Origin: an uncultured Dehalococcoidia bacterium | GTDB taxonomy: Bacteria; Chloroflexota; Dehalococcoidia; Lucifugimonadales; GCA-2712585 | DNA: 64,000 nt | NCBI GenBank assembly: GCA_958295715.1 | Contig: OY282371.1 | Span: 1,471,697-1,535,696 of the forward strand | Direction: 5' to 3' | Shown here: piece after piece, positions 1 through 64,000 of the stretch | Numbering within the stretch: the stretch's first letter is position 1 | Layout: each line of letters opens with the position of its first letter | Program-made: the position numbers and the translations under genes | Notes under the pieces: model-generated | Databases searched by the model: none | The model's input: only the letters and a program-made list of their open reading frames with translations | What the model was told of the DNA's origin: nothing

Positions 1-555
1 GCCTTGGGCGTCAAGGGCAATGCCCCAGGGTCTCGTAAGCTGCCCCTCCCCGTTGCCGGGGGAGCCGAAGGCGGCCAGGGGCTTCCCATCCTGGGTGAAC
101 TTCTGGACGCGGTGGTTGAGGTTCTCGGTGACGTAGAGGTTGTCCTCGCTATCGAAGGCCAGCCCGGCGGGGCCGTTTAGCTGGCCCGGGGCCGCGCCTG
201 GGACGCCCCACTTTTCCAGGAAATTCCCGTCCTTGTCATAGATGGTGACGCGGTTGAGCCACTCGTCGGCCAGGTACAAGCGGCCCTGGCTGTCGATGGC
301 TAGGGCCGTGGCCCAAACGAAGGCGCCGTCCTCCTCACCGGGGCCGCCGAACTCCTTCACGAACTCCTCATCCGCGGTCAAGAGGGTGACGCGCTGACAC
401 GGCTCGGCCTCTGAGCCGCGGCTGAGAACGTAGATGTCGTCGTTCTCGCCAAAGGCCAGGTCCACGGGATTTCTGAATCCGGCCCCGCCGGGGGAGCCTT
501 TGCCGATGGCGTGGCTGTAGTTGAAGGTGCGGCCTTTGACCGTGACCGTCTGCAT
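1..555 (-). CDS. NHL-repeat beta-propeller protein (3' end runs off the window)
   Basis: Reverse-strand ATG at 555 with GGGAG about 9 nt upstream. My translation is MQTVTVKGRTFNYSHAIGKGSPGGAGFRNPVDLAFGENDDIYVL... with repeated G.F..P.G.A.D..G..YV.D..N.R.Q.F units typical of NHL repeats. Absent from the ORF track because the window edge cuts it. Confidence 0.6.
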   Translation of the reverse strand, partial: MQTVTVKGRTFNYSHAIGKGSPGGAGFRNPVDLAFGENDDIYVLSRGSEAEPCQRVTLLTADEEFVKEFGGPGEEDGAFVWATALAIDSQGRLYLADEWLNRVTIYDKDGNFLEKWGVPGAAPGQLNGPAGLAFDSEDNLYVTENLNHRVQKFTQDGKPLAAFGSPGNGEGQLTRPWGIALDAQG

Positions 556-605
556 GGCTCTAAGCTCCCGGTTCAGGACTGGGCGCGCGGCGAATGGCGG
601 CCGCC

Positions 606-2018
606 CTATCCAAATTGGTACTCCCTGGTGGAGGCGATTATCTGCATGGCGCCGGTGACCCTGGCGGCGAAGGCCTCCGACCCGTTGCCGGCGTCATGGG
701 GGGTGGCGGGGCCGCCCTTGGAGACGTGGGCCACCAGTTCGCGGCGGGTGTCGCCGGTCACCCTGACGGGTCCCATCAGGTCGAGGCAGCCGTCCACCAG
801 TTCGCCGGCGTCAAGGTCGCCCCTTGAGGCCAGCTTGTTGATGATTGACTGGACCCCGGGCAGGGAGGCGTCCACAACGCGGTCCGCGACGAAGTTGATG
901 CGGCGGAGCAGGGAGCCGCTGTCTATCCACTCGCCCCCGGTGTGCCAGCCCTCAACGCTGGGCGGATCCAGCAGCGACTGGCCCTGGTAGTTGCACTCTA
1001 CGGCCAGATCGGTGATTCCGGGCTTGGGGAAGCGGTAGTCGCCCAGAAGCCGCATGGCGCCGGTGATAAGCTCGGCGGGGCTCTTCACCTTGGCGAACCA
1101 CACGTCTTCGCTCTTGAAGAAGTCGGAGTTGAAGAGGGTCCTGAGGGTGGACTTGACGTCGTATCCGGAGGTGATGAAGGCGTCGCCGATTATGTTAACG
1201 GCGGCGGGGTCTCGCGGGGCCACGTCCTGCCAACTGGGCACCTGGACCTCGTCGGCCACGAAGAAGTTGTACAGGTGGCGGGCAATGAACCGGGCGGTGG
1301 CGGGTTGGCGGATAACGATGTCTATGATGTCCTCGCCGTTGAAGCGGCCCGTGTGCCCCAAAAAGACCTTCTCGCCATCGTCATGGTCGTGGGGGCGGTA
1401 CTCGAACTCCCAGGGGAAGCGGCCGTAGGGATTTCTGGGCAGCTTGCCGGAGATGGTCCAACCGGTGAAGGCGCGGGCGCACTCCAAAACATCCTGCTCG
1501 GTGTAGTTGCCCTGGCCCATGGAGAACAGTTCCAGGAGCTCCCGGCCCCAGTTTTCGTTGGGGGCGCCCTTGTGGTTTTCGTTGTTGTCCAGCCAGAAGA
1601 TCATGGCCGGGTCTTTGGATAGCTCAACGAGAATCCGGCGGTAGTTTCCCAACCCGTTACGGCGGAACATGTCTATTTGGGCGAGCATCTGGTTGCCGTT
1701 GTCCACCTTGGAGTATCCGGTGGCGAAGAGGTGGTGCCAGAAGAGGACCATCTTCTCCTCCAAGGGACGGGGGGTGTTTATCATGCGGTACATCCAGTTG
1801 GCCTGCATGTTGAGGGGGTTGCCGGGGTTCTTGAACCCGTGGAAGTGCCGGAATAGGATGCCCTCGTGGAAGGGCGGGACGCCGTGGGCTTCGGGGTCCA
1901 GGAGTTCCTCCACGGTGGCTTCGTAGCCCTTGGCGGCGTGGGACTCCAACTCCTCCCGCGAGGCGCCAAAGCCCGCGCGTCGCATGAGGTGGGCCATCAA
2001 CCCGATGTCTTTATCCAT
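606..2018 (-). CDS. DUF1800 family protein
   Basis: The N-terminus, IGLMAHLMRRAGFGASREELE, is the DUF1800 signature. I chose the ATG at 2018 (MDKDIG...) because AAGGAG lies 6 nt upstream. The track ORF starts 9 codons earlier at 2045. Confidence 0.75.
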   Translation of the reverse strand: MDKDIGLMAHLMRRAGFGASREELESHAAKGYEATVEELLDPEAHGVPPFHEGILFRHFHGFKNPGNPLNMQANWMYRMINTPRPLEEKMVLFWHHLFATGYSKVDNGNQMLAQIDMFRRNGLGNYRRILVELSKDPAMIFWLDNNENHKGAPNENWGRELLELFSMGQGNYTEQDVLECARAFTGWTISGKLPRNPYGRFPWEFEYRPHDHDDGEKVFLGHTGRFNGEDIIDIVIRQPATARFIARHLYNFFVADEVQVPSWQDVAPRDPAAVNIIGDAFITSGYDVKSTLRTLFNSDFFKSEDVWFAKVKSPAELITGAMRLLGDYRFPKPGITDLAVECNYQGQSLLDPPSVEGWHTGGEWIDSGSLLRRINFVADRVVDASLPGVQSIINKLASRGDLDAGELVDGCLDLMGPVRVTGDTRRELVAHVSKGGPATPHDAGNGSEAFAARVTGAMQIIASTREYQFG

Positions 2019-2174
2019 GTCACGCTCCTTCGGTTCCGGGTTCACCGGCGGCCCCTACGCCCCCGGCCCTCGGCGGGATGCCCTCTATTGTATGTCTTTC
2101 TTACTCCGATGGCTACATGGCGCGGGCCAGGGGGGAGGGGGGAGGCCTCGCCGCCATTCGCCGCCCGCCCCTCC

Positions 2175-2560
2175 TGCTCCGTCATTCCCGTTTTTCCTTC
2201 TCGTCATTCCCGCGCAGGCGGGAATCCATCCCCTCTTAACGTTGCGCCGGGTCAACCGCGCCACGGCGCGCCCATTTCCGTCATCCGCCCTCTTATCTGT
2301 CATTCCCGCGCAGGCGGGAATCCATCCCCTCTTGACGTTGCGCCGGGCCAACCGCGCCACGGCGCGCCCATTTTTGTCATTCCCGCGCAGGCGGGAATCC
2401 AGGAAGGCCACGACGCAGAACCAACGCTCCAAACTCCGGCGTCACACGTAGGTGCGCCCCTCACGCGGGTCTGCCCTTAACGGGACCGCCTCTTACCTCA
2501 CGGAGCGCCGTTGCTCTGTCGCAACGAAAGTAAGAAAGATGGATTCCCGCCTTCGCGGGA
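2175..2560. repeat. Cluster of REP-like hairpin repeats (core GTCATTCCCGCGCAGGCGGGAAT)
   Basis: Full cores start near 2203, 2299 and 2376, each with a shared flank (GGAATCCATCCCCTCTT.ACGTTGCGCCGGG.CAACCGCGCCACGGCGCGCCCATTT). The last copy (2541-2560) is cut off by the IS110 insertion. Confidence 0.9.
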
Positions 2561-2586
2561 GTATCCCTGTTAGAAGTCAAGGGGGG

Positions 2587-3528
2587 TTAGGTGGTTGAGG
2601 AGCGCTGTTCCGTCCAGGGGGCGCCCCGCCGGGCCACCGCGTTGAGTTGCAGCAGCAGCTTGCGCATGGCCGCCACTATGGCCACCTTGCCCGGCTTACC
2701 CCCTCGCTTCAGACGCTCGTAGAACCTCTTCAGTTCCCCCTCCCACCGGACCCCCGACAGCGCGGCCATGTACAGGGCCCGGCGCACCCACCAACGCCCC
2801 CCACGGATGCTCCGCCGCCCCTGCTGTCGCCCACTGTCCCGGGACCAGGGGGCCAGCCCCACCAGGGAGGTCAGGGCCCGCCCGTTTATCACTCCCAACT
2901 CCGGCAGGTGGGCTATCAGGACGCAGGCCGTCAGTTCTCCCACCCCACGCACGCTCTGATACAGGGCCGCCCGCTCCCCCAGACTGGCGTGGCTCGAAAG
3001 CATCCTGCCCCGCTCCCGGTCCAGTTCAGTTATCTCCTCCTCCAGCCATCCAATGTGCCGCCTCACCGACCTCTTCATCCTCTCGTTCAGCCCCTTCTCC
3101 AGCCGGTTCCGTTCCTGCACCCTCTGTTCCACCAACTGCCGGCGGCGGACCATCAGCTCTTTCAAGGCCTCAGTCTCCTCATCCAGCCCGCCGGCGCCGG
3201 TCAACTCAAAGGCCATCCCATACCGGCTCAACACCTTGGCGTCGAGTCCGTCGGTCTTGGCCTCCTTCCCCAAGGCTCGCGCCAAGGCCCGCACCCGGTT
3301 GGGGTGGGCCACTTCCACCTCCACGCCACCCTTCCTCAGCCCTTTCACCATCCCGCGCTCGTATCCACCGGTGGCCTCGCAGACCGCCCGGGAGCATTCC
3401 TGGGTCCTCAGCCATTCCAGCAGTTCCTCCATCCCCTCCGGGGTGTTGGCGAATCCCTTCACCGCCCCCTCGCACACCGACACCGCCAATTCCCTCTTGC
3501 TCACGTCTATTCCCGCCGCCACTCTCAT
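2587..3528 (-). CDS. IS110 family transposase (DEDD-type recombinase)
   Basis: 313 aa. The N-terminus, MRVAAGIDVSKRELAVSV, and the C-terminal block, LTSLVGLAPWSRDSGRQQGRRSIRGGR...RRALYMAA, are typical of IS110/IS116/IS902 transposases. Confidence 0.9.
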   Translation of the reverse strand: MRVAAGIDVSKRELAVSVCEGAVKGFANTPEGMEELLEWLRTQECSRAVCEATGGYERGMVKGLRKGGVEVEVAHPNRVRALARALGKEAKTDGLDAKVLSRYGMAFELTGAGGLDEETEALKELMVRRRQLVEQRVQERNRLEKGLNERMKRSVRRHIGWLEEEITELDRERGRMLSSHASLGERAALYQSVRGVGELTACVLIAHLPELGVINGRALTSLVGLAPWSRDSGRQQGRRSIRGGRWWVRRALYMAALSGVRWEGELKRFYERLKRGGKPGKVAIVAAMRKLLLQLNAVARRGAPWTEQRSSTT

Positions 3529-3750
3529 CTCCCGGCCTCCTCTGCTATACTGTCGTCGCCCTCCGCACTTGCAAATGCGGGCCTCTACGCCCGTGTATCC
3601 CTTCGGAGCGGCTTGACGATGGCGCGGGGGGTGTCTTACTCCCGCACGGCGCAGCGGAACCTCAGGGGACCGCTCGCCCTATGACGGCCGACGCGCCCCC
3701 CGCGCCAGTCTTGTAGATTGGCCTCCCTACAAGACTTTTTCAACATACAA
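3529..3750 (-). ncRNA. Candidate IS110 bridge/guide RNA region (5' non-coding end of the IS)
   Basis: 222 nt of non-coding DNA lie between the transposase start and the IS end, where IS110-group elements encode their bridge RNA. It contains ATGACGG (3681-3687) and CGCGGG (3623-3628), which match the sequences immediately flanking the insertion point. It also has a 9-bp hairpin, GTCTTGTAG/CTACAAGAC, at 3709-3736. This is an inference only. Confidence 0.25.
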
Positions 3751-4030
3751 ATGACGGATAGGGGGCGGGAATGCGGATGGGGTGGGCAGAAGCCCCCAAC
3801 GCAGAATCAACGCTCCTCAAAACTAAAGTGGGCGCACGCGCCCTTCCCGCCTGCGCGGGAATGACGGGAGGGGGGCGCGCATCCCGCAGGGGGCGGCTGG
3901 CGCGCCCGCCGGAGATGGCGCGCGGCTGAGGGGAGGCGTCTATGTGGGGCTGGTTTTGCCGTGCGGCCTTCCTGGATTCCCGCCTACGCGGGAATGACGG
4001 GAAGGAAAAACGGGAATGACGGATAAGAGA
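3751..4030. repeat. Cluster of REP-like hairpin repeats
   Basis: Cores at about 3844-3866 and 3974-4000, plus half copies. The flank modules AGAATCAACGCTC and GGGCGCACGCGCCC are also present. Confidence 0.9.
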
Positions 4031-4151
4031 GCGGGTGGCTGGCGCATGAAGGGCAGGCGGCGGCGGGTGGGCGGGATGAGACCCCTCCCCGCATTTGCTA
4101 CGAGACGCCCCTGCCCTTACACTAGGGCCACCAAGCAAGAGGAGGTATCCC

Positions 4152-5798
4152 ATGCGCGGCAACACCGCTTTGGCCAACGTCCTGCGAATCGAAGGCGCCG
4201 AGTACCTCTTCTGCTACCCGGCCAACCCCCTCATAGAGGCCGCCGCCATCGCGGGCATACGGCCCATAATGTCCAGGACCGAGCGGACCACCGTCAACAT
4301 GGCCGACGGATACGCCCGGGTGTCCAACGGGCGGCGTCCCGCCGTGGTGGTCACCCAGTCCGGCCCCGGCATTGAGAACGCCTACGGCGGCGTGGCCCAC
4401 GCCTACGCCGAGTCGACGCCCATCCTCGTCCTGCCCGGCGGCCCGGCCAGGGACAAGACCTTCCAACCCCCCAACTTCCCCGCCGTGGAGGCGTACCGCA
4501 GCGTCGTAAAGTGGGGCGCCCAGATAAATTCGGCCTCCCGCGTCCCGGAGATGATGCGCCGCGCCTACACCTTCCTGCGCTCCGGCAGGCCGGGGCCCGT
4601 CATGCTGGAGGTCCCCGCCGACGTGGGGGAGGAGGAGATATCGGAGGAGGCCTTCGACTACAGGCCGGTGAAGGGCCTTAGGAGCGCCGGCGACCCCGAC
4701 GACGTGGCCGCCGCCGTGCGGGCCCTGCTGGCCGCCAAGCGCCCCGTGATATACGCCGGCCAGGGTGTCCTCTGGGCCGAGGCCTCCGCGGAGCTGCGCG
4801 AGTTCGCCGAGCTTGCCAACGCCCCCGTTATGACCACCAACACCGGCAAGAGCGCCTTCCCCGAAACCCACCCCCTGTCCCTGGGCGTCGGCGCCAACAC
4901 CATGACCAAACCCGTCAGCCACTTCCTGGGCCGGGCCGACCTGGTCTTTGGCGTCGGATGCAGCTTCACCACCAACCTGGCCTCCGTGGGGATACCGGTT
5001 GGAAAGACCTTGGTCCAGTGCGTAGTGGACGCCCGCGACCTCAACAAGGAGCAGCAGATACACCACGCCGTTACCGGCGACGCCCGCCTCACGCTGGCCC
5101 AGCTAATTGAAGAGCTCCGCAGGCAGGCGGGGAGCGATGGCCGGAAGGGGGAGGGCGGCGTGGCCGACGAGGTCCGCCGCGTGAAGGACGAGTGGCTGGA
5201 GGAGTGGATGCCCCTCCTGACCTCCGACGAGGTCCCCATCAATCCCTACCGGGTCATCCGGGAGTTGATGAACGCCCTCGACCCGGCTGAGACCATAGTC
5301 ACCCACGACTCTGGGCACCCCCGCGACCAGACCATCCCCTTCTACCAGGCCGTAACGCCCCGCGGGTATCTGGGCTGGGGAAACTCCAGCCAACTGGGGT
5401 ACTCCATGGGCCTAAGCATGGGGGCCAAGCTGGCCGCGCCGGACAAGACGGTGGTCGCCATCATGGGCGACGCGGCCATCGGCATGGCGGGAATGGACAT
5501 TGAAACCGCCGCGCGGCTGAACATCCCCATCCTCCTCATCGTGCTAAACAACCACGTGCTCAGCGGCTACTCCAAGAACTACCCGGTGGCCGCCGAGCGC
5601 TTCGGCTTCACCAACCTGTACGGCGACTACGCCGACCTGGCCAAGGCCCTCGGCGCCCACGGTGAGCGCGTCGCAGACCCCAAAGATATTGGGCCGGCCA
5701 TAGGCCGCGCCAGGGAGGCCATGAAGTCGGGCCACCCCGCGCTGCTGGAGTTTATGACCAAGGAGGAAAACTCCCTCTCCCGGTATCCCCTCGGCTAG
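4152..5798 (+). CDS. Thiamine-diphosphate-dependent enzyme (acetolactate synthase large-subunit-like family)
   Basis: ThDP-binding motif GDAAIGMAGMDIETAARLNIPILLIVLNN, and an N-terminus typical of the pyrimidine-binding domain. AGGAGG lies 8 nt before the ATG at 4152. The track start at 4095 lies in the repeat region. Confidence 0.8.
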   Translation: MRGNTALANVLRIEGAEYLFCYPANPLIEAAAIAGIRPIMSRTERTTVNMADGYARVSNGRRPAVVVTQSGPGIENAYGGVAHAYAESTPILVLPGGPARDKTFQPPNFPAVEAYRSVVKWGAQINSASRVPEMMRRAYTFLRSGRPGPVMLEVPADVGEEEISEEAFDYRPVKGLRSAGDPDDVAAAVRALLAAKRPVIYAGQGVLWAEASAELREFAELANAPVMTTNTGKSAFPETHPLSLGVGANTMTKPVSHFLGRADLVFGVGCSFTTNLASVGIPVGKTLVQCVVDARDLNKEQQIHHAVTGDARLTLAQLIEELRRQAGSDGRKGEGGVADEVRRVKDEWLEEWMPLLTSDEVPINPYRVIRELMNALDPAETIVTHDSGHPRDQTIPFYQAVTPRGYLGWGNSSQLGYSMGLSMGAKLAAPDKTVVAIMGDAAIGMAGMDIETAARLNIPILLIVLNNHVLSGYSKNYPVAAERFGFTNLYGDYADLAKALGAHGERVADPKDIGPAIGRAREAMKSGHPALLEFMTKEENSLSRYPLG

Positions 5799-5819
5799 AC
5801 CTTACGGAGGCGGCTAACC

Positions 5820-7226
5820 ATGACCAACCAAGAATCGCGGCAGGCGGATCTCCTCATAGAGGGTGGAATCGTCATCACCATGGACGATGAGCGGCGCGTC
5901 CACGACCCCGGCTTCGTGGCCGTCAGCCAGGGCAAGATAGCGGGCGTCGGGAGCGGAGTCCCTCACGGCTGGACGGCCGGGGAGCGGATGGACGCTTCCA
6001 ACATGATAGTCATGCCCGGCGTCGTCAACGCCCACGACCACCTGGACCAGTCCCTCTACCGCAGCTGCCTCGACCGCAGGGACGACTCGCGGGACAAGCT
6101 GCTTCAGATGGCCCGCGGCCTCACCCGCGAGCGCGCCCGGACCGCAGCGTCCCTCACCCTGCTGGAACTGCTGCGCTACGGGGTCACCACCACCCAGGAG
6201 AACCACTGGACCCACTACCACCCCGACTCCACCGACGGGATATGCGAGGCCGTCCAGCAGTCGGGGATGCGCGCCGTGGTGTCCAGGGGAATCAGCGACG
6301 AACCCCGCTACACCCCCACCGACTTTGTGGAGCGGACCCAGGACGTTCTTGACGACTTGGACAGGTTGGAGCGGGAATACGACTCTGACCGCATTATCAT
6401 CACCTCCGAGCCGACGACCATCGTCAGGTGCAAGCCGGAGACCGTCGTGGCCATGCGCGACTGGGCGTTGAAGCGAAACAAGATGTGGCACATTCACCTG
6501 GCCCAGACCCGCGACGAGTTGGCCGAGGCCATGGAGAAGGTGGGCATGGGCAGCGTTCAGTACGCCCAACGCCTGGGCGTTCTGGGGCCTGAGATGCTGG
6601 CCGTCCATTGCAGCGGCCTCCTAGATGAGGAGGTGGAGCTTCTGGGTGGATATCAGGTCCGGGTCGCTCACTGCCCGCTAACGGTCATGCGCGGGGGCAA
6701 CACGGTTCCACCCATCTGGGAACTTGAGCGGCTGGGCGCGCTGGTGGCCGTGGGCACCGACGGCTCTGCCACCAACAACGGCCAAAACCCGTGGGAGGCC
6801 ATGAAGATGGCCGTGTACATGCAGCGGGTGCGCTTTCAAGACCGCCACTTGGGAACGGCGGAAATGGCCTTGGAGTTGGCCACCGTCAAGGCCGCCGCCG
6901 CCCTGGACCTGGGCCACCGGGTGGGGTCGCTGGAGGTGGGGAAGGAGGCCGACGTGGCCATGTTCCGGAGGAACCAGCCCCACCTGCTCCCCGGCGCCCG
7001 GCTCATAAACAACCTGGTCTACTCCGGCCTGAACAACATGGCCGACACGGTCCTGGTGGGCGGGAAGGCCCTCCTGCGCGACGGGATAAGCGTCACGATT
7101 GACGAGGACGAGGTGGCCGCCAAGGCCCGCGAGCATCAGAGGGCCATGATTAAGGAGGCCCACCTGGAGGGGGACATCGCCCTCAGCCCCTCCTGGCCGC
7201 GCCGCCCCACCTCCCCAACGCCCTAA
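5820..7226 (+). CDS. Amidohydrolase (chlorohydrolase/aminohydrolase-type metal-dependent hydrolase)
   Basis: HxH metal motif in MPGVVNAHDHL. Later HIH and GTDG motifs fit the amidohydrolase_1 layout. GGAGG upstream. Confidence 0.8.
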   Translation: MTNQESRQADLLIEGGIVITMDDERRVHDPGFVAVSQGKIAGVGSGVPHGWTAGERMDASNMIVMPGVVNAHDHLDQSLYRSCLDRRDDSRDKLLQMARGLTRERARTAASLTLLELLRYGVTTTQENHWTHYHPDSTDGICEAVQQSGMRAVVSRGISDEPRYTPTDFVERTQDVLDDLDRLEREYDSDRIIITSEPTTIVRCKPETVVAMRDWALKRNKMWHIHLAQTRDELAEAMEKVGMGSVQYAQRLGVLGPEMLAVHCSGLLDEEVELLGGYQVRVAHCPLTVMRGGNTVPPIWELERLGALVAVGTDGSATNNGQNPWEAMKMAVYMQRVRFQDRHLGTAEMALELATVKAAAALDLGHRVGSLEVGKEADVAMFRRNQPHLLPGARLINNLVYSGLNNMADTVLVGGKALLRDGISVTIDEDEVAAKAREHQRAMIKEAHLEGDIALSPSWPRRPTSPTP

Positions 7227-7280
7227 GCCCCCCGTCGCGCGTCCCGCGTGTGCCCTCCGGCTCTCCCCCAATTCCGGATG

Positions 7281-8100
7281 GATTCCCGCCCTCCCCATCC
7301 GTCATTCCCGCGCAGGCGGGAAGGGCGCGTGCGCCCACTTAAGTTTTGAGGGGCGTCGGCTCTGCGCGTTAGGTGTCCGTCATCCGCCGCCGGGTTACCC
7401 CACCCATCGCGCGCCCCCCCATCCGTCATTCCCGCGCAGGCGGGAATCCATCTTCGCCGGTTTTCTTCCGGCGCCATGGTTCTACTTTGACAGAACTCCA
7501 GGTTGGAGCGGGGGTAGGCCGAGTGCATGATAGCGACACAGTGGCCGTTTTGGGTTGGGGCCTTCCTGGATTCCCGCCTGCGCGGGAATGACGGAAACTG
7601 GGCGCGGAGATGGCGTGTGGGCGCTCGTCGGCGCGCAGTGGAGGCAAGAGGGGGATGGATTCCCGCCTTCGCGGGAATGACGAGAGAGGGGGCGGTGGCG
7701 CGCCCGCCGGAGATGGCGCGCGGCTGAGGGGAGGCGTCTATGTGGGGCTGGTTTTGCTGCGCGGCCTTCCTGGATTCCCGCCTTCGCGGGAATGACGGAA
7801 GGGGGAGGCAGGAATCGAAGCCCCCAGAGCAGAACCAACGCTCCGCAAAACTAAGTGGGCGCTCGTGCCCTTCCCGCCTGCGCGGGAATGACGGAAAGGG
7901 GGGCGGGACTCCATCCCCCCAGAGCAGAACCAACGCTCCGCAAAACTAAGTGGGCACGCGTGCCCTTCCCGCCTGCGCGGGAATGACGGAACGGGGGACG
8001 GGGCTCCATCCCCCCAGAGCAGAACCAACGCTCCGCAAAACTAAGTGGGCACGCGTGCCCTTCCCGCCTGCGCGGGAATGACGAGAAAGGAGGGCGGGAA
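7281..8100. repeat. Largest REP-like hairpin cluster in the window (about 8 cores, both orientations)
   Basis: Cores near 7300, 7425, 7568, 7656, 7772, 7870, 7965 and 8060. Track ORFs here translate to SFPRRRES / VIPAQAGI / RLRGNDG peptides, which are just the repeat read in different frames. Confidence 0.9.
7821..8100. repeat. Tandem array, 95-bp period, about 2.9 copies
   Basis: Unit: CCCCCAGAGCAGAACCAACGCTCCGCAAAACTAAGTGGGC.C.CGTGCCCTTCCCGCCTGCGCGGGAATGACGG... It starts at 7821, 7916 and 8011. Each unit carries two adjacent hairpins, GGGCACGCGTGCCC and TTCCCGCCTGCGCGGGAA. Confidence 0.9.
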
Positions 8101-8154
8101 TGGCGATTATTCATGGGTATCGCCGCTGGGTCAGGAAGGTATCGCCGCCAGCCC

Positions 8155-9513
8155 CTACCTGACGGCGAGGATGTCGTAGGCCAGGGCCAGCATTATCCGG
8201 GTCCCGCTGATGAGGCTCTTGACGCCGATGGACTCGTTGGTCCCGTGGATGCGGTCCAGCAGCGAGTCGTCGTCGGGGTGGGAGCCGGAGAACCCGTAGG
8301 TCACGGTTCCCATCGGCCGGAGGAAGCGGGAGTCGGTGAACCCCGTCGAGACGGAGGGTATCCAGTTCAGGTCCCCCCTGCCGAGGCTGCGGCTCGTGGC
8401 CCGCTTGATGCGCTCGGCGAAGTCGGTCTCGTAGCTGGAACTGTTGGGCACGGCCATATAGTCGATATCCACCTCCACGCCCTCCAAGCCGGCCAAAATC
8501 TCCTCCAACTGGCCCCTGGCGTAGGCGTCATCCTGGTGGGGCAGGGTCCTGACGTCGCAGGTGACGCGGCACAACTCCGGCACGCTGTTGGACTTGATGC
8601 CGCCGGATATCATGGTGGGGGTCAGGGTCATGCGGGAGAGGGCCCTCAGTATGGAACCAAGCTGCGGGTTGCGCCGCCGTACCTCCTCTATAATGACGTC
8701 CACGTTTTCCGGGGTGGCCGCGTCCTCGATGGCCAGGGTGGAGAGGTAGTTGAAGATGGAGGAGGAGGTGTCGCGCTCCGGCTCATAGGCCTCAATGCGC
8801 TTGAGTATCTCCGCCACCCTGTAGTTCGCGTTCTCCCCCAGCCAGGGGGTGGATGCGTGGGCGCTAGCGCCTTTGATATTAAGCTCCACCTGGAGCCGCC
8901 CCTTCTCGCCGACGCCCAGCAGGTAGGTGGTGGCCCCGGCTATGTCCAGGTGGGAGCCGCCGCCCTCGTTCACGGCCAGAGGCGCCTTTATCTTATCCGG
9001 GTGGCGCTCCGCCAGCCAGCCAAAGCCGTACCTGCCCCCGCTCTCCTCGTCGGCGCCGGAGGCCAGGACCAGGTTGTCGGACAGTTCAACGCCGGCGCGT
9101 CGCAGCAGGCGCATGGCCATCATCTGGCAGGCCAGCAGGCCCTTGCAGTCGGAGGCGCCCCGGCCATAGACGCGGCCATCGTCCACCTCGGCGCCAAAGG
9201 GGGCGTAGTCCCACTTCGACTCGTCCTCGACGGGCACCACGTCCAGGTGGGACATGAGGAGGAGCCTGTTCTCGCCCGACGCCCCGGGCAGACCGGCGAT
9301 GAGGTTCCCGCGCCCCGGGGCCGACTCCACTATCTCCGTGGATATGCCGTCTTGGGCCAGCCACTGGGCGGCGTAGTCGGCCGCCTCGGTCTCGTTGCCC
9401 GTGGGCATCACCCCAGTGTTGACCGAGGGTATGCGTATCAACTCCCGGTGCAGGTTCAGAAGGTCGTCGTAGCAGTCATCAACCTGGCCCAACAACTCGT
9501 CAAGTTCCGGCAT
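8155..9513 (-). CDS. M20 family metallopeptidase (ArgE/DapE/CPG2-like)
   Basis: Motifs MSHLDVVP and GRGASDCKG. The ATG at 9513 has GGGAGG 7 nt upstream; the track start at 9528 is a TTG. Confidence 0.85.
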   Translation of the reverse strand: MPELDELLGQVDDCYDDLLNLHRELIRIPSVNTGVMPTGNETEAADYAAQWLAQDGISTEIVESAPGRGNLIAGLPGASGENRLLLMSHLDVVPVEDESKWDYAPFGAEVDDGRVYGRGASDCKGLLACQMMAMRLLRRAGVELSDNLVLASGADEESGGRYGFGWLAERHPDKIKAPLAVNEGGGSHLDIAGATTYLLGVGEKGRLQVELNIKGASAHASTPWLGENANYRVAEILKRIEAYEPERDTSSSIFNYLSTLAIEDAATPENVDVIIEEVRRRNPQLGSILRALSRMTLTPTMISGGIKSNSVPELCRVTCDVRTLPHQDDAYARGQLEEILAGLEGVEVDIDYMAVPNSSSYETDFAERIKRATSRSLGRGDLNWIPSVSTGFTDSRFLRPMGTVTYGFSGSHPDDDSLLDRIHGTNESIGVKSLISGTRIMLALAYDILAVR

Positions 9514-9538
9514 GGCGTGGCCTCCCAACAGATTGAGG

Positions 9539-10243
9539 TCAGTATCCTACTCCCGGCGGCCCCTGTCTAGGGATGATTTCGCCGTGGCCGTAACTCCGCC
9601 ACTCCCCGTTGAAGTAGAGGACGGCCCTGCCCACCCCAACAACCCGCCAGCCGCCGGGCGACTCCACGCAGCATGTCCGAGCGTCTATGCCCAGAATCCT
9701 GACGCCCTTGGGAGCGGTCTCAGCCAGGCCCTTGGACACGGCGGTGGGATCGCTGCCCTCGTGGTGGGGGAGAACGGCGATTCCCGGACAGAGGTCGAGG
9801 GCCGCGCGCCAAGAGCCGTCCCGGGGCAGGCGTAGGAAGGAACCCATGACCATGGCCCCGGCGCTGGAGCCCGCGACTATTCCACCCTGGGCCAGCCACT
9901 CCCGCAGGCGGCGGAGGAGGAGGGAACCCCTTAGAACGGTGAGGAGGCGTTGGGGGCTGCCGCCGGTGAAGTAGACGTGGGTGGAGCCCCCGATTCGCCC
10001 TGCCAGGCCCTCGTCGTTGGCGTCATCGCTATCGAGAACCATGAGCTCCGACGCCTGAGCGCCAAGGCGGGTGAAGTGGCGGACCCCGTTGGCGGCGGCC
10101 TTGGCCGGGGCGTCATGGGCCGCGGTGGGTATCACCAGGACGGACGGGGCCTTGGGAGCGCTCATCTCCAAAAGACTAGCGTCCATGATTTCACAGCCGG
10201 GACGGAACTCGTCCCCGCCCGCCAGAGCTATCCCACCCGGCAC
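9539..10243 (-). CDS. Peptidase S51 family protein (cyanophycinase/dipeptidase E-like)
   Basis: VLVIPTAAHD...YFTGGSPQRLL...GSSAGAMVMG matches the S51 layout, with the serine nucleophile in GSSAGA. GTG start with AGGAGA upstream. Confidence 0.65.
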   Translation of the reverse strand: MPGGIALAGGDEFRPGCEIMDASLLEMSAPKAPSVLVIPTAAHDAPAKAAANGVRHFTRLGAQASELMVLDSDDANDEGLAGRIGGSTHVYFTGGSPQRLLTVLRGSLLLRRLREWLAQGGIVAGSSAGAMVMGSFLRLPRDGSWRAALDLCPGIAVLPHHEGSDPTAVSKGLAETAPKGVRILGIDARTCCVESPGGWRVVGVGRAVLYFNGEWRSYGHGEIIPRQGPPGVGY

Positions 10244-10440
10244 TCGGCCACTCTCCTGGATAAGGTTTTCGCCATCCTACCAGAAGAGGCCGCCGCCGTC
10301 ACAGGGCCAGGAGAGCCTGGCGCGACCGTGGTTCCCCCCTTCCTCTATACTGTCATAGCGCGGGGAGAGCAAAAGCGATGTTGACGCCGGGCTTGGCATG
10401 GCCCTATGCTGAGTCCACCCAAATCGGCAAAGGAGAGCCA

Positions 10441-11343
10441 ATGGCAGGCAACAAGGCCCTTGAGCTTCTGGAGACGCCCCACCCGGAGATGGCGGCCACC
10501 GGGTTTCGCTTCACCGAGGGGCCGCTGTGGAGCGGCGACGGGTTCATCTACTTCGTGGACATCAGGAGGAGCCTCCAGTTCGCATGGAGCCGCTCTACCG
10601 GGTCGCGCGTGGCTCGGGAGGACACGGGGGAGGGCAACGGGACCACCTTTGACGCCGAGGGGCGTATGCTCATGTGCGAGGGCGGACGGCGGCGCGTCAC
10701 CCGCAAGGAAGCGGATGGGCAGTGGGTCCCGGTGGCCGATGGGCTGGACGGCAAGCGTCTCAACCGGCCCAACGACGTCGTGTGCCACTCCAGCGGAGCC
10801 ATCTACTTCACCGACCCGGCGGGCAGGCTGCCGGACTCGGAACGGGACCTGGATTTCTCCGGGGTGCTGATGATATCCACCGACGGGGGCCTGTCGGTGG
10901 CCACGGACGAGTGCGAATACCCCAACGGCCTCGCCTTCTCCCCCGATGAAAGCGTCATGTACGTGGCCATCAGCCGGCTTAACGACGGGTGCATGGGCGA
11001 GAAGGAGCGGGGGCAGGTGTGCAGGCACCAGTACATCCGCGCCTTCGACGTGCAGCCCAACGGCGCCCTGACCAACAACCGCATTTTCGCGGACATGTCA
11101 TCGGCGGAGGACGGGGTGCCCGACGGGATGAAGGTTGACGCTGACGGACGCGTCTTCTGCACAGGGGCCGGCGGGTGCTGGGTCTTTGAGCCCGACGGCG
11201 CTCCCTTGGGAGTCATCCGGCTGCCGGAGATCCCGGCGAACGTGGCCTTTGGCGGCGAGGACCGCCGCGACCTGTTCTTCACGGCGAGAACGTCCCTGTA
11301 CATCCTCCGCGCCCTGACCCCCGGACTGCCCGGCCACCCCTAG
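10441..11343 (+). CDS. SMP-30/gluconolactonase/LRE family lactonase
   Basis: FTEGPLW, NRPNDV, YPNGLAFSPDE, PDGMKVD and ANVAFGG are the blade motifs of this six-bladed propeller family. AAGGAG precedes the ATG at 10441. Confidence 0.8.
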   Translation: MAGNKALELLETPHPEMAATGFRFTEGPLWSGDGFIYFVDIRRSLQFAWSRSTGSRVAREDTGEGNGTTFDAEGRMLMCEGGRRRVTRKEADGQWVPVADGLDGKRLNRPNDVVCHSSGAIYFTDPAGRLPDSERDLDFSGVLMISTDGGLSVATDECEYPNGLAFSPDESVMYVAISRLNDGCMGEKERGQVCRHQYIRAFDVQPNGALTNNRIFADMSSAEDGVPDGMKVDADGRVFCTGAGGCWVFEPDGAPLGVIRLPEIPANVAFGGEDRRDLFFTARTSLYILRALTPGLPGHP

Positions 11344-11383
11344 ACCGACTGAGGCAGGCGGGATGCGCGCCGCCTCCTGTTCC

Positions 11384-11590
11384 GTCATTCCCGCGTAGGC
11401 GGGAATCCATCTTTCCTCTTGGCCTTGCGCCGGGCCAAGCGTGAAACTGTGCCGCTCCCGTCCGTATGGGCGTTCCGGGTTGCCGCCTTACGGCTCTCGT
11501 CCGCAGTTATTACCCGTAATGGTTAGATGCTACGTTCAGCTGATGGGAGGAGGGGGGGATGCATCCCCGCCTCCTCTCATCCCATCACGG
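11384..11590. repeat. ~200-bp MITE-like composite repeat, copy C (one end decayed)
   Basis: A hairpin core at 11384 is followed by the internal module ...CCGTCCGTATGGGCGTTCCGGGTTGCCGCCTTACGGCTCTCGTCCGCAGTTATTACCCGTAATGG...CAGCTGATGGGAGG. This is the reverse complement of the modules at 16949-17149 and 42114-42311. Confidence 0.6.
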
Positions 11591-11689
11591 ATAAGAGGGC
11601 GGGCGGGAAGCCGGAAGGCGCTAACGCGGAACGCTCATACGGATGACGCGCGCCGATACGCGGTTACCCCGGCGCAACAAGGGGGGAGG

Positions 11690-11870
11690 GGATGGATTCC
11701 CGCCTGCGCGGGAATGACGGAAAGAGGGGGCGCGCGCGCCCTTCCCGCCTACGCGGGAATGACGGGAGGGAAAAAGCGGGAATGACGGAACCGGGGGGCG
11801 GGCGGGAAGCCGAAGCTTCCAACCCAGAACCAGCCCTCTTCAAAACAAAGTGGGCGCGCGCGCCCTTTGC
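11690..11870. repeat. REP-like hairpin cluster
   Basis: Cores at about 11694-11720 and 11740-11765 plus a half copy. AGAACCAGCCCTC and GGGCGCGCGCGCCC flank modules are present. Confidence 0.85.
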
Positions 11871-11964
11871 GCTATAAGCTATAATCCAAGGATGCCCCCC
11901 GGGGTCGGCCCGTGGAGGGTGTACAGCAACAGAAACTTGGCCGCGTAGGCCATGGAGGCGCGAA

Positions 11965-12681
11965 ATGTCCAGCGAAACAGGCCGTTACCCCAACGTTGGC
12001 GAGCAGTCCCCGGACTTTACCCTGCCCGACCTGGACGGAAACCCCGTTTCCCTATCCGACTACCGGGGCCGCAAGGTCATCCTCTACGTCTGGGCCTCCT
12101 GGTGAGGGTGCCGGGCGCAGCTGCCAGTTTGGCAGCAGTTCCACCAAGAGAGCCAAGACATCGGGGCCCAGGTGATTTCCGTGGCCGTGGACGCTCAGGG
12201 GGCTGGAAAGGCGCGGCCCTACGTTCAGGCCGCCGGCGCGGACTTTCCAACCCTGGTGGACGAGGAGAATCTCCTGAGCCGCGTTTACGGCTTCAAGGCC
12301 GTTCCCAACACCCTGTTCATAGACGAGGGGGGAACCCTGCGGCTCATGCGGTTCGGCGGCTTCGACATCAGGAGGGCCGAGGATAGAAGGGCCGCCGAGG
12401 AGTGGGTGGGGGACGGCGCCCTTGAGCCGCCGGCGGCCTCCGACGCGCCGGCCCCGGGGGAGGGAACCTCGGACGCCTTGGACCTGTTTAGGGACGGCAT
12501 GAAGCTGTACCGCCAAGACCGCGTGAAGGAGGCCCTGGCCCTGTGGCGGGAGGCCGTGGCCCTGGAGCCGGACAACTACGTTATACGCAAGCAGATTTGG
12601 GCCGTGGAGAACCCCGACCGGTTCTACCGGGACGACGTGGACTACCGTTGGCAGAAGGACCAGATGGCCAGGGGTCTGTAG
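11965..12681 (+). CDS. Thioredoxin-fold redoxin (TlpA/ResA-like) with in-frame TGA at 12103-12105; candidate selenoprotein with TPR-like C-terminal region
   Basis: The ATG at 11965 and track ORF 12172..12681 share a frame, and the only stop between them is the TGA at 12103. Read-through gives [54 protein letters not shown]..., which puts the TGA exactly at the redox-active Cys of the redoxin motif (WAxxUGC). A hairpin lies downstream. Confidence 0.7.
12107..12145 (+). promoter_or_regulatory. Candidate bacterial SECIS stem-loop
   Basis: Perfect 7-bp stem GCTGCCA/TGGCAGC (12120-12126 / 12130-12136) with loop GTT. It starts 14 nt after the TGA. A possible lower helix pairs GGTG (12107-12110) with CACC (12142-12145). 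The apical G-U-containing loop about 22-24 nt after the UGA fits the bSECIS geometry as I recall it. Confidence 0.5.
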
Positions 12682-12696
12682 ACGCCGGGGCTTGGC

Positions 12697-13932
12697 CTAA
12701 GCCCCGCCCTTCACCACCCGGCCCGACTGCATAACCAGGCTTATGCGGTTATGGTCTTGCAGCAGGCTGATGTCCTCCATCGGGTCGCCGTCAACAGCTA
12801 TGACGTCGGCCAGCTTGCCCGGCTCAAGGGAGCCGATATCCTCATCAAGACCCAGAAGCTCGGCGTTGGTCCGGGTGGCACAGATGACGCTATCCATGGG
12901 GCCCAGGACGTTGGCCTGCAACTCCAGGGAGAGGGCGCGGCTCCCGGCGTAGGGGCCAAAAACGTCTGAGCCGGAACCTATCTTGAGGCCGACGGACTTG
13001 GCTATCTCCAGGCTCAGTCCCCCCACGGTCCTAACGGTGTCTATCTTCTGAAGCATGGACTCCGGCGCGCCATGCTCCCTGCCTCGCCTAGCGGCCAGTT
13101 CAAAGATGGCCAGGGTGGGAACCAGAAAGACGCCGTTTTCCTTCATCAGGAAGGCCGACTCCTCATCAAGGAAGTTGCCGTGCTCGATGGAGCGCACGCC
13201 GGCCTGGACGCAGTTCTTGATGCCCTGGGGCACGTAGACGTGGGCCATGACGTACTTTCTGACGGCGCGGGCCTCGTAGACCGCCGCGGCCAACTCCTCC
13301 ACCGTGTACTGGGGGTCTTCAATGGCGCTGGTGGGAGACGCCGCGCCGCCGCCCGCCATAATTTTAATCTGGTCGGCCCCGGCGCGCAGCTGCTCACGGA
13401 CGGCGGCCCTAACCCGGTCGGCGCCGTCGGCGATGGACGCGGCGGCCATGAGCGGGTGCTCGTGGTGGGAGTCGGCCCGCACGTGCCTCTCCCGGTGGTC
13501 GCCGTGGCCGCCGGTCTGGGAGATGACCCCGTTGCTGACCAACATCCGAGGCCCCTTGATAAGCCCCCGTTCCACGGCCAGCTTGAAGCTCCAATCGCAG
13601 CCCCCCGCGTCCCGCAGGGTGGTGTACCCCTGCATAAGGGCGCTCTCCATGTTCTGAGCCACCGACAGGGCGAAAATCGCCCCCGGATGCTTGGCCTCGT
13701 ACTCGCTCACCTTCGCCTCCAGGAGGGCAACGTGGGCGTGGGCGTCTATGAGACCGGGCATGAGGGTCTTGCCCTCCATGTCTATCACCGTGGCGTCCCG
13801 GGGCGTGGAGACCCGGTCGCTGGGGCCGAGGGCCTGAATCCGCTCCCCGGAGACTACCAGGACGCCGCCCCGCAGGGGGTCGCGGCCGGTGCAGTCGATG
13901 ATAGTCGCGTTCTGAAAAACCGTGTCGCTCAT
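12697..13932 (-). CDS. Amidohydrolase (imidazolonepropionase/prolidase-like subgroup)
   Basis: MPGLIDAHAHV HxH motif, then ...HGDH... and VRSIEHG. The ATG at 13932 (MSDTVFQNATIIDCTG) has GGAGG upstream. The track start at 14049 adds 39 low-complexity residues. Confidence 0.8.
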   Translation of the reverse strand: MSDTVFQNATIIDCTGRDPLRGGVLVVSGERIQALGPSDRVSTPRDATVIDMEGKTLMPGLIDAHAHVALLEAKVSEYEAKHPGAIFALSVAQNMESALMQGYTTLRDAGGCDWSFKLAVERGLIKGPRMLVSNGVISQTGGHGDHRERHVRADSHHEHPLMAAASIADGADRVRAAVREQLRAGADQIKIMAGGGAASPTSAIEDPQYTVEELAAAVYEARAVRKYVMAHVYVPQGIKNCVQAGVRSIEHGNFLDEESAFLMKENGVFLVPTLAIFELAARRGREHGAPESMLQKIDTVRTVGGLSLEIAKSVGLKIGSGSDVFGPYAGSRALSLELQANVLGPMDSVICATRTNAELLGLDEDIGSLEPGKLADVIAVDGDPMEDISLLQDHNRISLVMQSGRVVKGGA

Positions 13933-14104
13933 GGCTCTACGCCTCCCCTTTTGTTGGAACCTTTTCGCGGCTCCGTTCACCGGCGCCCCAACCCTATCCC
14001 TTGAAGACGTCGCAGCGAAACCCTCCGGCCTAACCGGCGGCTTGGACATCTAAGGATTCCGGATTCCCCTCTACGCAGGAATGCTTGGCAGGCGGCGGGA
14101 CGGG

Positions 14105-14680
14105 CTAGGAGGGCCGGGGCGCGGCCTCCTCGTAAGTCCCCGCGTCCAGGTCGAACACGTGCTGCCTGGCGCCGTCGCCGCCCATGAGAAGGGCCAGGCA
14201 AACAGGCTCGTCGCCCTGGGCCCACTGGCGATGAACGTTCCGCGGCGGGTCGTGCCAGGCCCTCACGTCGCCCCTCGTCATAACCCCGTCTGAGAACACC
14301 GTCAACTTGGTCTTGCCGGGGCTGTCCGGGTCGTCCTCCCGCTCCCAAACGGTGAACCGCTCATGGCCGGCGATGACGCACTCAACGCCCCAACGGTAAT
14401 GGCTGTGAACGGGCGTGGGGTGGTTGGCGGGGAAGTAGGTTACGGAAAGCTGGAAGTCGGCCCCGGGCACGTGGTGCAGCCAACGCCCGGTTATCCCGGT
14501 GGCGTTCTCCGCCGGCTCGCCCTGGGTGGTGAGGTCGCCGCCCTCCATGACCAGCCGCCGCAGGTTGGAGCCGATGTCGTCCAAGGCCTCGGGCACGGCC
14601 CCCCGGCTGTCGATGGTCTCCTGAACGTAGGCGACGAACTCCTCCACGGAGTAGGCGGGCTTTGTGGAACCTGTGGTCAT
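14105..14680 (-). CDS. Cupin-fold protein (cysteine-dioxygenase-type-I-like; function uncertain)
   Basis: 191 aa. The pattern ...HPTPVHSHYRWGVECVIAGHERF...VHRQW resembles a cupin metal site. AAGGAG lies 6 nt upstream of the ATG. Confidence 0.5.
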   Translation of the reverse strand: MTTGSTKPAYSVEEFVAYVQETIDSRGAVPEALDDIGSNLRRLVMEGGDLTTQGEPAENATGITGRWLHHVPGADFQLSVTYFPANHPTPVHSHYRWGVECVIAGHERFTVWEREDDPDSPGKTKLTVFSDGVMTRGDVRAWHDPPRNVHRQWAQGDEPVCLALLMGGDGARQHVFDLDAGTYEEAAPRPS

Positions 14681-14728
14681 TGGTTTCTCCTTCAGTTGAT
14701 GATTCCGACGATTTATGCCTGCCGGCTG

Positions 14729-16264
14729 TTACGCCTGATTATACAGATAGTGGGATGGGCCTGGCTCCCCGGGCCACTGGCGGTAGAACCGCTGGACGTG
14801 GGGCAGCAGTCGTTGAGCGGCGTCGATTCGCTCCAACTCGCCGGGCGTCAGGTCGCGGGAGAGGCGGGCCTTCAGGTCGGCCCAGACCTCCGACTTGTTG
14901 ACGCGGGTCATCCGGCGGTCCCTCATAACCGTCTCACCATCCACCAAAACCGTGTCCACGTCAAGACCTCTGCCGCGATAGAGGAGGGCGTCCACCGCGT
15001 TAGTGTCCGGGTGCAGGTAGGGTTCCTCGATATGCTCTAGGTTGACCAGGACGACGTCGGCGCGCCTGCCCTCCTCCAAGGCCCCAACCTGGTCGGCGAA
15101 GAAGGTGGCCTTGGCCCCGTTGAGGGTGGCCATGCGCAGGACCTGGTGGGACGTGGGCGCGGGGCCGTCCACCCCCGGCTCCCGGTGGAGCTTGTGGACC
15201 AGGCGCATCTCCTGGAGCATGTCGTTGTCGTCGTTAAGCCCCGCCTCGTCGATACCCAGGGCCACGGTGACGCCCGCGGCGGTCATGGGGTTCACGGGAG
15301 CGACGCCGCTCTTGAGGCGCAAGTTGGAGCTGGCGTTGTGGCAGACCATGGCCCCGGTCTCCGCCATCAACCGGATGTCCGGCCCGGTGAGCCACACGCC
15401 GTGGGCGCAGGACACCTCCGGGCCGGGGAACCCCAGGTCTTGGAGGTGGGCCAAGGGGGTCTTGCCCCAGCGCGTCAGGCCGTAGCGCTTCTGGTAAAAG
15501 CTCTCTTGCAGGTGGATGTGTATCCCCGCGTTATGACGCGCCGCGGCCTCCTTCACGGCCTCCAGGAAGGTGTCCGAGCACCACTGGACGTTGCCAGGGC
15601 TGAGGAACACCCGCGCCCGCGGGTCGCCTCCGAACTCGCCTTTCAGGTCGCTGAACAGGCCCAGGTAGTCCCCGGTGGAGAGTTCGGAGTCCTTAAGACG
15701 CTCGGACATGACCGCCGCCAGGTCCGGCGGCAGGCTCGCCAGGAACCGCTCGTCCTCCTGGTACACCACCCGGTTCTGGTCGCGGTGGGAGAAGGAGAAG
15801 GCTACCCGCATCCCCGAGTCCCGGTAGGCCGTCAACACCTCGCGTCCCATCTCATGCAGGTCGGTCCCCTTGCCCTTGCGCCAAGCGGCGTGGTTGTGCA
15901 TGACGGTCGTTATGCCCGACTCTATCATCTGAATGGCGCAGTAGAGGGTGTCCAGGTAGTTGTCCACGTCCCTGTTCATGGAGCGGACAACTATCCACGG
16001 CTCCAAGGCCAGGTCCGGGCTGCCCAGTTGAAAGGGGGTCAGCCCTATGTGGTGGTGGGCGTTGACCAGCCCCGGCATGACCAGTTGACGGCCTGAGCCT
16101 ATCACCTCATCCGGGGAGCGGCGACGCTTCAGGTCGTCGAACCGGCCCACCTCCACAATCACGCCGTCCTCCTGGTAGAGGGCGCCGTCGGATATCACCT
16201 CGGTGGAGTCCTCGCTGGGGACCCCGGCCAACAGATACTTGCCCCTGATGAGGGAGGAGGCCAT
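14729..16264 (-). CDS. Amidohydrolase (chlorohydrolase / guanine-deaminase-like subgroup)
   Basis: MPGLVNAHHHIGLTP HxH motif, then HIHLQES, CAHGVW and LGIDEAG motifs. The ATG at 16264 has AAGGAG 5 nt upstream. Confidence 0.8.
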   Translation of the reverse strand: MASSLIRGKYLLAGVPSEDSTEVISDGALYQEDGVIVEVGRFDDLKRRRSPDEVIGSGRQLVMPGLVNAHHHIGLTPFQLGSPDLALEPWIVVRSMNRDVDNYLDTLYCAIQMIESGITTVMHNHAAWRKGKGTDLHEMGREVLTAYRDSGMRVAFSFSHRDQNRVVYQEDERFLASLPPDLAAVMSERLKDSELSTGDYLGLFSDLKGEFGGDPRARVFLSPGNVQWCSDTFLEAVKEAAARHNAGIHIHLQESFYQKRYGLTRWGKTPLAHLQDLGFPGPEVSCAHGVWLTGPDIRLMAETGAMVCHNASSNLRLKSGVAPVNPMTAAGVTVALGIDEAGLNDDNDMLQEMRLVHKLHREPGVDGPAPTSHQVLRMATLNGAKATFFADQVGALEEGRRADVVLVNLEHIEEPYLHPDTNAVDALLYRGRGLDVDTVLVDGETVMRDRRMTRVNKSEVWADLKARLSRDLTPGELERIDAAQRLLPHVQRFYRQWPGEPGPSHYLYNQA

Positions 16265-16311
16265 TCCCACTCCTTGAACGGGTCTTACATGGCGGGTCTT
16301 ATGTCTTATAT

Positions 16312-16741
16312 GGAAGGAGCCGGGGGCCTATAAGCCGGGTTCTGTATCCCGCAAGCGGGATGGCGACCATCTATCTAGCCCTTCCGGCTCCCGGAGGAAC
16401 CGGAAATCCCGGCGGGGCCGGGAACGACGTTGCCATCGGGGTCTAGCGGCCTACCCGGGGATGGGCCGGGCGCCCTTGTCCCCCTATTTGGCCTTGCTCC
16501 GGGCGGGGTTTGACCGCCGCCGCGTCGCCGCGGCCGGCCGTGAGCTCTTACCTCACGTTTTCACCCTTATCCCGCGCCCCTGAGTCAGGGGGTTGAGACG
16601 GTTCGGTTTCTGTGTCACTTTCCGTACCCGGCGCCCCGGAGGACGCCGGACCCTGGGCGTTACCCAGCGCCCTGCCCGGTGGAGCCCGGACTTTCCTCTC
16701 CGCTCAATGCGCAGCGGCCGCCCGGCCCTGCCGGCCCTTCC
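16312..16741 (-). ncRNA. rnpB: RNase P RNA, bacterial type A
   Basis: The reverse complement contains the universal blocks GAGGAAAGTCCGGGCTCC, GGGTAACGCC, GGTAAGAGC, AGCAAGGCCAAATAGGGG and ACAGAACCCGGCTTAT in the correct order. P1 can form between 5' GGAAGGGCCGG and 3' CCGGCTCCTTCC. Confidence 0.9.
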
Positions 16742-16748
16742 ACCCATC

Positions 16749-16778
16749 ACTTTAACACGACGGCAAGGGCCGCATCAA
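16749..16778 (-). promoter_or_regulatory. Possible rnpB promoter
   Basis: On the reverse strand: TTGATG, 18 nt, then TGT-TAAAGT (extended -10). The -10 ends 7 nt before the predicted 5' G of the RNA. Weak match. Confidence 0.3.
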
Positions 16779-16948
16779 CGGAGAGGGCACTGCCCACGCC
16801 CGCCAACCCACGCTTGCCACCTCTGCTCGCCATGCCCGCCATCCATCCATCCTTTCGCCCCTTTCGCCACCCTCCCGCGGTCATTCGCGCGTATCCCCAC
16901 TCGCCCTTCCCGCCACCTCTGTTCGCCATGCCCGCCCCCTTCTTTTCC

Positions 16949-17149
16949 GTCATTCCCGCGCAGGCGGGAATCCATGCTCCCTCCTCCCATCAGATGAACG
17001 GACCATCCATCCATTACGGACAATAACTGCGGGCGAGAGCCGGAAGCCGCCAACCCGGAACGCTCATACGGACGGGAGCACGCGCCGCGGCCGCCGTTGT
17101 CACGGCGCAAGGCCAAGAGGGGATGGATTCCCGCCTGCGCGGGAATGAC
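16949..17149. repeat. ~200-bp MITE-like composite repeat, copy A (hairpin cores as terminal inverted repeats)
   Basis: GTCATTCCCGCGCAGGCGGGAATCCAT...CATCAGATGAACGGACCATCCATCCATTACGGACAATAACTGCGGGCGAGAGCCGGAAGCCGCCAACCCGGAACGCTCATACGGACGGGAGC...GGATGGATTCCCGCCTGCGCGGGAATGAC. It aligns along its full length with 42114-42311. Confidence 0.65.
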
Positions 17150-17525
17150 GAGACAGAGAGGAGGGCGGACAGGGGGCAGGAATCCCGAAGCTCCCAACGC
17201 TCTTTAAAACATAAGTGGGCGCACGCGCCCTTCCCGCCTGCGCGGGAATGACGGAAGGGGGGAACGGGAATCAAGGGTGGCGCGGGGCAGAGGACGCCCG
17301 CAAGGGACGCTCATACCCCTCTGGAATGACGCGCGGCTGAGGCGAGGCGCCTCTAAAAGAGCGTTGGTTTGGTGATGTGGGCTTCCTGGATTCCCGTTTT
17401 CACGGGAATGACGAGACAGAGGGAAAGCGGGAATGACGGAGGGGAGGGAATGACGGAAAGCGGGACGGGGCTCCATCTCCCCAGCGCAGAACCAACGCTC
17501 CGCAAAACTAAGTGGGCACGCGTGC
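17150..17525. repeat. REP-like hairpin cluster
   Basis: A core at about 17230-17253, and a T-A stem-variant core at 17388-17412 (TTCCCGTTTTCACGGGAA), plus half copies. Confidence 0.85.
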
Positions 17526-17534
17526 CCTTCCCCG

Positions 17535-18248
17535 TCAGCCGGCGACGAGGATGCGACCGCAGCTGTCGCAGAGGACCGGCTCCCTCCCCAACCGCGCCTG
17601 CTTGACCCGGTGGGTGGGAAGGGAGACACCGCAGGCGCGGCAGAGGCCCCGCTCCACCCTGGCCACGGTCTGATGGCCTTTGGAGCGTCTCACCCTCTCG
17701 TAGAGCTCAACCACCTCGCCGCTCTTCAGGCTCTTCACCGTCTCCCGGCGCCGGCCCTCCAGGGTCTCCAACTCGGACTCTAGCTCCAGCCTCTCCAGCT
17801 TCAGGGACTCCTGCTCCCGGGTCCAGGCCTCCGTCTCACGCTCAAGGAGACCCTCCCCCTCGCCAAGCTCACTCTGGGTCTCCTCCAATTGGACGAGGAG
17901 GTCCAGCATACGCTCATCCAGGCCATTGATTTGGCTGGCGAGGTTGGCCGACTCCCGGTTGAGGTCCTGCAACTCCCTGGGGTTGACCACGGAGCCGCCA
18001 TAGAGCTTGCCCTCCACGGCGGCCTTTTTCTCCCTGGCGGTTTGGGACGTCATATCCAGGTCCCGCCGGTCGCTTTCAAGGGCCCTCAGCCTGTCGCGGC
18101 TGCGCCTCACCCCTTCCTCCCGCTCATCCAGGGCCTCCCGGCGTCCGACGGTCCGGTCGATGGAGGCGACGCGGTCGGCGGCCTCCGACAGGCGGCGGTC
18201 CAACTCTTGCAGGTCCAGCAGAAGCCTGGAGACGTTCATGTCCTTCAC
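17535..18248 (-). CDS. Zinc-ribbon coiled-coil protein (COG1579/DUF164-like)
   Basis: Long heptad-like coiled coil followed by the C4 ribbon CRACGVSLP...CDSCGRIL. Start is uncertain: GTG at 18248 or ATG at 18239. Confidence 0.75.
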   Translation of the reverse strand: MKDMNVSRLLLDLQELDRRLSEAADRVASIDRTVGRREALDEREEGVRRSRDRLRALESDRRDLDMTSQTAREKKAAVEGKLYGGSVVNPRELQDLNRESANLASQINGLDERMLDLLVQLEETQSELGEGEGLLERETEAWTREQESLKLERLELESELETLEGRRRETVKSLKSGEVVELYERVRRSKGHQTVARVERGLCRACGVSLPTHRVKQARLGREPVLCDSCGRILVAG

Positions 18249-18359
18249 GGAGAGGTCGGTGGGATTCCTGGATTTTAGGCGCCGCCGCGGGGGGTGTCAA
18301 CCGGGGCAAGAGGATCGAAGAGCAGACCTGGAAAGGATCACATATCCGTAGCGACCACC

Positions 18360-18640
18360 GCCCCTGTCCGTCATTCCCGCGCAGGCGGGAATCCATCTTC
18401 CTATCCCCGTTATGCCTGGACAATCGCACAACGGCCTGCCACCCCGTCAAGCATGCCCTCTTATCCGTCATACCCATGGAAACGGGAAGGGTGTGTGCGC
18501 CCAGTTTGTTTTGAAGAGCGTTGGTTCTGCGTCGAGGGCTTCCTGGATTCCCGCCTGCGCGGGAATGACGGATGGGACGAAAGGGGAATGACGGAGAGGA
18601 GGGTAGCGGGAATGACGGAAAAGAGGGATGGATCCACCAG
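18360..18640. repeat. REP-like hairpin cluster
   Basis: Cores at about 18369-18395 (forward) and 18545-18570 (reverse), plus GGGAATGACGG half copies. Confidence 0.85.
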
Positions 18641-18718
18641 CCCGGGAAAGGGCCGCGTATCCGTGAGCAAGGGAGGGCGGGAAGTGTTAGAATCTATCCA
18701 CCCGCCGGGAGGAGCGCC

Positions 18719-20899
<2,181 letters not shown>

Positions 20900-20937
20900 C
20901 GGGGGGATAGCGGGACGACGCCGGGGCCGTTTCCAAT

Positions 20938-20970
20938 CATCTAAGGCCGGACGGCATCTAAGGCCGGACG
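20938..20970 (+). promoter_or_regulatory. Tandem direct repeat (2 x CATCTAAGGCCGGACG, 17-nt period); possible operator
   Basis: Exact 16-mer at 20938-20953 and 20955-20970. It ends 12 nt before the ATG of the XRE-type HTH gene. Confidence 0.3.
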
Positions 20971-20982
20971 TGGCGGGAGTAT

Positions 20983-21231
20983 ATGAAGACCGCAGGCGAA
21001 GGGGGAGAAAAGTGGGGGGCCGCGGAGGTGAAGGCCCTGCGCGCCCACATGGCCCTGACCCAGGACCGGATGGCCCGGGAGCTTGGCATACGCCAGCAGA
21101 CGGTGAGCGAGTGGGAGCGGGGGGTCTACCGGCCCCGGGGGGCCTCCAAGACGGCCCTTAAGATGATTGCCGAGCGGGCGGGCTTCCGGTACGACGCCTC
21201 GCCGGACGGTGGGCAGGAGACCGCCGGCTAG
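20983..21231 (+). CDS. XRE-family helix-turn-helix transcriptional regulator
   Basis: LTQDRMARELGIRQQTVSEWERG is a classic HTH_3 (Cro/C1) signature. 82 aa. Confidence 0.7.
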   Translation: MKTAGEGGEKWGAAEVKALRAHMALTQDRMARELGIRQQTVSEWERGVYRPRGASKTALKMIAERAGFRYDASPDGGQETAG

Positions 21232-21297
21232 GAAACGGGGCCAAGGCGCCAACGGGGTGGGCTGGCGTTTTACACGGAACCGTGTAAAATTGCCCCC

Positions 21298-22698
21298 ATG
21301 GACCCTCGAAGGAACAGGAGCGGCCCCAAGGCCGGAAAGGACCTGCAAAAGCGAGTTCCGGAGTCCCTGCTGGCCCGCTTGTGGCAGGAGCGGGCGGCGC
21401 GGCAGGCCGGCTTCAGGACGGCGGAGGGCCGCCGGGTGAAGGTCCTCTACCCGGGCAGGCGCGGGACCGAGGCGGGCCCCGACTTCCGCGACGCCCTCAT
21501 CCACCGCGAGGGGGTGGGGCTGGTGCGGGGGGACGTGGAGCTTCACGTCGGCCCCCGGGACTGGCGCAGCCACGGCCACGGGGGCGACCCCCGGTACAAC
21601 GGGGTGGCCCTCCACGGCGTCCTGACGGGCGGCGGCGAGTCGTCCACCCGCCTTCAAAGCGGGGCACAGGCCCCGGTCATCTCCCTGGAGGGCCTCCTTG
21701 AGGCCGAACCCTCATCCGCGCCCAAGACATCCGGGAATGAATCCTTCATATGGTCCATCCTGGCGGGCAGGGGCTACCCCAGGCCGCGGTCCCGCGACGA
21801 GGCCCAGGGGCTGCTGGCCCGGGCCGGGAGGGAGCGGTTCCTGGGGATGAGCGCAGCCCTGGCCGGGCTGGTGGCGGAAGAGGGGGAGGAGGAGGCCATA
21901 TACCAGGCCTTGATGGAGTGCCTGGGCTACGTGGAAAACCGGGCGGCCTTCTTGGAACTGGCCCAGAGGGCGCCCTGCCGGTCCCTAGTGGAGGCGGCCA
22001 AACGGGTAATCCCCTCGGAAAGGCCGGCCCTCATTGAGGGGCTGCTCCTGAGGGCCGCTGGGCTTGGCCCCGGCGCGGACGACGCCTTGGACGCCGCAAC
22101 GCCCCCCATCCGTTGGCGCTTCTTCAGGGTCCGGCCCAGCAACCACCCGCGCCGGCGGGTGGCCGGGGCCGCGGCCCTCCTGGCCCGCTTCATGGAACAG
22201 GGCCTCCCGGAGGGGCTGGCGGCCCTGGCCCGGGAGGGCGGCTTCAAGCCCCTACGAAAAGGACTTCTTGTTCCCTGTCCACAGGCGGCCCCCGGCGGCT
22301 CGCCGGAGGAAAAGCGCCTCACCTCCTTGTCCCCTGTCCGGGGGGCGGCCCCCGGCGGCTCGCCGGAGGAAAAGCGCTTCACCTCCTTGTCCCCTGTCCG
22401 GGGGGCGGCCCCGGCCCTCATAGGCGGGGCTAGGGCGGCGGACATAGCGGTGAACGCCGTTCTGCCTTTTATTTATGCAAGAGGCCGGGGGCATGCCCGG
22501 GGTCTCCGACGCAAGGATGAAGCCGGGGCGGCGGAGGCCCTGGACATCTTCATGGCGGGGCCACGCCTCCAGTCCAACCGGGTCACCCGCGAGATGGAGG
22601 CGGTCCTCTTCCCCAAGGAGTGGCTCCCCCTGGGGGATTCCCTGCCCCGCCAGCAGGGGCTAATCCACTTTCACCATCTGGCGAGGGGTGAGGGGTGA
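21298..22698 (+). CDS. DUF2851 family protein
   Basis: The N-terminal block LWQER...GRRVKVLYPGRRGTEAGPDFRDALIHREGVGLVRGDVELHVGPRDWRSHGH matches my recollection of the DUF2851 signature. It contains an in-frame 60-bp tandem repeat. Confidence 0.7.
   Translation: MDPRRNRSGPKAGKDLQKRVPESLLARLWQERAARQAGFRTAEGRRVKVLYPGRRGTEAGPDFRDALIHREGVGLVRGDVELHVGPRDWRSHGHGGDPRYNGVALHGVLTGGGESSTRLQSGAQAPVISLEGLLEAEPSSAPKTSGNESFIWSILAGRGYPRPRSRDEAQGLLARAGRERFLGMSAALAGLVAEEGEEEAIYQALMECLGYVENRAAFLELAQRAPCRSLVEAAKRVIPSERPALIEGLLLRAAGLGPGADDALDAATPPIRWRFFRVRPSNHPRRRVAGAAALLARFMEQGLPEGLAALAREGGFKPLRKGLLVPCPQAAPGGSPEEKRLTSLSPVRGAAPGGSPEEKRFTSLSPVRGAAPALIGGARAADIAVNAVLPFIYARGRGHARGLRRKDEAGAAEALDIFMAGPRLQSNRVTREMEAVLFPKEWLPLGDSLPRQQGLIHFHHLARGEG
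22271..22412 (+). repeat. In-frame 60-bp tandem repeat (about 2.2 copies) inside the DUF2851 gene
   Basis: Units at 22284-22343 and 22344-22403 differ at a single base (22318 C vs 22378 T). A partial third copy covers 22404-22412. It encodes GAAPGGSPEEKR(L/F)TSLSPVR twice. Confidence 0.85.
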
Positions 22699-22739
22699 CG
22701 CGGATGTGATACCATAGGGGCCGGAGACGGACCGCCCCA

Positions 22740-23642
22740 ATGCCTACCCACCAACCCCACCAGCCCTTAGAACCCGGCGACGCCCGGCCGGCGTCCCGCG
22801 GGCCGTGGGATGACGCCGGGGGGCCGGCGGAGGCGCCGGCGAGGGCCGGAAGGGGCCTACGAGACGTGCCCCTCCTGGAGGAGGAAGAGGTCGCGGCCCT
22901 CCTGTCCGCCGAGGGCGGCATGGCGCCCGGGCCGGTGGAGAAGGGGGAACTGCTGGCCTTGACCACCCGCCGGGTCATCGCCTTCCTGCATATAGATGGG
23001 CGGCGGGAGACGCGGATGGCCTTTCTGGAGGACGTGGACGGCCTTTCGGTCAACTCCCACGCCCGGGACGTGAAGCCGCTGCTCCAGGGGCTGTTCTTCC
23101 TGGCGGCGGGGGCGGCGGTCTACCTGGCCTTGGGGACCTTCAGCGGCGGGGGGATAACCCTGGCCGCCTTCCTGGGCGGGGCCGTGGCCCTCCTCGGGGT
23201 CCTCTACCTAGCCCGGTTCCTGACGGGGGAGCAGGGGGGGGAGCTGGTCTTCCACGGCGGCGGCGGGGAGCTGCGGTTTCCCTACGCCTCCAAGAGTATG
23301 GAGCCCCAGGTGTATGAGATGACGCGGGTCTGCTTCCAGCTAAAGGCGGGGGAGTTCCTCCACGGCCCCTTTGACGACGAGAACGACGACGCGCCCCTTG
23401 AGGACCCGGAGTGGCGGGAAGCCGCCCTTGCGGATGAACGATATGAGGGAACCGGGGAAACCGCCGGACCGCCCCAAGGGTCCCACTCCCCTGAGGACGG
23501 GCCGGACGCCGCCCCTGAGTATGGACGCGACGCGAGAACCGGGGAGAAGATCAGCCCAGGGTCAGAGATGGGTCCACCTCCAGGTCCAGGGCCGACTCCC
23601 GGCCACGGCTCAGATGAAAGTGGGCGCAGGCCGCCACCATAG
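22740..23642 (+). CDS. Hypothetical membrane protein (two predicted TM helices, low-complexity tail)
   Basis: Hydrophobic stretches LLQGLFFLAAGAAVYLALGTF and ITLAAFLGGAVALLGVLYLARF. I recognise no family. The 3' end overlaps convergent tsaD by 92 nt, so the true stop or the gene's reality is uncertain. Confidence 0.45.
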   Translation: MPTHQPHQPLEPGDARPASRGPWDDAGGPAEAPARAGRGLRDVPLLEEEEVAALLSAEGGMAPGPVEKGELLALTTRRVIAFLHIDGRRETRMAFLEDVDGLSVNSHARDVKPLLQGLFFLAAGAAVYLALGTFSGGGITLAAFLGGAVALLGVLYLARFLTGEQGGELVFHGGGGELRFPYASKSMEPQVYEMTRVCFQLKAGEFLHGPFDDENDDAPLEDPEWREAALADERYEGTGETAGPPQGSHSPEDGPDAAPEYGRDARTGEKISPGSEMGPPPGPGPTPGHGSDESGRRPPP

Positions 23643-24576
23643 CCCCGTTGTCGGTGCAGAGCCGGGGGGCCGGTATGATTACGGGCAGGCCGGCCCTGGC
23701 CCGGATGGTGGCCCGCAGGAGGGCGTTGGCCGTGACCCCGCCGCCCAGCACGACGCCCCGGGCTCCATGCTCCGCGGCGGCCGCCAGCGTCTTGGCCGCC
23801 AGAACGTCCACCACCGAGTCCTGAAAGGCCGCCGCCAACTCCCTGACGGCGGCATCGTCCGTCTCCCGCCCACGCTCCCCCGGGGGGTACAAAAAAGCGG
23901 CCTGGGCCTTGTGGAGCAGGGCCGTCTTCAGGCCGCTGAAGCTGAAGTCGTGGGAGCCGCGGAGCCAGGCCCGGGGCAGCCGTTCAGCGCCGTTGACCCC
24001 CTCGGCCACCCTTTGTATCTCCGGGCCGCCGGGGAACCCGAGGCCAAGGAGCCGGGCCGCCTTGTCGAAGGCCTCCCCCGCGGCGTCGTCGCGGGTGCGC
24101 CCCAGCAGCCTGTAACGCCCGTGGCCCTCCATGATGAGCAGGTCGGTGTGGCCCCCGGAGGCGATGAGGCACAGGAGGGGGAAGCCGAGCTCATGGTCGT
24201 GAGGGGCGGCGTCAAGCCAAGCGGCGTATACGTGGCCCTCCAGGTGGTTCACCCCCACCAGGGGGAGGTCCAGGGCCAGGGCGAGTCCCTTGGCCGCGTT
24301 GACCCCCACCACCAGGGCCCCCGCCAGTCCGGGGCCGTGGGTGACGGCCACCGCCTCGATATCCTCCAGGGTCGCCCCCGCCTCCTCCAGGGCCATGGAG
24401 ACGATGGGCATCACCTCCAGGACGTGCTGGCGGGAGGCAAGTTCAGGCACAACGCCGCCGTAGCGCCGGTGAATGTCCACCTGGGAGGAGACGACGTTGG
24501 ACAGCAGGAACCGCCCGTCCTCCACCACGGCCGCGGCGGTCTCGTCGCAGGATGTCTCGATGCCTAGTATCTTCAC
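23551..24576 (-). CDS. tsaD: tRNA N6-adenosine threonylcarbamoyltransferase
   Basis: MKILGIETSCDETAAAVV...HRRYGGVVPELASRQH...HLEGH: canonical Kae1/TsaD motifs. GTG start. Confidence 0.9.
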   Translation of the reverse strand: MKILGIETSCDETAAAVVEDGRFLLSNVVSSQVDIHRRYGGVVPELASRQHVLEVMPIVSMALEEAGATLEDIEAVAVTHGPGLAGALVVGVNAAKGLALALDLPLVGVNHLEGHVYAAWLDAAPHDHELGFPLLCLIASGGHTDLLIMEGHGRYRLLGRTRDDAAGEAFDKAARLLGLGFPGGPEIQRVAEGVNGAERLPRAWLRGSHDFSFSGLKTALLHKAQAAFLYPPGERGRETDDAAVRELAAAFQDSVVDVLAAKTLAAAAEHGARGVVLGGGVTANALLRATIRARAGLPVIIPAPRLCTDNGAMVAACAHFHLSRGRESALDLEVDPSLTLG

Positions 24577-24700
24577 GTTGACAGTATAGCCGCCGCCAGC
24601 CGCCCGGGAAAAGGCCCCAGCCCCCCGCCTTTACAGCCGCTTTAGCCCTCTGCTATCATCGCCCCATAGTGAACTGGCGAGCCGTGGCCTCCCGTGGGGT

Positions 24701-25996
24701 GTGGATTCGATGCTAGAGGGCCGAGACTACATGGAAATTGGACTTCTGGTCCTTTTCCTCGCCCTATCCGCCTTCTTCTCAAGCTCGGAAACCGCCTTCA
24801 TCGCCCTGCAACGGGTGAAGCTCATACACATGGTCCGCACCGGCGTGCCCGGGGCCAAGCGGGTCTTCAAGATGTCGGAGCGCCCCGAGCGGCTGCTGCC
24901 GACGGTGCTGCTGGGGAACAACCTGGCCAACACCGCCGCCGCCGCCCTGGGAACGGCCCTGGTCATATCAATCGTGGGCAACGTGGGGTCAGCCATCATC
25001 ATCGCCACGGCGGGCGTCACCCTGCTGCTGCTCATCTTCGGCGAGGTGATGCCCAAGACCTTCGCCGCCCACCACCCGGAGCGGTTCGCCCTGGCGGCCG
25101 TGAGGCCCCTTCAGATAGTGGAGTGGGTCCTCTTCCCCCTGGTCCAGGCCCTCCGGGGCCTCAGCTTCCTCGCCGCCCGCGTCTCCGGGGCCAAGTCGGA
25201 GTCCTCCCCCGTCACCGAGCAGGAGATCCGGAGCCTCATACTGGTGGGAAAGGAGGCCGGGGCCGTGGAGGAGGCCGAGGCGGAGATGCTGGAGAAGGTG
25301 TTCCACTTCGGAGACAGCCACGTGGCTGAGATTATGACCCCAAGGCCGGAGATAGTGTTGGTGGAGCGGTACACCACCCTGAGGGAGTTCCTGGACATCT
25401 ACGCGGTGAACTACCACACCCGGTTTCCCATATTTGAGCACGACATGGACAACGTCGTCGGCCTCCTCTCCGTGAAGGACGTTCTGAAGGCCCAGAAGGA
25501 TGAGGACCTGGGGCCGGAGGACGACGTGACCCACCTCTTGAGGCCGGCCCACTTCGTCCCCGAGACCAAGACGGCCCGGAGCCTCTTCTTGGAACTGCGG
25601 GAACGGGGCCAGTCCATGGCCATGATAGTTGACGAGTACGGCGGCATCGCCGGCCTGGCCACCCTCAAGCAGCTGTTGTCGGTCATCGTGGGGCCCGTGG
25701 GCGAGGAGGGCCAGCCCCTGGAGAGCCAGTACGCGTCGGTGGACGAGAACACCTTCCTCCTAGACGCGGGGTTGAGCATAACCCAGATAAACGAGCAGCT
25801 TGACCTGGACCTTCCCCTGGGGGAGTACCAGACCCTGGCCGGGTTCGTCCTGGAACGGCTGGGCCGCATCCCCCGGGAGCGGGACCACCTGCACCACGAG
25901 AATCTGCGGTTCACCATTCGCGAGATGGACGGGGTGAAGATTGAGCAGATAGAGGTGCTGCGAATGGCCCCCGTCAGGGAGAGGGGCGTCCCGTGA
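24701..25996 (+). CDS. CNNM/hemolysin-family transporter-associated protein (DUF21-CBS-CorC_HlyC)
   Basis: N-terminal DUF21 (FFSSSETAF, LLGNNLAN, GEVMPK), a CBS pair, and a C-terminal CorC/HlyC domain. Start may instead be the ATG at 24731. Confidence 0.8.
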   Translation: MDSMLEGRDYMEIGLLVLFLALSAFFSSSETAFIALQRVKLIHMVRTGVPGAKRVFKMSERPERLLPTVLLGNNLANTAAAALGTALVISIVGNVGSAIIIATAGVTLLLLIFGEVMPKTFAAHHPERFALAAVRPLQIVEWVLFPLVQALRGLSFLAARVSGAKSESSPVTEQEIRSLILVGKEAGAVEEAEAEMLEKVFHFGDSHVAEIMTPRPEIVLVERYTTLREFLDIYAVNYHTRFPIFEHDMDNVVGLLSVKDVLKAQKDEDLGPEDDVTHLLRPAHFVPETKTARSLFLELRERGQSMAMIVDEYGGIAGLATLKQLLSVIVGPVGEEGQPLESQYASVDENTFLLDAGLSITQINEQLDLDLPLGEYQTLAGFVLERLGRIPRERDHLHHENLRFTIREMDGVKIEQIEVLRMAPVRERGVP

Positions 25997-26601
25997 GGAT
26001 AGTCCTGGCGCGCCACGGTGAGACGCCGTGGAACCGGGAGGGGCGATTCCAGGGCCAAAACGACATAGGGCTGAGCGACGCGGGGCTTGCCCAGGCCCGG
26101 GAAACGGCCGCCGCGCTGGAGGATATTGAGGTCGCCGCCATCTGCTCAAGCCCCCTGGCCAGGGCCCTTCAGACGGCGGAGATAATCGCCCACGGGCGGT
26201 CGATGCCGGTCATCCTCGTGGATGAGCTTAAGGAGATGAGCGAAGGCGTGATCGAGGGGTTGAACAACTCGCTGCTGCGCCAGCTCCACCCGGACATCTT
26301 CCACCAGTGGCGGGATGACCCCTCCAAGGCGCGTATTCCCGGCGGCGAGACGCTGGGGGAGCTCCAGGCCCGCGCCTGGCGGGGCGTGGAGCGCATAAGA
26401 GAGGACCACCCCCACGGGACCACCGTGGCCGTATCCCACAACTTCGCCATAATCACCATCGTGTGCAGGCTCTTGGAACTGCCCCTGGACCGGTTTCACC
26501 GGCTGCGGGTAGACCTGGGGTCCCTCACCACCCTGGAGCACGGCGAAAGGGGCTGGCGGCTCGCGTCCCTAAACGAGACCCGGCGCCTGCCCCCGGCGTA
26601 G
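25993..26601 (+). CDS. Histidine phosphatase family protein (phosphoglycerate mutase / alpha-ribazole phosphatase-like)
   Basis: MRIVLARHGETPWN (RHGE motif) and a later SHN histidine. The GTG start overlaps the upstream stop (GTGA). Confidence 0.75.
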   Translation: MRIVLARHGETPWNREGRFQGQNDIGLSDAGLAQARETAAALEDIEVAAICSSPLARALQTAEIIAHGRSMPVILVDELKEMSEGVIEGLNNSLLRQLHPDIFHQWRDDPSKARIPGGETLGELQARAWRGVERIREDHPHGTTVAVSHNFAIITIVCRLLELPLDRFHRLRVDLGSLTTLEHGERGWRLASLNETRRLPPA

Positions 26602-26609
26602 AAGCCGCG

Positions 26610-28049
26610 TTGAACCCCCGCAGGCGGCTGGAGGCCATCGTCAGGCGGGCCCTTGTCCGCAGCGGACTGGCCGGCGGCGGCGCAACGCTGGTGGCGGCCA
26701 TATCCGGCGGCCCCGACTCCACGGCCCTGCTCCACTGCCTGGCCCGGCTCAGCGACCGGATGGGCCTATCCCTTCACGCGGCCCACCTGAACCACGACTT
26801 CCGGGGCGAGGAGGCGGAGGAGGACGCGCGTTTCGCGGCGGCCCTTGCCCGCGGCCTGGGGATCCCCTCCACCGTGGACGAGGCCGACCCCATGGCCTAC
26901 CAGAGGGAGACGGGGATATCCTCCTTTGAGGAGGCGGCCCGGGAGGTGAGGTACAACTTCCTCGCATCCGTAGCCCGGAGGACGGGGGCCAAGGCCATCG
27001 CCTTGGGGCACACCGCCGACGACCAGGCGGAAACGGTCCTCATTCACCTGCTCCGGGGAAGCGGACTGCCCGGCTTGAGGGGGATGGGAGAGATGACGGA
27101 GTGGCGCGGCCCCAGGGCCACGGTCCAGGGCCTCCTCTTTCGCCCCATGCTGGAGGCCACCCGCCGGGACACCCTGGCCTACTGCCGCGAACTGAATATA
27201 CCCTACCGCGAGGACTCCACCAATCTGTCGCCGACCTTCACCAGAAACCGGGTGCGCCACGGGCTGCTCCCGGCGTTGGAGGAGTACAACCCCAGGGTGA
27301 AGGACGCCCTCATCCGCATGGGCCGCTCCGCCTCCGAGGCCGCCAGCTTTCTTGAGTCGGAGGTGGACGGGGCTTGGCCCGGCATAGCGGCCCGGCGGGA
27401 TGGCGGCCTGCGCCTAGACGCCGACGCCCTGCGTCGCCTCCACCCCTGCCTTCAGGGCTTGGCCCTGCGACGCGCCTACCGGGAGACCAGCGGGCACCTC
27501 CGCCGGCTAACGGAAGCCCACGTGAGGGCCATGGTGAGGCTGCTTCATGGCCGCGCGGGGGGCGCGGTCAGCCTGCCGGGCGGCCTGACGATGAGAAACC
27601 TTGGTGACGAGCTTGTCCTCGGCCCGCGGGAGGCCGCGCATGTCCCCCGGCCTGTCCTGGAGGGTGAGACCCCCCTGAGCCTTCCCGGGGTGGCCCGGAT
27701 ACCCGGATGGACGGCGCGGGCCGAGATGACGCCGCCCTCCACAGAGGTCAGGACAGGGGATCCGATGACCGCCGTCTTCGACGCCGACCGGCTGGGAACG
27801 GGCCTAGTCCTGCGGGGCAGAAGGCCCGGCGACCGGTTTCACCCGTTGGGGATGGCCGGGGAGAAGAAGCTAAAGGACTTCCTCATCGACCGGAAGGTCC
27901 CGAGGGAGGGCCGGGGCGCCGTGCCCCTCCTGGTGTCCGAAAGGGGGATAATGTGGGTGGTGGGCCACCGTCTCTCCGAAGCCGCCAAGGTGCGGGGGGA
28001 CACGCGGCGGGCGGCGCTGATACGGTTCGAACCCTCCGAGGGCGGTTAA
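26610..28049 (+). CDS. tilS: tRNA(Ile)-lysidine synthetase
   Basis: PP-loop VAAISGGPDSTALL, then LGHTADDQAET. I chose the TTG at 26610 because the track start at 26463 overlaps the upstream gene. Confidence 0.8.
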   Translation: MNPRRRLEAIVRRALVRSGLAGGGATLVAAISGGPDSTALLHCLARLSDRMGLSLHAAHLNHDFRGEEAEEDARFAAALARGLGIPSTVDEADPMAYQRETGISSFEEAAREVRYNFLASVARRTGAKAIALGHTADDQAETVLIHLLRGSGLPGLRGMGEMTEWRGPRATVQGLLFRPMLEATRRDTLAYCRELNIPYREDSTNLSPTFTRNRVRHGLLPALEEYNPRVKDALIRMGRSASEAASFLESEVDGAWPGIAARRDGGLRLDADALRRLHPCLQGLALRRAYRETSGHLRRLTEAHVRAMVRLLHGRAGGAVSLPGGLTMRNLGDELVLGPREAAHVPRPVLEGETPLSLPGVARIPGWTARAEMTPPSTEVRTGDPMTAVFDADRLGTGLVLRGRRPGDRFHPLGMAGEKKLKDFLIDRKVPREGRGAVPLLVSERGIMWVVGHRLSEAAKVRGDTRRAALIRFEPSEGG

Positions 28050-28095
28050 GCGGGGAATCGTCGCCGGGAACCCTGACGGCGAAGGAACCCAAGGC

Positions 28096-28473
28096 TCACT
28101 CGGAGCCGAATACGGCCTTGCGCAGAGTGTCGTTGAGCCGGGTCTCCCAACCCCGCCGTCCATCCTTCCGAAAGTGGGCCCTCAGGTCTGCGTCCAAGCG
28201 TAAGGAGACGCGCCGCTTGGCGGGGCGCTTCCGTCTCCCCCGCCTGGCGCCTTGATGCTCAATCACATGGAGAAAGGCCTCCTTCGCCGCGCCGCGTCCC
28301 TCAACCAAGTGGGGAAGGACCTCTCTTGCCGGACGGGCGCGCCGGAACCACTCTTCGTCCAGTTCCACGGCGTCCGGGTCTGCCGCTATCCCGGCTTCGA
28401 TAGCCGCCTCTTCGCCATGTTTCTCGGCGATTTCGTCGAAGCTCAGTCCATTTCGTTCAACGTGACTCTTCAT
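28096..28473 (-). CDS. brnA: BrnA-type antitoxin
   Basis: The C-terminal block KRRVSLRLDADLRAHFRKDGRRGWETRLNDTLRKAV is the BrnA/CopG-like signature. It overlaps brnT by 17 nt. Confidence 0.75.
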   Translation of the reverse strand: MKSHVERNGLSFDEIAEKHGEEAAIEAGIAADPDAVELDEEWFRRARPAREVLPHLVEGRGAAKEAFLHVIEHQGARRGRRKRPAKRRVSLRLDADLRAHFRKDGRRGWETRLNDTLRKAVFGSE

Positions 28474-28750
28474 AGGATCGTCCCTCCCGCCGGCTGGCCT
28501 TCCTCAGACTTATGACCCGAATCCGACGCTCCCTCTCGGTGAACACGACACAATGCAAACGGTTCTCTATATACCCTATGCCGACGCAACGCGGCTCCCC
28601 GGTAAAAGGGCTTTGTTTGACCAAAGCAGAGTCCCAATCGAACCCAACGACGGCCCAAAAGTCTACTCCGTGCTTATGCTTATTGGATACCTGCTTTGCT
28701 TCGTCCCACTCATATGAGACACTCTCATTGTATGTAAAGTACAGCGTCAC
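28457..28750 (-). CDS. brnT: BrnT-type ribonuclease toxin (DUF497)
   Basis: YEWDEAKQVSNKHKHGVDF...RLHCVVFTERERRIRVISLRKASRRE matches the BrnT family pattern. Confidence 0.8.
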   Translation of the reverse strand: MTLYFTYNESVSYEWDEAKQVSNKHKHGVDFWAVVGFDWDSALVKQSPFTGEPRCVGIGYIENRLHCVVFTERERRIRVISLRKASRREGRSYEESR

Positions 28751-28788
28751 GGCAAGGGGGCTTCAAACTGGGCTTCCCCCGGAAATCC

Positions 28789-29538
28789 TTATGGGCGTCG
28801 TTTCCCGCGGCCCGGGGCGCCGGGAACTTTGGGCACCCCGCCCAAACGCAGGCGCATCAGCCCCCGAACGTCCTCCCACGCCGTGCTGACGACCCTAACC
28901 TTGCTCCTGCGGTCCTCCACCCACTGCACCGGGATCTCCCGGATGCGATACCCGGCCTTGGCCGCGATTATCAGCAACTCCGTGTCAAAAAACCAGTGGT
29001 CGTTCTTCACCAGAGGAAGCAGGGCCTGGGCGGCGTCGCGCCGGAAGGCCTTGAACCCGCACTGGTAGTCGTTGAAGGGGAGGAAGAATAGGGACTTGAT
29101 CATTAGGCTGTACGAGCGCGACACAACCTCCCGCTTCATGGACCGCTTAACGTCGGCGCCCCGGGCGAACCGGCTGCCCATGGCTATGTGGTAGTCCCGC
29201 TCAACGGCCCGGACTAGGCGTGGAAACTGGTTGAGGCTGGTGGAGATGTCCACGTCCATGTAGCTCACAATGTCGGCGTTGCTCTGGAGCCACGCGGTGC
29301 GGATGGCCCGGCCCCGGCCCTTTTGCGGGATGTAGGTGTAGGTGATGCCGGGATACCGTTGGGCCAGCATCTCGCTGACCGAAGGGGTGCTGTCCGTAGA
29401 GCCGTTGTCGGCTATGACTATGCGCCAGTGGTGCTCGGTCATCCTCTCCTGGAGGAACCGGCTCAGAATCATCATGCCCTCAGGCAGCCTCTCCTCCTCG
29501 TTGAAGACCGGGACCACCACGTCAACAGCCGATTTCAT
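28789..29538 (-). CDS. Family-2 glycosyltransferase (polyprenyl-phosphate sugar transferase-like)
   Basis: VVVPVFNEEERL, ADNGSTDST and YMDVDIST (DxD) motifs. Confidence 0.8.
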   Translation of the reverse strand: MKSAVDVVVPVFNEEERLPEGMMILSRFLQERMTEHHWRIVIADNGSTDSTPSVSEMLAQRYPGITYTYIPQKGRGRAIRTAWLQSNADIVSYMDVDISTSLNQFPRLVRAVERDYHIAMGSRFARGADVKRSMKREVVSRSYSLMIKSLFFLPFNDYQCGFKAFRRDAAQALLPLVKNDHWFFDTELLIIAAKAGYRIREIPVQWVEDRRSKVRVVSTAWEDVRGLMRLRLGGVPKVPGAPGRGKRRP

Positions 29539-29658
29539 ATATCCCCGCTCCTAGTCATGCCGTTCCTGCGTCCTCCGGTAGTCCAGCGTTCACTAATATA
29601 CAAAATCCTACAACAGCCGGAACTGCGCCGCCAAGGGGCTTTTCACTGCCATGGCTGG

Positions 29659-29680
29659 AAAAACGCGGCCCTGAGCCGCG
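29659..29680 (-). terminator. Intrinsic terminator after carB
   Basis: On the reverse strand: CGCGGC-TCAGG-GCCGCG followed by TTTTT. It starts 3 nt after the carB stop codon. Confidence 0.6.
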
Positions 29681-29683
29681 CCT

Positions 29684-32600
29684 CTAGGGTGAGACGGCAT
29701 CGACCGGCAGGCCGTCAAGATACGTGTCCATCCGTTCCACGCTGTACCCCGTGGAACCCATCAAAAGGCTCTCCACGGCCACGCGGGCCGTGTCCAGCGA
29801 GGTGTAGCAGGGCACGTGGTTCTCCGCGGCGGCCCTCCGTATGAAGAAGCCATCGCGCAGGGTGGCGGCCGCGTCGGAGACGGTGTTGATGACCGCCTGC
29901 ACCGTCCCATCGTTTATCACGTCGACCACGTTGGGGCGGCCTTCGCCCAGCTTCTTGGGTATCATGGTCACAACGCCGCCCATGGCCTCCAGCATGGCCG
30001 CGGTGCCCTCCGTGGCGTAGAGTTGGCAGTCGGCCTTCACCAGATCCCGCACCAGGTCCAGGGACTCGGCCTTGTCCCTATCGGCGATGCTCAGAAGGAT
30101 GGAACTTCGCCGCGCCAGGGTCAGGTCGGCGGCGGCCAGGGCCTTGGTCAGGGCGGGCCCGAATCCGTAGTCGACGCCCATGACCTCCCCGGTGGACTTC
30201 ATCTCAGGCCCCAAGTACCAGTCCACCCCGGCGAGCTTGGACATGGAGAAGACCGGGGCCTTCACCGCCACGGCCTTTTGCCGAGGCCACAGCCCGCCCC
30301 GGTATCCCAACTCCTTGAGGGTCCTGCCCAGAATCACCCTGGTGGCCAGGTTCACCACGGGCACGTTCGTCACCTTGGATATGAAGGGAACCGTGCGGCT
30401 GGACCGGGGGTTCACCTCCAGCACGTAAACGGTGGCGCTGGCCCCCTCCTCCCTGGGCTGGGAGGGGCTGCGGTAGGGTCTGCCGCCCACTATGACGAAC
30501 TGGATGTTCATAAGGCCCCTGATGTTCAGGGCGTTCCCGATGCGGGTGGTGTAGTCGACTATGGTGTCTATCTCTTCGGGGGTGAGGTTGAGGCCGGGAT
30601 AGATGGCCATGGAGTCGCCGCTGTGGACGCCGGCGCGCTCTATGTGCTCCATAACCCCCGGTATCAGGACCTCTTCGCCGTCGCAGACGGCGTCCACCTC
30701 GCACTCCTTGCCCTCCATGTACCTGTCGATGAGCACCGGGCGGCCTGAGCTCAGCGAGGCGGCCACGTTGAGATAGCGGATGAGTTCGCTGGCGTTCCGC
30801 ACAATCTCCATAGCCCGGCCGCCCAACACGTAGCTGGGCCGCACCATGACGGGATAGCCGATGTTTTGAGCCACCCGGAGGGCGCCCTCCACGTTGGTCA
30901 CCGCCGCGCCGGGGGGCTGGGGGATGCCCAGCCGGGCCAGAAACTCGTCGAAGCGCCGCCGGTCGGAGGCCACGTCTATGGCCTCGGCGCTGGAACCCAG
31001 GATGGGCAACGCGGCCTGGTCGAGGGCCTGGGATAGGTTGATGGCCGTTTGCCCGCCGAACTGGACCACCGACGGCGGCGGATCCCCCTCTCCCGCCTCG
31101 TTCTCAATGATGTCCTGGAGGCTCTCGCCGTCCAGGGGTTCAAAGTAGAGGCGGCTGCTGGTGTCGAAGTCGGTGGAGACGGTCTCCGGGTTGGAGTTCA
31201 CCATGATGCTCTTGACGCCCTCCTCCTGGAGGGCCCAGGCCGCGTGGACGCTGCAATAGTCGAACTCGATGCCCTGGCCTATGCGAATGGGACCGCTTCC
31301 CACCACCACGGCCTTGGCCCCCTCCATGGGCAGGGCCTCGTTCTCCTGGTCGTAGGAGCTGTAGAAATATGGAGTCACGGCCTCGAACTCCGCGGCGCAG
31401 GTGTCCACCATCTTGTACACGGGACGGATGTCCCACTGGCGGCGCAGGTCCCTAACGCGGGGCGCCAGGATGTCGGCCAAGGCCCCCACCTGTTCGTCGG
31501 AGAACCCCAGCCGCTTGGCCTCCCACAGGAGGTCCGGGTCCAGGTCCTCGGAAAGGAGCCGCCGCTCCATGGCGGCGATGCGCGCGAAGGCGTTGATGAA
31601 CCAGGGGTCGATGCCGCTCTCACGGGAGAGTTCCCGCGGCGGCTTCCCCCTGCGGAGGGCCGTCATAATGGCCCAGAGCCGGGAATCGGTGGCCCGGCGG
31701 AGGAGGTCTCCGGCCAGGAACTCGTCGCCCCGGCTCCACTCCGGGTCCTCCCAAAGGAGGGTGCGGCTCCCCACCTCCAGGGAGCGCACGGCCTTCTGAA
31801 AGGCCGCCTCGAAGGAGCGGTCTATGGCCATCACCTCGCCGGTGGCCTTCATCTGAGTTGAGAGGCCCCGGTCGCCGGCGAAGAACTTGTCGAAGGGCCA
31901 ACGGGGAATCTTCACAACGCAGTAGTCCAGGGCCGGCTCAAAGGCCGCCTGGGTCTTTTGAGTAACGGCGTTGGGTATCTCGTCCAACCGCTTCCCCACG
32001 GCTATCTTGGCCGCCACCCGCGCTATGGGGTAGCCCGTGGCCTTGCTGGCCAGAGCGGAACTGCGACTGACGCGGGGATTCACCTCGATGACGTAGTAGG
32101 GCGAGTCGGGTTCCCAGGTCCCTTGAAAGGCCTCCCTCACCACGGGATGGGGACGCAGGGCGAACTGCACGTTGCACCCGCCCTCCACGCCCAGGGCCCT
32201 TATGATGCGCAGGCTGGCGGACCGGAGGGTCTGGTGCTCCTTGTCGGTGAGGGTCTGGCTGGGGGCCACCACAATGCTGTCGCCGGTGTGCACCCCCATG
32301 GGGTCCAGGTTCTCCATGTTGCAAATGGTCACGCAGTTATCGGCGGCGTCCCGCATCACCTCGTACTCTATCTCGCGCCACCCCTCCAGGGAGCGCTCCA
32401 ACAGGACCTGGTTGATGGGACTGGCGGCCAGGCCCTCCCTCACCGTGGACTCAAACTCCTCGCGGGTCCTCGCCAAGCCGCCGCCTGTGCCGCCCAGGGT
32501 GTAGCCGGGGCGAACGACCAGGGGCAGGCCCAGGGCGCCGAAGGCTTGGCGGGCCTCCTCCAGGGAGGAAACGGTGACGCTGGGCGGCTGTGGCTCGCCG

Positions 32601-33010
32601 ATATCCATGAGCAGGCTGCGGAACTCCTCCCGGTCCTCGGCGGCCCGGATGGTCTTCAGGGTGGCCCCCAGGAGCCGGACGCCGTGCTTCTCGAGGACGC
32701 CCGCCTCTGCCAGGCTGACGGCCAGGTTCAAGCCCGTCTGCCCCCCGAGGGTGGGGAGAATGCCGTCGGGCCGCTCCTTGGCGATGATGCGGTCCAGCAC
32801 GTCCACCGTGAGGGGTTCGATGTAGATGGCGTCGGCCACGCCCCGGTCCGTCATGATGGTGGCCGGGTTGGAGTTGACCAGCACGGTGTAGACGCCCTCT
32901 TCCCGCAGGGCCTTGCACGCCTGGGTTCCCGCGTAGTCGAACTCCGCCGCCTGTCCGATGACGATGGGGCCCGAACCTATAACCAGGGCCTTCCCGGGTT
33001 TCTCGGTCAT
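29684..33010 (-). CDS. carB: Carbamoyl-phosphate synthase large subunit
   Basis: About 1108 aa with duplicated ATP-grasp halves ([15 protein letters not shown] / [15 protein letters not shown]) and an MGS-like C-terminus. The ATG at 33010 has GGAGG 9 nt upstream. Confidence 0.95.
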
Positions 33011-33150
33011 CCGTCGCAGCCTCCCCAAGGCGCGCCTGCCGTGGACCGGCCGGCGCCCTTTTCCAGCCTCAGACTCAAGGCGTGGCCTGAATCAAGCCTT
33101 GCTCAGTCAATAGGAGGGTGGCGCTGATTCAGGGGATATGTCAAGGGGCC

Positions 33151-33564
33151 TTACTCGACGGGCAGGTATCCCGGCAGCCGCACGTAGCCGCGGCGCTGGA
33201 AGGCGTTTATGGTCTGGCAGACGAAGCTGAAGAAGAGCTTGGCCTCGTGGTCCGAGGGCCGCTCCTCCTCTGCCTCCCGGCCGTTCACCTTGGGAGGAAC
33301 CAGGAACCTCGTCATGTTGTCGGCGACCTTTTCGACCTGTATGTATCCCACCGGGTTCTCTTCCAGGACAGAGGTCGCCAGGTTCTTGGGCCTAACTATC
33401 AGGTTCCACTCGGAGTTCAAGACCCCCTTGCCGGAGCCGATGTTGTAGCCGTAGTCGCCGCACACGAAAGCGGACATGTCCCTGTCGATGAAATCGATGA
33501 CGTCGTCCATGTCCGCTTCCAGTTCCAACTCTATGCCCTGTTGCAGAATAAATTGTCCGAACAA
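33151..33564 (-). CDS. Hypothetical protein (orphan between carA and carB)
   Basis: 137-aa ORF, visibly AT-richer than its neighbours. I recognise no motif. Confidence 0.4.
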   Translation of the reverse strand: MFGQFILQQGIELELEADMDDVIDFIDRDMSAFVCGDYGYNIGSGKGVLNSEWNLIVRPKNLATSVLEENPVGYIQVEKVADNMTRFLVPPKVNGREAEEERPSDHEAKLFFSFVCQTINAFQRRGYVRLPGYLPVE

Positions 33565-33799
33565 ATCCTACCTCCATTTGTGCAGCCCGTCGGAGCAGGC
33601 CGCGATTTGAGCCCTTGCGGGCTTCTTGGTTTACGGCGCATCCGGTGGATGACCGTGGAGTCTATTTTCCTCTTTTCGCTCCGAGTCTTCAAGAAGCGGC
33701 GGCCCGCCTTTCTCCCGATTTTGAGACCCTGAAGCCTTCACCACGCTTCCCACTCCCCCTTCCCGTCACTCCCGGGAGCGCGCCGCCCGGGCGCCACCC

Positions 33800-34450
33800 G
33801 CTCCCCCTTCCGTCATTCCCGCGCAGGCGGGAAGGGCGCGTGCGCCCACTTAGTTTTGGGGAGGGTTGGTTCGGGGTTGGAGGCTTCTTTAATTCCCGTC
33901 CCTTCTTCTTCCGTCATTCCCGCGAAGGCGGGAATCCAGGAAGGCCCCAACAGAGAACCAACCCCTAAAACCCCCGGCATCAACCCGGTGGCGCGTCCCT
34001 AGTGGATGCTGCCCCCTTGCCTCCCTTTTCCGTCATTCCCGCGCAGGCGGGAATCCATCCCCTCCTCACTGCATCCCGCGGCAACCCGGAAATCCCGCGC
34101 CACGGAACCAACGCCTAAAAACCCCGGCATCAACCCGGTGGCGCGTCCCTAGTGGATGCTGCCCCCTTGCCTCCCTTTTCCGTCATTCCCGCGCAGGCGG
34201 GAATCCAGGAAGGCCCCAACAGAGAACCAACGCCTAAAAACCCCTAACGCCACCCGAAGAGACGCCCTTAATGCGGGTCTGGCCGTAACGGGACTCGCCC
34301 TTGCCGAGACGGGAAGATGGATTCCCGCCTTCGCGGGAATGACGGATAAGAGGGGCGAAAGCGGGGAATCCATGCCCCCAGCGCAGAACCAGCCCTCCTC
34401 AAAACAAAGTGGGCGCTCGCGCCCTTCCCGCCTTCGCGGGAATGACGGAA
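33800..34450. repeat. REP-like hairpin cluster splitting carA from carB
   Basis: Six cores near 33811, 33912, 34031, 34181, 34319 and 34425. A ~92-bp direct duplication is also present at 33965-34056 and 34115-34206. Confidence 0.9.
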
Positions 34451-34457
34451 AAGGCCC

Positions 34458-35561
34458 CTATTGGGGGAGGCCGCCACCATCCACCATCGCAACAAACCTG
34501 TCAAAGATATACTCGTTGTCCCGGGGGCCGGGGGACGCCTCCGAGTGGTACTGGATGGTCATAACCGGAATCTCCGAGTGAACAAGGCCCTCAATAGTCC
34601 CGTCGTTGAGATTCACGTGGCTGGCCCGCAGGCCCTTGGGCAGGGTGGACGCGTCTACGGCGTAGCCGTGATTCTGGGCCGTTATGTAAACCCTTCCCGT
34701 GGCCAGGTCCTTCACCGGATGGTTGGCGCCCCGGTGTCCAAACCTGAGCTTAAAGGTGCCGGCCCCAAGGGCCCGGGCCACGACCTGGTGGCCAAGACAT
34801 ATCCCCATTATGGGCGTCTTGCCCAGAAGCCCCTTGACCGTGTTCACCACATAGTCCAGCAGGGCCGGGTCTCCGGGGCCGGGGGAAAGGAGGACGGCGT
34901 CAGGCCGGTGGGCCAAGACCTCCGCCGCCGTGGCCCACGCCGGGGCCGTGATGACCTCGCAGCCACGCTCCCGCAGGTTCCTCAGGATGCTGCTCTTGGC
35001 GCCGTAGTCGTTCACCACGACGCGACGCCTCGCCCCGCCTTCCGACGCCTGGAGGGTCTCCCACCGGCGGGACTCCTTTGCGGTGACCCTTCTAACGTAG
35101 TCAACGTCGTCGTACCTCGGCATAGACGACCACCGGGCGGCGGCCCTGTCCGGGGAGTCAAGGGCTATGCCCCCCATCATCACGCCACGGCTCCTCAGCC
35201 GCTTGGTGACGGCGCGGGTGTCAACGCCATGGATTCCCGGAATCCCCTGGGAAACCAGAAACTCGTGCAGGGTGGAGCTGCCCGACTCCCCGCTGGGCGT
35301 GAGGCAGTGCTCCCGCACCACGAACCCCGCCACCTGCGCCCTTATGGACTCGTTGTCGCCAACGTTGATCCCGTAGTTGCCCACCAGGGGATAGGTGAGG
35401 ACAACCAGCTGGCCGGCGTAGGAGGGGTCGGTGAGGGCCTCCTGATATCCCGTCATGCCGGTGGTGAAAACCAGCTCGCCGTAGGAGTCCCGCTGGGCGC
35501 CAAAGGAACGGCCCGGGTACACGGAGCCGTCTTCCATGACCAGATAAGCCCTGCGGTCCAC
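34458..35561 (-). CDS. carA: Carbamoyl-phosphate synthase small (glutaminase) subunit
   Basis: VFTTGMTGYQEALTDPSYAGQ, catalytic GICLGHQ and the HGYA motif. Confidence 0.95.
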   Translation of the reverse strand: MDRRAYLVMEDGSVYPGRSFGAQRDSYGELVFTTGMTGYQEALTDPSYAGQLVVLTYPLVGNYGINVGDNESIRAQVAGFVVREHCLTPSGESGSSTLHEFLVSQGIPGIHGVDTRAVTKRLRSRGVMMGGIALDSPDRAAARWSSMPRYDDVDYVRRVTAKESRRWETLQASEGGARRRVVVNDYGAKSSILRNLRERGCEVITAPAWATAAEVLAHRPDAVLLSPGPGDPALLDYVVNTVKGLLGKTPIMGICLGHQVVARALGAGTFKLRFGHRGANHPVKDLATGRVYITAQNHGYAVDASTLPKGLRASHVNLNDGTIEGLVHSEIPVMTIQYHSEASPGPRDNEYIFDRFVAMVDGGGLPQ

Positions 35562-36961
35562 TAGTCATCCACCTTAAGGACCGGCGACGGCTCGTATCCC
35601 TGCTCGCGGGCCGACCCTTCATCGGGGAAGAACCGGAACTGGAAAAGCTGCTGCTGCGACTTGAACCGGAGCAGCTTGATGGGCTTGTAGAACCGCTTCC
35701 CGCTCTGCTGAAACCCGTAGAAGCCCGGGGCCTTCTCCCATCCGCAGTACCTGCACACGAACCTGAGCGCCGGCTCGGGGAGGGCGGAAAACCGCGGCTG
35801 GCAGTTGTGGGCCTCCAGGTTGGTGACGCACAGGGGGTTTTCGCACTCCACCCCCTGAGCCGTAACCACGTCGTGGGAAGGGGAGTCTCCCCCGGCGGCC
35901 TTTCGCCAGGGGCTGAGACCCAGAATGAGGCTGATGAGGGCCATTCTCACGGGCACCCCGTACCCGGCCTGGAGGAAGTACCTGCTGCGATGGTCCTGGT
36001 CCATGTCGTGAGATAGCTCATCCACCCGGGGCAGGGGGTGCAGCACCGTGGCCCCGGGAAACCGCCGCCCCATGGTCGCCTTGCTGATGCGCGGGTAGCC
36101 GCGGCGCGGCCTCTCCCCGTGGCCCTCGGATGACTCCCGCTCCACCTGCCGCCGGGTCACGTAAAAGACCACCTCAGACCCCAAGGACGCGCGGAGTCTA
36201 AGGCCCGGTTCGTCTTCAAACATGGCCCTCTGATGGGGCTGGCTTGGCGTCATGTACAGGGCGTCAAGGGTCGAAACTTCGGTGGAACCGCCGCCCGCCG
36301 GCTCGTCGTAGAGGGCCTGAAAGTCCCCCGCCGGCATCTTCTCAATGGGCCTGCCGTAAAGGGACTGAATCCTGCTCTTCACGTGCTCCGGCAGGTCCAG
36401 CCCCTCGCCGGGCACAAAGAAGAGGTCGGCCCCGAATCTGAGGAGGCCGAAAATCAGCGAGTGGGCCGTTCTGCCCCGCTTCAGGTCGCCGCAGATGGCC
36501 ACCTTCAATCCCCGCAGGGTCTTCTTCTCCGCCCTCAGGGTGAACAGGTCGCCGAGGGTTTGGGTGGGATGCTCGTGGCCGCCGTCGCCGCCGTTAATCA
36601 CCGGAACCGAGGCGTAGTCCGCCGCCAGCCTGGCCGAACCCTCCCAGGGATGCCGCAGGACTATCAGGTCCGAGTATCCGCTCCATATCCGAACGGTGTC
36701 GGCCAGGGTCTCGCCCTTCTCCATAGACGATCCCCCTATACCGGTGGTGGTTATCGTCCTGCCGCCCAGCCGGTTCATGGCCGACTCAAAGGAGCCGCGG
36801 GTGCGGGTGCTTGGCTCAAAGAAGAGGCTGGCCATGATCTGGCCGGCGGCCAGGGTGGGAAAGGAGCGGATATCCTCCTGCATCTCCTGAGCCAGATCCA
36901 AGATGTCCTCAATCTCTTCGTTGCTCAGGTCCTCTATGGACACCAGGCTGTTCTTGTACAT
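35561..36961 (-). CDS. pyrB: Aspartate carbamoyltransferase catalytic chain with an internal insertion and a C-terminal PyrI-type zinc-domain extension
   Basis: STRTR, HPTQ and HPLPRVDE motifs. The C-terminal ~115 aa contain CENPLCVTN...(x21)...CRYCG, which resembles the Cys4 zinc domain of the regulatory chain PyrI. Confidence 0.85.
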   Translation of the reverse strand: MYKNSLVSIEDLSNEEIEDILDLAQEMQEDIRSFPTLAAGQIMASLFFEPSTRTRGSFESAMNRLGGRTITTTGIGGSSMEKGETLADTVRIWSGYSDLIVLRHPWEGSARLAADYASVPVINGGDGGHEHPTQTLGDLFTLRAEKKTLRGLKVAICGDLKRGRTAHSLIFGLLRFGADLFFVPGEGLDLPEHVKSRIQSLYGRPIEKMPAGDFQALYDEPAGGGSTEVSTLDALYMTPSQPHQRAMFEDEPGLRLRASLGSEVVFYVTRRQVERESSEGHGERPRRGYPRISKATMGRRFPGATVLHPLPRVDELSHDMDQDHRSRYFLQAGYGVPVRMALISLILGLSPWRKAAGGDSPSHDVVTAQGVECENPLCVTNLEAHNCQPRFSALPEPALRFVCRYCGWEKAPGFYGFQQSGKRFYKPIKLLRFKSQQQLFQFRFFPDEGSAREQGYEPSPVLKVDD

Positions 36962-36978
36962 CGTCGGGCGTCCCCGGC

Positions 36979-37500
36979 CTACGCGTCCCCGGGCCGTATG
37001 AGAACCACCTCGTCCCTGCCGTCCACCTCGCGCAGCCGCACCTGGACCCGCTCCGCCCAGGAGGTGGGCAGGTTCTTGCCCACGTAGTCGGCGGAGATGG
37101 GCAGCTCCCGGTGGCCCCTGTCCACCAGGGCCGCCAACTGCACCAGCCGGGGCCGCCCCGCGTGGGTCAGGGCGTCCAGGGCGCAGCGGGCGCTCCTCCC
37201 GGTGAACAGCACGTCGTCAACCACGACCACCTTCCGGCCGTCCACCTCCACGGAGGCCGGGAACGCCCGCGCGGACGGCCCCGCTTCTGATGGCGAATCG
37301 TCCCGGTAGGGACGCAAGTCCAAGCAGGTCACGGGAACGTCCACCCCCTCCAGGGCGCGGATCTTCCCGGCCACGCGCATCGCCATGGGGAGGCCCCTGG
37401 TGAGGACGCCGGCCAGGACCAGCCCGTCGGCCCCCTTGTTCCGCTCCAGTATCTGGTGGGCGATGCGGGACAGGACGCGGCCGACGTCTTCCGCCGTCAT
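36979..37500 (-). CDS. pyrR: Bifunctional pyrimidine operon regulator / uracil phosphoribosyltransferase
   Basis: RVLSRIAHQILERNKG and the PRPP motif VVVVDDVLFTGRS. The start must lie after the leader terminator: ATG at 37500, with GTG at 37515 as the alternative. The track start at 37617 lies upstream of the attenuator. Confidence 0.85.
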   Translation of the reverse strand: MTAEDVGRVLSRIAHQILERNKGADGLVLAGVLTRGLPMAMRVAGKIRALEGVDVPVTCLDLRPYRDDSPSEAGPSARAFPASVEVDGRKVVVVDDVLFTGRSARCALDALTHAGRPRLVQLAALVDRGHRELPISADYVGKNLPTSWAERVQVRLREVDGRDEVVLIRPGDA

Positions 37501-37540
37501 AATGGACTTTTCCACCGTGGCCCGGCCGTTGGTTCCTGTC

Positions 37541-37624
37541 AAGAAAAACCCCCTGCCTGGGCTGGCAAGAGGCATCCATCCGCAACGGTCTACGGGGGCC
37601 TTCCTTGCCAACCTCACTGGGCTG
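37541..37624 (-). promoter_or_regulatory. pyr leader: PyrR-binding-loop-like sequence plus intrinsic terminator (attenuator)
   Basis: On the reverse strand, AGCCCAGUGAGGUU (within 37609-37624) matches 12 of 14 positions of the ARUCCAGAGAGGYU consensus as I recall it. Downstream, CCTCTTGCC-AGCCCA-GGCAGGGGG plus TTTTTCTT (37541-37572) forms a 9-bp stem (2 G-U pairs) terminator just before pyrR. Confidence 0.5.
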
Positions 37625-37699
37625 TTTTTAAAGGTTAGTCCCTTGGTAGAGAGATTGGCGGTAGTTTATCAAGGGGCGCCGCAAAAAGCAACGCCCGCC

Positions 37700-38090
37700 T
37701 CCCCCCTCTCCCCACTCCGTCATTCCCGCGCAGGCGGGAATCCATCTTTCCCGGCTTCATGGGCGGACCCGCTGTCTGTGGTGTATGACTAACGCCAAGG
37801 GCCAGCCCCAACATCTATGAATCCGTAGGGGCGCTCTGAAGGGAATGGGGGATGGATTCCCGCCTGCGCGGGAATGACGGAAAGGGGGGGAGGGAGAAGC
37901 CAAGCTCCCAACGCAGAACCGACGCTCTTCAAAACTTAGTGGGCGCACGCGCCCTTCCCGCCTGCGCGGGAATGACGGAACCGGGGAGCCGCAGCCCCCA
38001 ACGCAGAACCAGCGCTACTCAAAACTAAGTGGGCGCACGCGCCCTTCCCGCCTGCGCGGGAATGACGGAAAGGGGGGCGGAAATGACGGA
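37700..38090. repeat. REP-like hairpin cluster
   Basis: Cores near 37708, 37854, 37955 and 38045. Confidence 0.9.
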
Positions 38091-38200
38091 ACCGGAGGGA
38101 GGGCGTCCACCGGCGGGGGGGGGGGAGGTTGGAGGGCGCCCACAAATGACGGGAGGCGGGGGCGCCGGTTATGTAAAGGCCCGTCCAACCAAAACCTCAA

Positions 38201-38229
38201 TTGCCAACTTAATAACCCTATCGTATAAT
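38201..38229 (+). promoter_or_regulatory. Sigma-70-type promoter for pdxS
   Basis: TTGCCA (38201-38206), a 17-nt spacer, then TATAAT (38224-38229). It lies about 40 nt upstream of the pdxS ATG. Confidence 0.55.
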
Positions 38230-38269
38230 ACCCGTTGTCGGAGTCCTACCGTTTTGAAGAGGAGCGCAT

Positions 38270-39151
38270 ATGGAAACGGGAACGTGGGAACTTAAGGCCG
38301 GGCTCGCCCAGATGCTGAAGGGCGGCGTGATTATGGACGTGGTCACCGCCGAGCAGGCCAAGATCGCCGAGGACGCAGGCGCCTGCGCCGTGATGGCCCT
38401 TGAGCGGGTGCCCGCCGACATACGGGCCGCCGGGGGAGTCGCCCGCATGTCCGACCCCACCAAGATTGTGGAGATCCAGGAGGCCGTCACCATTCCCGTC
38501 ATGGCCAAGTGCCGCATTGGGCACTTCGCCGAGGCCCAGGTGCTTCAGGCCTTGGGAATCGACTATATCGACGAGTCCGAGGTGCTCACCCCCGCCGACG
38601 AAGAGCATCACGTATGGAAGCACAACTTCAAGGTCCCCTTTGTGTGCGGATGCCGCGACTTGGGAGAGGCCCTGCGGCGCATCGGCGAGGGGGCGGCCAT
38701 GATTCGCACCAAGGGCGAAGCCGGCACCGGTGACATCGTGGAGGCCGTCCGCCACAACCGGACGGTCCAGAGCGAGATACGAAAGATCATCAACATGTCC
38801 GATGACGAACTGCCCACGGAGGCCAAGCGCCTGGGCGCCGCCCTGGAACTGGTGCAGGCCGTGAAGCGGGAAGGCCGTATGCCGGTGGTCAACTTCTCCG
38901 CCGGCGGCGTGGCCACCCCCGCCGACGCCTCCCTGATGATGCAGTTGGGGGCCGACGGGGTGTTCGTAGGCTCCGGCATCTTCAAGTCCTCCAACCCCTC
39001 CATGATGGCCAAGGCGGTAGTCCAGGCGGTGACCCACTACCGGGACCCGGAAATCGTCGCCGACGTGTCCAAGGGCCTGGGCGACGCAATGCCCGGCCTT
39101 GCTGTCCGCGACATGCGGGAAGGGGAGTTGCTGGCCACCAGGGGATGGTAG
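38270..39151 (+). CDS. pdxS: Pyridoxal 5'-phosphate synthase lyase subunit
   Basis: [14 protein letters not shown]...[19 protein letters not shown]...KGEAGTG: highly conserved PdxS sequence. Confidence 0.95.
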
Positions 39152-39187
39152 CCCAAACTGAGGGCCCCATCTGAGGAGAACGCGCCG

Positions 39188-39772
39188 GTGACCGTGGGAG
39201 TAGTCGCGGTGCAGGGGGACTTCGCCGAGCATATCGCCATGCTCAACCGGTTGGGCGTCGCCACCCGTGAGGTGCGCCTACCCAAGGACTTGGAAGGAAT
39301 AGACGCCCTCATCATCCCCGGCGGCGAAAGCACCACCCTGCGACGCCTCTTCGACCTGTACGGCCTCACAGGGCCGATAACCACCCTCGCCTCCTCCGGC
39401 CTGCCCACCTGGGGCACCTGCGCCGGCATGATAATGCTCGCCGCCAAGCTCACCGACAGCCGCCCCGAACCTCTCGGCGTCATGGATATCACCGTCACCC
39501 GCAACGCCTACGGCCGGCAGGTGGACAGCTTTGAAGCCGACGTCGAGTTCCCCCAGCTAGGCGAGGATCCCTTCCACGCGATCTTCATCCGGGCGCCGGC
39601 GGTGGCCGCCATGGGGCCGGACGTCGAAGTCCTCGGCAGTCTGGAGGATGGCGCGCCGGTGGCCCTGCGGCAGGGCAGGAGGCTGGCCACCGCCTTCCAC
39701 CCGGAGCTCACCGAGGACACCCGGTTCCACCGGTACTTCTTGGAACTCGCCAACCCCTCCAACGAGGCGTGA
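39188..39772 (+). CDS. pdxT: Pyridoxal 5'-phosphate synthase glutaminase subunit
   Basis: VGVVAVQGDFAEH, catalytic GTCAGMIML and AFHPELT. GTG start. Confidence 0.9.
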   Translation: MTVGVVAVQGDFAEHIAMLNRLGVATREVRLPKDLEGIDALIIPGGESTTLRRLFDLYGLTGPITTLASSGLPTWGTCAGMIMLAAKLTDSRPEPLGVMDITVTRNAYGRQVDSFEADVEFPQLGEDPFHAIFIRAPAVAAMGPDVEVLGSLEDGAPVALRQGRRLATAFHPELTEDTRFHRYFLELANPSNEA

Positions 39773-39776
39773 CCCC

Positions 39777-41318
39777 TTGTCCACACGGGAAAAGGCGACG
39801 CAGGATGACCTGGAGCTTCTCTTTGACTGCCTCCCGCCCAGGATAGTGGCCCCCCTGCGGGAACGGGGCGGGCTGGGGCATCTGCTGGAGGTGGTCATAG
39901 ACCTGGCCAGACCCCCCGAGGCGCGCTTCCCCGACGGGGACGTTGTCCTGGATCCGGCGGAGGTCGGCCAGGAGGACCTGGACTTCGTTATCGCCCGCAT
40001 TGGGCAGTTCGGCGACGACAACCGGTCTGGCATCGAGCGCACCCTGCACCGCGTGTCGGCCATACGAAACCGCAAGGGGCGAATTCTGGGGATAACCTGC
40101 CGCGTGGGCCGGGCGGTTTTCGGGGCCATACAGACCATAGAGGACCTGGCCTTCTCCGGCAAAAACATCCTGCTGCTCGGTCGCCCCGGCGTCGGCAAGA
40201 CAACCATGCTGCGCGAGGTGGCCCGGGCCCTGGCCGACGGCGCCAAGAAGCGCGTCATCGTGGTGGACACCTCCAACGAAATCGCGGGCGACGGCGACAT
40301 CCCCCACCCGGCCATAGGGCACGCCCGCCGGATGCAGGTTCCCGCCTCTAACCTCCAGCACTCGGTGATGATAGAGGCGGTGGAAAACCACATGCCGCAG
40401 GTGATTATCATAGACGAGATGAGCACGGAGTTGGAGGCGGCGGCGGCCCGCACCATAGCCGAGCGGGGCGTTCAGCTAGTGGCCACCGCCCACGGCAACA
40501 CCCTGGACAACCTCATCCTTAACCCCACCCTCTCCGACCTGGTGGGCGGCATACAGACCGTCACCCTCGGCGACGACGAGGCGCGATACCGCGGCACTCA
40601 GAAGACGGTGTTGGAAAGGAAGGCCCCGCCCACCTTCGACGCGGTGGTGGAGATACAGAGTTGGGACACGGTGGCGGTGCACGACGGCGTGGCCAGGGTG
40701 GTGGACTCGTGGCTCCGCGGCTACTCTCCGGCCCCGGAGGTGCGGCGCATGAGGGCCGACGGCAGCATGGCGCGGGGCGTCCCGGCAGCCCCCGCCAAAG
40801 ACGACGCCCCACGGAAGGAACCCCAGCGCGCGCCCACGGTCGGACCGCCGGACGCGGAAAGCCCCACGCCCCGCGTATTCCTCTTCGGCGTGGGCAGGGA
40901 CAAGGTGGAGCAGGCCTCCGCCGACGCTGGCGTGGCCGTGGAGGTGGTCAACGACCTGCGCGACGCCGACCTGGTGCTCACCACCAAGTCCCACTACAAG
41001 CGCGGCTCCCGGGTGGCGCGCATCGCCGAGGAGTCGGGGCGGCCCATCCACGTGGTTCGCAAGAACTCCGCCGCCCAGGTGCAGCAGTTCCTCCGAGGCG
41101 CGCAGAGGCGACTGAACGGCGACCGCTCGGTGAACACCGCCCTCCAGGAGGCCCACGAGGCCGCCCAGCGCGTCCTCGACGGCGAAGACCACGTTGACCT
41201 CTCCTCCCAACGGGCCTACGTCCGGCGGCTTCAACACCTGCTGGCCCAAAAGTACAACCTAGCGTCCCTCAGCAGCGGCGCCGACCCCCACCGGCACGTG
41301 CGCCTCCTCCAGAGGTGA
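39777..41318 (+). CDS. AAA+ ATPase with C-terminal R3H domain (SpoIIIAA/Ycf45-like)
   Basis: Walker A LLGRPGVGKTT, Walker B VIIIDEM and R3H-like YVRRLQHLLA near the C-terminus. I chose the TTG at 39777, directly after the pdxT stop. The track start at 39648 overlaps pdxT. Confidence 0.7.
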   Translation: MSTREKATQDDLELLFDCLPPRIVAPLRERGGLGHLLEVVIDLARPPEARFPDGDVVLDPAEVGQEDLDFVIARIGQFGDDNRSGIERTLHRVSAIRNRKGRILGITCRVGRAVFGAIQTIEDLAFSGKNILLLGRPGVGKTTMLREVARALADGAKKRVIVVDTSNEIAGDGDIPHPAIGHARRMQVPASNLQHSVMIEAVENHMPQVIIIDEMSTELEAAAARTIAERGVQLVATAHGNTLDNLILNPTLSDLVGGIQTVTLGDDEARYRGTQKTVLERKAPPTFDAVVEIQSWDTVAVHDGVARVVDSWLRGYSPAPEVRRMRADGSMARGVPAAPAKDDAPRKEPQRAPTVGPPDAESPTPRVFLFGVGRDKVEQASADAGVAVEVVNDLRDADLVLTTKSHYKRGSRVARIAEESGRPIHVVRKNSAAQVQQFLRGAQRRLNGDRSVNTALQEAHEAAQRVLDGEDHVDLSSQRAYVRRLQHLLAQKYNLASLSSGADPHRHVRLLQR

Positions 41319-41369
41319 GGCCCTTGCGTAAGAGAGTTCTCCAAGGGCATCAGGGGTAGGAAACCCACC

Positions 41370-42035
41370 GTGGCCCTATTCATCGCCTTCGAGGGCGGGG
41401 AGCTTTCAGGCAAGTCCACCCAGTCCCGGCTCCTCTACAACCGGATGATAGCCGAGGGGAAGCGGGTCATATGGGTGCACGAGCCGGGCAGCACCCGGCT
41501 GGGCGAGTACCTGCGGGAATACCTCATCGGCGAAAACCGGATGTCCCACAAGCCGGAACTCCTCCTGTTCGCGGCGGCGCGGTCGGAGATAGTGGAGACG
41601 GTCATCAGGCCCAACCTACAAGAGGGCATCAACGTTATCGCCGACAGGTACATGCACTCCACCGTGGCCTACCAGGGCTACGGCCGGGGCATGGACTTGG
41701 GCGTCATCGACTATCTCAACGAGTTCGTGGCCGGAGACTGCGTCCCCGACCTCACTATGCTGATGGACTTGCCGGAGAAGTCCGTTATCGAGCGCGGGCA
41801 GGTCCAGACCCGCCTGGCCCTTGGAGAGGAAGCGGCCTCAGGACAGCGACGCCTTGACGACGCGTACAAGCGCAAGTTTGAGCGGATGCCCCGTGAATTC
41901 CACGCCAAGGTGCGCCGGGGCTACCTGGAACTGGCGGCCTCCCACGGGGACGGCTGGTTCGTGGTGGACGGCCGGGAGCCGCTGGAGGTCAACGCCGCCA
42001 GGATATGGGAGCGGGTCCAGCCCCTCCTCGCCTAG
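41370..42035 (+). CDS. tmk: Thymidylate kinase
   Basis: P-loop IAFEGGELSGKSTQ, the DRY motif (ADRYMHS) and a lid region. GTG start. Confidence 0.9.
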   Translation: MALFIAFEGGELSGKSTQSRLLYNRMIAEGKRVIWVHEPGSTRLGEYLREYLIGENRMSHKPELLLFAAARSEIVETVIRPNLQEGINVIADRYMHSTVAYQGYGRGMDLGVIDYLNEFVAGDCVPDLTMLMDLPEKSVIERGQVQTRLALGEEAASGQRRLDDAYKRKFERMPREFHAKVRRGYLELAASHGDGWFVVDGREPLEVNAARIWERVQPLLA

Positions 42036-42089
42036 GGTCTGAGGCATAGCCCCGCCACGGTGGACGCGGAGCGGCCCGCGCCCTCCTCC

Positions 42090-42455
42090 CGTCCATTCCC
42101 GCTTTCCCTTCTCGTCATTCCCGCGCAGGCGGGAATCCATCTTCTCGCCTCTCATCAGATGAACAGACCATCCAACCATTACGGATAATAACTGTGGGCG
42201 AGAGCCGGAAGGCGCCAACCAGGGACGCTCATACGGACGGGAGCGCGCGCCGTGGAGCGGTTGTCCCGGCGCAGTGGGGATGGGATGGATTCCCGCCTAC
42301 GCGGGAATGACGGATGGTAGGCGCGAGTGCGCGCGCTGTGGTTGCCTCGGCGCAACGGGGGCCGCGGGCGCTTGCTTTGTTTTGCGGGGTGTCGGTATAC
42401 GGCGTTAGGTTCCTGGATTCCCGCCTGCGCGGGAATGACGGAGTAGAAGGGGCGG
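42090..42455. repeat. REP-like hairpin cluster (contains MITE-like copy B)
   Basis: Cores near 42114, 42287 and 42415, plus half copies. Confidence 0.9.
42114..42311. repeat. ~200-bp MITE-like composite repeat, copy B
   Basis: It aligns end to end with 16949-17149: the same CATCAGATGAAC...CATTACGGA.AATAACTG.GGGCGAGAGCCGGAAG...GCTCATACGGACGGGAGC interior, bounded by inverted hairpin cores. Confidence 0.65.
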
Positions 42456-42599
42456 GAATGACGGGAAAGGAGGGGAGCTAGATGAGGGAATTAGGATTCC
42501 TGCCCCACCGGTTTGAAGGAAAGAAAGTTGAATACTTGTGTACACTCTATCTGTCATCCCCGAACTCGCCCCATCCGCATTCCCGCTCTCTCCCTATCC

Positions 42600-43060
42600 G
42601 TCATTCCCGTGAAAACGGGAATCCAGGAAGGCTTCGATTATGAAACAGCCCTGCGTATACATACTCGCAAGCGAGCGCAACGGAACCCTTTATGTGGGCG
42701 TAACCTCTAACTTGGCGCCGCGAGTTTGGGAGCACAAGAACGACCTGGCAGAGGGTTTCATCAAGCGGTACGGCGTCCACAGGCTGGTCTGGTTTGAGGG
42801 GCACGAAACAATGGAGGGCGCCATTACGAGGGAGAAGGCGTTGAAGCAGTGGAACAGGACATGGAAGCTCGAGTTGATTGAGGGGAGTAATCCGAAGTGG
42901 AAGGACCTATATGAGGGGTTGGGGTGAGGCGCCGCCCCGCTCCGCTACGGTGCCCGCCTCCGCCCTCCCGCCACCTAGCGGTAAGGGGAGAGCAGGGCGC
43001 GGTCTATGGGGTCAGTTCTGCGACGTGGCCTTCCTGGATTCCCGTTTTCACGGGAATGAC
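42600..43060 (+). mobile_element. Candidate TIR-bounded cassette: GIY-YIG nuclease gene flanked by exact 32-nt inverted copies of a variant REP hairpin
   Basis: 42600-42631 reads GTCATTCCCGTGAAAACGGGAATCCAGGAAGG. Its exact reverse complement is at 43029-43060, and again at 43120-43151. Confidence 0.45.
42640..42927 (+). CDS. GIY-YIG nuclease family protein (UPF0213/YhbQ-like)
   Basis: CVYILASERNGTLYVGVTSNLAPRVWEHK...REKALKQW is the GIY-(x10)-YVG / R / E pattern of small GIY-YIG proteins. The gene is AT-richer than its surroundings. Confidence 0.85.
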   Translation: MKQPCVYILASERNGTLYVGVTSNLAPRVWEHKNDLAEGFIKRYGVHRLVWFEGHETMEGAITREKALKQWNRTWKLELIEGSNPKWKDLYEGLG

Positions 43061-43255
43061 GGGAGGGGAGGCGGTGGGAATGAGTTGTTGGCGTTTCGGG
43101 TCGTGGTTCTGCGACGTGGCCTTCCTGGATTCCCGTTTTCACGGGAATGACGGGAAGGGGGACGGGGCTTCATCCTCCCAACGCAAACCCAACGCTCTTC
43201 AAACCTAAGCGGGCACGCGTGCCCTTCCCGTTTTCACGGGAATGACGGAAAGGGA
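43029..43255. repeat. REP-like hairpin cluster, T-A stem variant (TTCCCGTTTTCACGGGAA)
   Basis: Three variant cores at 43036-43060, 43127-43151 and 43225-43248. The first two lie in a 91-bp direct duplication. Confidence 0.9.
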
Positions 43256-43277
43256 AGGGATGCTAAAGAGCCGCCGG

Positions 43278-44162
43278 TTAGGAGGCGCCGCTCATGGCCT
43301 CCGCAACGGTGGCGCCTATGAGGGCAGGTGAGGGGACAACGGCGGCCCCGGCGTCACGCAGGGCCCGGTTCTTGGCCTCCGCCGCGGCGTCGGCCCCCGT
43401 TATGATGGCCCCGGCGTGTCCCATCCGCTTCCCCGGCGGCGCCGTAGCCCCGGCGATAAAGGAGACGATGGGCTTGCCGAAGCTCTCCTTGATGTACTGG
43501 GCCGCCTCCTGCTCCATACTGCCGCCTATCTCCCCGATGAGAACCACCAGGTCGGTTTCCGGGTCGTCGTTAAACATGGCCAACACGTCCACAAAGTTGG
43601 TCCCTATCAGCGGGTCGCCGCCGATGCCGACGCAGGTCGACTGGCCCAGGCCCAGGGCGGTAAGCTGGCTCACGGCCTCGTAGGTGAGGGTGCCGCTCCG
43701 GGACACCACGCCCACGCGTCCGGACATGTGGATGGCCCCCGGCATGATGCCCACCTTGCACCGGCTCCCCGGCGATATCAGCCCCGGGCAGTTGGGGCCT
43801 AATAGCCGGCTCCCGCGGCCCTCCAGATACCGCAGCGTCCGGGCCGTGTCCAGAACAGGGACCCCCTCGGCGATGCAGACTATCAACTCAACGCCCGCCT
43901 CCGCCGCCTCCAGCATGGCGTCCTGAGCGAAGGGCGCGGGCACAAACAGAAGGGACACGTTGGCCCCCGTTTCCCCAACGGCCTGCTCAACGGAGTTGAA
44001 GACCGGGACGGTGTCGTTGAAGAGGGAGCCGCCGCGCCCGGGCGTCACCCCGGCGACCACGTTGGCGCCGTACTCCATGCACCGTGCGGCGTGAAAGCTG
44101 CCTTCCCGCCCGGTGACGCCCTGCACCAGTATCCGAGAGTCCCCATTAACCAAAATGCTCAT
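43278..44162 (-). CDS. sucD: Succinate--CoA ligase subunit alpha
   Basis: [21 protein letters not shown]...SRSGTLTYE...GHAGAII: canonical SucD, including the phosphohistidine loop. Confidence 0.95.
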
Positions 44163-44191
44163 GTCCTAACTAGCTCCCCAGCCGTCCCCGT

Positions 44192-45349
44192 CTAGCGCGG
44201 GAGGGCCTTCAGTTTCTCTTCAACCTCAAGCAGGGTGGAGGCAAAGGCCACGTCCAGGCCGGAACCGGCCAGTATCTCCCTGCCCTCCTCAACGTTAGTC
44301 CCCTGCATACGGACCATCAACGGGACGCCGGCCCCCTTCTCGCCATAGGCCGCCAGAATGCCGCGGGCCACTATGTCGCTGCGCAGGATGCCCCCAAAAA
44401 TGTTGACCAGAATGCTCTTGACGCTGGGGTCCGCCAGCATGATGTTCACGGCCCGGGCCACCTTGCCCTCGTCGGCGCTGCCGCCCACGTCTAGGAAGTT
44501 GGCGGGAAGCCTGCCCGCGCCCTGCACCAAGTCCATGGTCGCCATGGCCAGGCCCGCGCCGTTGACAAGGCACCCCACGGAGCCGCCCAGCTTCACGTAG
44601 GATATCCCGGCCTTAGACGCCTCAACCTCCAAGGGGGACTCCTGCTCCGGGTCGCCCATGGCAGCCAGTTCGGGATGCCGGAAGAGGGCGTCGTCCTCCA
44701 AGTCTATCTTGGCGTCCACGGCGACCAGGCCCCCATCGCCGGAGACGACCAGGGGGTTTATCTCCACCAGGGTCAGGTCCTTTTCCATGAACAGGGTGTA
44801 GATGGAGGTCATTATCCGGGCGGCGGCCCCCAACTGCTTCCCCTCCAGTCCCAACCCGCGGCCCACCCTGCGGGCCTGGAAGGGTTGGAACCCGACGGCC
44901 ACGTCGACGCCCTCGTTGATGATGCTCTCAGGACGGGTGGCGGCCACCTCCTCTATCTCCACGCCGCCGGAGGCGCTGGCGATGAACATAGGCCCGCCGG
45001 AGGCGCGGTCGACGGTGACGGCCAGGTACATCTCGCCGCTCACGTCGGCGGGTTCCTCCACCAACAGCCTCCGCACCGGGGCGCCCTCAGGGCCCGTTTG
45101 GACCGTAACCAGGCGGCCTCCAAGGAGCGAGGCGGCGAATTCGCGGGCCTCCTGGGGCGAGTCGACCAGCTTCACGCCGCCGGCCTTGCCCCTCCCCCCG
45201 GCGTAGACCTGGGCCTTCACCACCGCCCTGCCGCCCAGATCGCGGCAGATGACCTCCGCCTCGGCGGGGGTGGCGGCCACCCGGCCCGGGGGCACGGGAA
45301 CTCCGTACTTGGAAAGCAGTTCCTTGGACTGGTACTCGTGAATCTTTAT
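44192..45349 (-). CDS. sucC: Succinate--CoA ligase subunit beta (apparent AUA start)
   Basis: [13 protein letters not shown] and the rest are canonical. The universally conserved N-terminus (M)[19 protein letters not shown] lies upstream of the track GTG start (45295). It is open only back to a TAG at 45355-45353. The codon at the Met1 position is ATA (45349-45347), with GGAGG 6 nt upstream. Confidence 0.9.
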
Positions 45350-45445
45350 GGTCTACCTCCCAGGGCGAAGAGCCGGGGCCTATTCTAACACAGGGCCGCC
45401 TCCCATGCAGAACACGGGCGCCTTCACCCCCGCCCCACCCATACA

Positions 45446-45474
45446 TTGACTAGCCCCGCCATCTTGAGTACATT
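45446..45474 (+). promoter_or_regulatory. Sigma-70-type promoter for the dehydrogenase gene
   Basis: TTGACT (45446-45451), a 17-nt spacer, then TACATT (45469-45474). Confidence 0.45.
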
Positions 45475-45516
45475 TGCCGGGTTCCCACCAGCCAACACCC
45501 CCGCTAAGGAGAGACC

Positions 45517-46428
45517 ATGAATGGCAAGGAGACTGTCGCGTTCATAGGCCTGGGCATTATGGGCCTGCCCATGAGCCTAAACCTCATCAAGGCCGGATAC
45601 CCCCTGGCCGTTTACAACAGGACTCGCAGCAAGACCGAGGCGTTGGCGGAGCAGGGAGCGCGGGTCGCCGGCTCCCCCGCCGAGGCGGCGCGGGGCGCCT
45701 CAACCGTTATCGTCATGGTCAGCGACTCCCCGGACGTGGAGGAGGTAGTCCTGGGCAAGGGCGGGGTGATAGAGGGCGTCCAGGAGGGGGCCGTGGTCAT
45801 AGACATGAGCACGATTTCGCCCTCCGTGACCCGCCGGGTGGGGGCCAGGCTGGCCGGAAGGGGGGCAGCCATGCTGGACGCCCCCGTTAGCGGCAGCTCC
45901 TGGGCCGCCGCCGACGGGACCCTCTCCATCATGGTGGGCGGAGAGCCGGAGGTATTCGAACGCTCCCTCCCCGTCCTGGAGGCCATGGGCAAGCGGATTA
46001 TTCACATAGGCCCGAGCGGCATGGGGCAGGTGGCCAAGCTGGTCAACCAGGTGATGGTCGCCGGCACCCTGGCCGCCGTGTGCGAGGGGCTTCTCCTCGG
46101 CGCCAAGGCGGGCGTTGACTTGGACAAGGTGTTCCAGGCCGTCACCGGCGGCGCCGCCAACTCCTGGCAGCTTGAGAACCTGGGCTCCCGCATCCTCAAG
46201 CGCGACTTCGACCCCGGGTTCTCCGTTAAGCTGATGCTGAAGGACCAGCGCCTCATCAACCAAGCCGCCGAGGAGATGGAACTGCCCATGCCCGCGTCGG
46301 CCGTGGCCCGCCAGTTCTTCTACCTGCTGGGACAGCGAGGGCTGGGCGAGGACGGCACCCAGTCTTACATCAAGGGACTGGAGGAGATGGCGGGAGTCAT
46401 AGTGGGCGGCTCCGCGGAGCCTTCATAG
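45517..46428 (+). CDS. NAD(P)-dependent 3-hydroxyisobutyrate / 2-hydroxy-3-oxopropionate dehydrogenase family oxidoreductase
   Basis: Rossmann motif VAFIGLGIMGLPMSLNL, DAPVSG and GxGQxxKxxNQ (GMGQVAKLVNQ). AAGGAG upstream. Confidence 0.8.
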   Translation: MNGKETVAFIGLGIMGLPMSLNLIKAGYPLAVYNRTRSKTEALAEQGARVAGSPAEAARGASTVIVMVSDSPDVEEVVLGKGGVIEGVQEGAVVIDMSTISPSVTRRVGARLAGRGAAMLDAPVSGSSWAAADGTLSIMVGGEPEVFERSLPVLEAMGKRIIHIGPSGMGQVAKLVNQVMVAGTLAAVCEGLLLGAKAGVDLDKVFQAVTGGAANSWQLENLGSRILKRDFDPGFSVKLMLKDQRLINQAAEEMELPMPASAVARQFFYLLGQRGLGEDGTQSYIKGLEEMAGVIVGGSAEPS

Positions 46429-46432
46429 GCCG

Positions 46433-46978
46433 CTACGCCTGGGACCCACCGCCTCGGAGCCACCGCTCCAAGGCGACGGCGTCCCTGGGAAAGGCCAGTT
46501 CCGGAAGGCCGCCCGGCGAGAAGAACCCCACCTCCGACACCTCCTGCCCCGGGGCGGCCTCGCCGCTCACAACGCGGCCGTGATAGACCGCCAGGACCAC
46601 CGGGTTCCCCCGCTCGGAAAAGGCCCCGACCAGGCCCAGAATCTCCACCGTCACGCCCGTCTCCTCGAGGACCTCACGAGCCGCGGCCTCCTCCAGGGCC
46701 TCGCCCCTGTCCACGTAGCCGCCGGGGAGGCTCCACAGCCCGACGCCCGGCTCAATGGCGCGCCGCACCATGAGGGCCTTGCCGCCCCGCTCCACAATCA
46801 CCGCGGCGGCCAGCTTGGGGCCGTAGTAGATAACCCTGCCGCAGCGGGAACACGCCGGCCTTTCGGCGTTGTGGACCCACCGCAGGGCCAACGGCCCGCC
46901 GCATCCGGGACAGTAACGGTCTTCCTGACTCATCCTCAAAAGATACCACATCGCCACCGCGTCGCGACGGAGGGTCAC
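46433..46978 (-). CDS. NUDIX hydrolase with N-terminal zinc ribbon
   Basis: CPGCGG...CSRCG ribbon, then the Nudix box GGYVDRGEALEEAAAREVLEETGV. Start is uncertain (46978, 46951 or 46933). Confidence 0.75.
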   Translation of the reverse strand: MTLRRDAVAMWYLLRMSQEDRYCPGCGGPLALRWVHNAERPACSRCGRVIYYGPKLAAAVIVERGGKALMVRRAIEPGVGLWSLPGGYVDRGEALEEAAAREVLEETGVTVEILGLVGAFSERGNPVVLAVYHGRVVSGEAAPGQEVSEVGFFSPGGLPELAFPRDAVALERWLRGGGSQA

Positions 46979-46987
46979 GGGGGAAAA

Positions 46988-47016
46988 TTGCCCTGCCCCG
47001 CCGCTCTGGTATAAAG
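46988..47016 (+). promoter_or_regulatory. Possible promoter giving a near-leaderless mRNA
   Basis: TTGCCC, 16-17 nt, then TATAAA(G). The -10 ends about 11 nt before the ATG at 47027, and there is no SD in between. Confidence 0.35.
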
Positions 47017-47026
47017 TAGCGTCGGC

Positions 47027-49909
47027 ATGAAAAAGACCACCAAAGAGACCAGGGAACTAGAGGCGGAACTCCGCAAGCTGGTGTCCGGCGAGGTGCGGTT
47101 CGACGCCTTCTCCAAGGTCATCTACAGCACAGACGCCAGCATCTACCAGATGGAGCCGGTGGGCGTGGTCATCCCCCGTGACGCAGAGGACGTTTTGGCC
47201 GTGGTGGACGCGGCCCACCGGTGGGGCGTCCCGGTCCTGCCCCGGGGCGGCGGCACCAGCCTCGCGGGGCAGACGGTGAACCACGCCATAGTCATCGACT
47301 TCTCTAAGTACATGAACGGCGTCTTGGAGGTGAACCCGGAGGAGAGGTGGGCCTGGACCCAGCCCGGCGTGACGCTGGACCAACTCAACCGGCGGGTCGT
47401 GTCCCACGGACTCCGGTACGCCCCCGACCCCTCCACGGCCAACCGCGCCACCGTGGGCGGCGGCATCGGCAACAACTCCTGCGGCTCCCACTCCGTCCTC
47501 TACGGCAAGACGGGAGACCACGTTATCGAGCTCAACGTCGCCCTCTCCGACGGCAGCCAGGCCCACTTCCGAACCCTAGACGACGCCGAGTTGGAGGCCA
47601 AGCTGCGCGGCCAGGGGCTGGAGTCCGGCATCTACAAAGGCGTCCTCCGGATAGCCGAGGAGAACCGGGAGGAAACCCATGCCCGCTACCCGTCGATAAT
47701 GCGGCGGGTCAGCGGCTACAACCTGGACCAGTTCCCCAAGGGCGAGCCGGTGAACCTCAGCCGGATGGTGGTGGGGTCCGAGGGGACCCTTAGCGTGATC
47801 ACCAAGGCCAAGGTTAACCTGGTCACGCGGCCCAAGACCACCGCCCTGGCCATCGCCCACTTCCGCCGGCTGGACGAGGCCTGCGAGGCGACCACGGCCG
47901 TTCTGGAGCACGGCCCCGCCGCGGTGGAGTTGGTGGGCGAAATGCTGCTGGACCGCACCCGCCAATCCCTGGGCTTCGCGCGCAACATGACCTTCATCAA
48001 CGGCAACCCCGGGGCCGTTCTGGTGGTGGAGTTCGACGGCGAGTCCGAGCTTGAGGTCTCCTCCAAGGCGGCCCGGCTGAAGGACGACCTGGCGAGGCGG
48101 GGCCTAGGCTACGACACAATCATCCTGTTAGACAGGGCCGCCCAGGCCAACGTGTGGGCCGTCCGCAAGGCGGGCGTGGGCCTGCTGATGGGCGTGCGGG
48201 GCGACGCCAAACCCATTCCCTTCGTGGAGGACACGGCGGTGGACCCGGAGCGGCTGGGGGAGTTCGTGCGCCGCTTCGACAGCATCGTCAAGGGCCACGG
48301 GACCGAGGCCGGATACTACGGCCACGCCAGCGTCGGATGCCTACACATCCGTCCTCTAGTGAACCTCAAGACCCAGGAGGGCCTGGACGCCATGGTGTCC
48401 ATCGCCGACGAGATAGGCGACCTGGTGAAGGAGTTCGGCGGTTCTCTGAGCGGCGAGCACGGCGACGGCATCGTGCGGGGCGTATGGACTGAGAAGATGT
48501 TCGGCCCCGCCATCTACCGCGCCTTCCAACAGGTCAAGGAGACCTTCGACCCCCGGGGCATTATGAACCCCGGCAAGATTATCGACTGCCCGCCCATGAC
48601 CGAGAACCTGCGATACGGCCCCGGCTACAAGGCCCTTGCCCTTGACACCCGCTTGGACTTTTCGGCGGAGGATGGGTTTGGCGGCGCGGTGGACCTGTGC
48701 AACGGGATGGGGGCCTGCCGCAAGGACGACGGCGTTATGTGCCCCTCATACATGGTCACCCGCGAGGAGGAGCACTCCACCCGAGGCCGCGCCAACCTGC
48801 TGCGCTCCGTCCTGGCAGGCGCCCTGCCGCCGGACACCCTCCGGAGCCGACGCCTTCACGACGCCCTTGACCTGTGCCTTGAGTGCAAGGGTTGCAAGGG
48901 GGAGTGCCCCTCCACGGTGGACATGGCCAAGCTCAAGTACGAGTTCCTTCACCAGTACAACAGGGCCAACGGAACGCCCCTAAGAAGCCGGCTCTTCGCC
49001 AACATCGCCCGGCTCAACCGCCTGGGCTGCCGGCTGGCCCCCCTGTCCAACCTGGCCGCCGGTCTGCCCGGCCTAAGGCCGCTCCTGCACAAGTTCCTGG
49101 GCATTCACCGCAAGCGCCCCCTCCCCGCCTTCGCCCGGCCCACCCTCCCGGCCTGGTTTAGGGGCAGGAAACCCCTGGGCGGCGGCGCGCGGGGGCCGGT
49201 GGTCCTCTTCAACGACACCTTTATGAACTACAACGCGCCGGGCGTCGGCGTCGCGGCGGTGGAGGTCCTGGAAAAGGCGGGATTCCAGGTCATCCTGGCC
49301 GGCGGACGCTGCTGCGGCAGACCCATGATTTCCAAGGGGCTGTTGGACGAGGCCGCGGCCAACGCCCGGTTCAACGTCGACCTCCTAGCCCCCCACGTCC
49401 GGCGGGGAACGCCCGTGGTGGGATGCGAACCCAGCTGCCTCCTCACCCTCCGCGACGAGTACCCGGACCTGCTCCAAGACGACGCCTCCAAGGAGGTGGC
49501 CGGCGGCAGCTTCCTCATCGACGAGTTCCTGGACAACCTCCGGCGGGAAGGGCGGCTTGACCTGGAGTTCTCCGACCTGTCCAAAAAGGTCCTGTTCCAC
49601 GGCCACTGCCACCAGAAGGCCCTGGTGGGAACGGCGGCGTCAATGCGCGTCCTGGGCCTTCCGCCCAACTACGAGGTGGAGGAGACGGGGGCCGGCTGCT
49701 GCGGCATGGCCGGGGCCTTCGGCTTCGAGCGGGAGCACTACGACGTGTCCATGGCCATAGGGCGGGAGCGGCTCTTCCCCCTGGTGGAAGCCAAAGGCCC
49801 CGGCTGGGAGATAGCCGTCACGGGGATATCCTGCCGCCAGCAGGTGGAGCACGGGGCCGGCCGCCGGCCGCGCCACCTCATCGAAACCCTCCGAGACGCG
49901 CTGGCGTAA
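47027..49909 (+). CDS. FAD-binding oxidase fused to Fe-S/CCG domains (YdiJ-like 2-hydroxyacid dehydrogenase)
   Basis: 960 aa. N-terminal PCMH-type FAD domain (PRGGGTSLAGQ), a central CLECKGCKGECP ferredoxin-like motif, and C-terminal CCG repeats (CCGRP.., GCCGMAGAFG). Confidence 0.85.
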   Translation: MKKTTKETRELEAELRKLVSGEVRFDAFSKVIYSTDASIYQMEPVGVVIPRDAEDVLAVVDAAHRWGVPVLPRGGGTSLAGQTVNHAIVIDFSKYMNGVLEVNPEERWAWTQPGVTLDQLNRRVVSHGLRYAPDPSTANRATVGGGIGNNSCGSHSVLYGKTGDHVIELNVALSDGSQAHFRTLDDAELEAKLRGQGLESGIYKGVLRIAEENREETHARYPSIMRRVSGYNLDQFPKGEPVNLSRMVVGSEGTLSVITKAKVNLVTRPKTTALAIAHFRRLDEACEATTAVLEHGPAAVELVGEMLLDRTRQSLGFARNMTFINGNPGAVLVVEFDGESELEVSSKAARLKDDLARRGLGYDTIILLDRAAQANVWAVRKAGVGLLMGVRGDAKPIPFVEDTAVDPERLGEFVRRFDSIVKGHGTEAGYYGHASVGCLHIRPLVNLKTQEGLDAMVSIADEIGDLVKEFGGSLSGEHGDGIVRGVWTEKMFGPAIYRAFQQVKETFDPRGIMNPGKIIDCPPMTENLRYGPGYKALALDTRLDFSAEDGFGGAVDLCNGMGACRKDDGVMCPSYMVTREEEHSTRGRANLLRSVLAGALPPDTLRSRRLHDALDLCLECKGCKGECPSTVDMAKLKYEFLHQYNRANGTPLRSRLFANIARLNRLGCRLAPLSNLAAGLPGLRPLLHKFLGIHRKRPLPAFARPTLPAWFRGRKPLGGGARGPVVLFNDTFMNYNAPGVGVAAVEVLEKAGFQVILAGGRCCGRPMISKGLLDEAAANARFNVDLLAPHVRRGTPVVGCEPSCLLTLRDEYPDLLQDDASKEVAGGSFLIDEFLDNLRREGRLDLEFSDLSKKVLFHGHCHQKALVGTAASMRVLGLPPNYEVEETGAGCCGMAGAFGFEREHYDVSMAIGRERLFPLVEAKGPGWEIAVTGISCRQQVEHGAGRRPRHLIETLRDALA

Positions 49910-50029
49910 CGCTGTGAGCGCGACCCTAGCCTTGGTGAGCCGTTATGTAAAGCGAACGCCACGGCCCCCCTCCCTGCCGGTGGACCCTTGCAAAATTCGC
50001 TATCCCGCGCCGCAAACCCTCTCCCCCAT

Positions 50030-50108
50030 CCCACTCATCATTCCCGCCCTCTCTCGTCATTCCCGCCCTCTTATCCGTCATTCCCGCGCAGGCGGGAATC
50101 CAGGAACC
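50030..50108. repeat. REP-like hairpin copy (forward) with two upstream half copies
   Basis: GTCATTCCCGCGCAGGCGGGAATCCAGGAACC at 50077-50108, preceded by CATCATTCCCGCC and GTCATTCCCGCC half sites. Confidence 0.85.
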
Positions 50109-50234
50109 CTTCACCCCAAAACCAACACCCCAAATCCCAGCGTCACCCATGGGGGCGCTCCTGTCCCTCCCTGCGCGAGCGCACCCCGCATCTCCCCCTT
50201 GTCAAAACCATGATTTTCGTGTAATACATCATCC

Positions 50235-50543
50235 ATGCGCACATTTACATTAAGAGTAGTTCATCCAGACATCGGCGTATATGTGGCTAGGGTTGACGTG
50301 AATAATCACTGGTCAATTGACCCCGACACCTTCCCAGAGTTAAAAGAGTTTCCTGAGTTACAACTCAAGGCAATTCGAAATGAGGTAATGCGACTTCACA
50401 TGCTTGCCGAATTTGCAAAACCTCTTGGCGGACTACCCGACTACGCCAAATACCCTCAAGCTGTTATTGATGAATATCCCGGAACAAAAGTTATCTCAGT
50501 GGATCCACCGTGGCCCCCCATCGACCCCAACGTCGTATATTAG
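50235..50543 (+). CDS. Hypothetical protein (AT-rich orphan)
   Basis: 102-aa ORF in the most AT-rich stretch of this part of the window. I recognise no motif. Confidence 0.4.
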   Translation: MRTFTLRVVHPDIGVYVARVDVNNHWSIDPDTFPELKEFPELQLKAIRNEVMRLHMLAEFAKPLGGLPDYAKYPQAVIDEYPGTKVISVDPPWPPIDPNVVY

Positions 50544-50561
50544 CCTCCCTTTGGGATGGAT

Positions 50562-50593
50562 GGTTTTCTGGATTCCCGCCTTCGCGGGAATGA
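50562..50593. repeat. REP-like hairpin copy (reverse orientation)
   Basis: GGTTTTCTGGATTCCCGCCTTCGCGGGAATGAC, inverted relative to the copy at 50077-50108. Confidence 0.85.
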
Positions 50594-50687
50594 CGGATGG
50601 GCGTCAGGAATGCCGATTAGTCAAAGGTCTCTTGACGGGAGAGGGTTGGCGCACGGGCGGGTACCCCTCAACTACATGTAGCCCCGG

Positions 50688-51140
50688 TTAAAGGGCCCTT
50701 CCGCGCTCTACCCCCCGGCCTGTGTCGAAAACCAGCCTGCGGACCGCCAGCGCAGCGGCCACGCCAAGGGCCGCGCCCAGCGCGTCAAGCCCAATGTCCG
50801 CCAAGTCGAACCTGCGGCCCAGCACGAAGGCCTGCCGGGACTCGTCCAAGAACCCGAAGCCCACGGCAATCAGCAGGCTGAAGGCCGCCACGTATCGCGG
50901 CGCCAGAAGAGTATAGGCGTCTAAAAGCCTGTACAGAAGGACGGCAAGGACTCCAAACTCCACCGGGTGAACGAACAAGGAAGATGTCGCAAAGGACGGG
51001 ACCGGCGGCGACAAGCTCTCCCTAACTTCCCCCACCCTCGCGGCCGTGAAGCCGGAAAGCAGCAAGATGACGCCCATCCAGGCAATAACCGGCATCCAAT
51101 AATATATGAACCTATTCGCGCTCATAAGACTCATTGACAT
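50688..51140 (-). CDS. VanZ-like family membrane protein
   Basis: Four hydrophobic helices plus the FLDESRQAFVLGRRFDLADIGLDALG motif typical of VanZ-like proteins. Confidence 0.65.
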   Translation of the reverse strand: MSMSLMSANRFIYYWMPVIAWMGVILLLSGFTAARVGEVRESLSPPVPSFATSSLFVHPVEFGVLAVLLYRLLDAYTLLAPRYVAAFSLLIAVGFGFLDESRQAFVLGRRFDLADIGLDALGAALGVAAALAVRRLVFDTGRGVERGRAL

Positions 51141-51169
51141 GATTCAACCCGACCGGTGGCCGGAAGAGG

Positions 51170-51550
51170 TTACTCCTTAAAGCGGTGGATCTCCACCGCC
51201 ACCCCGGAGAGAATGGCGCCTTTGATGGGCGGCCTCGGCTTCTTTACCCTAACCCTAACGCCCAAGACCGGGTGGGAGTCCAAGACGTCCTGGGCGATGG
51301 CCTGAGCCAAGCTTTCAAGCAGCTCCCTGCCCGGCCCCTCCATCACCCCCTTGACGGAGCGATACAGGTCGGCGTAGTTCACCGTGTCGGCGATATCGTC
51401 CGACAGGCCGGCGGGCTTCAGGTCAACCTCCGCCTCCAGGTCCACCACAAAGGGCTGGCCCAAGGCACGCTCCTCGGCATTGTGGCCGTGATACCCGTAG
51501 AACTCCATGCCCTCCAAGATTATGCGGTCGGCGGTCGCAACGGCAATCAT
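51170..51550 (-). CDS. folB: Dihydroneopterin aldolase
   Basis: DRIILEGMEFYGYHGHNAEERALGQPFVVDL...TVNYADL: the FolB signature. The ATG at 51550 overlaps the upstream stop (ATGA). Confidence 0.85.
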   Translation of the reverse strand: MIAVATADRIILEGMEFYGYHGHNAEERALGQPFVVDLEAEVDLKPAGLSDDIADTVNYADLYRSVKGVMEGPGRELLESLAQAIAQDVLDSHPVLGVRVRVKKPRPPIKGAILSGVAVEIHRFKE

Positions 51551-52431
51551 CCTTCGTCCCCTTTTGCTCCTATCTCCTGGGCCAGCCTTAGCAGATTGTA
51601 GGCCCGCTTCACCACCGGAACATCCACCATGGCGCCGTCTAGGGCCAGGGAGCCGCGACCCTGGGCCTCCGCCCGCTCCCACGCCTCCACCACACGGCGG
51701 GCCTGCGCCACATCCTCCTCCCTGGGGCTGAAGACGGCGTTCACCGTGTCGAGTTGGCCCGGGTGAATGGTGAACTTGCCCTTGTAACCCAGGCTCAGGG
51801 CCTCCTCCGACTCCCGCCGCAGCCCCTCCGGGTCGCGAAACCTCACGTAGGGAGTGTCCAGGGCCACAATTCCCGCCACCCTGGCGACTATGGGCGTCAT
51901 TGCCCTGGGAAGACTCACCTCCCGCCCTTCCTCCGTGCGCCGCAGTCCCATGTCGTTGGTGTAGTCTTCAGCGCCAAAGGCCAGGGCGACCACCCGCGGC
52001 GACGCGGCGGCGATGTCCGGCATCCTCAGGACCGCGGCCGCACTCTCTATCCACGGTATTATCTTCACGACGCCGGCGGGCATCCCCAAACGCTCCTCCT
52101 CAACGCTCAACAACCGGTGGCACTCCTCCACGTGCCAGGGAGAGTCCACCTTGCCGAGGCTGACCCCGTACAACCCGGGGCTGACGACGGCGCGAATCTC
52201 GGCGGCGGTAAGACCCGTTTCGAGGGAGTTCACCCGCGCCAGCGTCTTCCGGCCCGGGGCCGCCAGGGTGGGAACCAACTCCCGCGCCAGTTCGCGGGCC
52301 GCCGCCTTCTCCGAGTCCGGCACCGAGTCCTCCAGGTCGACGACCAATGCGTCGGCCCTGAAGCCGCGGGACTTCTCAAGCATGTCGCGGCGGTTGCCCG
52401 GCACGAACTGTAGGCTTCTCAGCAGTTCCAA
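51547..52431 (-). CDS. HpcH/HpaI aldolase / citrate lyase beta subunit-like (CitE-like acyl-CoA lyase)
   Basis: LRSLQFVPGN...ADALVVDLEDSV...FGAEDY motifs. The TTG at 52431 has GGAGGA 5 nt upstream. Confidence 0.8.
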   Translation of the reverse strand: MELLRSLQFVPGNRRDMLEKSRGFRADALVVDLEDSVPDSEKAAARELARELVPTLAAPGRKTLARVNSLETGLTAAEIRAVVSPGLYGVSLGKVDSPWHVEECHRLLSVEEERLGMPAGVVKIIPWIESAAAVLRMPDIAAASPRVVALAFGAEDYTNDMGLRRTEEGREVSLPRAMTPIVARVAGIVALDTPYVRFRDPEGLRRESEEALSLGYKGKFTIHPGQLDTVNAVFSPREEDVAQARRVVEAWERAEAQGRGSLALDGAMVDVPVVKRAYNLLRLAQEIGAKGDEG

Positions 52432-52620
52432 GGGCTTCCTCCATTGAAGCGGTGGGCTAGAGTACAGTATAGCGCCACGGCGCCACGGCACAAAACGCCC
52501 TCTAGAATACGGCCGCGGACTCCTCAACGTCGTATACTATCAGGAGCGCCTGGAAACCACCCCGCCGGGCTTCGAGCGACCCGGCGCCCACAGCCCACGA
52601 CAGCCATAGGGAGGAAGGCC

Positions 52621-52803
52621 ATGCCAAAGAATGTGCGGATGGCAGTTCACATTTTCCTGTTCGTGGTGGCCGGGCTGTTGCTATGGGCCGGACTAGGCGC
52701 GGGCCTAACCTTGAGCCCCCTCCTGGGATCCGCCCTATGGACAGCCGCCGGCATAGTGGCCGCCCTCAACTTCATCTGGATGTCGCGCAGCAAAAACACC
52801 TGA
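52621..52803 (+). CDS. Small (60 aa) two-helix membrane protein
   Basis: GGAGG lies 6 nt before the ATG. MPKNVRMAVHIFLFVVAGLLLWAGLGAGLTLSPLLGSALWTAAGIVAALNFIWMSRSKNT. Its 3' half is duplicated at 54995-55103, mostly with conservative or synonymous changes. Confidence 0.4.
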   Translation: MPKNVRMAVHIFLFVVAGLLLWAGLGAGLTLSPLLGSALWTAAGIVAALNFIWMSRSKNT

Positions 52804-52804
52804 G
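52696..52804 (+). repeat. 109-bp direct repeat, copy 1 (3' half of the small membrane ORF)
   Basis: Aligns without gaps to 54995-55103 with about 9 mismatches by my count. Confidence 0.9.
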
Positions 52805-52855
52805 TCAGACTGGCGGCCGCAGGAATACCGATTCGCGGCCAGCCGCCGGCCCTGG

Positions 52856-54805
52856 CTACTCCGTGTAGGGGAATTCGACCTCCCAGAGCCGGTCCTCCCC
52901 AGGAACGTACTGGCCGGTCCTGACGCGGATGACGTCGTACTCCGGGAGGGCCATCGTTATCATGCACCTCCCGTCGAACATCACGCTGCGCCGGTCGTCA
53001 TAATCGAAATCCAGATTGTCATAGCCGTACTGCCGGCGATGGTCGGCGAGGTCATTCACGTCGGCGGGTATCAGATGCAGAAAGAACAGCGCCTCCGTGT
53101 CGGCGGGGCTGCACGGCTGCTTCACGTAGCTCAGCGTGTTTTCCCTGAGATATAGGTCAAAGACAGAGCGGGCCGCCGGTTGTCCGGATACCAGGGCCTC
53201 ATATGCGGCCTCCCACGACGCGTCCCTGTCAAAGGCCCTGTTGACTTTGAATATGACGCCGTCGGACAGCTCCGCCACCGGCTCCAGGCCCGGCAGGTCC
53301 CATATGCTGTAATCGAACTTCCACCTAAAGGAATAGAGCCAGACCACAAGCGCGCCCTCCGCCGCCTCTTCTAGCTTCCGTTTCGCTCCGGTCACGTGGG
53401 TGGACAGATAATCGTCGTCACGGCCGGCGAAGATGTATACGACGGATGAGCCGCTCAGCACGGGAACGTCAACCGGCGTTTCCCGGACGTACTGCAAGAC
53501 TTCCGAGCCGGCCCAGACGGGACCCTCAATTCCTATGCCCTGTTCATTTGCCCGGACGATTTCACGCGCGTTGAGGGCCGCGCCGTTAGCCAGCCAGAGA
53601 GAGGAGGCCAGGACGATGACCAGGACCAGCAAGTTATACGGCTCTATCCCTTCCCGTGCTACAGTTCTAATGATTGGCAGTTCGACAACGGATGCCGGCC
53701 ATGGGCGTCCTCGCGCGTAGCTCAGGAACCTGTCCAGGGCAAGGACCGCCGCGAACAGCAACGGGATGTACATGGGGGACAGATACCTGCCGCCCAGGGG
53801 CATGATTTCGGTGCGCCACTGGGCCGCCGTGAGGAAAATGAGGTAGGCCAGGGCAAAGCCGCCGAACAGGTAAAAGGGACTCCACCCATCCGCGCCCTCC
53901 CCCTTCCGACGCGCGCGAAGGAACGAGAACCCGACGGCCGCCGCCAGCGTCAGCAGCGCCACGGCGGCGAATACCGCGCCGGCGGTCCAGGCGTCCTCCG
54001 ACGGCGGGTTCAAGAATACCCACCCGGCCAAGTGGCTGAAGTACTTGTCCAGAATTTCCAACAAGCCAAAGGGCGATGGAACTCTGTGACCGTGGATTAC
54101 GCCATGGACAAGGAACATCTGCGCAAGCCATAGTCCCACCGGCGCCGTGGCTATCAGCAGATACAGTCCAACGCGCCTCACCTTTTCCAACGGCGCGGGG
54201 CCGCGCTGCAAGAGCAGCAGGGGCGCGACGGCTATTAGCAAGGTTACCCCCATGTAGCGAGTAAGGATGGCCAGGGAAGCGAAGGCCGCCGCCCAAATCA
54301 GGTCCGAGCGCTTGGCGGTATTGAGGAACTTGGAGGTCTTGACCAGTGAAAGCGTTACGAACAGGATGAAGGGCGCCTCGGCTATGGCGATGGACGCGAC
54401 GCCGGTCAGGGGCAGGGCCAGCATGATGGCCAGGCAGGCCCCGACCACCAGCGGAGGGCGCTGAACGTGTCGCCGCAGCCCTTGGCCGGCAACGTATATG
54501 GTGAGCCCGAAGACGAGGGCGTTGAACGGGCCGGCGACGTGGTAAGGGTCGAGGAACCCAAGGCTGGCCGCGGCCAACAGCATGGGATAGAGAGGCGGCC
54601 AGTGGAGATAGGGCCATTGGTAAATCTGAACGAACCACTGGCCATCCAGCAGGTTCCGGGCCGTGGATACGTAGGTGGCCCAATCCCCGGTCAGCCCCAC
54701 GCCGTAGGCGGCCTCCCGCGCCAGGATGAGGGCCGCGCCCAGGATGGCGATGGCGGCCAGCAGCAGGTCGAACCGGCCTGGGCGAATTGCAGATGGCAGG
54801 TTTAT
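52856..54805 (-). CDS. GT-C-fold membrane glycosyltransferase (ArnT/PMT-like) with a C-terminal soluble domain; start uncertain
   Basis: A multi-TM N-terminal half, with an acidic first loop (GLTGDWATY...ARNLLDG) like the GT39/GT83 families. The track GTG start (54700) removes a plausible first TM helix (RPGRFDLLLAAIAILGAALILA). That frame is open back only to a TAG, and the only candidate starts are ATA 54805 (GGGGAG 8 nt upstream), CTG 54796 and ATT 54784. Confidence 0.6.
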   Translation of the reverse strand: MNLPSAIRPGRFDLLLAAIAILGAALILAREAAYGVGLTGDWATYVSTARNLLDGQWFVQIYQWPYLHWPPLYPMLLAAASLGFLDPYHVAGPFNALVFGLTIYVAGQGLRRHVQRPPLVVGACLAIMLALPLTGVASIAIAEAPFILFVTLSLVKTSKFLNTAKRSDLIWAAAFASLAILTRYMGVTLLIAVAPLLLLQRGPAPLEKVRRVGLYLLIATAPVGLWLAQMFLVHGVIHGHRVPSPFGLLEILDKYFSHLAGWVFLNPPSEDAWTAGAVFAAVALLTLAAAVGFSFLRARRKGEGADGWSPFYLFGGFALAYLIFLTAAQWRTEIMPLGGRYLSPMYIPLLFAAVLALDRFLSYARGRPWPASVVELPIIRTVAREGIEPYNLLVLVIVLASSLWLANGAALNAREIVRANEQGIGIEGPVWAGSEVLQYVRETPVDVPVLSGSSVVYIFAGRDDDYLSTHVTGAKRKLEEAAEGALVVWLYSFRWKFDYSIWDLPGLEPVAELSDGVIFKVNRAFDRDASWEAAYEALVSGQPAARSVFDLYLRENTLSYVKQPCSPADTEALFFLHLIPADVNDLADHRRQYGYDNLDFDYDDRRSVMFDGRCMITMALPEYDVIRVRTGQYVPGEDRLWEVEFPYTE

Positions 54806-54994
54806 GGGCTACGCTCCCCTGCTCAGGGCCGGGTTCGCGGCGGTGGGAGTGGGAGGAACCGTCTTGATAGCCATCCTCCGGTAATGATATAACATCGCCG
54901 GCTGTGTTACACTGCATTATCCGACGCGCGGCGCGAGTCAGGCGCTGAGGGCGTTGCGCGCGAGGCGGCCCGCGCTGTTGGGACGGGACGGCAA

Positions 54995-55103
54995 GGCGCG
55001 GGCCTAACCATGAGCCCCCTCCTGGGATCCGCCCTCTGGACAGCCGCCGACGTAGTGGCCGGGTTCAACTTCCTCTGGATGTCGCGCAGCAAAAACACCT
55101 GAG
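54995..55103 (+). repeat. 109-bp direct repeat, copy 2 (truncated paralogue of the small membrane ORF)
   Basis: See 52696-52804. It could encode a 30-aa remnant from the ATG at 55010 (MSPLLGSALWTAADVVAGFNFLWMSRSKNT). Confidence 0.9.
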
Positions 55104-55205
55104 CGCCGATGCGCGTTCAGACCGGCTCCCTTCCATGCGGATTTCCCGAATCTGTAGTAAGCTAAGCCGCGATTACAAATCCTATTTCGTTGAGAAGGGT
55201 GTCTG

Positions 55206-56117
55206 ATGGTTAGATATTGGGCGATAGCCCCCGCCGATTACGGCAATCGCGAGAGGTTTGAACAGTGCTGGCAGTATGACCGGGCCAACGGCATTATGGC
55301 CATCGGCTGGGACGTGGGAGCCCCCTCCTCCAGGGATGACCTGGAAGCCAAATACGCGGAGGTTGCTCATAACGCGAAGTATGCCCATAAAGAAAGTTGG
55401 ACGCGGCACGGGCTGAACATGCTAATGAAGTTCTGGTTTGACATCCAACCAGGAGACCGCATCATCGCGAGGGCCGGGACGAAGAGGCTGGTCGGAGTCG
55501 GCACGGTCCAGGGAGCCCCCTACTACGCCTCCAGTAAAGGGTCCACTTGGGGACGCAACTTCCTGCCGGTGTCGTGGGATGACATCAAGAAACGAGAGTT
55601 TCCCAACGTAGTCTTCGGGAGGCATACGGTCAGCGAGCTTCAGGAGGACAGGTTCTTGGCACTGACCGGCGAGACCGACGTGGTTCCCGCCGAGCCGGAC
55701 ATCCAACTCCAGACCGAGTTTGCGATGGAGAAGCCTTTAGAGGAGTTCATCGTATCCAACTTCAGCGCGGTGTTCGGGGCCGACTTCCAACTCTATAAGG
55801 ACGATGAGGGAAGCTACGGTCGACAGTATCGCACGGACGTCGGCATTATAGATATACTAGCTTGGGAGCCGGCGACAAGTTCCTACGTGGTGATGGAGCT
55901 AAAAAGGGGCAGGCTTGTCGATGAGGCGGTGGGGCAAGTCCTGCGCTACATGGGGTGGGTTAAGGAGCACCTGTGCCGGCAGGGGGAAGGTGTGCGGGGC
56001 ATTATTATCGGCCGCGACCGGGACGATAGGTTGGACTACGCCCTCAGCATGGTGGAAAATGTCGAAGCGCGGTTTTACCGCGTTGACTTTCAGCTAAGCC
56101 CCCGCCCCTGGGCCTGA
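55206..56117 (+). CDS. Two-domain nuclease: N-terminal PUA/EVE-like domain (tentative) plus C-terminal NucS/PD-(D/E)xK-like endonuclease domain
   Basis: C-terminus: GRQYRTDVGIIDILAWEP...YVVMELKRGRLVDEAVGQVLRYMGWV, which is the D...E-x-K...Q pattern of NucS-type PD-(D/E)xK nucleases. The N-terminus, YWAIAP...GIMAIGW...GDRIIARAG.KRLVGVGTV, resembles small beta-barrel reader domains. This is a by-eye call. Confidence 0.6.
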   Translation: MVRYWAIAPADYGNRERFEQCWQYDRANGIMAIGWDVGAPSSRDDLEAKYAEVAHNAKYAHKESWTRHGLNMLMKFWFDIQPGDRIIARAGTKRLVGVGTVQGAPYYASSKGSTWGRNFLPVSWDDIKKREFPNVVFGRHTVSELQEDRFLALTGETDVVPAEPDIQLQTEFAMEKPLEEFIVSNFSAVFGADFQLYKDDEGSYGRQYRTDVGIIDILAWEPATSSYVVMELKRGRLVDEAVGQVLRYMGWVKEHLCRQGEGVRGIIIGRDRDDRLDYALSMVENVEARFYRVDFQLSPRPWA

Positions 56118-56156
56118 CGGCGTGATGGACGGCTGGGCGGCGGGGCGGCGGGGCTG

Positions 56157-56411
56157 TCATTCTCTCAGTTCTAGGCTTCGAGCGAGGTGATACAGAGCCG
56201 GACTACTGCTGACTCGCACGAAGAGTTCCGTATTGCCACCTGAGTTGCCGACTCGATGCTTAGGAAGAAAGTTCCCACCCCAGCTAATACCAAGCGCGGC
56301 ATTCACGCATTGCGGGCTGAAGGGCTCTTCAAGCTCTCCGTCGCGCACGGCATCTCGAATCCGCCGGATGGTTCTTCCTTCACGCATAAAGCCAGCCTTG
56401 AGACGTCTCAT
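56157..56411 (-). CDS. Hypothetical small protein (last gene of the minus-strand operon)
   Basis: 84-aa ORF, 70 nt downstream of the DprA-like gene. No family recognised. Confidence 0.35.
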   Translation of the reverse strand: MRRLKAGFMREGRTIRRIRDAVRDGELEEPFSPQCVNAALGISWGGNFLPKHRVGNSGGNTELFVRVSSSPALYHLARSLELRE

Positions 56412-56481
56412 TATAGACCATAGCCATCTGAAGCGTCAGCCTCCTATTATCTTCAATGGAGCCTCTCTCACATATGCCTAG

Positions 56482-57099
56482 TTATGGAGGTATCGCCCCC
56501 ACCCCCACGACCGCCGCGCCGAGGCCCACCAGGTTGGCGTTGGCGGCGCTGGGCAGGGTCAGGAGGGGTTTGCCGGCGGACGCCAGTTTGCGGGCGAAGG
56601 CTTCGGTCTTGCCGCCGGGGGCGGCGTGGGCGATGAATACCCGCTTCGCCAGGGCCGCCACCAGGTCGTTGCGCTGGGACGCGAGCCGCGCCGTCGGACG
56701 GCGGACCGCCTCGGGGAAGGGCGACAGGACCAGCATCCTGCCGTCTTCCAGAGGGCCGCGCCAGTCGCGGGGGACGCGCATCTTCTGGATGCCCCGCGCC
56801 GGGCAGACGACCACAGGCTGGCTTCCTCGGAGCAGCAGGCGCAGGCATTCCCTCTCCATCGGCGTTTGAAACCCGCCAATAACGGGCGCCCCGGCGTCGC
56901 GCATGGCCCTGGCCAGGTCGTAGGTCTTGAGGATGAGGTCGCCGGGGCAGCGGTTGGAGCAGAAGAGGGCGGTTAGCGGCCCTTCAAGCAAGCGCAAGGG
57001 TCCTTGATGAGCCATCTCTGGTGCCAGCAAGGCTGCGGACTGCCTACTTGCATCGACGGCCCCGGTTTCATGCGCTAGGCTCAACATTGCCGTGTGCTC
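56482..57099 (-). CDS. DprA/Smf-like Rossmannoid (SLOG superfamily) protein lacking the other DprA domains
   Basis: ALFCSNRCPGDLILKTYDLARAMRDAGAPVIGGFQTPMERECL...LVLSPF...SQRNDLVAALA...FIAHAAPGGKTE follows the DprA core pattern (G-G...E...RN...A). The ATG at 57099 avoids a 49-nt overlap with the upstream gene. Confidence 0.55.
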   Translation of the reverse strand, partial: EHTAMLSLAHETGAVDASRQSAALLAPEMAHQGPLRLLEGPLTALFCSNRCPGDLILKTYDLARAMRDAGAPVIGGFQTPMERECLRLLLRGSQPVVVCPARGIQKMRVPRDWRGPLEDGRMLVLSPFPEAVRRPTARLASQRNDLVAALAKRVFIAHAAPGGKTEAFARKLASAGKPLLTLPSAANANLVGLGAAVVGVGAIPP

Positions 57100-57110
57100 C
57101 ATTGCCTGTC

Positions 57111-57950
57111 TCAGTTCCCTTCGTAGAAGAGCTTGTTGAACTCTGCTTTGGTCTTGCAACGTCTGACCTCGGCGCGCATCTGTCCGAACTGAGTCGACGC
57201 CCCCTTGCGTAGGTTGGATTCTGCCTGCCCTAGGTACTCATCTACATGTCTCGACTGCCCTGTAAAGTCAACGATGGGTTTCTTCACTGCCTCCATCGAG
57301 TGTCCCAATAGGTGAACGAGCATGGTCTTCGGGTCGAGGGGCCCTTGGTAGTCCTTGAACGCATCTATCGCCAGGGACTCCATGTGATATCCCTTGATTT
57401 TTCTGTCCTCGTGGGTAATAAAGCAGTCTGCCAGGGCCTTGGCGAGTTTGATTATCGGTACGACTCTGCCGTTCCTGGCTGTGTTGACCTCGGCTAGCTT
57501 CTCGGCAAAGTCATCAGGTCGAGCTACGTTGCTCCACTGGGCGCTTCCGGGCTCGGCAATCCGAACGCCGTCAGTCCTTGTCCGTATGGCAGGCAGTAGT
57601 TGAATCTCGGTCCCCTTGGCGTATCTGACTGTCACAGCCAGCTTGCCCGCGCTTACTGTGTTATTCGGAAGCTGTCGCTGGATGGTGTCTCGCACGTACT
57701 TGATGACATCTGAGGGAGACTGGTTGACCAACGAAGACTCATTCACTACCAAAAGGACATCGACGTCGCTGAGGCCGGTCACATAAGTGCCCTTCCGCAC
57801 GGAACCGCCGAACATGGTCTGCACCACGTTGCCTTTCTGTCTGAGAAACCCGCACAGGCTTTCAAGGCGCTGGGTGACAGTCTGAGTATTCTTGCGGGTG
57901 TACTGTGCGAGAAATGCCTCGCAGTGCTCATTGAACCTATCGTCTGGCAC
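57111..57950 (-). CDS. Pol-beta-superfamily nucleotidyltransferase, SMODS/CD-NTase-like (tentative)
   Basis: FGGSVRKGTYVTGLSDVDVLLVV is the GS-x9-D-x-D NTase signature. The following strand-loop, AVTVRYAKGTEIQLLPAI...W..., and the helical C-terminal half resemble second-messenger synthase-type NTases. The position of the third acidic residue is unclear. GTG start 3 nt after the PIN stop. Confidence 0.65.
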   Translation of the reverse strand: MPDDRFNEHCEAFLAQYTRKNTQTVTQRLESLCGFLRQKGNVVQTMFGGSVRKGTYVTGLSDVDVLLVVNESSLVNQSPSDVIKYVRDTIQRQLPNNTVSAGKLAVTVRYAKGTEIQLLPAIRTRTDGVRIAEPGSAQWSNVARPDDFAEKLAEVNTARNGRVVPIIKLAKALADCFITHEDRKIKGYHMESLAIDAFKDYQGPLDPKTMLVHLLGHSMEAVKKPIVDFTGQSRHVDEYLGQAESNLRKGASTQFGQMRAEVRRCKTKAEFNKLFYEGN

Positions 57951-57953
57951 AGA

Positions 57954-58409
57954 TCATGCCTCCGCTTCCGCCTCGATCAGATCATCTAAGACGACGATGG
58001 GCAGGCCCTCGACGCGGCGAAAGTCTGTGTCGTTAGTGATGAAGAGCGTGCAGCCGATGCTAAGGGCCGTCGCGGCGTGAAGCGCGTCGGGGGTCTTCAA
58101 CCCCGTATCGGCGCGGATGCGTGCCGCGTCCTCCCACAGTTCCCGGGTGGCCGGGATTAGACTAACCTCATGCGCATCGAACATCGACCGAAGCAGCATC
58201 TCGACAACCTCATCGCCCTCCCGCAGCGGCTTGACAAGCGTTTCCAGCGCCGTGATGTCGCTGCTCGCAACATCGAACTCACCGGCCCGTGCTTGCTGCC
58301 ACAAGGGTTCAAGCAACGTGCGGTACGGCTCAACACGCTCTACGCTGTATATGAAGCCATTGGCGTCGAGGTAAGCGGGACCGAGCGCAGGTAGGGTCAG
58401 CGATCCCAC
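57954..58409 (-). CDS. PIN-domain ribonuclease (VapC-like toxin)
   Basis: AYLDANGFIY (first Asp), ...E..., TPDALHAATAL and FITNDTDF (last Asp) give the PIN acidic quartet layout. Confidence 0.8.
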   Translation of the reverse strand: MGSLTLPALGPAYLDANGFIYSVERVEPYRTLLEPLWQQARAGEFDVASSDITALETLVKPLREGDEVVEMLLRSMFDAHEVSLIPATRELWEDAARIRADTGLKTPDALHAATALSIGCTLFITNDTDFRRVEGLPIVVLDDLIEAEAEA

Positions 58410-58630
58410 GATGCTCTCTCTTCCTTGATGTAGTCATCGACTTCCTTCCCAGTCGTGAAGAGGCGATGCCCCGGCGCTTCGGCTAGGATGTCGACTACGG
58501 ATCGCCGTTCGGTAGACGAGGAACGCGTCACCACCACGTCGACCGTCTGGCCTGCCTCTAGCTCTGGGCTGGCAACCTCCACCCTGCCGCCTGGTTGAAC
58601 CGTCGTTCTTACGCGCAACGTTTTTTGCAT
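58397..58630 (-). CDS. Putative antitoxin partner of the PIN protein
   Basis: 77 aa, overlapping the PIN gene by 13 nt. The N-terminus, VQPGGRVEVASPELEAGQTVDVVV, resembles the AF2212/DUF104-type or AbrB-like antitoxin strand pattern. Confidence 0.55.
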   Translation of the reverse strand: MQKTLRVRTTVQPGGRVEVASPELEAGQTVDVVVTRSSSTERRSVVDILAEAPGHRLFTTGKEVDDYIKEERASWDR

Positions 58631-58705
58631 TGTCCTAGCCTCCTTTCATGGGGTTGGCGCCAGACATACACCCAATATGCACCAAAGGGCCTAAGGCGGC
58701 AAGGA

Positions 58706-59671
58706 CTAACTAGAAATGTGTTTCGCGTTATGTTCAATTATCCGCTTCTCTGCATCTTCACCCACTTCCACAACCTCAAAGCCAAGCGTGCGCCAATACT
58801 CGCATACTTCTTCAAAATAACCTTCAAGGGGTGGAAAATCCTCATCCAAGAATATCTTCAATATCTCAGCGCCAGCCTTTGTCAAAATGTGTTTACCGAT
58901 TATCAGTTGATCGTCGCCTTCGTTCATTCGTACAGTGGCAATTCGTTGACCACAAATCAGATTAAACTCATCGCCGCTGGAAAGTATGATTTTTACTCCT
59001 TCAGACCGTTCTTGAATCAGGCCCAACTGTTGGAACTCACCAAACGTGTGATAGTCCATGCCTATCTTTTTCGGATCAAATGAGATAAACTCTTTTCCGA
59101 ACACGCCCACACGGGAACCTATAACTACAAAAAAATCCTGCTCCTCCGAATCAGGATCCTGGCTACGCCAAGAGACCGACCGGAGCTTCAGGAACTCCTG
59201 CAAGTCCAGTGGAGTCAGGTCCTGGGCGACTGATACGGTACGCCTGGCTACAGAACCTGGGCGGCTAACATCTCCGTTGAGAATGCGTCCGAGCAGGTCG
59301 CGTAATTCCTCAAAGGAAACGAACTTAGACGCTTCCAATGCAGGACCAATGACAGAGAGATCTTCTTTTAACCGTTTTGTAAATTTCCCCTCGAAATCTC
59401 CCGAATCATCAATTCGCTGAGCCTCATCCAAGACGGCTGCAAGATTATCTTTAACCCCGAAAGTGAATGCTGTCGCCAAGTACCGTGCAGCTTCTCCCGA
59501 CCATCCCAAGCGTTCCTGCCAAAACTGTAAGGAGTATTCGCCACGAGCAAGTTGTCCTTCACCCTCCGCTTTCACCTCCTCCCGGACTCTCCTTTTTGCA
59601 GGAACAAAATGTTTCACTAACCCCAGTAATTTTTCCATTATCGTCCCTATAACCATCAGGGGGTTTATCAT
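58706..59671 (-). CDS. DUF2806-like protein
   Basis: 321 aa and markedly AT-richer. The central block FEELRDLLGRILNGDVSRPGSVARRTVSVAQDLTPLDLQEF resembles the DUF2806 core (W..iLagE...PGsfS.rtl..l..L) as I recall it. Confidence 0.55.
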   Translation of the reverse strand: MINPLMVIGTIMEKLLGLVKHFVPAKRRVREEVKAEGEGQLARGEYSLQFWQERLGWSGEAARYLATAFTFGVKDNLAAVLDEAQRIDDSGDFEGKFTKRLKEDLSVIGPALEASKFVSFEELRDLLGRILNGDVSRPGSVARRTVSVAQDLTPLDLQEFLKLRSVSWRSQDPDSEEQDFFVVIGSRVGVFGKEFISFDPKKIGMDYHTFGEFQQLGLIQERSEGVKIILSSGDEFNLICGQRIATVRMNEGDDQLIIGKHILTKAGAEILKIFLDEDFPPLEGYFEEVCEYWRTLGFEVVEVGEDAEKRIIEHNAKHISS

Positions 59672-59772
59672 CGCTCCCGCCCCATGCGGTACTTGATGTC
59701 GTAGTTGATGATAAAGTCTAGCTCCTTGTCCGTGAAGCCGTAGCGCTCAGGCGGCAACCCTCCCACTACGCG
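59668..59772 (-). pseudogene. Remnant 1 of the C-terminal tail of an RM/BREX-type DNA methyltransferase
   Basis: Encodes ...PPERYGFTDKELDFIINYDIKYRMGRER*, which is the YGLT-EE..FI.NYD.KYR.G tail I associate with type IIG/PglX-like methyltransferases. It has no upstream body. Its TGA overlaps the ATG of the DUF2806-like gene (ATGA). Confidence 0.5.
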
Positions 59773-59997
59773 CTAGTACTCGAAGTGGTACACGTACCAC
59801 TTGGCGATTTCCGCCCCCCGGCCGCCCGGGTGGGCCTCGCATCCAAACCTTCCGGCGTGCCTGTCCTCTTGCAACTGAGCAGACGCCCTATAAAAGTGTG
59901 TGCCCAGTATCAGCCAATTCCGTAAAGACGGATATCTACTTTGCCACTCCCTCCTTCGCTCCTGTGGGTCGGTGGTGATGCCAATGCGACAACCCAT
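59773..59997 (-). CDS. Small hypothetical protein inserted between the two methyltransferase-tail remnants
   Basis: 74 aa. GGAGG lies 5 nt upstream of the ATG and overlaps the stop of remnant 2. IGITTDPQERRREW...WYVYHFEY is only faintly GIY-YIG-like, so I make no family call. Confidence 0.45.
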   Translation of the reverse strand: MGCRIGITTDPQERRREWQSRYPSLRNWLILGTHFYRASAQLQEDRHAGRFGCEAHPGGRGAEIAKWYVYHFEY

Positions 59998-60006
59998 CTA
60001 CGCCTC

Positions 60007-60190
60007 CTATGCTCTCTCCCGCCCTATGCGGTACTTGACGTCGTAGTTGATGATAAAGTCTAGCTCCTCGTCGGTAAAGCCGTAGCGCTTGGCCGGCGCC
60101 CGGTCGATTTCGTCAATGACGGGCTTGGACGGTCGCGGGGCGATATCGGCCCACCTAATTCTTCGTGGGCCACGCCTGGCCGGCGCGCCA
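60007..60190 (-). pseudogene. Remnant 2 of the same methyltransferase C-terminal tail
   Basis: Encodes ...WADIAPRPSKPVIDEIDRAPAKRYGFTDEELDFIINYDVKYRIGRERA*. No intact upstream ORF. It shares a 74-nt direct repeat (60016-60089) with 59674-59747, with 5 mismatches. Confidence 0.5.
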
Positions 60191-60464
60191 TGAGGGTCAA
60201 CCGGCGGTGTGTTAAACTAGGTTACTATTACGAGGACAGCCTATTGAAGCCCCCTAGTTCTGAAACGCGCGCCACAGGCGAGGTCTGACGCCGTGGGTGG
60301 AGTGGCAAGTCTGGCATTGGCCGGCGCGCCGTTGCGGAGATGTTCTGCCGGCGGCGGGGCCGCCGAGCCTGGGCGGGCGGCAGGACAGGCCAAGCCGATA
60401 CGCCCTAAAGAACTTCGGCTGACGCCGGCGGATACGTCCGGCTTGGCCGGCAGGCGGTAAGGGC

Positions 60465-61820
60465 GTGAGACGGCTAATCGCACGGCTGCTCCCGGCCTCC
60501 GACCAGCGCGCGGCGCGGCAGACGTTGTGGATTGGCGCGATAACCGTCGCCCAGCTTCTGGCCAGCATCGTTCAGGTGGCCCTTTCGGCCCGCATCCTGG
60601 GGCCCGAGGGCTTGGGGATTCTGGCCGTCATCATAGCGTTAACCTCGCTTCTCTACCGGTTCGTGTCCCTGCCGGGCAACGAAGTCATTACCACCTTCGT
60701 GACTCGCGGCGTGGCCGAAGGACGCATGAAAGAGGCCACCGGGACCCTGCGGTTCACCTTTATCGTGTCCCAAGGACTTTCCCTGGTCTCCTACGGCCTG
60801 CTGGCGGCCGCCGTCCTCGCCGTGAGCGGCCTGTTCGGAGGCGCGGAGGAGTACAAGTCGACGCTGCTCGTGTACGGAATCGGGGGCGTCGCGGCGGCCA
60901 CGGTCCGGGAAAGCATGGCGTTGCTGCGGCTGGCCGACCGGCTGTGGCTGGGCTTTGCCGTTTCGGTGGTCAGCGCGGCGACGAGGGTAGCCTTTCTTCT
61001 GGCGGCGTGGTCGACCGGGAGTGGGCTGACGGGCGTAGTCTTGGCCTACGTCGCGGGAGACGTGATAACCGGGGTCGGGATGTTCATCGCCGGCGCGTCC
61101 TCGGAGAGGAAAGCGGGGCTGCCGGGGTTCCTGCGCTCGCTGCCGGCCAAAATTCCGGGCCGGGACGTCATCGCGTTCCAGGTTGGGTCCTTCTGGCGGT
61201 CGTCGGTTGAAGCCGTCATCCTGCACATCGACGTAATCCTAATAGCCAACATCGTCAGCCTGAGCCAGGTTGGGCTGTACCGGGCGGCGCACCAGATTAT
61301 CGACGCCACCAAGCACCCCTTCCGCTCCATATCCACGGGAGTGCAGGCCGAGTACAGCCGCCAGTGGTACGGCGGGAACCCGGCCGCCGTTCGCCGGATT
61401 TCCCGCCGTTTTGCGCTACTGTCCCTCGCCGTAGCTGTTGCGGGATACGGGCTGCTTGCTATAATTCACGAGCCGATTATCCGGATTATGCTGGGTCCGA
61501 GCTTCGAAGAGGCCGCCTTACCCTTGCTGTTCCTGCTTCCCGGGGCCTTGGCCTTTGCGGTCATTGCGCCCCTTTACGTGCTGCCCGCCGCCACGGGGAG
61601 GGCCATCCCCCATCTGGCGGCGTCGTTGGCGGCCCTGGCGGTAATGGTCGCAGCGATGTTGGTCCTGGCCCCCAGGTACGGAGCAGAGGGGGCGGCGTGG
61701 GCCAACTCCATTGGCTGGATAGCTTTCGCGGCGGCCTTCGTCCCCTTCATAGTCGCGACGCTGCGCCGGGGTCGCGCCGCCGGCCGGGCAGAGGAACAAG
61801 GCGGGAGGAGCGGGGGTTGA
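60465..61820 (+). CDS. Polysaccharide/oligosaccharide flippase (Wzx-like, MOP superfamily)
   Basis: 451 aa with about 12-14 hydrophobic helices. The N-terminus, LWIGAITVAQLLASIVQVALSARILGPEGLG, is typical of Polysacc_synt proteins. GTG start. Confidence 0.75.
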   Translation: MRRLIARLLPASDQRAARQTLWIGAITVAQLLASIVQVALSARILGPEGLGILAVIIALTSLLYRFVSLPGNEVITTFVTRGVAEGRMKEATGTLRFTFIVSQGLSLVSYGLLAAAVLAVSGLFGGAEEYKSTLLVYGIGGVAAATVRESMALLRLADRLWLGFAVSVVSAATRVAFLLAAWSTGSGLTGVVLAYVAGDVITGVGMFIAGASSERKAGLPGFLRSLPAKIPGRDVIAFQVGSFWRSSVEAVILHIDVILIANIVSLSQVGLYRAAHQIIDATKHPFRSISTGVQAEYSRQWYGGNPAAVRRISRRFALLSLAVAVAGYGLLAIIHEPIIRIMLGPSFEEAALPLLFLLPGALAFAVIAPLYVLPAATGRAIPHLAASLAALAVMVAAMLVLAPRYGAEGAAWANSIGWIAFAAAFVPFIVATLRRGRAAGRAEEQGGRSGG

Positions 61821-61847
61821 GCTTGTCGCAAACCGGCGGGTCTCGGG

Positions 61848-63695
61848 GTGGTTGAAGTCGGCGCGGCTTTGAACAGGGCAGCGAGTTGGAGCGGCTCGGT
61901 CTACTCGACCTTGGCGTCGCTGCCATCCAGGGCTTCCCCGGCAGGCGTGGGCGTCCTGTCCATGTATTGCGCCTCCATTGCCCTTGCCCTGTTCGCCTTC
62001 GGCTACACGATTCGCGGTGGAACGCAGATTTACGGAACCGTAAACCTCACACACGCCCTCCTCCTGGCCACCATCCTATTCGTCGGCATCCACCTCTGGG
62101 CCGCCAAGAGGCTCAGGTACCGGCTCATCTGGGCCGACGTGGTCCTGATTGGATTCGCCCTGGCGATGCTGGCGAATAGCGGCACCATTGCCGGCATTGA
62201 GAAGAGCGTGCGGTTCTTGGGGCTGGTCCTGGCGCCCTACTTCCTGGCCCGCGTCATCCTGGTCGATTTCGTCCGGGTGAAGCTCTTCCTAGCCACGGTA
62301 TTGGCGGTGGCGACGGTTTTGGGACTCGGCGTCGTAGCCTTCTCATTCCTGCCGGAACCGGTCGCCATCCTGCTGCCCTATGCGGTGACTGAGTGGAACC
62401 AGCGCCTGATTTTCCTCGATACCAACCCCGTTCAATTCGGAATGCTCTTGATGGTTGGGGCGATGTTGTACACCGGCTTGACCTCCTCTTGGCGACGCCT
62501 TTGGATGGTTCTGGGCGTGGCCGTCATAGGGGCGCTGCTTTACGACATACTTATCGTCGGCAATCGCGCCTCGTTGGTCGCTGTCTTTGGAGCGTCCTTG
62601 GCCGCCGTCTCCCTCGCCCTCATCACGCGCAAATTCAGAAACTTCCCTATTCTGTTTGCTGTTTTCATCGCGGCGGGCATCCTGTTCTACTCGGTTTTCG
62701 CCGCCGGTTTGTCGCCAACGCCGGCCAGAGGATCCCTCGGCGTCACCTGCCATGACGATGAACAGGCGCGGGTCGTCATCTGCCACGAAGGCAACCAGGC
62801 GCGGGTGGAAAGTCCCTTCGCGGTCTACCTGACGAGCGACAGCGTGCACAAGGCCGACGATTACCCCGTTGTTCCTTGGCGTTGGCAGATGGCCGGTCCC
62901 CGGCTCGACGACGCCACCACGCCCGACGACGCCACCTGGGCCGACATTGACGGCGCCCGGCTTCATAGGCTTCATATATACATCCCCGCCGAAGATGACC
63001 TGGGCAAATTCTTGCGTGTAGATACGAGCTATGAAAAGGAGGGCGAGATTCTCCTGGCGCAGACGACGGCCGTAGGCCCGTTAGCCGAGGCGTCGAGCGG
63101 GTTTAGACTCCCGCGGTTCGGGATAAGGCTGCCCAATCAGGAACGGTTCGAGACCCTGGCCCTGCTGTTTAAGTCTTCAGAAAACTTGACTGAGGAGGAA
63201 TGGCGTCTTCGCCAGGCCACAATAGTTAATAGGTTTGATCTGCTTGAAGAGTCCAGGGACAAATTCGCGGCCAACCCCCTCTTCGGCGCAGGAACCGCGG
63301 GGATGGCCAATTACGCCCACAACATCTTTGCGGAGACGGCGGCCGAGATGGGCCTGATGGGGCTGGCCCTCCTGTTGGCCTTCTTTGCCCTCGCGCTGAG
63401 AAACCTCTGGAAGTTCTTCGTCAAGATGGACCAGCGAAATCCCTACTTCCACGTCATCACGGCGGTGGTCCTGGTCGTCAGCGCGCTTTTCATCCAAAAG
63501 CAGTTCTCCACCGGCTTGACCCACCACAAGGACCTGATTATCTTCGTCGCCATAATACTAAACCTGCCGCTTCTTTTGGGAATGCCGAGCCGGGAGGCCG
63601 GCGGACGCCTCCGCGATAAGCTGCCGCCCAGGCTCCGGTTCCTCATCCCGGCCAAGGGCGCCGCGCCGGCGGACGACGCTGAGAAGCGGCCGTGA
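61848..63695 (+). CDS. O-antigen ligase/polymerase-like (Wzy_C domain) membrane protein with a large extracytoplasmic insert
   Basis: Polytopic. NPLFGAGTAGMANYAHNIFAETAAEMGLMG is the Wzy_C/O-antigen ligase motif. Start is uncertain; the ATG at 61962 is an alternative. Confidence 0.65.
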   Translation: MVEVGAALNRAASWSGSVYSTLASLPSRASPAGVGVLSMYCASIALALFAFGYTIRGGTQIYGTVNLTHALLLATILFVGIHLWAAKRLRYRLIWADVVLIGFALAMLANSGTIAGIEKSVRFLGLVLAPYFLARVILVDFVRVKLFLATVLAVATVLGLGVVAFSFLPEPVAILLPYAVTEWNQRLIFLDTNPVQFGMLLMVGAMLYTGLTSSWRRLWMVLGVAVIGALLYDILIVGNRASLVAVFGASLAAVSLALITRKFRNFPILFAVFIAAGILFYSVFAAGLSPTPARGSLGVTCHDDEQARVVICHEGNQARVESPFAVYLTSDSVHKADDYPVVPWRWQMAGPRLDDATTPDDATWADIDGARLHRLHIYIPAEDDLGKFLRVDTSYEKEGEILLAQTTAVGPLAEASSGFRLPRFGIRLPNQERFETLALLFKSSENLTEEEWRLRQATIVNRFDLLEESRDKFAANPLFGAGTAGMANYAHNIFAETAAEMGLMGLALLLAFFALALRNLWKFFVKMDQRNPYFHVITAVVLVVSALFIQKQFSTGLTHHKDLIIFVAIILNLPLLLGMPSREAGGRLRDKLPPRLRFLIPAKGAAPADDAEKRP

Positions 63696-63705
63696 GACGG
63701 GCTAT

Positions 63706-64000
63706 ATGACTTCACACGACGGCCGGGTGAGAACGGCCTTGTTGGGATGCGGGTACTGGGGGAAGAACCTGCTGCGCGTGCTCATGGAGTCCCGCGACGC
63801 CCAGCTGCTGGTGGTGGTCGACCCCTCGCCCGCCGCCCAGCAATACGTAAGCTCCCGACACCCGGGGCTGCGCGTCTCCGGCGACGAGTCCCACATCTTC
63901 GATTCCGACTCCATCGACGCGGTGGTGATAGCCACCCCGGCCAAGGACCACTACCGGGCCGCGCGGCTGGCCCTGCGCGCCGGGAAACACGCCTTCGTTG
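63706..64000 (+). CDS. Gfo/Idh/MocA family oxidoreductase (5' part; continues beyond the window)
   Basis: My translation is MTSHDGRVRTALLGCGYWGKNLLRVL...IDAVVIATPAKDHYRAARLALRAGKHAFV, which is the Rossmann GxGxxG plus the EKP-like region of this family. Confidence 0.8.
   Translation, partial: MTSHDGRVRTALLGCGYWGKNLLRVLMESRDAQLLVVVDPSPAAQQYVSSRHPGLRVSGDESHIFDSDSIDAVVIATPAKDHYRAARLALRAGKHAFV

Follow-up and report, generated by a model that had tools for sequence, protein, structure and literature searches.

Several described defence systems resemble parts of the locus analysed here. Toxin genes are embedded in restriction-modification (R-M) operons; the type Ic locus EcoprrI carries PrrC, and ApeA, Abi2 and further HEPN genes are other cases (PMC3710099). 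For ThsA and Cap17, it is proven that their SLOG domains sense signals (PMC11204291; bioRxiv 10.1101/2023.01.24.525353), and two-protein regulators are found attached to CBASS (bioRxiv 10.1101/2022.04.27.489752). The DprA-like protein ShosA acts in defence via ssDNA and RecA (PMC12961424). In type IV CBASS, the cyclase CdnD has an N-terminal extension of ~30 residues, beginning M(G/S)G(G/S)GG, which takes a deazaguanine modification (bioRxiv 10.1101/2025.04.06.647259).

The window, that is, the whole stretch of 64,000 nucleotides that was analysed, comes from an uncultured Dehalococcoidia bacterium. Five minus-strand ORFs are present at 56157-58630, the coordinates given in the original prediction of a five-gene operon. 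On balance, the locus is probably a composite: three defence modules, each distributed independently of the others, within the remains of an R-M frame.

Four of these ORFs, encoding an antitoxin-like protein (A), a PIN-domain nuclease, a nucleotidyltransferase (NTase) and a DprA-like protein (D), are found on the minus strand at the positions predicted for them. The predicted spacings also stand for the 13-nt overlap of the A and PIN genes, the 3 nt between the PIN stop and the NTase GTG, as read from the sequence, and the 70 nt that separate D from the fifth ORF (E). The predicted 11 nt between NTase and D, however, includes the stop codon of the NTase gene, from which the ATG of D is only 8 nt away. 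The ORF of D spans 56482-57159 from a TTG, which would give a 49-nt overlap with the NTase gene, and has an alternative ATG at 57102; the latter is favoured as the start because the relatives share the N-terminus MEHTA... Purine runs resembling Shine-Dalgarno sequences precede A, PIN and NTase.

E (56157..56411, minus strand, 84 aa) had been counted as the fifth gene of the operon, but it is probably not a gene. A comparison with 160 related loci gave no homologue, Pfam, PADLOC and NCBIfam profile searches gave no family match, and no product in the public collection's gene calls is identical to it in sequence. It is not preceded by a Shine-Dalgarno sequence, a TATAAT -10-like box encloses its ATG, and GC3 is lower in it (0.52) than in A to D (0.65-0.83). 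The convergent gene next to it (55206..56117, plus strand) encodes a PD-(D/E)xK protein of the PADLOC candidate family PDC-S02 (7e-47), with matches to Pfam YhcG_C and NucS_C, and is outside the operon.

The NTase (57111..57950, minus strand, 279 aa) is a bona fide CBASS CD-NTase, a CdnD-like oligonucleotide cyclase for which cyclic oligonucleotide synthesis is predicted by homology. It scores 226.6 bits against the NCBIfam model CBASS_cyclase_b (NF041117; cutoff 200), and it matches the PADLOC Cyclase model (2.4e-93) and Pfam SMODS (6.5e-12). The prediction of a second-messenger synthase of the SMODS/CD-NTase type is thereby confirmed, and an assignment to KNT/MNT is ruled out by the CBASS cyclase model scores. 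The Pol-beta signature was misread as GS-x9-DxD; it is G49-S50-x11-D62-x-D64, and G49-S50, D62 and D64 are invariant in the family.

The closest solved relative of the NTase is the type IV CBASS CdnD (PDB 9ntn; 5e-54 over residues 12-262). The strand E-I-Q-L-L-P-A is common to CdnD (9ntn/9nto) and the window NTase, and at the usual position of the third catalytic Asp the NTase has Gln, as does 9ntn. In contrast to type IV CBASS, the window NTase is without the M(G/S)G(G/S)GG extension; its N-terminus is MPDDRFNEH, and its alignment to 9ntn begins at chain residue 42. No Cap9 (QueC-like) or Cap10 (TGT-like) gene was found among the window genes or the recurrent neighbours of the relatives, and no Cap11 gene near the window NTase.

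With type I CBASS the window NTase has in common that it passes the CBASS cyclase model and keeps GS...DxD. In 17 of the 62 NTase-anchored genome loci the cyclase is directly followed on its 3' side by a TPALS gene (X) of 280 aa. X matches Pfam Cap17-like_N/TPALS (1.5e-35) and the PADLOC CBASS Effector model (4e-49). Unlike type I CBASS with Cap17-N, the protein has no PNP or TIR domain, but only a conserved hydrophobic C-terminal helix. In the window, the adjacent Cap effector with a sensing domain is missing, as had been predicted: no TPALS or X-like sequence was found anywhere in it, and no effector or sensor family was matched by A, PIN, D, E or the neighbours in Pfam, PADLOC and NCBIfam. 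The cyclase here is thus without an effector in cis, because the TPALS receptor gene is absent. A further difference from type I CBASS is that in the window family a VapBC-like pair usually heads the cassette. Purifying selection acts on the cyclase, with a dN/dS of ~0.19. The values (0.17-0.22) are alike with or without the TPALS gene, and on this ground the cyclase must work with some partner.

The leading pair consists of A (58397..58630, minus strand, 77 aa), which is conserved upstream of PIN, and of a VapC-like nuclease (57954..58409, minus strand, 151 aa; Pfam PIN, 2.2e-18), of which the residues D15, E56, D108 and D127 are invariant across 26 homologues. As in VapBC type II toxin-antitoxin systems, the gene of a PIN protein with four acidic residues is overlapped by a small gene upstream of it, and the two also occur as an autonomous unit. 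A-PIN differs from VapBC in often being placed 3 nt upstream of a CD-NTase gene and inside an R-M frame, and in that A is outside the known antitoxin families and its gene is sometimes tandemly duplicated. A is found upstream of PIN in 33 loci, with tandem duplicates in some. It has no match to a Pfam family, a known antitoxin family or a PDB entry, and its single-sequence AF2 model is of low confidence. Stand-alone A-PIN pairs, ~72% identical, are found without NTase in at least 10 assemblies, in a housekeeping context where a pseudouridine glycosidase-like gene lies on one side and an SDR gene on the other. It appears from these features that A-PIN is an autonomous VapBC-like pair, in which A is predicted to neutralise PIN.

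D (56482..57102, minus strand, 206 aa) is a stand-alone DprA-like protein (SLOG, DprA clade), as originally suggested. Its AF2 model (pLDDT 86) is best matched by Foldseek to DprA (3uqz, 4ljk and 5mll; TM 0.66-0.70, E ~1e-10) and to ShosA (8zva; TM 0.69), as against ~0.5 at most for the LOG and MCP folds; it also partially matches PADLOC PsyrA (9.5e-12). It is not an ordinary dprA, truncated or otherwise, since it falls below the curated cutoffs (TIGR00732, 18.6 vs 191 bits; Pfam DNA_processg_A, 23.6 vs 29.6). It shares with ShosA/PsyrA and DprA the Rossmann-like fold and with the former the defence context, and the equivalents of HpDprA R143 and R170 are conserved in it. It differs from them, however, in consisting of the ~170-residue core only, the SAM and winged-helix domains being missing. 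Whereas ShosTA/PsyrTA have a PRTase or RecQ-like toxin partner, no such gene was found in the window or the relatives, and the usual partners of the D family are instead a methyltransferase (MTase) and a helicase.

This association is evident in the loci anchored on D. Among the 25 whose upstream sequence extends for 3.5 kb or more, 22 carry a same-strand MTase gene at a distance of 0-4.7 kb from D, and in several of them the two ORFs overlap or are ~20-35 nt apart. D-like domains are also fused C-terminally to ~700-aa proteins, and two of the four scanned have weak MTase-family matches. In contrast, of the 80 metagenome loci anchored on D, only 2 contain the NTase. A dedicated nucleotide-signal SLOG sensor was considered and rejected for D, on these two loci and on the lack of similarity to TPALS profiles (hhalign probability of 2% against the TPALS alignment; no Pfam TPALS match). 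D has stayed intact in the window, as it has in ~8 other loci without a detectable MTase, and may have an MTase-independent role.

The frame to which D belongs as the 3' member is seen in full in the relatives, where a PLD-SNF2 helicase gene, matching the PADLOC HKD+Snf2 and DrmD models, is followed by the gene of a ~1100-aa MmeI/Eco57I-type methyltransferase with Type_ISP_C, matching a type IIG model, and then by D. The helicase and methyltransferase are similar to those of split type ISP and class 1 DISARM-like pairs. The interval between the MTase gene and D holds varied cassettes, namely MNT-HEPN, DUF4160/DUF2442, ApeA-HEPN, A-PIN and CD-NTase. For example, the slot is empty in one bare frame (L167), is occupied by DUF4160/DUF2442 in four loci (L162-165), and holds ApeA-HEPN and A-PIN without NTase in another (L166). 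In having small RNase or toxin cassettes (MNT-HEPN, ApeA-HEPN and A-PIN) lodged between the genes of a helicase-methyltransferase restriction system, these loci resemble the toxin-bearing R-M operons mentioned above. The frame differs from those operons in its conserved DprA-like 3' partner, of which no description for such helicase-methyltransferase systems was found in the literature, and in the CD-NTase in the slot.

From the window, these R-M genes have been deleted. The helicase gene and nearly the whole MTase gene are gone; what is left is a pair of 3' stubs of the latter, while D is intact. The first stub (60010..60138, minus strand), detected by tblastn, contains about the last 40-48 codons, which are 62-75% identical to residues ~1063-1111 of the relatives' full-length MTases. 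The second (59666..59755, minus strand) abuts the start of a DUF2806 gene and is 88% identical over 24-25 aa to MTase residues ~1072-1110 (tblastn). The two are copies of a 90-nt direct repeat and are 88% identical to each other. Between them lies a 74-aa ORF (59773..59997, minus strand), weakly GIY-YIG/T5orf172-like (Pfam T5orf172, E = 0.008), of which homologues are found upstream of A in two relatives (L032, 3e-30; L053, 2e-24). The DUF2806 gene (58706..59671, minus strand), which encodes an Abi_alpha-like protein of 321 aa (Pfam DUF2806, 2.8e-9; Abi_alpha, 0.011), is a variable slot cassette and was matched in only one of the related loci (L046, 1e-16).

The order A-PIN-NTase-D is found in 21 of the 62 NTase-anchored loci (19 intact and 2 frameshifted), all in Chloroflexota assemblies and mostly in Dehalococcoidia, so that the A-PIN and NTase-D pairs do occur together elsewhere. 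The arrangement exceeds chance. Frameshifted NTases, truncated PINs and IS insertions are also seen among the relatives (L011, L047, L055, L058 and L158-161). Within the 62 loci, the MTase gene is upstream on the same strand in 32, and its presence is associated with that of D (29/3/10/20; odds ratio 19, p = 3.6e-6) and with that of PIN (odds ratio 7, p = 8e-4), while PIN and X are unrelated (9/24/8/21; p = 1); these counts are not phylogenetically independent, nearly all loci being from one bacterial class. Because the presence of PIN is independent of the TPALS gene, PIN does not behave like a substitute for that effector.

The composite explanation is drawn from these separate partners: D goes with the MTase, A-PIN is autonomous, and PIN is independent of the TPALS gene. 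A fallback offered with the original prediction, in which a VapBC pair is stacked on a two-gene NTase/DprA system, comes closer to the truth as regards the stacked pair, but the unit on which it is stacked is not such a two-gene system. On the other hand, A-PIN-NTase-D is the commonest single architecture, and is found in at least three deep NTase clades (63-93% identity), and in 14 of the 33 PIN-bearing loci the PIN-to-NTase gap measures exactly 3 nt. The commonness and the fixed gap count against a composite, and a functional unit would also fit them. The constraint on cyclases without the TPALS gene and the intact D of loci without an MTase count against it as well.

Under the composite explanation, the slot between the methyltransferase gene and D would take in small toxin-type cassettes, which may serve as a second line of defence beside R-M, in the manner of the HEPN toxins in R-M operons. 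D would bind ssDNA like DprA and ShosA and serve the R-M enzymes. A, PIN and NTase would be co-translated from one transcript, and PIN is expected to be a metal-dependent RNase restrained by the small upstream protein. The CD-NTase would, by homology, make a cyclic oligonucleotide on infection. In the 17 relatives the adjacent TPALS-SLOG protein is presumably the reader of this product; here the reader may be encoded elsewhere, or an unrecognised partner may take its place.

Five other explanations may be considered. A-PIN may guard or regulate the cyclase cassette: leading the transcript, it would control how far the downstream CD-NTase is expressed or how stable it is, and would fire when a phage shuts off host expression, PIN not being the receiver of the nucleotide signal. 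Such a module would have precedents in the two-protein regulators of CBASS. A is always first in the block, the conserved block begins exactly at its RBS, the overlap and the 3-nt gap couple A to PIN and PIN to NTase translationally, and A-PIN-NTase-X is found outside the R-M frame in three loci (L034, L040 and L041). However, a comparison of 17 loci shows no conserved operator or promoter upstream of A, no DNA-binding domain can be recognised in A, and the NTase is without A-PIN in 29 of the 62 loci, its selective constraint being unchanged. We therefore regard a guard role as unlikely.

It is decidedly unlikely, too, that the slot is a docking site, in which the cassettes (VapBC-like, HEPN-MNT, ApeA, Schlafen-like and effector-less CD-NTase) would be wired to the R-M complex or to D in the manner of PrrC/EcoprrI, an analogy under which the output of the CD-NTase could pass through PIN, D or the restriction enzymes and no classical Cap effector would be required.

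The reduction of the MTase to two stubs, the absence of X and the damaged genes of related loci would be expected if the locus were a decaying, non-functional relic that had lost its methyltransferase, helicase and TPALS effector, with the remaining genes heading to pseudogenes. A, PIN, NTase and D, however, are full-length with every family-invariant residue, and the X-less architecture is kept across deep divergence with the low dN/dS given above, which makes a relic improbable.

One integrated system, in which the CD-NTase signals, D or A senses or processes the signal, and PIN is freed from its antitoxin as the killer, is in essence the original prediction of an NTase and SLOG signal module with a PIN effector. 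It accords with the tight packing of four genes in a recurrent order, the lack of another effector in cis, the constraint on X-less cyclases, the proven sensing by SLOG domains and the invariant catalytic residues of PIN. It is nevertheless highly improbable in view of the distributions of its parts: D is tied to the MTase, 78 of the 80 D-anchored loci are without NTase and D is without TPALS similarity; A-PIN stands alone among housekeeping genes, or with D and no NTase in L166; PIN, which has a PIN domain only and no sensor domain in its 151 aa, occurs together with the TPALS effector in 9 loci; and the NTase is also found alone or behind DruA.

Least credible of all is a minimal two-gene CBASS-like system of NTase and D, with D as receptor or effector that would halt replication, e.g., by ssDNA binding or RecA interference as ShosA might suggest: the pair occurs without A-PIN or X in 5 loci, D follows the NTase by 8-9 nt in X-less loci and has outlasted the MTase in the window, but 4 of the 5 loci still have the MTase upstream, the D family is overwhelmingly NTase-free, X, when present, stands between NTase and D, and the 206 aa of D hold the core fold only, with no effector domain.

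Tight packing and conserved gene order should not be taken as proof of one system, as each piece here has its own distribution. The Chloroflexota CD-NTase family, mostly of Dehalococcoidia, is under purifying selection, and in 45 of the 62 loci it has no recognisable adjoining receptor. For such an effector-less cyclase, either CBASS effectors in trans are possible or an unrecognised output exists. The docking-site reading, if true, would give CBASS a new output and a DprA-like protein a new role. The DprA-like protein is a conserved partner of a helicase and methyltransferase restriction system, and the site between MTase and D behaves as a hotspot for the swapping of toxin cassettes, of which the duplicated methyltransferase 3' ends are footprints. 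If D is needed for restriction or self-protection, it would be an added component of such R-M systems and a handle for finding new cassettes.

The five closely spaced minus-strand ORFs of the original prediction are all present, at 58397-58630 (the antitoxin-like gene, A), 57954-58409 (the PIN nuclease gene), 57111-57950 (the CD-NTase or cyclase gene, NTase), 56482-57102 (the DprA-like gene, D) and 56157-56411 (an 84-aa ORF, E), but only four of them are well supported as genes. The junction spacings read from the sequence are as described: A and PIN share 13 nt, the PIN stop lies 3 nt from the GTG of the NTase, the distance from the NTase to the D start codon (ATG at 57102) is 8 nt (11 nt with the stop codon counted), and a gap of 70 nt follows between D and E. 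The start of D at 57102 is favoured because its relatives share the N-terminus MEHTA.... E has neither a homologue in any related locus nor a family match, and its exact sequence is not among the products in the gene calls of the public collection. No ribosome-binding site precedes it, its ATG falls within a TATAAT box, and its GC3 (0.52) is not raised like that of the real genes (0.65-0.83). E is thus the doubtful, weak part of the unit, which is counted as four genes without it.

The islet at 55100-60300 has a GC content of 0.49-0.62 (D excepted), versus 0.62-0.70 in the flanks, and sits within a cell-envelope polysaccharide cluster, its neighbours being a PMT_2-type glycosyltransferase gene (52856-54700) and genes for a Wzx-like flippase and a Wzy-like protein (60465-63695). 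Convergent with D, on the plus strand at 55206-56117, a 303-aa PD-(D/E)xK protein is encoded, which matches PDC-S02, a candidate defence family of PADLOC (7e-47), and NucS_C/YhcG_C.

The PIN domain is clear, since there is a Pfam match (2e-18) and the acidic residues D15, E56, D108 and D127 are all invariant among 26 homologues; a profile search of PIN against the PDB returned nothing at E ≤ 0.01. The 77-aa protein A has no family match, its PDB profile search was likewise empty, and its single-sequence AF2 model is of low confidence (pLDDT 57) and unusable. Its position, size and overlap with PIN are compatible with an antitoxin role. In at least 10 assemblies, a PIN homologue of about 72% identity is found in a housekeeping context that lacks the NTase, flanked by a pseudouridine glycosidase-like gene and an SDR gene; in each case an A-like gene accompanies it and again overlaps it by 13 nt. 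Further relatives of the pair sit in decayed restriction frames (described below), where the NTase stubs are cut by insertion sequences. Because the pairs occur without the NTase among other genes, A-PIN is an autonomous toxin-antitoxin (TA) family. No relatives were found in viral contigs scanned with the PIN and D alignments, and a phage origin is not indicated.

In 17 aligned regions upstream of A, no operator was seen, conservation being limited to the ribosome-binding site; autoregulation of A-PIN, as judged from conservation, is not supported. Nor does this alignment back a looser link, in which the TA pair would lead or guard the cyclase cassette; such a link is considered unlikely.

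Tandem A copies, two or three in number, precede a single PIN, or an NTase without PIN, in four related loci (L159:4011-5013, L030, L032 and L066). In three others (L003/L021:4257-4956, in L003 coordinates, and L062), a DUF4258 toxin-like and a DUF2283 antitoxin-like gene replace PIN between the A-like gene and the NTase, which shows that TA modules are swapped at one position.

The assignment of the NTase to the second-messenger CD-NTase type holds: it passes the NCBI curated CBASS cyclase model with 226.6 bits (cutoff 200) and matches the PADLOC cyclase model at 2e-93. The Pol-beta motif, however, is not GS-x9-DxD as predicted, but GS-x11-DxD (G49-S50...D62-x-D64). The nearest solved relative is a type IV CBASS CdnD (PDB 9ntn, 5e-54), whose Gly-rich N-terminal extension receives a deazaguanine modification (bioRxiv 10.1101/2025.04.06.647259). 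Membership in type IV CBASS was ruled out, as the NTase has no Gly-rich N-terminal extension and neither Cap9 nor Cap10 is nearby. At the third catalytic acid, which had been singled out for checking, the usual Asp of the hDhhP motif is replaced by the invariant Q117, with the near-invariant E115 two residues before it (57600-57620, residues 111-117), but the defence-active 9ntn CdnD has the identical arrangement. Judged from this alignment, the Gln does not argue against activity.

A scan with the NTase, limited to a single genome for each species, yielded 63 loci, of which 62 could be used. All lie in Chloroflexota assemblies, chiefly of Dehalococcoidia and in a few cases of Caldilineaceae. 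The predicted order A-PIN-NTase-D recurs and is the commonest architecture (19 intact and 2 frameshifted loci). When the proteins were searched against the locus ORFs, A was present in 38, PIN in 33 and D in 39 of the 62 loci. A further gene, X, lies directly 3' of the NTase in relatives and is present in 17 loci; its 280-aa product has matches to the N-terminal sensor domain of TPALS/Cap17-like type in Pfam (1.5e-35) and to the PADLOC CBASS Effector model (4e-49), and it ends in a conserved hydrophobic helix. A TPALS-type sensor is the kind of receptor expected with a CBASS cyclase (bioRxiv 10.1101/2023.01.24.525353). A search of the whole window found no X-like sequence, in agreement with the earlier statement that the usual effector is missing.

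If PIN were a replacement effector, PIN and X should be anticorrelated. The co-occurrence counts, which are descriptive because the loci are related by phylogeny and therefore dependent, show PIN to be independent of X (9/24/8/21, p = 1) and associated with the MTase, a type IIG/ISP-like methyltransferase (odds ratio 7, p = 8e-4). Purifying selection on the NTase is similar across all contexts, the median pairwise dN/dS being 0.19-0.22 in the X-less A-PIN-NTase-D loci, 0.17 in loci with X, 0.18 for the solo NTase and 0.17 where only NTase and D occur. The X-less architectures are spread over several deep NTase clades.

In three loci (L064, L065 and L067; NTase at about 5995-6834), the NTase lies 3 nt 3' of a DruA-like gene (Pfam DruA, 7e-78), which is preceded by a gene for a protein of about 1560 aa, and the TA pair, the TPALS gene and the DprA-like gene are all absent. 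In L065, NA37-like and RelA/SpoT-like genes come after the NTase. Taken together, the similar purifying selection, the X-less clades and the DruA contexts suggest that the cyclase would have a working partner, usually encoded away from the NTase and not by an adjacent gene.

The AF2 model of D is confident (pLDDT 86). Its closest folds are DprA and the DprA-like antitoxin ShosA (TM 0.67-0.70), and LOG or Moco-carrier proteins resemble it weakly (TM about 0.5). D consists of the core fold alone and is under the curated dprA thresholds. Its description as a stand-alone DprA-like protein is borne out. Arginines R143, R170 and R52 of H. pylori DprA are reported to bind ssDNA (PMC12961424). With residue numbers that assume that the crystallised construct begins at residue 5, the profile alignment places R144 and R171 of D, which are invariant or nearly so, on R143 and R170, and R51 one position off R52. 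That D is a paralogue of X was ruled out by hhalign. Base composition was dropped as a means of telling frame genes from cassette genes, since D is richer in GC than the NTase in 39/39 loci but also exceeds the MTase, and the measure is not discriminating.

D belongs to a large family, with 355 clusters at E ≤ 1e-30. Some members are C-terminal fusions to proteins of about 700 aa, of which 2/4 scanned give weak MTase-family matches. In a metagenome scan anchored on D (an alignment of 18 closer sequences, 80 loci), the NTase was found in just 2/80 loci. The recurrent neighbour is the MTase, of about 1100 aa, upstream on the same strand, with a score of 1223 bits against the PADLOC type IIG model, Eco57I/MmeI methylase domains and a Type_ISP_C domain. 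It is present in 22/25 D-anchored loci whose upstream sequence reaches 3.5 kb or more, at 0-4.7 kb from D; in several loci the two ORFs overlap or lie about 20-35 nt apart. Among the NTase loci, D also tracks the MTase (29/3/10/20, odds ratio 19, p = 3.6e-6; descriptive counts, as before).

A PLD-SNF2 helicase gene lies further upstream of the MTase, and this three-gene helicase-MTase-D frame is conserved in L162-L167 and in L068-L147 (e.g. L125, L096, L112 and L145). L162-L167 have close relatives of the D in the window. The frame is bare and among housekeeping genes in L167. Elsewhere, the variable slot of 0-4.7 kb between MTase and D holds DUF4160/DUF2442 genes (L162-165), ApeA-HEPN and A-PIN with PIN overlapping D and the NTase absent (L166), MNT and HEPN, a Schlafen/AlbA_2 protein, or HSP70-TPR with a UvrD-like helicase. 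Of the MTase gene, the window itself retains two 3'-end stubs (60010-60138 and 59666-59755). A 90-nt direct repeat (59666-59755 and 60008-60097, 88% identity) encodes the MTase C-terminal end in both copies, each followed directly by a different slot gene. These copies resemble traces left by recombination at the MTase 3' end in which cassettes were exchanged. From the MTase neighbourhood and the stubs, D is the last (3') gene of a restriction-type frame; the other frame genes are deleted in the window, where the former slot extends between about 60.1 kb and D.

The locus is thus probably a composite: the slot of a mostly deleted helicase-methyltransferase-DprA-like restriction frame houses a VapBC-like TA pair together with a CBASS cyclase that lacks an effector. 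The original interpretation survives only in part. An integrated system in which the NTase and the SLOG protein D signal to PIN is very improbable, the distributions of all three components speaking against it. Restriction-modification (R-M) operons that harbour small RNase toxins (PrrC, ApeA and Abi2) as a second defence layer are well established (PMC3710099); what is new in relation to this theme is the presence of a CD-NTase and of a DprA-like 3' partner. In the literature searched, neither CBASS with PIN/VapC or SMODS with a DprA-like SLOG protein, nor a DprA-like partner of a methyltransferase or SNF2 R-M frame is described, though Burroughs et al. 2015 may describe them. The locus matters mainly for its orphan cyclase and for a DprA-like R-M partner with a cassette slot, and not as a PIN-based CBASS.
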